In this document: in pieces, positions 1-19,193 of the stretch
How the letters are laid out: the number at the start of each line of letters is the position of its first letter
Position numbering within the stretch: position 1 is the first letter of the stretch
Virus record (IMG/VR): IMGVR_UViG_3300043119_000318
DNA length: 19,193 nucleotides
DNA from: a virus
Taxonomy: Duplodnaviria; Heunggongvirae; Uroviricota; Caudoviricetes
Strand: one strand, 5' to 3'
Program-made: the position numbers and the translations under genes
The notes under the pieces: generated by a model
Databases searched by the model: none
Told to the model about the DNA's origin: nothing
The model's input: only the letters and a program-made list of their open reading frames with translations

Positions 1-72
1 AGCGGGTGTTGGATTCGAACCAACGATGCTCCTGGCTTATGAGACCGGAGTAGTGACCAGACCTTACCCGCA
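1..72 (-). tRNA. tRNA-Met(CAT), initiator-like; 3' end runs off the window
   Basis: CTCATAA anticodon loop, GTTCGAATC T-loop, xGCGGG 5' end with a 1:72 mismatch as in tRNA-fMet; the D-arm is weak and the anticodon stem lacks the full three G-C pairs. Confidence 0.8.
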
Positions 73-80
73 ACATTGAA

Positions 81-248
81 TTTGTAAGTAGCAGCGCCTC
101 TCTCATTCGCTACCATTTCGCCCTGTATACGTTAGGGTTAGAGGTACGTAGTAATAGTTGATACATGTTTGTTACCGTGTTGTCGGACTCGAACCGTAAA
201 CTCACATAGTTTTCGAGGCTATGCTTTCTCAACATCTACACTTACAAA
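81..248 (-). ncRNA. Candidate structured RNA in a tRNA spacer
   Basis: 9-bp closing inverted repeat (81-89/240-248); interior holds a CATAG/CTATG hairpin and a GGTTCGAGTCC T-loop-like hairpin. Confidence 0.45.
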
Positions 249-251
249 ACT

Positions 252-326
252 TGGCGACTCGTGGGAGAATCGAACTCCCATAATCGGATAGACAATCCGA
301 AGTAATAACCTTTATACGAACGAGCC
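252..326 (-). tRNA. tRNA-Asp(GTC)
   Basis: Cloverleaf, TCGGA-TTGTCTA-TCCGA anticodon arm, encoded CCA. Confidence 0.93.
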
Positions 327-333
327 ATAAACT

Positions 334-418
334 TGGTGGAGATTACTGGGATCGAACCAGTCGTGCCCGAGGGCGGCGGATTTACAGTCCACTGCATCAC
401 CATTGATGCTTCATCTCC
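334..418 (-). tRNA. tRNA-Tyr(GTA)
   Basis: GTGGA-CTGTAAA-TCCGC anticodon arm, long variable arm, CCA. Confidence 0.95.
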
Positions 419-430
419 ATTAAATACAAC

Positions 431-495
431 AGGATAGTGTTGTCGACTAAGACAATCCAATTTGAGTAGTCTGTATAATTTGCAGAAACTATCCT
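431..495 (-). ncRNA. tRNA-spacer motif copy A (AGGATNN...NNATCCT with TTWCWGCAAA)
   Basis: AGGATAG/CTATCCT stem followed by TTTCTGCAAA; same layout at 3995-4102 and 4600-4658. Confidence 0.7.
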
Positions 496-503
496 AAAAA
501 CTG

Positions 504-580
504 TGGTCCGAGTAGTAGGATTCGAACCTACGACCTCCTGCTCCCAAAGCAGATGCGCTACCAGACTGCGCTACACTCGG
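504..580 (-). tRNA. tRNA-Pro(TGG)
   Basis: Canonical cloverleaf, TTTGGGA loop, CCA. Confidence 0.96.
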
Positions 581-590
581 ATTGAAAACT

Positions 591-665
591 TGGTGCGTCG
601 TGAAAGAGTCAAACTTTCTTCTCGCCGGTTAAGAGCCGGGACTTCATCATCAAAGTTTACAACGC
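591..665 (-). tRNA. tRNA-Lys(CTT), atypical
   Basis: CTCTTAA loop, GCGTTGT/ACGACGC acceptor, CCA; T-loop is TTTGACT and the D-loop lacks GG. Confidence 0.8.
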
Positions 666-670
666 ATATT

Positions 671-745
671 TGGTGGACCGACGGGGGATCGAACCCCGAC
701 TAAAGGCTTGCAAAGCCCCTGTGCTCCCATTATCACTATCAGCCC
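671..745 (-). tRNA. tRNA-Ala(TGC)
   Basis: TTTGCAA loop, G3:U70 identity pair, A73, CCA. Confidence 0.93.
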
Positions 746-752
746 AAAATTC

Positions 753-828
753 TGGTACTCCGTGGGGGAATCGAACCCCTCGTTTCCGCCTTGAAAGGGC
801 AGCGTCCTAACCGTTAGACGAACAGAGC
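753..828 (-). tRNA. tRNA-Glu(TTC)
   Basis: CTGCC-CTTTCAA-GGCGG arm, CCA. Confidence 0.95.
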
Positions 829-833
829 ATAAC

Positions 834-861
834 GGATGTTTTTGTGTGAGGAAAAACATCC
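834..861 (-). other. 10-bp hairpin just 5' of tRNA-Glu (processing signal or degenerate spacer motif)
   Basis: GGATGTTTTT/AAAAACATCC perfect inverted repeat followed by GTT; no U-tract. Confidence 0.5.
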
Positions 862-915
862 AAACCTTCTTAGTGCCTCAGGCTTCCGACTTTACGTAAA
901 GACTCAGAGAGGGCT

Positions 916-1146
916 TCAGAAATCTTCGCCAGCGTAACCGTAATCTTCATCGGTTCCAAAACCAGCAGAAGCCATTGCAGAATCATGATCACCGTCCATT
1001 GATTCATCATAGCTAGAATCCATCGCATCAGCAATTGCTTCAACATCAGCCAAGCTAACATTAAAGCGATCAGCGATCTCGTCAAAATCATCGCCAAGCT
1101 CAATAGATTCTTGGATGTCAATAACCAGGTTTTTCATCATTCCCAT
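916..1146 (-). CDS. Small, very acidic hypothetical protein (76 aa)
   Basis: AGGAG RBS, directly downstream of the promoter at 1174-1202; 22 D/E residues. Confidence 0.8.
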   Translation of the reverse strand: MGMMKNLVIDIQESIELGDDFDEIADRFNVSLADVEAIADAMDSSYDESMDGDHDSAMASAGFGTDEDYGYAGEDF

Positions 1147-1173
1147 ATAAGCTCCTAATCAACCTAAGCACCT

Positions 1174-1202
1174 ATTTTACTACAGAAGCGAATTAAAGTC
1201 AA
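1174..1202 (-). promoter_or_regulatory. Sigma70-type early promoter
   Basis: TTGACT-17 nt-TAAAAT. Confidence 0.85.
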
Positions 1203-1257
1203 GCACTTCGTAGCAACTAACCAACAACATCAACTTCTTCACTCAACCTAAGCACCT

Positions 1258-1286
1258 ATTTTACTACAGAAGCGAATTAAAGTCAA
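1258..1286 (-). promoter_or_regulatory. Sigma70-type early promoter
   Basis: TTGACT-17 nt-TAAAAT. Confidence 0.85.
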
Positions 1287-1297
1287 GCACTAATTTT

Positions 1298-1375
1298 TGG
1301 AGTACAAGGTGAGATTCGAACTCACGACTTTACGGATTTGCAATCCGTTGCATTTGACCACTCTGCCACTCGTAC
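1298..1375 (-). tRNA. tRNA-Cys(GCA)
   Basis: ACGGA-TTGCAAA-TCCGT arm, U73, CCA. Confidence 0.95.
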
Positions 1376-1386
1376 ATACATTTCTA

Positions 1387-1464
1387 TGGTGGGCTCCCCG
1401 AGAGTCGAACTCGGCACCAACGAATTATGAGTTCGCTGCTCTAACCAACATGAGCTAGAAGCCC
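1387..1464 (-). tRNA. tRNA-Ile2(CAT), lysidine type
   Basis: CTCATAA loop in an ileX-like body with A73; elongator Met is not excluded. Confidence 0.8.
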
Positions 1465-1471
1465 ATCAATC

Positions 1472-1547
1472 TGGTCCGGCGTAAGGGAATCGAACCCCTA
1501 TTCGTGCTTTAGAAGAGCACTGTATTAATCCATTATACGAACGCCAG
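1472..1547 (-). tRNA. tRNA-Arg(TCT)
   Basis: GTGCT-CTTCTAA-AGCAC arm, CCA. Confidence 0.93.
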
Positions 1548-1556
1548 AAAATTCTT

Positions 1557-1640
1557 TGGTGCGAGAGGCGGGACTCGAACCCGCATGCCTTTCGGCGGGA
1601 GATTTTAAGTCTCCTGTGGCTGCCATTACACCACTCTCGC
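1557..1640 (-). tRNA. tRNA-Leu(TAA)
   Basis: GGAGA-CTTAAAA-TCTCC arm, long variable arm, CCA. Confidence 0.95.
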
Positions 1641-1652
1641 TTTCATACAGCT

Positions 1653-1681
1653 ATTATACATGAGACTTGATTTAAAGTCAA
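1653..1681 (-). promoter_or_regulatory. Sigma70-type early promoter inside the tRNA array
   Basis: TTGACT-17 nt-TATAAT. Confidence 0.85.
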
Positions 1682-1690
1682 GCACATCTT

Positions 1691-1767
1691 TGGTGCCCCA
1701 GGTGGGACTCGAACCCACAAAATCTTGATTTTGAGTCAAGCACGTATACCAATTCCGTCACCAGGGC
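1691..1767 (-). tRNA. tRNA-Leu(CAA) with a short variable loop
   Basis: CTTGA-CTCAAAA-TCAAG arm, 5-nt variable loop, CCA. Confidence 0.9.
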
Positions 1768-1772
1768 ATATA

Positions 1773-1864
1773 TGGTACCTCGACCGAGAATCGAACTCGG
1801 ATGAACCAATTATCTGTTGCTTACGGGATATAAATCCGCCGTTTTACCGTTAAACTATCGAGGT
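1773..1864 (-). tRNA. tRNA-Ile(TAT) with a long variable region
   Basis: TTTATAT loop, ACCTCGA/TCGAGGT acceptor, about 22-nt variable region, CCA. Confidence 0.75.
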
Positions 1865-1872
1865 ATACTTCT

Positions 1873-1962
1873 TGGCGGAGAGTAAGCGGATCGAACGCTT
1901 GCACCGATTACTCAGTGGTCTTGGTTTAGCAAACCAGCACATTGCCACTCTGTCAACTCTCC
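1873..1962 (-). tRNA. tRNA-Ser(GCT)
   Basis: TTGCTAA loop, long variable arm, G73, CCA. Confidence 0.94.
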
Positions 1963-2325
1963 ATAAACTTCACTACCATATAACGTAGTTTCTTTTTTAC
2001 CTTCCATAGATTTAACAGGAATATACACAACTTTATTATCGTCTGCCATATATACTGCCCATCCATCGATTAAACTACGATCTATTTCAATTTTTTTAGA
2101 ATTAACTATGGAAAACGCTCCAAGATTGTATGTGTTGCCTTTGTTCTTTTTTACAGTGGCTTGACGATACTTTATCTGAATCCTGAATGTTTTTCCAGTT
2201 TTATCCATCGCTATAACATCCACAGGAGAATGATCATCGAATGCATTAAATACATAATAACCATTGCTCTGTAGATCGTCAATTACTTTAATTAAACCAC
2301 GGACACCCTTTTCGTTAGTATTCAT
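1912..2325 (-). CDS. PD-(D/E)XK endonuclease, I-Ssp6803I/PDDEXK_5-like, free-standing homing endonuclease candidate
   Basis: KGVRG..KVI.DL...GY.VF...DDHSP.DVIA...RIQIK pattern; AAGGAG RBS; late promoter; last 17 codons overlap tRNA-Ser. Confidence 0.75.
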   Translation of the reverse strand: MNTNEKGVRGLIKVIDDLQSNGYYVFNAFDDHSPVDVIAMDKTGKTFRIQIKYRQATVKKNKGNTYNLGAFSIVNSKKIEIDRSLIDGWAVYMADDNKVVYIPVKSMEGKKETTLYGSEVYGELTEWQCAGLLNQDH

Positions 2326-2354
2326 ACTGTTTCTCCTTATAATTAGTATACATC

Positions 2355-2362
2355 TATTTATA
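2355..2362 (-). promoter_or_regulatory. T4-type late promoter
   Basis: TATAAATA about 30 nt upstream of the endonuclease start. Confidence 0.75.
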
Positions 2363-2474
2363 AAAATAACAGTTTACGAAACCGTAATCCTCCTAAATTT
2401 GGCTCCGTCTTACTGAAACGATATCAGTTATTCTAACTCGGGAGAACGGAAGCACCGAGATCATCTTCCAATTC

Positions 2475-3054
2475 TTACATCACTGGACCATTACCGTTCT
2501 TGAAACCCACGGTACCACCCTGTTCTTTGATACGCTTAATTACGTCTTCAAATAAGATAGGGCGAAAATCTGTTTGTTCAACGCAAACACAGAAGTAACG
2601 CGGATCGATAATCTCACCCATTTCCTTGTCGTCAAACATAACACGATTGGTATGTAAGTGACCATGAATGTTAGTACCGAAACGATATAATTGTCTTGGA
2701 TGCAGAGGGATATGAGTTAAAATCATACCGTTCATCACATGACTACCACGAATGTCTCTGAAGTATTGAGTATATTCCTCTAACTTGAAGATGTCATGGT
2801 TACCCTTGATCAGAACCTTGTCACCATTTAACCGGCTCATAATACTTAACGACTTGCGGTTAATGACAACGTCACCTAAGTGATAAACCTTGTCGTTTGG
2901 CTTGACGGTTTCGTTCCATCGCTTGACCATTTCCTCATCCATTTCTTCTGGATCAGTCCACGGTCGAATCTTAGTCACTCCGTCTGCCTCAGTGAATCTG
3001 CATACTCCACTATGCCCGAAAGTGTGTGTCAGATACTAAAAATACTGCTGGCAT
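2475..3054 (-). CDS. Calcineurin-like metallophosphoesterase interrupted by a +1 frameshift near codon 12
   Basis: GGAGG RBS and ATG at 3054 give MPAVFLVSDTHF; removing one T at 3019-3021 continues FGHSGVCRF into the 2475-2978 frame with HLGD, GNHD and HGHLH motifs. Confidence 0.85.
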
Positions 3055-3161
3055 GTGACTTCCTCCTATAATCATTAGCAGAGAATCGATCACCGTTTCT
3101 CCATTTGTTAATCAACGAAAGAACAAGTTCTTGTTCTTCCCATTCATATTCATATGTTTCT

Positions 3162-3190
3162 ATTCTACTACACAATTCATCAAAAGTCAA
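3162..3190 (-). promoter_or_regulatory. Sigma70-type promoter upstream of the phosphoesterase
   Basis: TTGACT-17 nt-TAGAAT. Confidence 0.65.
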
Positions 3191-3216
3191 GACCCATCTG
3201 AAGTATGCGAAGATAC

Positions 3217-3843
3217 TTAATTTATCACTCTACCACGACGCCAACCATCAGGAATTTCGTGTAGTTTATTGATCTTTTTGTTTTCCAAACCATCGGTTAT
3301 CCACATAGTTCCGAACTGCGAATTTTTATCTTTACTATGTTTTTCCAATGCGCTATAGCGCATTTTTTGTTTAGTTTCGTCAGAATGTTTACGCCCAAGA
3401 AACCTTTGATTACCAAGATTAGATTGACTGTTTTTACTTTTAGAATCTTCAGAATGTTTACGTCCGTACATAGGACTATTTGGATATTTTTCTTTCAATC
3501 GCAAAGACATCTTTAAGTAATGGTCAGCAGAATGTGTCGGATTTTCCTTCCAAGCATTTAGATAATCAAACCCACCATATCCACCTAGCTTTAGATTGTA
3601 TGTATTTTCTTCAGCAAGGAATTCATCATTAACAATCTCAGCTTCTTTTGCGTACATAAGTTCTGGAGTATCAAAAACAAAAAGAATTTCTTTGGTAAAA
3701 TTTTCTATACCATGCTTCTCTTGAGAGTATTTAAGATACTTTCCAGAACCCATATAATTGTCATTCAAATCTTTGGTTTTATGTGATCCAATATAGATCT
3801 TACCATTGATTCGATTCGTTATTTTATAAACAGTATAGTACAT
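3217..3843 (-). CDS. GIY-YIG homing endonuclease (Seg-like) with NUMOD3-type repeats
   Basis: YTVYKITN..NGKIYIG and YMGSG motifs; two GRKHS(E/D) repeats; GGAGG RBS. Confidence 0.9.
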   Translation of the reverse strand: MYYTVYKITNRINGKIYIGSHKTKDLNDNYMGSGKYLKYSQEKHGIENFTKEILFVFDTPELMYAKEAEIVNDEFLAEENTYNLKLGGYGGFDYLNAWKENPTHSADHYLKMSLRLKEKYPNSPMYGRKHSEDSKSKNSQSNLGNQRFLGRKHSDETKQKMRYSALEKHSKDKNSQFGTMWITDGLENKKINKLHEIPDGWRRGRVIN

Positions 3844-3861
3844 AGTTTCCTCCTATGTAAC

Positions 3862-3869
3862 TATTTATA
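3862..3869 (-). promoter_or_regulatory. T4-type late promoter
   Basis: TATAAATA upstream of the GIY-YIG gene. Confidence 0.75.
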
Positions 3870-3899
3870 AAAGTTCGAGTCTTGACATCAACTCAAGGG

Positions 3900-3984
3900 A
3901 GGAAGCGGTGAGATTCGAACTCACGGACCCTTTCGAGTCGGCTGCTTTCTAGACAGATACAATAGACCACTCTGCCACGCTTCC
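3900..3984 (-). tRNA. tRNA-Ser(AGA), atypical, no encoded CCA
   Basis: Ser-type body (GGAAGCG/CGCTTCC, long variable arm), CTAGAAA loop; U73 followed by CCC. Confidence 0.7.
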
Positions 3985-3994
3985 ATTGAATAAC

Positions 3995-4102
3995 AGGATA
4001 CTTTCTTCGTCTGCTCTACCGAATGAGCTATTCGCGCTATTGCGTGAAACTGGAGTCGAACCAGTTACCTAACGTTTGAGTTAGTTTTGCTGTAAGTATC
4101 CT
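3995..4102 (-). ncRNA. tRNA-spacer motif copy B enclosing a circularly permuted tRNA
   Basis: AGGATAC/GTATCCT stem plus TTACAGCAAA; tRNA 3' half (4042-4075) lies upstream of the 5' half (4007-4037). Confidence 0.8.
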
Positions 4103-4108
4103 AAAACT

Positions 4109-4194
4109 TGGTGAAGTGAGTAGGGATCGAACCTACCTGCACCGAAGTGCCACTGGGTTACAGCCAGCTAGAACACCATTGTTCCATTCACTCC
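4109..4194 (-). tRNA. tRNA-Tyr(GTA), second copy
   Basis: GCTGG-CTGTAAC-CCAGT arm, long variable arm, CCA. Confidence 0.92.
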
Positions 4195-4200
4195 ATAATT

Positions 4201-4292
4201 TGGCGGAAAGCAGAGGAGTCGAACCCCATCCCATTTCTGAGAACCCAGTTTTCAAGGCTGGTCGCAGGACCAACCCCGCTGCATTACTTTCC
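4201..4292 (-). tRNA. tRNA-Ser(TGA)
   Basis: CTTGAAA loop, long variable arm, G73, CCA. Confidence 0.9.
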
Positions 4293-4299
4293 ATTTGTT

Positions 4300-4376
4300 T
4301 GGTGCGTCCTGAGGAATTCGAATCCCCAACCTCTGAGTTCGTAGCCCAGTGCACTATCCAGTTGTGCTAAAGACGC
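4300..4376 (-). tRNA. tRNA-Arg(ACG)
   Basis: CTGGG-CTACGAA-CTCAG arm, CCA. Confidence 0.93.
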
Positions 4377-4382
4377 GAAATT

Positions 4383-4457
4383 TGGTACCTCGTGACGGGT
4401 TCGAACCGCCGACCTTCTCCTTGTAAGGGAGACACTCTACCGCTGAGTTAACGAGGC
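4383..4457 (-). tRNA. tRNA-Val(TAC)
   Basis: TCTCC-CTTACAA-GGAGA arm, CCA. Confidence 0.95.
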
Positions 4458-4508
4458 ATAGGTGACTGATTACTTATCTCATTGTACGCCATCAGTCAAG
4501 GCGATATT

Positions 4509-4587
4509 TGGCTCCGCATCTGGGTAACGATCCCAGCTAAACATTGATTAACAGTCAAGCCCATGCACCATGCTCGGGTTCTGCGGA
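4509..4587 (-). tRNA. tRNA-Asn(GTT)
   Basis: CTGTTAA loop, U1 and G73, CCA; non-canonical ATCGTTA T-loop. Confidence 0.85.
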
Positions 4588-4599
4588 ATTGAAAATAAC

Positions 4600-4658
4600 A
4601 GGATCAACTTTTTAGTTTCTGGATAAAAGAAAGTTTTTAAGTTTGCTGAAATGATCCT
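4600..4658 (-). ncRNA. tRNA-spacer motif copy C
   Basis: AGGATCA/TGATCCT stem plus TTTCAGCAAA. Confidence 0.7.
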
Positions 4659-4663
4659 AAAAC

Positions 4664-4737
4664 TGGAGCGGGATGCGAGAATCGAACTCGCAACTTCAAC
4701 TTGGAAGGATGACGTTTTACCACTAAACTAATCCCGC
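4664..4737 (-). tRNA. tRNA-Gly(TCC)
   Basis: CTTCCAA loop, U73, CCA. Confidence 0.95.
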
Positions 4738-4744
4738 ATAAATC

Positions 4745-4779
4745 TGGTTCCCAGTAGAGGTAACGATCCTCTGTCTTAC
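4745..4779 (-). pseudogene. Orphan 3' half of a tRNA (partner of 5476-5510)
   Basis: AGAGG-ATCGTTA-CCTCT T-arm, ACTGGGA acceptor strand, ACCA end. Confidence 0.8.
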
Positions 4780-4787
4780 TAATCTAC

Positions 4788-4862
4788 TGGTAGAAGATGT
4801 TGGTAACGATCCAACCTCTGTGCCTTATCAAGACACTGCTAATCCGTCTCAGCTAATCTCCC
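4788..4862 (-). tRNA. tRNA-Ile(GAT)
   Basis: GTGTC-TTGATAA-GGCAC arm, A73, CCA; ATCGTTA T-loop. Confidence 0.88.
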
Positions 4863-5441
4863 AATATATTCTTTAGATAGCTGGTGTTCCAGAAGAACAA
4901 ACAATCTAACAGAGTTTTGCTCAATGACCTTTCTTATCTTTTCTTCGTCATGTTTTGCTTTATAGCTATTCTTTGGGTCAAGCCAGATATCTAAATCTGG
5001 AAGATAAAAATCTGCAAAGTAATTCCTATTATCATATTTCAACGCTTTAGGTCTAATCCATTTTATACCAAGTTCATTTAAAATCTCACTACACCTAAAT
5101 TCATAAGAACTTTGAAGTGTAGTTTCTTTTCCAAACGAGTCAATAACTCGAAACTTCTTCGAGTTACCAGCGTTTTCTCTATAACCACCGAACCCTTGCT
5201 TTTTAGCATTTTCTGATCTTTCTTCGGTAGACCAAGCTGCTGCCCCACCTCTTTTCCAGTTAGATCTGTCATATACTGGCGGCTCAATACACAATGATTT
5301 TGATTTTGTGTATTGATTACTACCCTTCTTACCTAACATTCCATTTTTATATTCCCTGTTTGCATTTTTAGGACACCTTAATTCATGATTTTTATGTGAC
5401 CTTTTGTTGCAATCTTTACTACAGTATTTACAAATAAACAT
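4839..5441 (-). CDS. Putative homing endonuclease: N-terminal Zn finger plus PD-(D/E)XK (TnsA-N/Vsr-like) domain
   Basis: CKYC..HELRC zinc motif; LQSSYE and YFADFYLPDLDIWLDPKN motifs; GGAGG RBS; stop codon lies inside tRNA-Ile. Confidence 0.75.
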   Translation of the reverse strand: MFICKYCSKDCNKRSHKNHELRCPKNANREYKNGMLGKKGSNQYTKSKSLCIEPPVYDRSNWKRGGAAAWSTEERSENAKKQGFGGYRENAGNSKKFRVIDSFGKETTLQSSYEFRCSEILNELGIKWIRPKALKYDNRNYFADFYLPDLDIWLDPKNSYKAKHDEEKIRKVIEQNSVRLFVLLEHQLSKEYIGRLAETD

Positions 5442-5460
5442 AGTTGTTTCCTCCTATATC

Positions 5461-5468
5461 TATTTATA
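5461..5468 (-). promoter_or_regulatory. T4-type late promoter
   Basis: TATAAATA 20 nt upstream of the endonuclease start. Confidence 0.75.
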
Positions 5469-5475
5469 AAAATAA

Positions 5476-5510
5476 ATCAGTCGTATGCTCTACCTTTGAG
5501 CTAACCGGGA
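5476..5510 (-). pseudogene. Orphan 5' half of tRNA-Ile(GAT), ending at the anticodon
   Basis: TCCCGGT-TA-GCTC-AAAGGTA-GAGC-A-TACGA-CT-GAT; the acceptor strand pairs 7/7 with 4745-4779. Confidence 0.8.
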
Positions 5511-5515
5511 ATTAT

Positions 5516-5591
5516 TGGTGCAACCTGCAGGGATCGAACCTGCTTCAATGGCTCTTCAAACCACCGCTATGACCACATCAGCTAAAGTTGC
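5516..5591 (-). tRNA. tRNA-Phe(GAA)
   Basis: TTGAAGA loop, GCAACTT/AGGTTGC acceptor, CCA. Confidence 0.92.
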
Positions 5592-5605
5592 ATAAAATTC
5601 TTAGG

Positions 5606-5676
5606 GGTGACTAATGGGAGTTGAACCCATACAAAGAGAATCACAATCTCTGATGCTACCGCTACATCATAGTCAC
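5606..5676 (-). tRNA. tRNA-His(GTG), no encoded G-1 or CCA
   Basis: AGAGA-TTGTGAT-TCTCT arm, C73; position -1 is U and the 3' end reads CCU. Confidence 0.85.
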
Positions 5677-5691
5677 ACCTAAGAACTCGTT

Positions 5692-5755
5692 TGGTAGGAG
5701 CAGAGGGATTCGAACCCTCGACCAACGGATTAAAAGTCCGCTGCGCCATACTCCC
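5692..5755 (-). pseudogene. tRNA-Lys(TTT) lacking the D-arm (64 nt)
   Basis: Intact acceptor, anticodon and T arms and CCA, but only 7 nt (TGGCGCA) between acceptor and anticodon stems. Confidence 0.8.
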
Positions 5756-5756
5756 A

Positions 5757-5846
5757 TATTAAAACACACTATAGCTTCCTCTTGAGGCTTGCTAGACATT
5801 TTGCTTCGTAGCACTGAGCCTTGTACTCAGATAATATGTTTTAATA
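5757..5846 (-). ncRNA. Candidate multi-branch structured RNA
   Basis: 10-bp closing inverted repeat TATTAAAACA/TGTTTTAATA enclosing three hairpins. Confidence 0.45.
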
Positions 5847-5922
5847 TGGCACCCCCTGATGGATTCGAACCACCGCATGTCGGAATCAAAATCCGATGCC
5901 TTACCAGCTTGGCTAAGAGGGT
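5847..5922 (-). tRNA. tRNA-Gln(TTG)
   Basis: TCGGA-TTTTGAT-TCCGA arm, G73, CCA. Confidence 0.94.
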
Positions 5923-5926
5923 ACAT

Positions 5927-5952
5927 AGACTGACTACCGAAGCAGTCAGTCT
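5927..5952 (-). other. 11-bp C(UUCG)G hairpin just 5' of the first tRNA
   Basis: AGACTGACTGC-TTCG-GTAGTCAGTCT, no U-tract; probably a stabilising or processing hairpin. Confidence 0.65.
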
Positions 5953-6020
5953 CATAAATTGGTACGCAAATTGTTAAAGATCTTTAGTCAAACAGCCGTT
6001 GCCATTCAACGTAAGCACCT

Positions 6021-6049
6021 ATTTTACTTCAAACCTGAATTAAAGTCAA
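6021..6049 (-). promoter_or_regulatory. Sigma70-type early promoter for the tRNA array
   Basis: TTGACT-17 nt-TAAAAT. Confidence 0.85.
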
Positions 6050-6107
6050 GCACTTCTTTCAAGCTAAGCGAAGAACAGAACAACCTCTTCACTCAACCTA
6101 AGCACCT

Positions 6108-6136
6108 ATTTTACTTCAGAAGTGAATTAAAGTAAA
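6108..6136 (-). promoter_or_regulatory. Early promoter (TTTACT variant) for the tRNA array
   Basis: TTTACT-17 nt-TAAAAT, near-identical context to 1258-1286. Confidence 0.8.
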
Positions 6137-6169
6137 GCACTTCATAAGACCCTACAGTCTGTAGGGGTA

Positions 6170-6210
6170 AAACAAAAAACCCTCGAGAGACTTTCATCTC
6201 CGAGGGTTTT
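6170..6210 (-). terminator. Rho-independent terminator (conditional, see attenuator finding)
   Basis: AAAACCCTCG/CGAGGGTTTT stem with GAGA/TCTC extension, then TTTTTTGTTTT. Confidence 0.85.
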
Positions 6211-6254
6211 GGTAAAATTAAGTAAGACCGTTACGTCTTCTTACCAAAACCCTC
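6202..6254 (-). promoter_or_regulatory. Candidate antiterminator hairpin
   Basis: 14-bp perfect inverted repeat 6241-6254/6202-6215 that overlaps the terminator 5' arm. Confidence 0.7.
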
Positions 6255-6356
6255 AACATCATACTCAATCGCAAATACATTTCCTGATTGTGGGCGTGCG
6301 CCTGTCCAGACTCTATTTGATAGAGGTAGATGTTTTCTGGATAAGAGACACGACAT
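6231..6356 (-). CDS. Candidate leader peptide, 41 aa (MSCLLSRKHLPLSNRVWTGARPQSGNVFAIEYDVEGFGKKT)
   Basis: AAGGAA RBS with an in-frame TTG alternative start; follows the promoter at 6411-6439; the stop lies in the antiterminator loop. Confidence 0.65.
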   Translation of the reverse strand: MSCLLSRKHLPLSNRVWTGARPQSGNVFAIEYDVEGFGKKT

Positions 6357-6410
6357 TTGCAATTGATTCCTTGGTTTGATAAGACTATGCCTTATCATCT
6401 ATTTAGCGTT

Positions 6411-6439
6411 ATTATACAGCGATTTTCGTTTAAAGTCAA
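6411..6439 (-). promoter_or_regulatory. Sigma70-type promoter driving the leader
   Basis: TTGACT-17 nt-TATAAT; the -35 box contains the TGA stop of the deaminase. Confidence 0.85.
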
Positions 6440-6873
6440 GTTTTTTCAACATTTATTTCGCACTTCACCAGAAAGTCTTCACCAGCGGTGTCACGGTAGC
6501 TGTTACGGTAGTAAACGTTCTTGATTCCAGCGCCGTAGACCAACTTAGCACAGTTGATGCAAGGAGCATGAGTGATGAATATGCTGGCGCCAGTGCCTCG
6601 TTCACCATCGCGTGCCAACTTGAGAATTGCATTAGCTTCTGCATGAATAACCTCATCTTTTGTTTTCAATGTTACCAACCACTTGTCGTCGACATCGACA
6701 ACAATTTCTTCTTCACACTCATTACTCCAGCCAGCTGGCATTCCATTATAGCCGATGGAGATTATACGGTTTTCTTGGACTACCACTGCACCCACCTTCA
6801 ACCTGGTGGCAGAACTCAGCTGAGCAAAACGCTCAGCAGTATCCATGAATGCATCAATCCATTTCTGTTTCAT
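6436..6873 (-). CDS. cd: dCMP deaminase
   Basis: VGAVVV...GYNG, HAEANA and PCINC zinc motifs; start moved to the MKQKW Met, just after the upstream stop. Confidence 0.92.
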   Translation of the reverse strand: MKQKWIDAFMDTAERFAQLSSATRLKVGAVVVQENRIISIGYNGMPAGWSNECEEEIVVDVDDKWLVTLKTKDEVIHAEANAILKLARDGERGTGASIFITHAPCINCAKLVYGAGIKNVYYRNSYRDTAGEDFLVKCEINVEKT

Positions 6874-6874
6874 A

Positions 6875-7195
6875 TTAGCGATAGTAGCAAGCAGTAAATT
6901 CGCGAACCTGACCAAATTGATCTTGAATGAATTTTACTTCACAGTACTGTTTTGGTGCAGGTTGATAAACAGGCATCGGCTCAGGCTGATATACAACTTG
7001 CGGTTGTACGATAACTTGACCGCGCTGCGAGTTCATAATAACTCCGGTCACAACACCACCGATAACGGTACCGATAATAATATCACGAGTTCCGTTATGG
7101 TGCTGGTGCCTATGATTTTGAGCACAAGCAGGTGCCGATGCCAAAATACCAACAGAGGCGACAGCAACAGCGGCGATCAAAAAGACTTTCTTCAC
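6875..7195 (-). CDS. Hypothetical exported protein (signal peptide, Gly-zipper-like segment, Pro/Gln-rich)
   Basis: GTG start after an AAGGAA RBS and downstream of the promoter; MKKVFLIAAVAVASVGILASAPACAQ resembles a signal peptide. Confidence 0.7.
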   Translation of the reverse strand: MKKVFLIAAVAVASVGILASAPACAQNHRHQHHNGTRDIIIGTVIGGVVTGVIMNSQRGQVIVQPQVVYQPEPMPVYQPAPKQYCEVKFIQDQFGQVREFTACYYR

Positions 7196-7225
7196 TTCGG
7201 GTTCCTTTTTAACTTTCTTACAGCT

Positions 7226-7254
7226 ATTATACTCCAGGAGCGAATTAAAGTCAA
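7226..7254 (-). promoter_or_regulatory. Sigma70-type early promoter
   Basis: TTGACT-17 nt-TATAAT. Confidence 0.85.
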
Positions 7255-7262
7255 CACCTTCC

Positions 7263-7291
7263 AAATAACCCCTCGCTCCGGAGGGTTATTT
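7263..7291 (-). terminator. Probable terminator hairpin
   Basis: AAATAACCC/GGGTTATTT inverted repeat just after the 7296 stop. Confidence 0.65.
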
Positions 7292-7295
7292 CCCA

Positions 7296-7775
7296 CTAGA
7301 CTTGGGCTCCAGGCAGTGTCACCTCGTTTTTTACCTTGGCAGCCTTCTTTGCAGGGGCTGTAGGGGTCGCTGGAGGCGTCGATTGCACGAAGCCAGCGTC
7401 GTACAGGGTTCTGTGCGTCAGGTTCGGGTAGAGCCTTGGAAGGTCCTGGTCTTTGACTGCCATGAGCAACGCTGCCTCGGTAGGGTGCACGCTTTCTAGA
7501 AGATTAATAAAAAGAGATTCTCTGCGAACTTGAGTTAAATCTTTTCTAGTAAAGATATAGAATTTCTTAACTTCCATATGTAAATTAGCTGGGCTCATAC
7601 CAATTGGAGCAGCGTCTTTCTTAAATGGAGGATCACCTTCCGGAAGGAGAAACTTTCTAGCTGGATTAAATGCAAACTCGAAAACGAATTGCAAAGATGC
7701 ATTCTCTTTATACTTAGAAGCAATCTTTGGGTTGTTATTAATCTCGGTTAGCATTTCAGTAATATATTTTGTCAT
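7296..7775 (-). CDS. Conserved T4-like phage hypothetical protein (DUF6433-like)
   Basis: LPEGDPPFK, RRESLFINLLESVHP.EA motifs; usual position next to RNase H. Confidence 0.7.
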   Translation of the reverse strand: MTKYITEMLTEINNNPKIASKYKENASLQFVFEFAFNPARKFLLPEGDPPFKKDAAPIGMSPANLHMEVKKFYIFTRKDLTQVRRESLFINLLESVHPTEAALLMAVKDQDLPRLYPNLTHRTLYDAGFVQSTPPATPTAPAKKAAKVKNEVTLPGAQV

Positions 7776-8668
7776 CAGAAATCCTCAATATCGTTCAAAA
7801 GCAGTCGACACTTTTTGTTAATTAGATAGTTCATGACCGACATGCGATCACCCTTTGGTTTGTTATTTAGATATGCAGTGGTGATTTCTTTTGAAAGATC
7901 TTCGGGAATGAATTCAAAATCAACCAGAGTCTGATTCCGATGCCAATTACGACGTTCTTCATCGTTCTTACATGCAGCGAAACCAATCTCAAGGAATTCG
8001 TCAAGTCGTTTCTGAGAAACAGATTTCTGACGCTCACCTTTAACAAAGACATCATCTTTACTTAGGATGTTTGGAATACCATCGTCACTAGCTTTAACGA
8101 TATGGGTGATAATTTTCTCGTGCAGTTCTTTCTTAGTAACCTTGATGTACTTTTTCTGCATCGGTGACCACTGGCTCACGTTATCAAATTTTTGCAGTTG
8201 GAAGAAATCTCCATCTGAAGAAAGAATAAGAACCTTCTGCGGATCTTCCATCAAACCCTGCTGAACCAACGCATTGGTTTGTGTCCACTTAGCCATGACA
8301 GCAATAATGTCATCTGCTTCTGCACGTTCAACGTGAATAACACGATAAGGGAAGTGCTCAATCAAATCAGCACGCATATCAGAAAGTGTGTCAAAGATCA
8401 GCGTCCAATCCAGATCTGAATTCTCGCGTGCCTTCTTACGTCCAGCTTTGTAGTATTCAAAGAAATCTCGGCGCCAGTACTTACGACCATCACAACAGAT
8501 TACAACTTCACCATACTCTTTACCATACTTCTTCTTGAAGGACTTGATGGTAGAAAGTGTAACGTGACGAATAAGATTAATAACCTCAGCTTCATTACCT
8601 TTCAATTCTCGTTGAAAGGTAAGAATAGCTGCCAGAGATACCTGACTATAATCAACCAAAATCATCAA
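7775..8668 (-). CDS. rnh: T4-type RNase H (5'-3' exonuclease)
   Basis: ILVDYSQ, CCDGRKYWRR, YKAGR, EADDIIA, SSDGDFFQL and DDGIPNILS motifs. Confidence 0.93.
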   Translation of the reverse strand: MMILVDYSQVSLAAILTFQRELKGNEAEVINLIRHVTLSTIKSFKKKYGKEYGEVVICCDGRKYWRRDFFEYYKAGRKKARENSDLDWTLIFDTLSDMRADLIEHFPYRVIHVERAEADDIIAVMAKWTQTNALVQQGLMEDPQKVLILSSDGDFFQLQKFDNVSQWSPMQKKYIKVTKKELHEKIITHIVKASDDGIPNILSKDDVFVKGERQKSVSQKRLDEFLEIGFAACKNDEERRNWHRNQTLVDFEFIPEDLSKEITTAYLNNKPKGDRMSVMNYLINKKCRLLLNDIEDF

Positions 8669-9762
8669 AACGCTCCCAGAATAATAGTTTCTTCATTAAT
8701 ACGACCATTGGGCACAGCAGGCTTAGAAGTCAACTTCTTCAAAGCAGCACCCAGCGCACGTTTACCCATAACCAAACCCTTGAAGAATTCTTCAGGCTTA
8801 CGCACGGTCATCACCTTGGATTCCTTGATATCAAATCCAAGGATAGTCGTACCGCGAACAGACAAAGTTCCCGACTCTGCCTTGTAGACAGTGACACGAC
8901 GGTACTTGGTGTTGTACACCCAAACTTCATCAGTTCCAACCATAGTCTCAGGCTTAACCGACTTCAACCCCAACTCAGTGAATTCCTTCATGTACTTAAC
9001 GTTGGCAGTGATCTTTGAAGCAGGCTGCGGTTTACGCACACGAGGAGCGCGAACAGCCTTGGCAGACTGGACTTGTTGCGTGCAGTCTTCAACGATTGAC
9101 ACAACGAAAGCCAGGAACTTCTTCAAATCACGCTTTGGGAGATGCTTGTAACCCTCAACCAACTGAGCGTCAGTACCAGCGACAGCTTCCTGCAACTCAG
9201 CAACCAGACGCGTATACTTCTCGCCGATGCGCTTTGCCACCGGAGAAGAAATATGGTAAGACTTCAGGTATTGCTTGGCAGAGAATTCTTTCTTTTCCTT
9301 GACAAAATCATCAATGGCTGCATCAATCTCCGCGGCATGCTTGGAAGCACTCTCTGCCATACGATCTTGAATAGAAACCTTTGGAGTTTCCGCAACAACT
9401 ACCTTGGCAACTGCCTTGGTTTTCTTGTACTTGACAGAGAGCTCCTTGATGATCCGAGTGATGTGATTATCCTCGTTTTCGCGAAGGACTTGATCACGCA
9501 TAGAAAGACGACACAGAAATGCCAACGAGCGCAGTTCAAAGTCCGTGGCAGAATTCAGAGGAATAACTGCAGTCTTCAGGTTGTGCGTGACCAGATACTG
9601 CAACACCCACTTACGGCGATCCTTATCGGTAGAATTAGCATTGTACCAATTCAGTGCCAACACCAGATCTTTGTTATAAGAATCCAGAGCCAGCGTGGGC
9701 TCGATATCCTTCTTAGCGAAGATACGGTGAGCTTTTTCGCGACGTTTAGCAGTGTTTTGCAT
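8665..9762 (-). CDS. Conserved hypothetical protein of T4-like phages
   Basis: Long ORF; start set at MQNTAK after a GAGGT RBS; own promoter. Confidence 0.75.
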   Translation of the reverse strand: MQNTAKRREKAHRIFAKKDIEPTLALDSYNKDLVLALNWYNANSTDKDRRKWVLQYLVTHNLKTAVIPLNSATDFELRSLAFLCRLSMRDQVLRENEDNHITRIIKELSVKYKKTKAVAKVVVAETPKVSIQDRMAESASKHAAEIDAAIDDFVKEKKEFSAKQYLKSYHISSPVAKRIGEKYTRLVAELQEAVAGTDAQLVEGYKHLPKRDLKKFLAFVVSIVEDCTQQVQSAKAVRAPRVRKPQPASKITANVKYMKEFTELGLKSVKPETMVGTDEVWVYNTKYRRVTVYKAESGTLSVRGTTILGFDIKESKVMTVRKPEEFFKGLVMGKRALGAALKKLTSKPAVPNGRINEETIILGAF

Positions 9763-9787
9763 AGGTGACCTCATCAAGTTAAAGACT

Positions 9788-9816
9788 ATTTTACTCTGAA
9801 GATGAATTAAAGTAAA
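9788..9816 (-). promoter_or_regulatory. Early promoter (TTTACT variant)
   Basis: TTTACT-17 nt-TAAAAT with the TTAATTC spacer block. Confidence 0.8.
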
Positions 9817-9839
9817 GCCCCTTCACTTCGTAGGGCTTT
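9814..9839 (-). terminator. Probable terminator overlapping the next -35 box
   Basis: AAAGCCC/GGGCTTT stem followed by TTTACTTT. Confidence 0.6.
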
Positions 9840-10126
9840 TACATGCATGGAGTGAACTGCTTGACAGATTCCCAGCGGAACGAGCGCCACTGTTGCTTGT
9901 CTAAGTCAAAGACCCGAATCGTCGGTCCAGGAGTGCTGGTAGCTTCTTCGCCATCGGTTTTTGGCTGGCTTTCTTGTGGGATGCTAGCTGGGTTGAGTGT
10001 GCATCGCATTTTTCGTTCTGTTCCGTCTTGCTTGGTAAAAACGACAGTGCATCCTTCTGCAAGAGAACGCAAATTTTCGATTGCCCAGGGTTGTAGTTCA
10101 TTAAATCGTTCCAGATTGGTCTTCAT
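9839..10126 (-). CDS. WYL_2/DUF2693-like SH3-fold protein
   Basis: VVFTKQDGTERKMRCTL and RVFDLDKQQWRSFR motifs. Confidence 0.75.
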   Translation of the reverse strand: MKTNLERFNELQPWAIENLRSLAEGCTVVFTKQDGTERKMRCTLNPASIPQESQPKTDGEEATSTPGPTIRVFDLDKQQWRSFRWESVKQFTPCM

Positions 10127-10346
10127 TGTAAAATTCTTTCAAATGGTTAATAAATGGCAGCATCATTTCTTTCAATGCCTCAGGAGAAGGATACATCTTA
10201 GTTTCAGTTTCTTGAATAATGCAACCATCACTATCCAATACTTTACGTGAGAGTTTAAACTCAACCGTATCATAAGGTAGAGCTTTCAGAGATAGTGTAG
10301 TTGCAACATCATTAGCAACATGTGTACGTTCAAAATTAATACTCAT
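10101..10346 (-). CDS. Hypothetical protein (81 aa)
   Basis: ATG after an AAGGA RBS, overlapping the upstream stop. Confidence 0.6.
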   Translation of the reverse strand: MSINFERTHVANDVATTLSLKALPYDTVEFKLSRKVLDSDGCIIQETETKMYPSPEALKEMMLPFINHLKEFYNEDQSGTI

Positions 10347-10500
10347 ATAGATCCTTCTTGTGTTTAGATTTACGTTGAAATGAGACTTTGCTATCAACTA
10401 CACGCATACGATACTTAGGCGTATGCAAGTCCTTAGCAACAAGGTCACGAGGTTTATTATACTCAACCTTTACCTTTAGATCAAATTTATCTGTTTTCAT
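10336..10500 (-). CDS. 54-aa basic protein, ArfA (ribosome rescue factor)-like
   Basis: AGGAA RBS, own promoter; LHTPKYRMRVVDSKVSFQRKSKH resembles the ArfA core as I recall it (LHDPLFRQRV...SYMRKGKH). Confidence 0.65.
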   Translation of the reverse strand: MKTDKFDLKVKVEYNKPRDLVAKDLHTPKYRMRVVDSKVSFQRKSKHKKDLYEY

Positions 10501-10529
10501 AAGTGTTCCTAATCAAACCCAACACCGTT

Positions 10530-10558
10530 ATTTTACACCGACTGCGCTTTAAAGTCAA
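10530..10558 (-). promoter_or_regulatory. Sigma70-type early promoter
   Basis: TTGACT-17 nt-TAAAAT. Confidence 0.85.
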
Positions 10559-10569
10559 CTAAATGTGAA

Positions 10570-10594
10570 AAGACCCTACTGACAGTAGGGTCTT
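10570..10594. terminator. Probable terminator hairpin
   Basis: 11-bp perfect inverted repeat AAGACCCTACT/AGTAGGGTCTT. Confidence 0.7.
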
Positions 10595-10615
10595 GAGTGT
10601 GAGCTTAGAGTGTGT

Positions 10616-11071
10616 TTATCTAACTTTACCGAATACTTTGTATTCTAGTAAATCGATGCGACTATCTAAATCTGCACGTGCCAGTGCTGAATCTTCACGA
10701 ACTTTTGCCCTACCTAAAGCGGCTTCTTCCCTTAAAGCTGCCATATCTTTAGTACGTTCTAAAGTCATAGATGCTCTCGCCAATGCAGATTCTTCTCTGA
10801 TTCTTTCCATCTCAATGGTAGTACCTTGTGGTGGAATTGCTTTATTTTCTGAATTCACGACTACATTGATTTTACCCTGCAAAATCGTAAGATCATGACT
10901 AGTGTTACTAAGAGCAGACATTAGATATACTATGCATGAAAACATGATTGGTATACCAGCAAAGGTTATCTTTTCAACTAAAGATCCTTTACTACTCGAA
11001 GCACTATATGATTCTTTAAGTTTGTCTACTTCTTTTGATAATTTATCAATATCTTGTTCTTGTGTTGACAC
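10616..11071 (-). CDS. Hypothetical single-pass membrane protein
   Basis: GTG start after AAGGGG; one hydrophobic segment followed by helical repeats. Confidence 0.7.
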   Translation of the reverse strand: MSTQEQDIDKLSKEVDKLKESYSASSSKGSLVEKITFAGIPIMFSCIVYLMSALSNTSHDLTILQGKINVVVNSENKAIPPQGTTIEMERIREESALARASMTLERTKDMAALREEAALGRAKVREDSALARADLDSRIDLLEYKVFGKVR

Positions 11072-11125
11072 TTGTATCCCCTTATAATTGTTATAGGATT
11101 TACAATTATTTAGGTTTTTTACAAT

Positions 11126-12112
11126 TTAAGGCGTGATTCTTCTACCAACCGAGTCATAAGTTATAGGTTTCTTGGGACGATCGTCCCAAGGAGGATATTC
11201 CTCAGTATAATTATTTTCTTGCGGAGAATTTATTGTTTCTGTGGAAACTGTGCTTATAATATGTTCTTCAGGTTCTGGTGGAACCTCGGCTGCATTATCT
11301 GGTGCCGGTGGTGCGACTTGCGTTACAGCATCTGTTATTTGTGGATTTATTACATCTTTAACAAGAGATTCCCTGTTAAGCTGCCAGTTTGCTGCAATTA
11401 GAAGTAAAACTGCCAGTGGGTCAAATACACATACGATTAATAAGATAACAATACGAACTGCAGATTCAAGCGTGTTTGTGTCAGTTGAATCACTGTAAAT
11501 AAGCGCAGCAATGTATTTAATTGGACCAACCTCAGCCTCGACCTTGCGAACTTCAGATGCAATGGGTGCTCGTTCTTCATTTAATTTGGTGATTTTAGCC
11601 TGCGCTGTTCCAATATCAGCCAGAATTGTGGCTCTTTCCTTCTGTTGAGACTTTCTAATCTGTAAAGATCGTTCGACACCCTTGGAGTCGTCGCTTCGCC
11701 CAATAGTTTGGTCAACCTGTAGATCAAGTTGCTTGATTTGTTTTCGAGCTACGTCTACATTATCTTTTTCAGTTTTAATCTTCTCATCTAAGAGAGCTAG
11801 CTTTGCTGCTACTTCACCCGAAGGAACTGCTTGGTCTAAGTGTGCCTTGGAGAGATATCCAAAAATTCCCATTGATGTCAACATCATCAAAATTACAAGG
11901 GCAGTAGTGAAGTATGCCTTCATTAAAATTGGAATTTCTTTCCAAGAGCGATATAACCAAGATGCTACAACTAACTTAGATGCCTCTAATAGAGAGCCCA
12001 TGACTAAAATTGGAATCGGTGCAGCTGCGAAAATAGCTACAAGACCCATTATCGAATAATAGGCAGCAACACCTGACAATCCAAATGCTGTTGCGAATAG
12101 CAAGTAAACCAT
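11126..12112 (-). CDS. Hypothetical multi-pass membrane protein with a coiled coil
   Basis: Three N-terminal hydrophobic helices, heptad-rich middle, C-terminal TM segment and Pro/acidic tail. Confidence 0.8.
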   Translation of the reverse strand: MVYLLFATAFGLSGVAAYYSIMGLVAIFAAAPIPILVMGSLLEASKLVVASWLYRSWKEIPILMKAYFTTALVILMMLTSMGIFGYLSKAHLDQAVPSGEVAAKLALLDEKIKTEKDNVDVARKQIKQLDLQVDQTIGRSDDSKGVERSLQIRKSQQKERATILADIGTAQAKITKLNEERAPIASEVRKVEAEVGPIKYIAALIYSDSTDTNTLESAVRIVILLIVCVFDPLAVLLLIAANWQLNRESLVKDVINPQITDAVTQVAPPAPDNAAEVPPEPEEHIISTVSTETINSPQENNYTEEYPPWDDRPKKPITYDSVGRRITP

Positions 12113-12892
12113 TTAACAATTCCATTTACGTAATGCAAGTGCCTTTCGAGATGGTTCTCCGTTAGGCTTCTTCATCGGACCTTCAACACCAGACATTCTG
12201 GCACAGAAAGACTTGCGACGATTGGCTGCTTTGCTTCCAGCTTTTAGTTTTGATGGTGGAGTTGTGACAGGTGCCTTTAAATTCCCACCACTTTGGTTGT
12301 TATAATGATCGCGACCCTTTTGAGTCAAGCCACCAGTAGAACTCTTATAACCTTTAGCATCTACTGCAGCTTCATAAAGTTCTTCGTCGTCAAAATCTTC
12401 CCAAATTTCGTCAGAGTGGATATCATATTTAATTGATAGTTCTTCAACAAATTCTTCAATAATATCGAACTGCTCATCTAGTTCTTCTCTAGATTTTAAA
12501 TAGTCTCTGACTGAACTAATATAATCTTGCGCTAGCGTGATTTTAGATTGAACCCACTCAGGCATATTGTCATCATCAGACAACATGTCAATTAAATCTT
12601 TCGAATTGCGACAGATAGTTTGCAGCTGCGTTCTAGCCATTTGACCTTCGTAGTCATACTCGCCTTGGTCGATTGCTTTTGCAGCTTCTTCCAGCATGTT
12701 GAATGTGTATTCAAAAGATTCTTGAGATGCTTTAATCGCTGCAGAAGTTGGCGCACCTTTGCTTCCAGGTTTACGCATACGCTCACCAGATCCAGCTTTG
12801 ATTCGTTTACGTTTGGCATGGATGTTATCCCAGAGACCGCGTTCACCTTCTGAAACATTTTCTTCTTTAAGATATTGTGAAAATGATAGCAT
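12113..12892 (-). CDS. Conserved modular phage hypothetical protein (C-terminal DUF6321-like domain)
   Basis: GLWDNIHAKR N-terminal motif, LPEWVQ-like middle motif, RRKSFCARM...ALRKWNC C-terminal motif. Confidence 0.7.
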   Translation of the reverse strand: MLSFSQYLKEENVSEGERGLWDNIHAKRKRIKAGSGERMRKPGSKGAPTSAAIKASQESFEYTFNMLEEAAKAIDQGEYDYEGQMARTQLQTICRNSKDLIDMLSDDDNMPEWVQSKITLAQDYISSVRDYLKSREELDEQFDIIEEFVEELSIKYDIHSDEIWEDFDDEELYEAAVDAKGYKSSTGGLTQKGRDHYNNQSGGNLKAPVTTPPSKLKAGSKAANRRKSFCARMSGVEGPMKKPNGEPSRKALALRKWNC

Positions 12893-13317
12893 TATAGTTT
12901 TCCTTTTATATGAGACTTATGAATTCTGCAACTTATTTGCCCATTATAATATGTATCACTTTCAAGAACTCTGCGGGAAAATTGCTCTCTGGCTTCGACA
13001 TATGAGCATTCCGCTTTTGATTTGCAGAAAAATAGAATCTCTCGGGTGAAGTTTTCCTTCCCAAAAGATTCTACATCTTTATTTAGTTCAATACTTGACC
13101 CATAATACTCCATCCAATCAGAATCTATCTTAGATTTGATCTTCTTTTTCTTCTTGGTTCCATTCTTAAGAGTTACAGTTTTATATGTAGTCTTTGAAAA
13201 TTTGGAAAGTTTTTTACCTATATACATGCGACTATTCGTCAGATTCGTAATCATATATACGAATCCGACGCAGTCTTCAGGAAGAGTTTCAATTGTTTCA
13301 GTATTATAAGTCCACAT
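12892..13317 (-). CDS. Small GIY-YIG-domain nuclease
   Basis: GFVYMITN...MYIGKK and YYGSS motifs. Confidence 0.8.
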   Translation of the reverse strand: MWTYNTETIETLPEDCVGFVYMITNLTNSRMYIGKKLSKFSKTTYKTVTLKNGTKKKKKIKSKIDSDWMEYYGSSIELNKDVESFGKENFTREILFFCKSKAECSYVEAREQFSRRVLESDTYYNGQISCRIHKSHIKGKL

Positions 13318-13327
13318 AGTGAACTAT

Positions 13328-13477
13328 TTATTCTTCCTCGTCAAGCTCCTCTGGCTCATAGATATCGGCTGAACATACTGGACAATATACAACATCTGAT
13401 TGTTGTAGATCCTCGCCCTTTAGTGTAATTTTACCGCGAGCTTGGCACTGCTCGCATTCGAAGTGTCTTGTTACCAT
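13328..13477 (-). CDS. Zinc-ribbon protein, 49 aa (not in the ORF track)
   Basis: MVTRHFECEQC...YCPVC...EEE with two CxxC motifs; AAGGAA RBS. Confidence 0.8.
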   Translation of the reverse strand: MVTRHFECEQCQARGKITLKGEDLQQSDVVYCPVCSADIYEPEELDEEE

Positions 13478-13500
13478 ATGGTTCCTTTATTGAAATCTTC

Positions 13501-14487
13501 TTATTTAGCCCATACATCATCCCAAGAACCAGACAGAGCACCCTTTGCATAGTCTGTAACTCTGTTTTCAAAGAAATTTCCATGCACAGGTGCATTGATC
13601 ATTTCCTCAACCCATGGCAGTGGATTCTTTTTAACCTTGAAGATACCCTTCATACCAAGAGAAATAAGACGACGATCAGCAATGTAACGAATGTACTTCT
13701 TCACTTCTTCTGTAGTTAAATCTCGCATGTCTGATCCAGCGAATGAAAGGTCAATGAACTTATCTTCAAGCTCAACCATCTTCTCAGCGATAGTATAGAT
13801 TTTGCTCTTTAGACTATCGTTCCAGATCTCAGGATTTTCCTTGATGAATTCTTTGAAAAGACGAATCATGTTCTCAGCATGTTGAGTTTCATCAACAATG
13901 GACCAAGTAACGATCTGTCCCATACCCTTCATCAATCCATGACGAGGGAAGTTCAAAAGCATAATAAAGCTACTAAACAGTTGCATACCTTCGGTGAACG
14001 CTGAGAATACTGCAATATGTGTTGCAGTAGACTCAAGAGTTCCGTTTTTTGAACTGAGCTCAGTGACATAATCGTGCTTGTCTCTCATCTCTTGATACTC
14101 AAGAAACTGATTATAAGTTGACTCAGGAAGTCCAAGAGTCTCAATCAAGTGCGAGTAAGCAGCGATATGCAATGCTTCACGAGCAGCAAACCCAAGAAGC
14201 ATCATACGGATTTCTGGTTGAGGGAAATGTGGAAGATAGTTAGTCACGTATCCGCCAGCAACGTCAATGTCGCCTTGCGTGAAGAAACGGAAGATATTTG
14301 TTAAGAACTGTTGTTCCTCTTTAGTCAACTGTTTCTTCCACTGCTTAACGTCCTCAGCCATTGGAACTTCTGTATGAAGCCAGTGGGATTGTTCGTGCTT
14401 CAACCAAGCATCATATGCCCATGGATAGTTAAATGGTTTGAACGATGTACGTTCGTCTGTTAATCTACTTTTTATTTTTGCGATCAT
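13501..14487 (-). CDS. nrdB: Ribonucleotide reductase class Ia beta subunit
   Basis: FFTQGD, EALHIAAY, EGMQLFSSF, DETQH and NFFE motifs. Confidence 0.97.
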   Translation of the reverse strand: MIAKIKSRLTDERTSFKPFNYPWAYDAWLKHEQSHWLHTEVPMAEDVKQWKKQLTKEEQQFLTNIFRFFTQGDIDVAGGYVTNYLPHFPQPEIRMMLLGFAAREALHIAAYSHLIETLGLPESTYNQFLEYQEMRDKHDYVTELSSKNGTLESTATHIAVFSAFTEGMQLFSSFIMLLNFPRHGLMKGMGQIVTWSIVDETQHAENMIRLFKEFIKENPEIWNDSLKSKIYTIAEKMVELEDKFIDLSFAGSDMRDLTTEEVKKYIRYIADRRLISLGMKGIFKVKKNPLPWVEEMINAPVHGNFFENRVTDYAKGALSGSWDDVWAK

Positions 14488-14488
14488 A

Positions 14489-14788
14489 TTATGGACGACT
14501 TGGCCAGATGCCTGCTACACAAATAATTTGTCTTGGTAAACCAAGAGTAGCCCAATCAACTCTACGGTTATGACCAGTATCTGGTTGCCCATCTTTACCC
14601 ATTGGTCTTAGATCTGGCAAAGCGAATGTTGTCTTGCCATCGCCACCATATATGGTTCCAATAATAGCATACAATGCATTGTTACTGGCGATCGACATTA
14701 ATCTACCATCGCAGTCTTGATACCCAGTCGGTGCATAAGTTCCAGCAAAAGTGCAAATACTTCCAAGCATTTCGTTATCTACGCTCAT
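14489..14788 (-). CDS. Phage tail-collar domain protein
   Basis: GSICTFAG..AP.GY..CDG...LYAIIGT.YGGDG.TTFALPDLR motif. Confidence 0.9.
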   Translation of the reverse strand: MSVDNEMLGSICTFAGTYAPTGYQDCDGRLMSIASNNALYAIIGTIYGGDGKTTFALPDLRPMGKDGQPDTGHNRRVDWATLGLPRQIICVAGIWPSRP

Positions 14789-14831
14789 AATACCATTTCC
14801 TTTTCATTTGTTAACATAGGTTTCCTTAAAA

Positions 14832-15179
14832 TTATAATTTACATTTATCTGACATTAATGATTGTATCATTGCTAATGGAGCTTTTAATGCCAGTGTTAA
14901 AGTTGAATTGAAGTCGGTCTCTAACCATTCAGCTAATTTATACTTAGTCATAGCACCAACACGACGAGATCTCTCTTTTCCATTGTCATCTAAGATAACA
15001 AAACTAGGAAGACCACGAATGCCCATTCTTGAAGCAAATTCTGGTTGTTCATCTATATCAATTATTTCAAGTGTAAAGTTTTCTCGAACACCAGCATTTT
15101 CATCAAATAATTCATAAACAGCTGGTGCTGATCGATTGCATGGACCACACCACGAGGCTCTAAAAAATAAGAATTTCAT
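14832..15179 (-). CDS. Thioredoxin
   Basis: WCGPC active site, GIRGLPSF cis-Pro motif. Confidence 0.93.
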   Translation of the reverse strand: MKFLFFRASWCGPCNRSAPAVYELFDENAGVRENFTLEIIDIDEQPEFASRMGIRGLPSFVILDDNGKERSRRVGAMTKYKLAEWLETDFNSTLTLALKAPLAMIQSLMSDKCKL

Positions 15180-15181
15180 TT

Positions 15182-15295
15182 TTATCCTTTATTTGATACT
15201 AGCACTATCTTGCAAATATGTTCTAATCGTTCAACGTGTTCAAATGCACGCCATGGGCTAGTATCGACGGAAACAACCCCATGTCCTTTGATCCC
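15182..15295 (-). pseudogene. C-terminal remnant of a class II aldolase/adducin-like gene
   Basis: 37 codons GIKGHGVVSVDTSPWRAFEHVERLEHICKIVLVSNKG, preceded by an in-frame TGA and with no start codon. Confidence 0.65.
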
Positions 15296-15302
15296 TCACA
15301 TA

Positions 15303-17093
15303 TTAGCCTTGACAGGCTAAACATTCATCACCGCCGGCAAGTGCTTGTAGGTCGATTTCTTTAATAACTTCACGTTCAATACGCTTAGCGACCTTATCTG
15401 CCTTGGCGATCTTATCACTACGGCAGTAGTACATAGTCTTCAAACCTTGCTTCCATGCTTGAAAGTGAACAGCATGGATATATTTAATGTTACTGTCAGG
15501 GCGGAAGAATACGTTTAGAGACTGAGCTTGATCAATATAGTCTTGACGATCTGCAGCGTGTTGAATAACCCAACGCTGATCAATTTCCATGGAAGTCTTG
15601 AATACGTCACGTTCCCATTCAGTTAGAATTTCCAATTGTTGAACAGAACCATCGCTGGCAATAATGTTGGACCAAATGGATGCAAGCTCATCGTCAGAAA
15701 TACCTTTGCTACGGAGTAGCTGATCGAGGAACTTATTCTTATTTAATGAAGAGCCTGACAAAGTGTCTTGCCGATAAGCGTTAGCCCGATAAGGTTCAAT
15801 AGAAGGAGAGGTATTGCCCATAAGAATGGAAGAACTAGCATTGGGAGCAATTGCCATGAGATGGCTGAAACGATTGCCAGTGCCTTCAGCATCAGGCGCC
15901 TCACCTCTCTCAGTTCCAAGTGCTTTATTGGCTTCATCTAATTTCTTTCTGATACTTGAAAAGATTTGTTTATTTTTACCAGCTGCGATTGCAGATTCCC
16001 ATGGAAGGTTGTTCTTCTGTAGATATGCGTGCCAACCTAAAGCACCAACACCAATGCTGCGCTCGCGACTGGCAGAATACCTTGCACGCGAAATGCTATC
16101 AGGAGCGTTATCAATGAAATACTGCAACACATTATCAAGCATTTCAGCAATATCGCGGAGAAAGGTAGGATGATTCTTCCAGTCATCGTAGTATTCTAAA
16201 TTCACTGACGACAAACAACATACAGCTGTACGATCTTTATCGGTGGGAAGAATGATTTCTGAACACAGATTAGACTGGTGAACCTTTAAACCTTTATTCT
16301 TTAGCCACTGAGGAAGTTTACGATTAGACTCATCAATGAAGTGCAGATAAGGTTCTCCAGTTTGCATACGCATCTCAAGAATCTTCATCCAAAGTTCCTT
16401 GGCAGAAACTGTCTCACGAACTTCATGAGAAGCTGGATCAATTAAGTCCCAAGAATCATCAGCATCTGGATTCAACATGGCATTCTCAATCAACTGCATG
16501 AATGCGTCAGGAATATTAATGCCATGATGCAGATTCAGCGTGCGCATATTCTGGTCGCCAGTAGGCTTGCGCATATCCAAGAACTGAATAATATCAGGAT
16601 GAGAAATGTCCAAGTATGCAGCATAAGAACCACGACGAGTGCGCCCCTGACGATACGCCAACGAGGAAGCATCATACATCTTCAAGTGAGGCATAACTCC
16701 AGTAGACTTATCATCAGCTGAGCGAATGCCGAAGCCAATACCAACACCACCCCCCAACATCGATAGCCAGTTAGTTTCAGATAGATTGTTAACTAGACCT
16801 TCTGCAGTATCTTCAATGAAGTTAAGAAAACATGAAATAGGCAGACCACGCTTACTACGACCAAAAGAAAGAATGGGAGTAGAATAAGAGAGCCAATGAA
16901 GACTGGAGTATTCATATAGCCTCTGCGCGTGCTCTGGATTGCTCCCGAATTTTGATGATACATAAGCAAACCTTTCTTGAGGTGAAACCTCATCATCCTT
17001 CATGTAAGATTCTTTAAGTCGAGTCTTGCCTAGTTCATCAAATAGACTATCCCTTGAATAGTCTACCTTAATTCCATGAATTACTTCTTCCAT
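15303..17093 (-). CDS. nrdA: Ribonucleotide reductase class Ia alpha subunit (no ATP cone)
   Basis: PISCF, SNLCSEI, APNASSS and C-terminal CLAC motifs; start moved to MEEVIHG after a GGAG RBS. Confidence 0.97.
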   Translation of the reverse strand: MEEVIHGIKVDYSRDSLFDELGKTRLKESYMKDDEVSPQERFAYVSSKFGSNPEHAQRLYEYSSLHWLSYSTPILSFGRSKRGLPISCFLNFIEDTAEGLVNNLSETNWLSMLGGGVGIGFGIRSADDKSTGVMPHLKMYDASSLAYRQGRTRRGSYAAYLDISHPDIIQFLDMRKPTGDQNMRTLNLHHGINIPDAFMQLIENAMLNPDADDSWDLIDPASHEVRETVSAKELWMKILEMRMQTGEPYLHFIDESNRKLPQWLKNKGLKVHQSNLCSEIILPTDKDRTAVCCLSSVNLEYYDDWKNHPTFLRDIAEMLDNVLQYFIDNAPDSISRARYSASRERSIGVGALGWHAYLQKNNLPWESAIAAGKNKQIFSSIRKKLDEANKALGTERGEAPDAEGTGNRFSHLMAIAPNASSSILMGNTSPSIEPYRANAYRQDTLSGSSLNKNKFLDQLLRSKGISDDELASIWSNIIASDGSVQQLEILTEWERDVFKTSMEIDQRWVIQHAADRQDYIDQAQSLNVFFRPDSNIKYIHAVHFQAWKQGLKTMYYCRSDKIAKADKVAKRIEREVIKEIDLQALAGGDECLACQG

Positions 17094-17106
17094 TGTTTCT
17101 CCGTTC

Positions 17107-17790
17107 TTATTTTTGTACAATATCATTTGCCAAGGGAAATACCTCAGCGATAATTTTTGCGCATTCAAGCGCGATTTCTCTATGTTCTTTTTGTGTCTCA
17201 ACACCAGCGCGCAGTTCCATATAGTGAATCCAGCTACGCAGCGTGCCATTCATATACATCCGCGATACAGTTAAACCTTCTGGTAGAACTGCTCTCGCTT
17301 GTTCTTTTGCGATACCAGCTTCAACTGCCCAAGTATAATGCTCCTTAGCAAGTTCAATAACTTCTTGTTGTCGGCGCTTCCAATCTGCAACGAGAAACCG
17401 ATCATCTTCGGATGTCATATCCAGATCGATACTGTTTTGACGATTCTTAGTATCTTGCAGTCGAGCTTCACGCGTAACGAATGAAAGATCCTTGGTTGGA
17501 TCAGCATAACGTTGAGAGAATTCTTGAAAGGAAAAGCTGCGATGACGTAGAATCTGGCGAGCAATATCACGAGTGGTTTCGATTTCTAAACATGCAGACA
17601 CCATTTCTAGGGGTGACCAGTGCTGATGTTTGATCAGATACTTGATCAGTTTCTCAGAAGTTTCCATGTTAAACTGGTTGCTTGGGTTACTGACTCTGGC
17701 ACAAAACGCAATCAATTCCTGCACATCAGTTAAACCTTCATCGTACATCTCACGAGAAGGCTTACTATAACTAATAATTCTTACTTTCAT
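17107..17790 (-). CDS. thyX: Flavin-dependent thymidylate synthase
   Basis: HWSPLE and RQILRHRSFSFQEFSQRY motifs. Confidence 0.96.
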   Translation of the reverse strand: MKVRIISYSKPSREMYDEGLTDVQELIAFCARVSNPSNQFNMETSEKLIKYLIKHQHWSPLEMVSACLEIETTRDIARQILRHRSFSFQEFSQRYADPTKDLSFVTREARLQDTKNRQNSIDLDMTSEDDRFLVADWKRRQQEVIELAKEHYTWAVEAGIAKEQARAVLPEGLTVSRMYMNGTLRSWIHYMELRAGVETQKEHREIALECAKIIAEVFPLANDIVQK

Positions 17791-18812
17791 ACTTTACTCC
17801 ATTTCGTAAATTTCAATTGCGCTTCCATACCTGTGAAGGTATTCGTATTTATTAACTCTAAAATCTGTTCTTGAGTGCGCCCAGACAAGACCATATCATT
17901 TATGTCCTTCTCAACTACAGTATCTGGATACATACAAACACTATAACCGAGATCTATATATTTCTTCATCTGCTTAACGATATCCTTATTGCGCGGTTCG
18001 TTATCCATAACAATGGTGCAGTTGGTCATGATCTGTCGAACTGTGGGTGTATCAAAGCTAGAACCAGATACTGCAATACAGTTTGGTAGAAATAGAGAAT
18101 CGATCGGACCTTCGACCACATAGATATGTTTGCTGTAATCAATGCGGTCTAGACCAAAAATCTTTTCTTGAGTCTCATCAACCTTAATGATGTAATACTT
18201 AGGTTCCTCTGGACCATATGCTCTACCCTGAAAAGCAAAACACTTGCCAGCAGAAGTGAACAATGGGATGATCATTCTTGGATGATCATCAACGAAAGGT
18301 TCTCTGAATTTTGGAACTACAGAATTGGTATACTTCTTAAACTTCGGTGCAAAGTAAAGAAGATGCCACTTGTTCTTTGGAATTTTCCGCTTCAAAACCA
18401 ATTTAACTGCAGGATGATTCTCAGAGAGCAAATCTATGCGTGTGATGCTACTTAGGATGTCATCCTCAAGTAAATCTTTCGTGGGAGTTTGCGCAGGAAG
18501 AATTGCGCCTGCATTTTTGTGATCAGTGTACTTAGAAGCGCCACCTTTGTAACGATCTAGCACATATTCATTGTATAGATTAGGATCAACATACTTGATA
18601 AGATTACCAAGATTAGTAGAATAACTGCAGTTGTGGCACTTACACAGAAGTTCTGTGCTGCGACGAAATATGTATCCGCGTGCCTTTAGTTTATTCTTAG
18701 AACTATCGCCACAAACAGGACAAGAGTAGTTCCATAGATAATCAGCTTTCTGCTTGAAGTTCTTTAGACGGGAACCAAGGATCGCTGCAAATTTTGTATC
18801 AATGTATAGCAT
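17787..18812 (-). CDS. 61: DNA primase (T4 gp61-like)
   Basis: CPVCGDS..CHNC zinc finger; EGPIDSLF and DNEPRN TOPRIM motifs. Confidence 0.95.
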   Translation of the reverse strand: MLYIDTKFAAILGSRLKNFKQKADYLWNYSCPVCGDSSKNKLKARGYIFRRSTELLCKCHNCSYSTNLGNLIKYVDPNLYNEYVLDRYKGGASKYTDHKNAGAILPAQTPTKDLLEDDILSSITRIDLLSENHPAVKLVLKRKIPKNKWHLLYFAPKFKKYTNSVVPKFREPFVDDHPRMIIPLFTSAGKCFAFQGRAYGPEEPKYYIIKVDETQEKIFGLDRIDYSKHIYVVEGPIDSLFLPNCIAVSGSSFDTPTVRQIMTNCTIVMDNEPRNKDIVKQMKKYIDLGYSVCMYPDTVVEKDINDMVLSGRTQEQILELINTNTFTGMEAQLKFTKWSKV

Positions 18813-18834
18813 ACAACCTCACGTTAGAGCATTG

Positions 18835-18863
18835 ATTATACCCTAAAGTGAGGTTAAAAGCAA
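18835..18863 (-). promoter_or_regulatory. Promoter for the primase-thyX-nrd operon
   Basis: TTGCTT-17 nt-TATAAT; the upstream element TTTGCTTTTAA resembles a T4 MotA box. Confidence 0.7.
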
Positions 18864-18865
18864 AT

Positions 18866-19192
18866 TTATTTTACAATGTTTGCAAAGAACTCTAAGTGTC
18901 CGACTAAGTAACCCACAACGATGGCACCACCAACAATCATCCAACGCCACTTTTCAAGAGCATTGACGCGCCTAGAGATATCTCTGATATCTTTTTGAAT
19001 TTCTTTTTGAATTTCTTCGTGTTGATCTTTTGCTGATTTTGCCGATGAGCTTAGCTTTGCTTCGATTCTATTATCCATCTCACTGATCTTATCGATAATT
19101 TCACGATTGCCAGTAGTTATACGAGAGTGGACCTCTTTGACGTCTGCTTTAAGGTCTTTGACGTCTTCTTTGATACCTTCGACTTGTGCTTC
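18866..19192 (-). CDS. Coiled-coil protein with a C-terminal TM helix, 5'-truncated by the window edge
   Basis: The frame stays open to the window end (EAQVEGIKEDVKDLKADVKEV...); hydrophobic WMIVGGAIVVGYLVG tail. Confidence 0.75.
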   Translation of the reverse strand, partial: EAQVEGIKEDVKDLKADVKEVHSRITTGNREIIDKISEMDNRIEAKLSSSAKSAKDQHEEIQKEIQKDIRDISRRVNALEKWRWMIVGGAIVVGYLVGHLEFFANIVK

Positions 19193-19193
19193 C

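What the first reader, a model, noticed from the sequence alone, without database searches (positions are those of the whole stretch)
431..4658. Repeated tRNA-spacer RNA motif with visible covariation (three copies)
Copies at 431-495, 3995-4102 and 4600-4658 share the minus-strand layout TTTT-AGGATNN-TTWCWGCAAA-[variable]-NNATCCT-GTT. The NN pairs covary (AG/CT, AC/GT, CA/TG), which directly supports the stem. Each starts 6-8 nt after a tRNA CCA and ends 10-13 nt before the next tRNA. The interiors differ completely (short hairpins in A and C, a permuted tRNA in B), so the motif behaves like a cassette frame. It could be a processing, cleavage or circularisation signal. The hairpin at 834-861 (GGATGT/ACATCC-GTT) may be a degenerate fourth copy. 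It may match an existing Rfam aquatic-metagenome motif such as freshwater-2 (from memory, unverified).
Basis: partly seen in the sequence, partly recalled or inferred. Interest (0 to 1): 0.72.

Follow-up and report, generated by a model that had tools for sequence, protein, structure and literature searches.

The report
Phage Y-like RNAs with CAGCAA handle
The three look-alike stretches between this phage's tRNA genes are genes for small RNAs of a widespread family that I found in neither Rfam nor the searchable papers; the family travels with a ring-shaped, Ro60-like RNA-binding protein, so they are probably that protein's partner RNAs, carrying tRNA look-alike parts.

Summary
The three copies (430-495, 3994-4102, 4599-4658, minus strand) are real. 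The two variable stem pairs still pair in 178/181 and 169/181 relatives. The hairpin at 834-861 is not a fourth copy, and no Rfam family reaches its threshold (freshwater-2 never appears).

The processing, ribozyme or circularisation reading is not supported. Each copy is a small RNA gene in a tRNA slot: a 7-bp closing stem plus an unpaired NNWC(A/U)GCAA handle, around a swappable cargo. Copy B carries a YrlA-like permuted tRNA elbow, C an anticodon-sized hairpin, A a pseudoknot.

The family tracks a DUF2828+DUF7788 gene whose predicted fold is Ro60 (Z 20.2). Of 50 independently picked records, 4/4 with the gene carry the motif, against 1/46 without. tRNA arrays of T4, T5, S-PM2 and Bxz1 lack it. 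E. coli phage Bas63 has four copies behind gp130, a Ro60-like anti-defence gene whose Y RNAs were guessed but not identified.

Most likely this is a new branch of the Ro60/Y-RNA particle. Binding and expression are untested, and the gene lies outside this window. The scan found this family before on other DNA.

The parts
430..496 (-). Copy A: handle RNA gene (7-bp closing stem plus U.G pair, handle UUUCUGCAA at 488-480) with pseudoknot-type cargo
   Evidence: CM 41.6 bits; stem pair probabilities about 1.0
440..471 (-). Copy A cargo: S1 GACUA (471-467) with UAGUC (449-445); S2 UUGUC (455-451) with GACAA (444-440)
   Evidence: S1 varies with compensation in relatives (GCTA/TAGC, GCGA/TCGC, GAACA/TGTTC, GATCA/TGATC, ACCAA/TTGGT); S2 compensated in L329 (TGAC/GTCA)
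3994..4103 (-). Copy B: handle RNA gene (handle UUACAGCAA at 4095-4087) with YrlA-like permuted tRNA cargo
   Evidence: CM 42.0 bits; YrlA model positions 23-89 match at 30.7 bits, below the gathering score of 69
4013..4065 (-). Copy B cargo: T-arm 4065-4049, closed 7-bp acceptor-like helix with 4-nt loop 4048-4031 (6/7 paired, no CCA), D-arm 4028-4013
   Evidence: read from sequence; Rfam alignment; relatives at 72-76% identity
4599..4659 (-). Copy C: handle RNA gene (handle UUUCAGCAA at 4651-4643) with anticodon-arm-sized hairpin 4632-4616 (5 bp, 7-nt loop UUUAUCC; U33 kept, position 37 is C rather than a purine)
   Evidence: CM 63.7 bits; relatives up to 97% identical; weak Dictyostelium Class I RNA match, 19.8 bits against 41.5
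504..580 (-). tRNA-Pro(TGG), upstream neighbour of copy A; tRNA at 337-418 follows the copy
4109..4194 (-). tRNA-Tyr(GTA), upstream neighbour of copy B; tRNA at 3898-3984 follows the copy
4664..4737 (-). tRNA-Gly(TCC), upstream neighbour of copy C; a tRNA-Asn(GTT) at about 4510-4587, missed by ARAGORN and Rfam, follows the copy
   Evidence: tRNA-Asn read directly from sequence
834..861 (-). Plain 10-11-bp hairpin; NOT a member (no handle)

Best explanation
Each copy is a small non-coding RNA gene in a tRNA-sized slot of the phage's polycistronic tRNA array (shown). It is probably cut out by the same processing that frees the neighbouring tRNAs (inferred from tRNA-like spacers). Its two ends pair into a 7-bp stem whose sequence is free but whose pairing is kept (shown). 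The adjacent unpaired NNWC(A/C/U)GCAA is fixed in sequence (shown). Stem plus handle is most likely the binding site of a phage Ro60-fold protein, DUF2828+DUF7788 (inferred from two-way co-occurrence, same strand and fold; binding not tested). The interior is a swappable cargo: anticodon arms, T/D elbows, whole tRNA bodies, pseudoknots (shown). The RNA would then work like a bacterial Y RNA: the handle docks on the ring and the cargo presents a tRNA mimic to host enzymes. The likeliest purpose is counter-defence: protein-stabilised tRNA decoys or tethers against tRNA- or nucleic-acid-attacking defences (inferred; about 0.45 on its own).
For: RNA to protein: the commonest protein near 119 motif loci is a ~470-aa DUF2828+DUF7788 protein (32 loci, always same strand, often 25-250 nt away); it is in 33/49 mostly partial records and 4/4 complete ones. 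Protein to RNA: 62/80 viral DUF2828 loci carry the strict 5' half, 106 sense and 0 antisense; the general frame gives 216 sense against 5 antisense in viral loci and 45 against 1 in genome loci. Independent set chosen by an unrelated 76-aa ORF: 4/4 gene-positive and 1/46 gene-negative records carry it, Fisher p 2e-5. Cultured phages: present in all 15 DUF2828-positive genomes examined except Lak-B6 (only +/-20 kb read); absent from the arrays of T4, T5, S-PM2 and Bxz1. Fold: AlphaFold model pLDDT 79; the top 13 Foldseek hits are all Ro60/Rsr/TROVE; VIA Z 20.2, rmsd 4.1, 407 residues aligned to 1YVP, best non-Ro hit Z 11.2. Cargo: 53/183 non-redundant short copies carry a YU-NNN-R anticodon-type loop, against 4.0 in shuffles. 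UUU, UGU, GUU and GUA make up 24/54, against 12.5% of phage tRNAs; the first three are the PARIS targets (PMC12409363). Bas63 gp130 is this protein (E 5.7e-142); PhageMaP reports it as Ro60-like and a counter to the ppl defence (10.1101/2024.10.10.617714), and four copies lie 0.3-1.1 kb behind it.
Against: The DUF2828 gene is not in this window and no genome is held; its place about 2-3 kb beyond the left end is inferred from L355 and L368. The Ro60 likeness rests on a predicted model at 12-17% identity. The canonical Ro-binding motif GNCGAAN0-1G is absent. The exact AriB cleavage context is not enriched in the anticodon cargos (1/9 for UUU), and AU-richness may inflate the anticodon bias. Related phages are not independent samples.
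Confidence: 0.75

Rival explanations
1. Same RNA-protein particle, different job: the RNA tethers the ring to a host ribonuclease such as PNPase (a RYPER-like machine) or gates its central hole, steering RNA decay or repair in infection. The tRNA mimicry then serves stability or docking rather than decoying. This competes only with the purpose, not the partnership.
For: This is the established role of bacterial Y RNAs (PMC4201824). Thermus phage phiLo Ro60 and its Y-like RNAs bind host PNPase (PMC12135203). Copy B has the YrlA architecture.
Against: It does not explain the many distinct anticodon-arm cargos or up to 8 different copies per genome.
Confidence: 0.35
2. The frame is a cis signal for processing the tRNA transcript (a nuclease site or spacer structure).
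For: Most copies abut a tRNA: 5-6 nt after a CCA and 8-11 nt before the next tRNA.
Against: Absent from arrays of 8-32 tRNAs in phages without DUF2828. Present in tandem next to the gene with no tRNA (L253). The spacers equal ordinary tRNA-tRNA spacers. The interiors are conserved in classes, which a mere signal would not need.
Confidence: 0.06
3. The frame is a self-cleaving ribozyme, or a splicing or circularisation signal that turns permuted halves into mature tRNAs.
For: Copy B and at least 62 relatives have the 3' tRNA half before the 5' half; 3 of 62 even carry 7 nt + discriminator + CCA in register.
Against: No ribozyme family matches. Most copies have no tRNA halves. Copy B has no anticodon loop and no CCA, and the linker between T- and D-arms ranges from 4 to 34 nt. 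The dependence on DUF2828 is unexplained.
Confidence: 0.05
4. The frame acts as DNA: a recombination or mobility site that shuffles cassettes within tRNA arrays.
For: Cargos differ at the equivalent slot in close relatives (the slot after tRNA-Gly in L329 against copy C); tandem arrays exist.
Against: Strict strand bias with transcription, a U.G closing pair (50/70), T- and D-loop cargos, and a partner with an RNA-binding fold; no recombinase recurs nearby.
Confidence: 0.03

Closest known systems
YrlA/YrlB bacterial and phage Y RNAs bound by Ro60/Rsr (Rfam RF02553; Chen et al. 2014, PMC4201824)
   Same: Ends paired into a basal stem with a conserved 5'-side motif; permuted tRNA domain in the order T-arm, closed acceptor, D-arm (copy B); several RNAs per genome, on the strand of a Ro60-fold gene; co-transcription with tRNAs.
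   Different: Handle is NNWCAGCAA, not GNCGAAN0-1G. The partner is DUF2828+DUF7788, not Pfam TROVE (0/28 metagenomic records and 0/15 cultured DUF2828 phages). Scores are far below gathering (30.7 bits here, at most 44.7, against 69). Cargos include anticodon arms, whole tRNA bodies and pseudoknots.
Thermus phage phiLo Ro60 with Yrl1/Yrl2 (PMC12135203; PDB 9KOP, 9L5Y)
   Same: Phage-encoded Ro60 ring with adjacent small RNAs; structural match to the DUF2828 model (Z 14.7).
   Different: Those RNAs use the CGAA motif; protein identity is only 14-17%.
Bas63 gp130 / Felixounavirus Ro60-like protein (PhageMaP, 10.1101/2024.10.10.617714); 'Ro-like RNA binding protein' of cluster L mycobacteriophages (GenBank)
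   Same: Same protein family; its Ro60 likeness is already noted; counters the ppl defence.
   Different: The authors only guessed that some annotated tRNAs might be Y RNAs. The handle RNAs lie between the annotated tRNAs and are not annotated.
Dictyostelid Class I RNAs (Rfam RF01414; Kjellin et al. 2021, PMC7919456)
   Same: About 60 nt; short end-to-end stem kept by compensation; ends AAG and CUGU; an 11-nt motif beside the 5' stem with invariant C, C, A, A matching the handle; variable interior. It is the best non-tRNA Rfam match of short copies (19.8-28.8 bits).
   Different: Below gathering (41.5); one extra base between stem and handle; eukaryotic, DUSE promoter, described as unique to Dictyostelia and bound by Rnp1A. 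A DUF2828 partner in amoebae was not tested.

Membership tests
YrlA (RF02553) | Rfam gathering score of 69 bits | tested here: not met
   Copy B 30.7 bits, model positions 23-89 only; best relatives 39.8-44.7
YrlA (RF02553) | GNCGAAN0-1G Ro-binding motif near the 5' end | tested here: not met
   5' consensus is stem + NNWCAGCAA
YrlA (RF02553) | tRNA-like domain in the order T-arm, acceptor stem-loop, D-arm | tested here: met
   Copy B only; 54 long relatives have T before D
Y RNA in the broad sense | Long stem joining the 5' and 3' ends, with a conserved protein-binding motif beside it | tested here: met
Y RNA in the broad sense | Encoded with a Ro60 orthologue, same strand | tested here: inconclusive
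   Pfam TROVE absent; a Ro60-fold DUF2828 gene co-occurs across the family but is outside this window
Y RNA in the broad sense | Physically bound and stabilised by the Ro60 protein | not testable with these tools
   needs pull-down or gel shift
freshwater-2 or any other Rfam motif | cmscan match at gathering score | tested here: not met
   Only tRNA passes in the window and in 13 motif loci; freshwater-2 is not listed at E<=10. I did not check its accession separately.
Dictyostelid Class I RNA (RF01414) | Gathering score of 41.5 bits | tested here: not met
   19.8 bits for copy C; up to 28.8 in relatives
Dictyostelid Class I RNA (RF01414) | End-to-end stem, adjacent motif with invariant C6, C9, A10, A11, CUGU end | tested here: met
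   (register differs by one base)
Self-cleaving ribozymes | Match to a known catalytic core, or self-cleavage | tested here: inconclusive
   No Rfam ribozyme match; cleavage not testable here
Circularly permuted tRNA genes | Both halves with anticodon loop and CCA-ready 3' end | tested here: not met
   Copy B lacks an anticodon loop and CCA; 3 of 62 relatives have CCA in register

The most novel reading that the evidence does not exclude
DUF2828 proteins and CAGCAA-handle RNAs form a second, unrecognised Ro60/Y-RNA lineage. Phages use it as a modular display platform, with one protein-bound handle and many swappable tRNA-mimic cargos, to neutralise host defences. The orphan Class I RNAs of social amoebae are its eukaryotic members, which would give both those RNAs and the uncharacterised plant DUF2828 proteins a partner.
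Probability: 0.3. Interest if true: 0.9.

Novelty: new variant of a known kind. Interest (0 to 1): 0.72.

Why it matters
It names concrete candidate RNA partners for a protein found in 710 cultured-phage records and at least 7,989 sequence clusters. These include Felix O1-like, KVP40-like, Listeria, Campylobacter and cluster L mycobacterial phages. In E. coli phage Bas63 the protein is already shown to counter a defence system, and knockout tools exist, so the four unannotated RNAs located here (MZ501086 at about 82072, 82239, 82694, 82781) make the question directly testable. It also suggests that phage tRNA arrays hold more than tRNAs, and offers a testable partner for the unexplained Class I RNAs of Dictyostelium.

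Tried and rejected
- Whole genome of the window: not held.
- Looking for a contig that extends the window leftwards: only 1.6-4.6 kb contigs; exact patterns from copies A and B found nothing in IMG/VR.
- Pfam TROVE as the partner: none in motif-bearing records. This first argued against a Y-RNA reading, until the DUF2828 fold was tested.
- Sequence search of the PDB with the DUF2828 profile: nothing; only fold searches show Ro60.
- AriB-specific decoy test (kept U36-AAUC context): not enriched after removing redundancy.
- Hairpin 834-861 as a fourth copy: rejected.
- Integron attC-like site: considered by eye and rejected, because the required AAC...GTT order is absent.
- Literature: no paper for freshwater-2 with tRNA, none on DUF2828 as an RNA binder, none describing this handle. 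The Weinberg 2017 supplement and the Sim 2020 review were not held, so a prior description cannot be excluded.
- Atlas searches gave only phage DUF2828 clusters and could not test for an amoebal homologue.
- Pair counts on alignment A2 are circular, because rows were picked for pairing; one search is the unbiased test.
Full report
CONTEXT. The window is part of a T4-like phage genome: RNase H, ribonucleotide reductase, ThyX, dCMP deaminase and GIY-YIG genes. It has a minus-strand tRNA array over about 1-5,950 and repeated sigma70-like promoters. No whole genome is held.

OBSERVATION. Each has a 7-bp closing stem plus a U.G pair, with predicted pair probabilities of 0.98-1.0 for six of the seven pairs. 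Gaps after the preceding CCA are 8, 6 and 5 nt, and 10-13 nt to the next tRNA, like ordinary tRNA-tRNA spacers in this array. A model built from 70 relatives, excluding the window, finds exactly these three at 41.6-63.7 bits and nothing else above 10.6; the 834-861 hairpin is not scored.

FAMILY. The two NN positions, which the pattern left free, pair in 178/181 and 169/181 copies. Near the partner gene the whole stem varies while pairing is kept, and only C-x-G-C-A-A is fixed. Rfam has no family at threshold. The only informative sub-threshold matches are YrlA for the interior of copy B and Dictyostelium Class I RNA for short copies.

CARGO. Interiors fall into conserved classes. (i) Anticodon-arm hairpins: 53/183 non-redundant short copies have a YU-NNN-R loop, against 4.0 in shuffles; copy C has this size but C at position 37. 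(ii) A pseudoknot class, which includes copy A, with compensated S1 and S2 (L329). (iii) YrlA-like T-arm, closed acceptor, D-arm, which includes copy B. (iv) Whole D-anticodon-T bodies (L093, L042, L368) and longer forms up to about 230 nt. A close relative has a different cargo in the slot after tRNA-Gly.

PARTNER. Pfam TROVE was absent from 28 motif-bearing records. Clustering all ORFs near the motif put a ~470-aa DUF2828+DUF7788 protein first, always on the same strand and often within 250 nt. It is in 33/49 records and 4/4 complete ones. Starting from the protein, 62/80 viral loci carry the strict handle, 106 sense and 0 antisense. In 50 records picked by an unrelated 76-aa ORF, 4/4 with the gene and 1/46 without have the motif (p 2e-5; the records are not fully independent). 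Cultured phages with the gene carry handle RNAs: Felix O1, Bas63, KVP40, Aeh1, GAP32 (8 copies in a tRNA cluster about 200 kb from the gene), LP-125, NCTC12673, FADO, S-CoN_Ph8, BUCT-ZZ01, D491s, S13, RSP15 and a cluster L mycobacteriophage. T4, T5, S-PM2 and the TROVE-type Bxz1 gave only 5 scattered pattern hits in 641 kb and no model hits. Lak-B6, the most divergent, had none within 20 kb. The predicted structure matches Ro60 over its whole length. The gene is not in this window. In L355 and L368 it lies 3.0-3.6 kb downstream of the same 76-aa ORF, which here would be beyond base 1; this is inference.

MECHANISM. Shown: RNA-type structure, fixed handle, modular tRNA-mimic cargo, tight genetic linkage to a Ro60-fold gene. 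From established knowledge: Ro60 rings bind Y RNAs at a basal stem with a 5'-side motif, YrlA carries a permuted tRNA domain, and M. smegmatis YrlA is cut by RNase P and gains CCA. Inferred: the RNAs are released by tRNA processing, the handle binds the DUF2828 ring, and the cargo engages host tRNA-recognising enzymes. The purpose is least certain. For counter-defence: Bas63 gp130, confirmed here as this protein, counters the ppl system, and the commonest displayed anticodons are UUU, UGU and GUU, the PARIS targets. Against a specific decoy role: the AriB cut context is not enriched. A PNPase-tether role, as for phiLo Ro60, remains a close rival.

COMPARISON AND NOVELTY. It works like a Y RNA but fails membership of YrlA (motif, score, TROVE partner). 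The protein's Ro60 likeness is already noted in GenBank annotations and in PhageMaP, whose authors guessed that Y RNAs hide among the tRNA genes but did not identify any. I found no paper describing this handle, though two relevant sources were not held. The likeness to Class I RNAs of social amoebae is striking but sub-threshold and untested for homology. The scan's own notes report this family on many other genomes; these are AI notes and are not counted as evidence.

VERDICT. Real, widespread and apparently undescribed: a new variant of the Ro60/Y-RNA kind. Interest 0.72.

Noticed in passing
window 75-250 (-): A second, unrelated conserved element of about 175 nt in a tRNA slot: terminal stem, a T-arm-like hairpin and an invariant core; 69-89% identical in L073, L122, L002, L128, L009, L170, L196, L046; no CAGCAA handle; no Rfam match.
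   Followed up: partly
window 5476-5509 and 4745-4785 (-): A tRNA split at its anticodon loop: the 5' half (acceptor TCCCGGT, D-arm) and the 3' half (T-arm, ACTGGGA, CCA) pair 7/7 but are separated by a 200-aa ORF (4839-5441, no Pfam hit) and a complete tRNA-Ile(GAT) at 4788-4862. It looks like an endonuclease-type insertion with a replacement tRNA.
   Followed up: no
window 1174-1286, 6021-6136, 1653-1681, 3162-3190, 6411-6439 (-): Repeated promoter cassette TTGACT-17-TA(A/T/G)AAT, in tandem copies at 1174-1286 and 6021-6136.
   Followed up: no
window about 1-72, 586-662, 4202-4292, 4510-4587 (-): tRNA genes missed by ARAGORN, some with non-canonical T-loops (GATC in place of GTTC), for example tRNA-Asn(GTT) after copy C.
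   Followed up: no
L092 389-511, L107, L085, L120 6254-6389: A minority of long copies encode the 3' acceptor strand, a discriminator and CCA followed by a linker and the 5' half, so they could be opened and aminoacylated like M. smegmatis YrlA.
   Followed up: partly
L073 8276, L355 12612, L368 13524, L203 3969: A conserved long class of handle RNA (about 200-230 nt) sits just upstream of the DUF2828 gene.
   Followed up: no
L231 4240-4891, L232 4475-4873, L242 4620-4999, L207-L214: Handle RNAs in tandem next to DUF2828 genes in Firmicutes and Chloroflexi genome bins; whether these are chromosomal or prophage was not checked.
   Followed up: no
L252 7848-9428: The Aeh1 record notes similarity of its DUF2828 protein to Arabidopsis T31B5.30, so plants have a relative whose RNA partner is unknown.
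   Followed up: no

What the first reader, a model, noticed from the sequence alone, without database searches (positions are those of the whole stretch)
3995..4102. Circularly permuted, anticodon-less tRNA inside a conserved stem
Minus-strand order: ACGTT (anticodon stem 3' strand), AGGTA, ACTGG-TTCGACT-CCAGT (perfect T-arm), TTCACGC, a 4-nt AATA linker, GCGCGAA (acceptor 6/7 paired), TA, GCTC-ATTCGGTA-GAGC (perfect D-arm), A, GACGA. The 3' half precedes the 5' half with exact canonical spacing. The anticodon loop is replaced by the open ends leading into the AGGATAC/GTATCCT stem. Permuted tRNA genes are known from red/green algae and an archaeon, and permuted tmRNAs from some bacteria; I know of no phage example built this way. 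Either RNase P and 3' trimming open the linker to give a two-piece, chargeable tRNA mimic or decoy with no anticodon to cut, or the flanks are removed and ligated to create an anticodon. I cannot read a canonical anticodon from the flanks.
Basis: partly seen in the sequence, partly recalled or inferred. Interest (0 to 1): 0.82.

Follow-up and report, generated by a model that had tools for sequence, protein, structure and literature searches.

The report
Phage Y-like RNA with tRNA-mimic head
The spacer between two tRNA genes of this uncultured T4-like phage encodes a small structured RNA: a tRNA-shaped head with its arms in rotated order and a sealed acceptor end, on a conserved stem "handle"; it is most likely one of several partner RNAs of a Ro60-like protein encoded at the end of the same tRNA array.

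Summary
It is not an assembly artefact: two independent metagenome assemblies carry the identical sequence.

It is one member of a large phage RNA family. All members share a handle: a terminal stem, then nnUnCAGCAA, and CUGUU at the 3' end. They sit flush between tRNA genes. At least 47 distinct members carry the same rotated module (V-like hairpin, T arm, closed acceptor hairpin, D arm), and the helices covary strongly.

This is the architecture of bacterial and phage YrlA Y RNAs, which are known. The element nevertheless fails YrlA membership: 30.7 bits against Rfam's 69, and no GNCGAA motif.

The likely partner is a Ro60-like protein (Pfam DUF2828/DUF7788, which the TROVE model does not detect). 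Its gene starts about 8 kb downstream on the same strand. Its predicted fold matches Ro60 over the full length, and it co-occurs with handle RNAs (14/17 against 1/13 records).

The idea that the flanks are ligated to create an anticodon is not supported. Opening of the acceptor loop by RNase P has a precedent but is doubtful for this tetraloop copy. The handle also resembles Dictyostelium Class I RNAs.

Earlier agents of this scan found the same family on other DNA several times. Verdict: a new variant of a known kind. Binding and function are inferred, not shown.

The parts
4103..4108 (-). 5' flank AGUUUU, directly after the CCA-A of tRNA-Tyr. It is the U-rich lead-in of the handle and a likely 3'-processing (RNase E type) site.
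   Evidence: 123 of 191 distinct elements are preceded by CCA, then 0-3 nt, then a U run. The RNase E reading is inference.
4096..4102 (-). Handle stem, 5' strand AGGAUAC.
   Evidence: It pairs with 3995-4001. The inner pairs covary across copies: AU/GC/CG/UA at column 12 and CG/GC/UA/AU at column 13. The three window copies read AGGATAG/CTATCCT, AGGATAC/GTATCCT and AGGATCA/TGATCCT.
4086..4095 (-). Single-stranded handle motif UUA-CAGCAAA. C, G, C, A, A are invariant.
   Evidence: Invariant in 28 of 28 aligned permuted elements and in 191 elements (partly by how they were ascertained). It matches the CCUUACAGCAA motif of Rfam RF01414.
4069..4084 (-). Hairpin H1, CUAAC-UCAAAC-GUUAG. It sits where YrlA has its V stem-loop; in some relatives it is a full anticodon-like arm with a 7-nt loop.
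   Evidence: It is in the MFE fold. It covaries: CTATC/GATAG, ACATC/GATGT, CAACA/TGTTG. L019, L113 and L103 have the loops CUUCUAA and CUUAAAA.
4049..4065 (-). T arm ACUGG-UUCGACU-CCAGU.
   Evidence: U54, U55, C56, A58 and G53-C61 are invariant in 28 of 28, and three stem pairs covary.
4031..4048 (-). Closed acceptor-like hairpin UUCACGC-AAUA-GCGCGAA. The loop is 4038-4041 and G+1 is at 4037.
   Evidence: All 7 pairs show changes on both sides across relatives. Loops in relatives range from GNRA and UUCG tetraloops to N-CCA plus spacer.
4013..4030 (-). U8-A9 followed by the D arm GCUC-AUUCGGUA-GAGC.
   Evidence: G10 and G18/G19 are invariant, A21 is at least 90% conserved, and three stem pairs covary.
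4002..4012 (-). 3' linker A-GACGA-AGAAA. GACGA can pair with ACGUU (4075-4071) to give a YrlA-type closing stem as an alternative to H1.
   Evidence: 4-5 of 5 pairs are possible in 8 of 8 relatives, with compensating changes. This fold is 5.6-9.4 kcal/mol less stable than the H1 fold by nearest-neighbour energies.
3985..4001 (-). Handle stem 3' strand GUAUCCU, then the tail GUUAUUCAAU, which runs up to the 5' end of tRNA-Ser.
   Evidence: AUCCU-G-U-U is 94-100% conserved. Its CUGU equals the 3' end of Class I RNAs.
4592..4664 (-). Second handle RNA of the window (short form), after tRNA-Gly.
   Evidence: D14; 47.8 bits; RF01414, 19.8 bits.
423..501 (-). Third handle RNA of the window (short form), after tRNA-Pro.
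   Evidence: D14; 39.4 bits.
4109..4194 (-). Upstream tRNA-Tyr(GTA). Its 3' processing would set the 5' end of the element.
   Evidence: The processing step is inferred.
3898..3984 (-). Downstream tRNA-Ser(AGA). RNase P cleavage at its 5' end would set the 3' end of the element.
   Evidence: The processing step is inferred.
6021..6439 (-). Sigma-70-like promoters upstream of the array. No terminator-like site lies between them and the element.
   Evidence: These are consensus matches only.

Best explanation
The spacer encodes a roughly 115-nt non-coding RNA of an uncatalogued phage family of Y-like RNAs.

**Production (inferred).** It is transcribed with the tRNA array. Maturation of its neighbours cuts it out: 3' processing of tRNA-Tyr on one side and RNase P cleavage at tRNA-Ser on the other.

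**Handle (shown).** Its two ends pair into a conserved handle: a 7-bp stem, single-stranded UUACAGCAAA on the 5' side and CUGUU on the 3' side.

**Head (shown by sequence and covariation).** The handle carries a tRNA-shaped head built like that of YrlA: a V-like hairpin, a T arm, a loop-closed 7-bp acceptor stem and a D arm. All the nucleotides that form the tRNA elbow are present.

**Partner (inferred).** The handle is bound by the phage's own Ro60-like ring protein (DUF2828/DUF7788). Its gene starts about 8 kb downstream on the same strand, at the end of the array.

**Function (inferred).** As in Ro60-Y RNA particles, the head serves as the effector module. It is a tRNA look-alike that cannot be charged or decoded. 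It either tethers the particle to a tRNA-recognising partner or soaks up such a partner. Candidates are an exonuclease such as PNPase, tRNA repair or modification enzymes, or a host tRNA-targeting nuclease. On this reading the particle serves tRNA quality control or counter-defence during infection.
For: **The RNA and its family**
- The structure and its covariation are supported.
- An IMG/VR pattern scan hit at least 117 contigs, and 132 of 150 hits have the matching closing strand.
- The fetched loci hold 191 distinct elements. A covariance model found 258 hits in 0.9 Mb, of which 47 are distinct permuted modules.

**Likeness to YrlA**
- The Rfam YrlA model aligns the head: model positions 23-89, 30.7 bits, E 3e-5.
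- The stem-loop order V, T, AS, D is the one described for YrlA (PMC4201824).

**The protein in this phage**
- L149 is identical to the window over 11 kb.
- It ends in an ORF that is 65% identical (E 4e-35) to the N-terminus of the DUF2828 protein and hits PF11443.
- A promoter-driven handle RNA lies just upstream of that ORF.

**Synteny and co-occurrence**
- A handle RNA ends 25 nt or less before the DUF2828 start in 4 of 4 records. In L147 it is the permuted type.
- DUF2828 is present in 14 of 17 handle-positive records against 1 of 13 handle-negative records (Fisher p = 1.2e-4). It is present in all 5 complete handle-positive genomes.

**The fold**
- The AlphaFold2 model has pLDDT 92 and pTM 0.90.
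- The 12 best PDB matches are all Ro60/TROVE proteins, aligned over the full length. They include Ro60 with Y RNA (1yvp, TM 0.64/0.58), Rsr and Thermus phage phiLo Ro60.
- A profile search of PDB sequences also ranks Ro60 first.
- The MIDAS motif DxSGS is conserved.

**Precedent.** Phage Ro60 binds phage Y-like RNAs and host PNPase (PMC12135203).
Against:
- The handle lacks the GNCGAA/CGAA motif that known Ro60 proteins use. The Pfam TROVE model finds nothing in 10 records. Partnership therefore rests on synteny, co-occurrence and fold.
- In this phage the gene lies about 8 kb from the element, not beside it, and only its first 81 codons were seen.
- Three handle-positive records lack the gene. 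All three are incomplete, and in two of them the array lies at a contig end.
- The element's position flush between tRNAs also fits a purely cis-acting processing role.
- The closing of the head is ambiguous: two competing helices both show compensating changes.
Confidence: 0.62

Rival explanations
1. It is a stand-alone tRNA decoy and has nothing to do with the Ro60-like protein. The sealed tRNA body, like the anticodon-arm-like hairpins on sister handle RNAs, soaks up host enzymes that attack or modify tRNAs. The handle serves only for stability and excision.
For: - Sister elements display 5-bp hairpins with 7-nt anticodon-like loops. CUUUUAA occurs 19 times, and CUUCUAA, CUUGUAA and CUGUUAA also occur.
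- The cargo is interchangeable on one handle.
- The phage invests heavily in tRNAs: at least 31 tRNA genes.
Against: - The invariant single-stranded CAGCAA and CUGU are more than stability would need.
- Handle RNAs co-occur with the DUF2828 gene and lie next to it.
- The A/U-rich composition could by itself produce many of the anticodon-like loops.
Confidence: 0.15
2. It is opened by RNase P at 4038/4037 and trimmed, and it receives CCA. The result is a two-piece tRNA-like RNA held together by the acceptor and handle stems. This RNA may be charged, as proposed for M. smegmatis YrlA.
For: - M. smegmatis YrlA has a 7-bp acceptor, is cut by M1 RNA in vitro, and is cleaved and given CCA in vivo (PMC4201824).
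- The T stem (5 bp) and acceptor stem (7 bp) stack, and G+1-C72 is the commonest closing pair (18 of 25).
- About 10 of 49 relatives start the loop with N-CCA followed by a spacer (P = 4e-9 by chance).
Against: - This copy has a 4-nt AAUA loop, no CCA and an A.C mismatch in the stem.
- Relatives with GNRA or UUCG tetraloops, or with a conserved UUGGUC(A) loop, look designed to stay closed.
- No CCA-adding enzyme gene was found in two complete related phages, although the host has one.
- No aminoacylation identity element is evident (position 3-70 is G-C).
Confidence: 0.15
3. It is a cis-acting spacer with no function in trans. The stable stem and the U-rich flanks insulate the folding of neighbouring tRNAs and guide RNase E and RNase P processing. 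The tRNA-like interior is a relic of a tandem tRNA junction.
For: - The element starts 1 nt after a CCA and ends about 10 nt before the next tRNA, as do most copies.
- The flank CCAG-UUUU resembles the RNase E preference. This is my own recollection and was not tested.
- N-CCA loops fit descent from head-to-tail tRNA junctions.
Against: - All seven acceptor pairs, the T stem and the D stem are kept by compensating changes in at least 47 distinct elements. Selection therefore acts on the head itself.
- Handle RNAs also occur with their own promoter directly before the Ro60-like gene and away from tRNAs.
- The single-stranded motif is invariant.
Confidence: 0.06
4. It is a true circularly permuted tRNA gene of the red-alga type. 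The ends are joined to build an anticodon loop and the linker is removed, giving a decoding tRNA.
For: The only support is the order of the halves (3' half before 5' half) and the canonical spacing.
Against: - There is no bulge-helix-bulge motif, and bacteria have no splicing endonuclease (established knowledge).
- The flanks are a conserved handle shared with cargo that is not tRNA-like.
- No anticodon can be read. ARAGORN and the Rfam tRNA model do not call it.
- Tetraloop-capped acceptors in relatives also argue against it.
Confidence: 0.02

Closest known systems
YrlA (Y RNA-like A; Rfam RF02553) of bacteria and actinophages, bound by Rsr/Ro60 (Chen et al. 2014, PMC4201824)
   Same: - A terminal stem formed by the 5' and 3' ends carries a tRNA-like module in the order V stem-loop, T arm, loop-closed acceptor-like stem, D arm.
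- The tRNA elbow nucleotides are conserved.
- It is encoded on the same strand as a Ro60-type gene.
- One member with a 7-bp acceptor is opened by RNase P.
   Different: - It scores 30.7 bits against a gathering score of 69, and only model positions 23-89 align.
- It has no GNCGAAN0-1G motif. Its handle has CAGCAA and CUGUU instead.
- It lies flush inside a tRNA array.
- Its protein neighbour is DUF2828/DUF7788, which the TROVE model does not see, and the gene is about 8 kb away where YrlA genes lie within 4 kb.
- Sister RNAs on the same handle carry quite different cargo.
Thermus phage phiLo Ro60 with Yrl1/Yrl2 and host PNPase (PMC12135203; PDB 9KOP, 9L5Y)
   Same: A phage-encoded Ro60-fold ring protein has small phage RNAs encoded upstream of its gene. 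The phiLo protein is among the best structural matches of the DUF2828 model.
   Different: The phiLo RNAs carry the CGAA motif in a bulge, and the paper describes no tRNA-like head. The protein here belongs to a different sequence family, and nothing has been tested biochemically.
Dictyostelium Class I RNAs (Rfam RF01414; Kjellin et al. 2021, PMC7919456)
   Same: The handle matches in several features:
- a short stem joining the 5' and 3' ends;
- the motif (CC)UUACAGCAA next to the 5' strand, with the same invariant C, C, A, A;
- a variable A/U-rich middle;
- a 3' CUGU whose C pairs with the 5' G.

Phage short forms score up to 35 bits over the full model.
   Different: - The scores are below the gathering score of 41.5 (19.8 bits for the window's short copy).
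- There is no DUSE promoter.
- The host kingdom differs.
- Class I RNAs are reported as unique to Dictyostelia and are bound by an RRM protein. No RRM gene was found in 2 complete phages.
- Whether the likeness reflects common descent or convergence is unknown.
Circularly permuted tRNA genes (Cyanidioschyzon merolae and relatives) and two-piece permuted tmRNA genes
   Same: The 3' part of the tRNA-like domain (T arm, acceptor 3' strand) precedes the 5' part (acceptor 5' strand, D arm), separated by a short linker.
   Different: - There is no circularisation signal, no reconstituted anticodon and no tag reading frame.
- There is no G3.U70, and this copy encodes no CCA.
- The outer ends are a conserved protein-type handle and are not discarded.

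Membership tests
YrlA (Rfam RF02553) | Score at or above the curated gathering score (69 bits) over the whole model. | tested here: not met
   nothing at the gathering score; 30.7 bits, with only model positions 23-89 of 114. Relatives score 29.6-33.7 bits.
YrlA (Rfam RF02553) | tRNA-like module in the order V, T arm, closed acceptor-like stem, D arm, with the tRNA elbow nucleotides. | tested here: met
   compared with the description in PMC4201824.
YrlA (Rfam RF02553) | GNCGAAN0-1G (Ro60-binding) motif near the 5' end. | tested here: not met
   the 5' part reads AGGAUACUUACAGCAAAACUAAC. It contains no GNCGAA; the invariant motif is CAGCAA.
YrlA (Rfam RF02553) | Encoded within about 4 kb of a TROVE-domain Ro60 ortholog and on the same strand. 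| tested here: not met
   PF05731 is absent from 10 related records. A protein with the Ro60 fold but of the DUF2828 family lies on the same strand about 8 kb away.
YrlA (Rfam RF02553) | Bound by Rsr/Ro60 in vivo and carrying tRNA-type modifications. | not testable with these tools
   Needs immunoprecipitation and modification mapping.
CAGCAA-handle Y-like RNAs beside DUF2828 Ro60-like proteins (uncatalogued; seen before by this scan) | Terminal stem, then nnUnCAGCAA, with CUGUU at the 3' end. | tested here: met
CAGCAA-handle Y-like RNAs beside DUF2828 Ro60-like proteins (uncatalogued; seen before by this scan) | A DUF2828/DUF7788 gene with the Ro60 fold in the same genome, near the handle RNAs. 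| tested here: met
   In this phage only the first 81 codons were seen.
CAGCAA-handle Y-like RNAs beside DUF2828 Ro60-like proteins (uncatalogued; seen before by this scan) | Physical binding of the handle by the protein. | not testable with these tools
   No RNA-protein prediction or binding assay was available.
Circularly permuted tRNA gene (C. merolae type) | 3' half upstream of 5' half, separated by a linker. | tested here: met
Circularly permuted tRNA gene (C. merolae type) | Termini that can be joined (bulge-helix-bulge) to give a 7-nt anticodon loop and a decoding tRNA. | tested here: not met
   The termini form the conserved handle with 20-nt and 11-nt linkers. No anticodon can be read, and neither ARAGORN nor the Rfam tRNA model calls it.
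Two-piece (permuted) tmRNA | Tag reading frame, G3.U70 alanine identity and an encoded CCA after the acceptor 3' strand. | tested here: not met
   ARAGORN finds no tmRNA here. Position 3-70 is G-C, the loop is AAUA, and there is no room for a tag frame.
Dictyostelium Class I RNA (Rfam RF01414), for the handle only | Score at or above the gathering score (41.5 bits). | tested here: not met
   19.8 bits for window 4599-4657. The best relatives score 31-35 bits.
Dictyostelium Class I RNA (Rfam RF01414), for the handle only | 5' G-led terminal stem, 11-nt motif with invariant U3, C6, C9, A10, A11, and 3' CUGU. | tested here: met
   compared with PMC7919456. There is a 1-nt difference in spacing.
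Dictyostelium Class I RNA (Rfam RF01414), for the handle only | DUSE promoter about 60 nt upstream, in a dictyostelid genome. | tested here: not met
   The element is in a phage tRNA array and is transcribed from sigma-70-like promoters.

The most novel reading that the evidence does not exclude
The stem-CAGCAA-CUGU handle may be the RNA ligand of a whole unrecognised branch of the Ro60 superfamily (DUF2828/DUF7788). That branch has thousands of phage clusters and also eukaryotic members. On this reading the Dictyostelium Class I RNAs are the eukaryotic counterpart of these Y-like RNAs. In phages, the interchangeable tRNA-part cargoes would aim one ring protein at different tRNA-directed enzymes or at damaged tRNAs. 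The cargoes seen are anticodon arms, whole tRNA bodies, and sealed permuted bodies like this one. This would amount to a modular viral RNP for tRNA defence or repair.
Probability: 0.25. Interest if true: 0.85.

Novelty: new variant of a known kind. Interest (0 to 1): 0.6.

Why it matters
Ro60-Y RNA particles are conserved from bacteria to humans, yet their functions remain only partly understood. In phages they are known from a handful of TROVE-type cases.

Here the same logic (a ring protein, RNAs with a handle, and a tRNA-mimic head) appears in a sequence family that standard models miss:
- The protein is annotated only as DUF2828/DUF7788.
- The RNAs are absent from Rfam.
- The family is very large: 6139 protein clusters at 50% identity, and more than 100 viral contigs from a single RNA pattern scan.
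- It sits inside phage tRNA arrays.

It offers a natural set of tRNA mimics with swapped cargo on one scaffold. That set is directly usable to ask what Ro60-like proteins do with tRNA-shaped RNAs during infection, including in conflicts with host tRNA-cleaving defences.

The unexpected likeness of the handle to Dictyostelium Class I RNAs also suggests a concrete protein partner to test for. The function of those RNAs has been open since 2004.

Tried and rejected
**Closed or unavailable**
- No genome is held for the window. The records behind L149 and L150 are not held, so the full DUF2828 gene of this phage was not seen.

**Searches that found nothing useful**
- blastn and megablast of the element and of the whole window against 50,697 phage records matched only tRNA genes. 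There is no close cultured relative.
- A ribonucleotide reductase (RNR) protein search did not place the phage.
- Pfam TROVE was absent from 10 records.
- RRM was absent from 5 records.
- The CCA-adding enzyme family was absent from 2 complete genomes.
- Before I read the scan's earlier notes, these negatives had led me to think there was no Ro-type partner. The DUF2828 test reversed that.
- T4 rnaC and rnaD do not share the handle.
- The Synechococcus phage S-H35 hit was only an unannotated tRNA dimer.
- Literature searches found no description of the handle or of DUF2828 as an RNA-binding protein.

**Technical dead ends**
- A single-sequence AlphaFold model was useless (pLDDT 39).
- The AlphaFold DB cluster search masks organisms, so I could not tell whether dictyostelids have the protein.

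**Readings rejected**
- Assembly artefact: rejected because two assemblies carry the identical sequence.
- Decayed tandem-tRNA junction: rejected by covariation.
- Permuted tRNA re-joined at the flanks.
- tmRNA.

**Not tried**
- Complex prediction was not used because it cannot take RNA.
Full report
**1. The observation**

The window's first 6 kb, read on the minus strand, is a phage tRNA array. ARAGORN tRNAs and Rfam adds two more. The finding fills the 124-nt spacer between tRNA-Tyr (4109-4194) and tRNA-Ser (3898-3984).

The spacer folds better than all 200 shuffles (z = -3.45). The minimum-energy fold contains the outer stem, the T arm, the acceptor hairpin and the D arm.

Two metagenome assemblies from different JGI samples (L149, L150) are identical to the window over 11,146 bases, including the 4038-4041 junction. 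An assembly artefact is therefore excluded.

**2. It is one member of a large family**

The flanking motif occurs three times in the window: 4108-3985, 4664-4592 and 501-423. The inner stem pairs covary between these copies.

A scan of IMG/VR for a T-arm...D-arm pattern found two homologues with the same rotated order inside the same stem (L013, L016). Of 150 hits, 132 have the matching closing strand within 260 nt.

In the fetched loci I count 191 distinct elements. Nearly all share the consensus CCA-G-UUUU | AGGAUnn-nUn-CAGCAA ... nnAUCCU | GUUnUAU, and 123 follow a tRNA CCA directly.

The letters AGGAU were fixed by my search pattern. The same loci also hold copies with other stems: AGAGUAG and AGGUUAG in this phage's own array and GGAAAUCU in a Vibrio phage. 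The general features are therefore the stem, CAGCAA and C(U/C)GU.

The cargo between the two handle strands falls into three kinds:
- About 130-145 short forms, depending on the cut-off. They often carry a 5-bp hairpin with a 7-nt anticodon-like loop; CUUUUAA occurs 19 times.
- About 10 forms with a tRNA body in normal order.
- The permuted kind, to which the finding belongs.

**3. Structure of the permuted kind**

I aligned 28 distinct permuted elements (A1). On the four helices, 96.2% of cells are standard pairs, against 36-46% when the 3' partners are slid by 1-3 columns. Changes on both sides occur in 15 of 23 pairs, including all 7 pairs of the acceptor hairpin.

The nucleotides that build the tRNA elbow are invariant or nearly so: U54, U55, C56, A58, G53-C61, G10 and G18/G19, with A21 at 90% or more.

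A covariance model built from A1 found 258 handle elements in 0.9 Mb of loci. Of these, 47 are distinct elements with a T arm followed directly by a closed hairpin and a D arm.

The cap of the acceptor hairpin varies:
- GNRA (GAAA, GUAA, GCAA) and UUCG tetraloops.
- A conserved UUGGUC(A) loop in one subfamily.
- In about 10 of 49 elements, N-CCA followed by a 4-16-nt spacer. The chance probability of that count is 4e-9.

The window's cap is AAUA, closed by a C-G pair.

The closure of the head is ambiguous. The competing local hairpin also covaries and is 5.6-9.4 kcal/mol more stable by nearest-neighbour energies. In other subfamilies this hairpin is a full anticodon-like arm (loops CUUCUAA, CUUAAAA), or a second hairpin follows the D arm. 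The point at which the tRNA is opened therefore differs between subfamilies.

**4. What it resembles**

A permissive Rfam scan of the spacer gives one meaningful match, YrlA (RF02553): 30.7 bits, E 3e-5, model positions 23-89 of 114. That is the tRNA-like module only and is well below the gathering score of 69.

Chen et al. 2014 (PMC4201824) describe YrlA as follows:
- a 5'/3' stem with a GNCGAAN0-1G motif for Ro60 (Rsr);
- four stem-loops in the order V, T, AS (acceptor-like), D;
- found next to Ro60 genes in 254 bacteria and 22 phages.

They also show that M. smegmatis YrlA, which has a 7-bp acceptor stem, is cut by RNase P and receives CCA in vivo, whereas the Salmonella and Deinococcus RNAs are not cut.

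The head of the present RNA thus has the YrlA architecture. The handle, however, is not YrlA's: there is no GNCGAA.

**5. The partner**

My first tests for a Ro60 gene were negative. Pfam TROVE was absent from 10 related records, including two complete genomes, although the positive controls rang.

The scan's earlier notes then reported that the same CAGCAA-handle RNAs lie beside a Ro60-like DUF2828 protein in other phages, including the very 364-kb phage behind my locus L085. I tested this claim myself.

*Presence and position.* PF11443 finds ORFs of 473-496 aa in 4 of 5 records, including both complete genomes. In all four, a handle RNA ends 25 nt or less before the start codon; in L147 it is a permuted tRNA mimic like the finding.

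*Co-occurrence.* Over 30 records, the gene is present in 14 of 17 that have handle RNAs and in 1 of 13 that do not (Fisher p = 1.2e-4). The three exceptions are incomplete, and two of them have the array at a contig end. All five complete handle-positive genomes have the gene.

*Fold.* With a 90-sequence alignment, AlphaFold2 gives a confident model (pLDDT 92.2, pTM 0.90). Its 12 best PDB matches are all Ro60/TROVE proteins, aligned over the full length: Xenopus Ro60 with Y RNA (1yvp, TM 0.64/0.58), Ro60 with misfolded RNA, human Ro60, Deinococcus Rsr and Thermus phage phiLo Ro60. A sequence profile also ranks Ro60 first, though weakly (E 0.05). The vWA MIDAS motif is conserved.

*Family size.* The family has 6139 clusters at 50% identity.

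*This phage.* L149 extends the window's own contig 5 kb past its start. It holds 11 more tRNAs and four more handle RNAs. After those come a handle RNA with its own promoter, an opposite-strand NUMOD3 endonuclease gene, and a cut ORF. That ORF is 65% identical (E 4e-35) to the N-terminus of the DUF2828 protein and hits PF11443. The Ro60-like gene therefore starts about 3.9 kb beyond the window's start, about 8 kb downstream of the finding on the same strand.

**6. How it most likely works**

Shown:
- the RNA's conserved structure;
- its family;
- its YrlA-type head;
- the presence, fold and co-occurrence of the Ro60-like gene.

Inferred:
- The RNA is co-transcribed with the array. Sigma-70-like promoters lie at 6.0-6.4 kb with no terminator between them and the element.
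- It is released by maturation of its neighbours.
- The handle is bound by the Ro60-like ring.
- The head acts as the effector module, as in Ro60/Y RNA/PNPase particles (PMC4201824). The phage phiLo Ro60-Yrl-PNPase complex is a further example (PMC12135203).

The head is a tRNA look-alike that cannot be charged or decoded. It would tether or sequester a tRNA-recognising factor. I cannot say which factor. The jumbo-phage literature links TROVE proteins and their tRNA-like partner to RNA repair (PMC7824862).

I put 0.62 on this overall reading. I put about 0.9 on the narrower claim that this is a real, selected ncRNA with a YrlA-type head on the CAGCAA handle.

Rivals:
- a protein-independent decoy (0.15);
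- an RNase P-opened two-piece form (0.15; this could also be a variant of the main reading);
- a purely cis-acting spacer (0.06);
- a true permuted tRNA gene (0.02).

**7. An unexpected likeness**

The best Rfam match of the short handle RNAs is Dicty_Class_I_RNA (RF01414). The window's copy scores 19.8 bits. Copies in five of five related records score up to 35 bits over the full model, with E about 1e-6 per record. The gathering score is 41.5.

Class I RNAs are defined by four features (PMC7919456):
- a 5' G-led terminal stem;
- the motif CCUUACAGCAA with invariant U, C, C, A, A;
- a variable middle;
- a 3' CUGU.

The phage handle shares all four. Class I RNAs were reported as unique to Dictyostelia, and their function is unknown. 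I could not test whether dictyostelids have a DUF2828 protein, because organisms are masked. An earlier agent of this scan noted the same likeness independently.

**8. Verdict**

- The element is a new variant of a known kind: a Ro60/Y RNA particle with a YrlA-type tRNA mimic.
- This scan has met the family several times on other DNA. I found no published description of the handle or of DUF2828 as its partner in the searchable literature.

Noticed in passing
window 4592-4664 (-) and 423-501 (-); L016:3797-3851: The short handle RNAs resemble Dictyostelium Class I RNAs (Rfam RF01414): a terminal stem, UUnCAGCAA and a 3' CUGU. Scores reach 35 bits against a gathering score of 41.5, in 5 of 5 related phage records. 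Class I RNAs are published as unique to dictyostelids.
   Followed up: partly
L144:255-530 (Vibrio phage vB_VpaP-MS02, OR102882 55129-55794): A cultured phage has a related element. It has a stem GGAAAUCU/AGAUUUCC, then AACAGCAAACC, then a permuted tRNA-like body. The acceptor 'loop' of that body begins G-CCA and contains a whole second tRNA-like unit with its own CAGCAA motif. ARAGORN calls no tRNA there, and the fold has z = -3.55.
   Followed up: partly
L149:11150-11216, 11884-11995, 12071-12145, 14183-14290 (same phage, beyond the window's start): The phage has at least four more handle RNAs. One carries a tRNA body in normal order with a UCC loop on a different stem (AGAGUAG). One has its own sigma-70-like promoter and lies just before the Ro60-like gene. 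A NUMOD3 endonuclease gene is inserted on the opposite strand between that RNA and the gene.
   Followed up: partly
window about 4495-4583 (-), 4745-4779 (-), 2397-2430: Several tRNA-like stretches have an unusual T loop (GGGAUCGUUACCC type). One looks like a tRNA with a GUU anticodon loop that neither ARAGORN nor Rfam calls at threshold. The same T loop occurs in the called tRNA-Ile(GAT).
   Followed up: no
window 5695-5755 (-) and 337-418 (-): The Rfam tRNA model matches two places (53.7 and 36 bits) that ARAGORN did not report, so the array holds more tRNA genes than the 20 listed.
   Followed up: no
L036:6237-6366, L025:2340-2467, L105:8844-8972, L018:147-277, L032:7476-7605 and others: One subfamily of permuted modules keeps a conserved acceptor-cap loop UUGGUC(A) and a D arm UGGUGUAGUGGUAGCAC. 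This suggests that the cap itself is recognised in that subfamily.
   Followed up: no
L045, L111, L058, L042, L096, L021, L024, L019, L082, L124/L125 (acceptor loops): About 10 of 49 permuted modules start the acceptor loop with N-CCA followed by a 4-16-nt spacer (chance P = 4e-9). It looks like a fossil or a working copy of a tRNA 3' end followed by an inter-tRNA spacer. These members are the best candidates for opening by RNase P.
   Followed up: partly
window 1912-2325, 3217-3843, 4839-5441, 12892-13317 (all -): Four free-standing endonuclease-type genes (PDDEXK_5, two GIY-YIG/SegE-like, and one without a Pfam match) are interspersed in and near the tRNA array. Each is preceded by a T4-late-promoter-like TATAAATA.
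   Followed up: no

Follow-up and report, generated by a model that had tools for sequence, protein, structure and literature searches.

A candidate transcription attenuator with a compositionally complete leader peptide upstream of phage tRNA arrays

In mycobacteria, efficient translation of the short upstream ORF (uORF) of whiB7 leads to a rho-independent terminator, whereas translation stress leads to an antiterminator and read-through (PMC10274678). The amino acid content of this uORF sets which starvations are sensed, and the uORF of M. smegmatis contains 19 of the 20 amino acids (PMC10274678). Among the enterobacteria, the leaders of the trp, his and leu operons contain runs of a single regulatory amino acid, whose biosynthesis they control. 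A growing view of phage tRNA arrays is that they sustain translation during the decay of host tRNAs or their cleavage by defence nucleases; to our knowledge, the control of their expression is essentially undescribed. Here we describe a leader element that precedes phage tRNA arrays and that we consider a candidate attenuator of their transcription.

The element was analysed in a 19,193-nt stretch of DNA from a Caudoviricetes virus (IMG/VR record IMGVR_UViG_3300043119_000318), the whole of which is referred to as the window. The order of genes on its minus strand is ribonucleotide reductase, T4-type RNase H/5'-3' exonuclease, dCMP deaminase (6915-6436), the leader and tRNAs. Downstream of the leader, 20 tRNA genes extend on the minus strand from tRNA-Gln (5922-5847) to the window edge. 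The anatomy of the leader and of the region separating it from the array is as follows.

6411..6439, minus strand: sigma70-type early promoter, TTGACT-17-TATAAT, 11/12 consensus matches
6378..6396, minus strand: small 5'-UTR hairpin GATAAG...CTTATC; a similar hairpin is found in relatives with the same upstream architecture
6367..6372, minus strand: Shine-Dalgarno-like AAGGAA, 11 nt 5' of the ATG
6231..6356, minus strand: leader ORF, ATG at 6356, TAA at 6233-6231, 41 codons, peptide MSCLLSRKHLPLSNRVWTGARPQSGNVFAIEYDVEGFGKKT
6311..6325, minus strand: hairpin H1, CTCTAT-caa-ATAGAG, within the ORF and just 5' of the invariant Trp codon
6291..6308, minus strand: invariant TGG (Trp) at 6308-6306 and conserved CACGCCCA at 6298-6291, third codon positions nearly invariant
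6241..6254, minus strand: segment A, 5' strand of the antiterminator, GAGGGTTTTGGTAA, equal to ORF codons 35-39
6202..6215, minus strand: segment B, 3' strand of the antiterminator, ending in the 5 nt CCCTC, which double as the base of the terminator stem
6180..6206, minus strand: terminator stem-loop, CCCTCGGAGA (6206-6197) and TCTCTCGAGGG (6190-6180), loop TGAAAG at 6196-6191, containing GAAA
6169..6179, minus strand: terminator U-run, T6GT4, directly after the terminator stem
6021..6166, minus strand: PeSL-like hairpin (CCCTACA...TGTAGGG, 6166-6150) and two repeated early-promoter cassettes
5847..5982, minus strand: pre-tRNA region, with motif GATCTTTAACAATT at 5982-5969, a hairpin at 5952-5927 and tRNA-Gln at 5922-5847, the first gene of the array

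An initial annotation of the window had pointed out the promoter, the ribosome binding site and a 41-codon ORF using all 20 amino acids and 33 distinct codons, and all of these held at the positions listed above; the 11-nt spacing between AAGGAA and the ATG is rather long. It had also claimed that A pairs with B at 14 of 14 positions with the TAA between the strands, and that B can alternatively form a U-tailed terminator. The former claim held, A being the exact reverse complement of B on the other side of the stop codon, with the refinement that the apical part can pair further. The latter held only in part: B and the terminator share nothing more than CCCTC, plus optional pairs between the A-tract and the U-tract, so the exclusivity of the two structures is real but partial. 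The whole leader folds far better than shuffled sequences (z = -6.0, 0/200), with A:B present in the minimum-energy structure. A 55-codon version of the ORF, starting from the ATG at 6398, was rejected, as L001, a relative with 97% identity, lacks an open frame 5' of the conserved ATG.

Two promoter-like sites lie 3' of the terminator on the minus strand of the window, at 6136-6108 and 6049-6021. The initial annotation had noted them (at 6108 and 6021) with the caution that the device may boost rather than gate tRNA expression, and this caution holds for the window, where two constitutive promoter cassettes bypass the terminator and the leader device can therefore only boost expression of the array. 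The CCCTAC...GTAGGG hairpin and early-promoter cassettes after the terminator are also found in L027, L054, L070 and L080. The number of cassette copies between the terminator and tRNA-Gln varies, and in many relatives cassettes are located upstream of the leader as well. By analogy, the post-terminator units resemble the mobile PeSL promoter/stem-loop cassettes of T4-type phages. Immediately 5' of the first tRNA, every relative carries the motif GTTCTTTAAAAATT (the GATCTTTAACAATT of the window), which in some relatives and in the window (5927-5952) is followed by a perfect hairpin, AGACTGACTGC-TTCG-GTAGTCAGTCT; this motif and hairpin could possibly be a precursor-processing signal. A T4-type late-promoter motif, TATAAATA, is situated between the early promoter and the leader ORF in L002, L010, L015, L051, L056 and L075, and is degenerate in the window (GCTAAATA, 6401-6408). 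Given this position 5' of the leader, it is possible that the leader and the array are also transcribed late.

Relatives of the element were collected from IMG/VR contigs using dCMP deaminase as a bait, followed by a scan for the terminator motif. The terminator motif alone was discarded as a diagnostic of the element because it is common in unrelated contexts. The resulting set comprises 106 copies of the leader element, representing 67 distinct coding sequences and 66 distinct peptides. It is linked to tRNA arrays: a tRNA gene occurs within 400 nt downstream in all 93 members for which 500 nt or more of downstream sequence is available, and the first tRNA after the leader is tRNA-Gln in 98 out of 101 cases. 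Complete arrays behind the leader contain 26-31 tRNAs, with each of the 20 amino acids represented. The post-terminator promoter cassettes of the window are missing from at least 13 distinct relatives, in which a spacer of only 39-60 nt without any promoter-like site separates the terminator from tRNA-Gln; there, transcription of the array would depend on terminator read-through. L038 and L074 are examples of relatives that lack promoters downstream of the terminator. Other relatives have one or two hairpin-plus-early-promoter cassettes inserted after the terminator. ARAGORN labels one tRNA as 'Pyl' in the arrays of L198 and L096, which would mean a tRNA with a CUA anticodon (amber-suppressor-like).

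A divergent subfamily of leaders (L091, L104, L117, L121, L154 and L186) was missed by the HMM filter used for the family. Its peptide, MKSIQLHSFYCSPEINLTGSWNASRRDTAEGLKM, is 34 residues long and lacks only one of the 20 amino acids; the leaderless start (see below), an H1-like hairpin, the A:B helix and the terminator are all retained. We searched 50,697 cultured or deposited phage records with the leader (blastn) and with its peptide (tblastn) but have not identified any relative, the tblastn hits being chance matches only; nor does the genome of the window have a close relative among deposited phage genomes. Rfam covariance models gave no relevant match to positions 5900-6500 at E up to 1, T-box included, and comparison of the leader peptide with PHROGs yielded no family at E up to 1. 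The literature searched contained no account of an element of this kind.

Several features demonstrate that the leader ORF is under coding constraint. Its frame is open in all 66 distinct versions, whereas the other two frames are open in 3/37 and 0/37 and contain up to seven stops. Between the Trp codon and the start of stem A there are 13 distinct spacer lengths, ten of which are congruent modulo 3. Changes in the 5' arm of H1 are synonymous and keep Leu-Pro-Leu, while changes in the 3' arm alter amino acids and keep the pairing. The entropy of third codon positions is only modestly raised (0.93 vs 0.78 and 0.83 at the other two) because RNA structure and the nucleotide constraint at CACGCCCA overlie the coding sequence. 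Conservation of the Ser/Thr-Arg-Pro codons at CACGCCCA extends to individual nucleotides, including those at third positions, and Arg is almost always encoded by CGC. Coding does not explain this conservation, and no pairing partner was found for CACGCCCA. At the peptide level, the conserved parts are KHLPL, GW, RP, AIE and GFGK.

The position of the promoter relative to the ATG is also informative. Among 73 distinct upstream regions, 55 carry a consensus promoter whose -10 hexamer ends 6-11 nt 5' of the conserved ATG, in most cases 6-7 nt; the mRNA is therefore predicted to be leaderless, with the ATG at the predicted +1. Leaderless mRNAs are unusual for T4-like phages. Such loci include L007, L022, L044, L047 and L093, and a second upstream promoter is often present. 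In the remaining 18 upstream regions, including that of the window, the promoter is located 53-62 nt 5' of the same ATG, which is preceded by AAGGA. The spacing from AAGGA to the ATG is 10-12 nt in most relatives of this architecture and 6 nt in L015. That the ORF is actually translated is supported by several lines of indirect evidence but is inferred from sequence alone, without translation data.

The RNA structures are conserved and covary. When RNAalifold was applied to the complete leader aligned with MAFFT, misaligned loops limited recovery to the terminator and part of H1; pairs were therefore counted on structures defined by hand. For the A:B helix, the count was made on an alignment of 62 sequences with author-defined structures and compared with 500 shuffles and with slid controls. 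The helix has 20 pairs, with 88% of cells paired and changes on both sides in six pairs and 37 cells. None of the 500 shuffles reached its covariation score, its share of paired cells or its count of double-change cells, and it also lies above all slid controls. For the GC-rich terminator stem, 96.8% of cells are paired, five pairs show compensatory changes and 48 cells have double changes. Where A has lost one nucleotide from its T-run, B has lost one from its A-run; such matched deletions occur even when they alter the reading frame of the C-terminus, giving peptides that end in GGFGK, GGLASR or VRVRQVN. Each of the 58 distinct versions has H1, always just 5' of the invariant Trp codon; its stem occurs in at least seven different sequences and shows compensatory changes. 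It is possible, as a speculation, that H1 makes the polymerase pause and so keeps it in step with the ribosome, in the manner of the trp leader; no consensus pause signal after H1 could be established by eye.

The competition between the two downstream structures is conserved as well. In every homologue A:B takes CCC(TC) from the terminator, the overlap being 3-5 nt. The minimum-energy state in nearly all homologues consists of full A:B with the bottom 3-5 terminator pairs broken, and forcing the terminator costs 0.3-7 kcal/mol, mostly 1-4. This small energy gap indicates that the alternative between A:B and the terminator is real but finely balanced. It should be noted that, with so short an overlap and so small a gap, a leaky switch is conceivable, as is a terminator that is merely weak. 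From the 5' end of A to the stop codon there are 14-24 nt (15 nt for 36 of the 67 distinct coding sequences), and from the stop codon to CCCTC 26-36 nt. From these distances, a ribosome at or near the stop codon would cover A and leave B free for the 3' arm of the terminator.

The most unusual property of the leader peptide is its composition. The 66 distinct peptides range from 32 to 49 aa; 44 have the complete set of 20 amino acids, 21 lack one and a single peptide lacks two. Val is the only missing residue in 16 of the 21. For a random 41-mer with the composition of the phage, the probability of completeness is about 0.007, and no complete stretch occurs among 2848 real 41-aa windows taken from its proteins. 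Three null models gave the following numbers.

Draws from the pooled composition of the family (alignment-free): 0.5 complete peptides of 66 expected, 44 observed
Residues shuffled within alignment columns: 7.0 +/- 2.3 of 66 expected, maximum 16, 44 observed
Tree-simulated evolution with site-specific frequencies and a complete root: 7.5-11 of 66 expected, maximum 29 in 400 runs, 44 observed

Among 17 representatives with less than 60% mutual identity, 13 are complete. Exactly one His is found in all 66 peptides, spread over five alignment columns; exactly one Cys in 61 (11 columns); exactly one Tyr in 64 (five columns); and exactly one Asp in 61, while one Trp occurs in all. Retention of the single His, Cys and Tyr residues despite their changes of position means that completeness itself is selected, not the position of the residue. 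This leader shows no enrichment in one amino acid, and His, Trp, Tyr, Cys and Asp are single-copy. As an inference from sequence alone, the completeness pattern fits a translational sensor and not a folded or binding peptide. The possibility that the leader codons are tuned to the phage tRNAs was rejected, since 87% of them are readable by these tRNAs versus 86% in control genes; as the leader codons are not specially matched, the data do not tell monitoring of host tRNAs from monitoring of phage tRNAs.

The initial annotation had suggested comparing ORF length, codon diversity, stop position and compensatory changes between related phages, and the outcome was positive throughout. The ORF is conserved in length (32-49 codons), amino acid completeness is both conserved and statistically selected, the stop codon falls in the A:B loop or upper stem in every case, and compensatory changes are found for both A:B and the terminator. 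The placement upstream of a tRNA array also held, the leader always preceding the array and often doing so without an intervening promoter. Its reading of the element as a general attenuator responding to tRNA depletion is supported by this comparative evidence, with the control of read-through by translation still inferred; the host anticodon nucleases that it named as a trigger remain an inference only.

We favour, with a probability of about 0.6, the interpretation that the element is a ribosome-mediated transcription attenuator of the whiB7/trp-like kind, sensing general decoding capacity. The control of termination by translation, the direction of the response and the physiological signal are all inferred, without expression or termination data. 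Under this attenuator model, transcripts would start at the early promoter, in most relatives right at the AUG (leaderless), and would encode a leader peptide of about 40 codons. When translation proceeds smoothly to the stop codon, the ribosome would cover A and leave CCCTC free, the terminator would form and the polymerase would stop at the U-run. A ribosome that lags, stalls earlier or never loads would allow A to pair with B as soon as B is made; A:B would then sequester the base of the terminator stem, and the polymerase would read on into tRNA-Gln and the rest of the array. With all 20 amino acids represented in the leader, the rare ones by a single residue, tRNA transcription would be expected to rise when any aminoacyl-tRNA runs short. 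A possible exception is Asp, whose lone codon lies 6 nt 5' of A; a ribosome stalled at this codon may cover A instead of releasing it, and Asp is perhaps not sensed. The efficiency of leaderless translation in the host, for which there are no data, is a weak point of the model. It also counts against the attenuator reading that KHLPL, GW, RP and AIE are conserved more than a pure sensor needs, as do the unexplained nucleotide-level conservation of CACGCCCA, the absence of any special match between leader codons and phage tRNAs, and the two promoter-like cassettes after the terminator of the window.

A bolder version, which we regard as no more than possible, takes the minimal 'one of each' ORF as a pan-aminoacyl-tRNA sensor: if any one host tRNA species were depleted or cleaved, for instance through anticodon nucleases, the phage would detect it and respond by transcribing its complete 20-amino-acid tRNA set. 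The anticodon-nuclease link in this version is pure inference.

Three other explanations deserve consideration. The nearest to our own keeps the attenuator and changes its signal: the device would report transcription-translation coupling or ribosome availability as an infection timer, or would serve negative feedback by phage tRNAs, instead of sensing defence-triggered cleavage of host tRNAs. In support of it, the mechanism would respond to any delay of the leading ribosome, the phage tRNAs decode the same share of leader codons as of any phage gene (87%), and leaderless starts make ribosome loading itself variable. However, a pure coupling timer needs no selection for 20 amino acids with relocating single residues, and we consider this explanation unlikely. 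About equally unlikely is that the ORF encodes an ordinary small early protein, that A:B is an mRNA-stabilising or processing hairpin before a constitutive leaky terminator, and that the synteny with tRNAs is historical. The conserved KHLPL, GW, RP, AIE and GFGK do suggest selection at the peptide level, and the long, nearly perfect 20-bp helix could be a site of the RNase III type; the early regions of T4-like phages are also full of small genes behind strong promoters. This scenario nevertheless leaves unexplained why the single Cys, His and Tyr are kept while moving among 5-11 columns, and why the C-terminal frame may change while the RNA stem and the stop position persist. Moreover, the peptide matches no Pfam-like or PHROG family, and relatives without a promoter after the terminator would need read-through.

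The least likely alternative, which we regard as very improbable, is a non-coding structured RNA with an incidental open frame, such as a tRNA-precursor processing signal, a protein- or tRNA-binding element or a small RNA. It can draw on the three covarying hairpins (H1, A:B and the terminator), on the nucleotide-level conservation of CACGCCCA and on a third-position entropy only slightly higher than that of the other positions (0.93 vs 0.78 and 0.83). Against it, the frame is open in 66/66 versions with the other frames closed, spacer indels come in multiples of three, the ATG is exactly at the predicted +1 or behind a Shine-Dalgarno sequence, the 5' arm of H1 changes synonymously and the composition is complete; no Rfam match, T-box included, was obtained either.

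If the attenuator reading is true, the leader would be the first regulatory peptide selected for compositional completeness, a design that would be natural for a general reporter of translation stress. With a length of about 200 nt, a sigma70 promoter and an intrinsic terminator, it would also offer a simple experimental handle on the feedback between decoding capacity and tRNA supply.

Among the known systems, the PeSL cassettes of T4-type phages resemble the units of a CCCTAC hairpin and an early promoter that flank the leader; they are, however, generic promoter-terminator modules between genes, whereas the leader with its A:B/terminator switch is a separate, array-specific element (PMC2839356, PMC4122927). 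The toiL uORF of the E. coli topAI-yjhQ operon is comparable as a multipurpose uORF that reports many translation stresses via stalls at different positions (PMC12121999). It differs in opening the ribosome binding site of the downstream gene and so preventing Rho-dependent termination, without an intrinsic terminator, and selection on its composition was not reported (PMC12121999). In the trp, his and leu leaders, the ORF ends beside strand 2 of a 2:3 antiterminator/3:4 terminator pair, and the terminating ribosome masks strand 2, much as proposed for A; the upstream 1:2 hairpin pauses the polymerase there, a part that H1 could play in the phage leader. In contrast to these leaders, the phage peptide contains every amino acid, the rare ones once, and the segment shared by the competing structures is only 3-5 nt. 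As the phage leader has no strand 1 to pair with A, its untranslated RNA should read through and not super-attenuate, unlike that of trp, his and leu. A close likeness is to whiB7, where translation of a short uORF decides between terminator and antiterminator, as we propose for the phage leader (PMC10274678). The whiB7 uORF, however, is strongly enriched in alanine, its composition differs from species to species, and its target is a transcription factor (PMC10274678), whereas the phage-borne leader has about 40 codons, no enrichment and a completeness that is itself selected, and the genes it is proposed to regulate are tRNAs.
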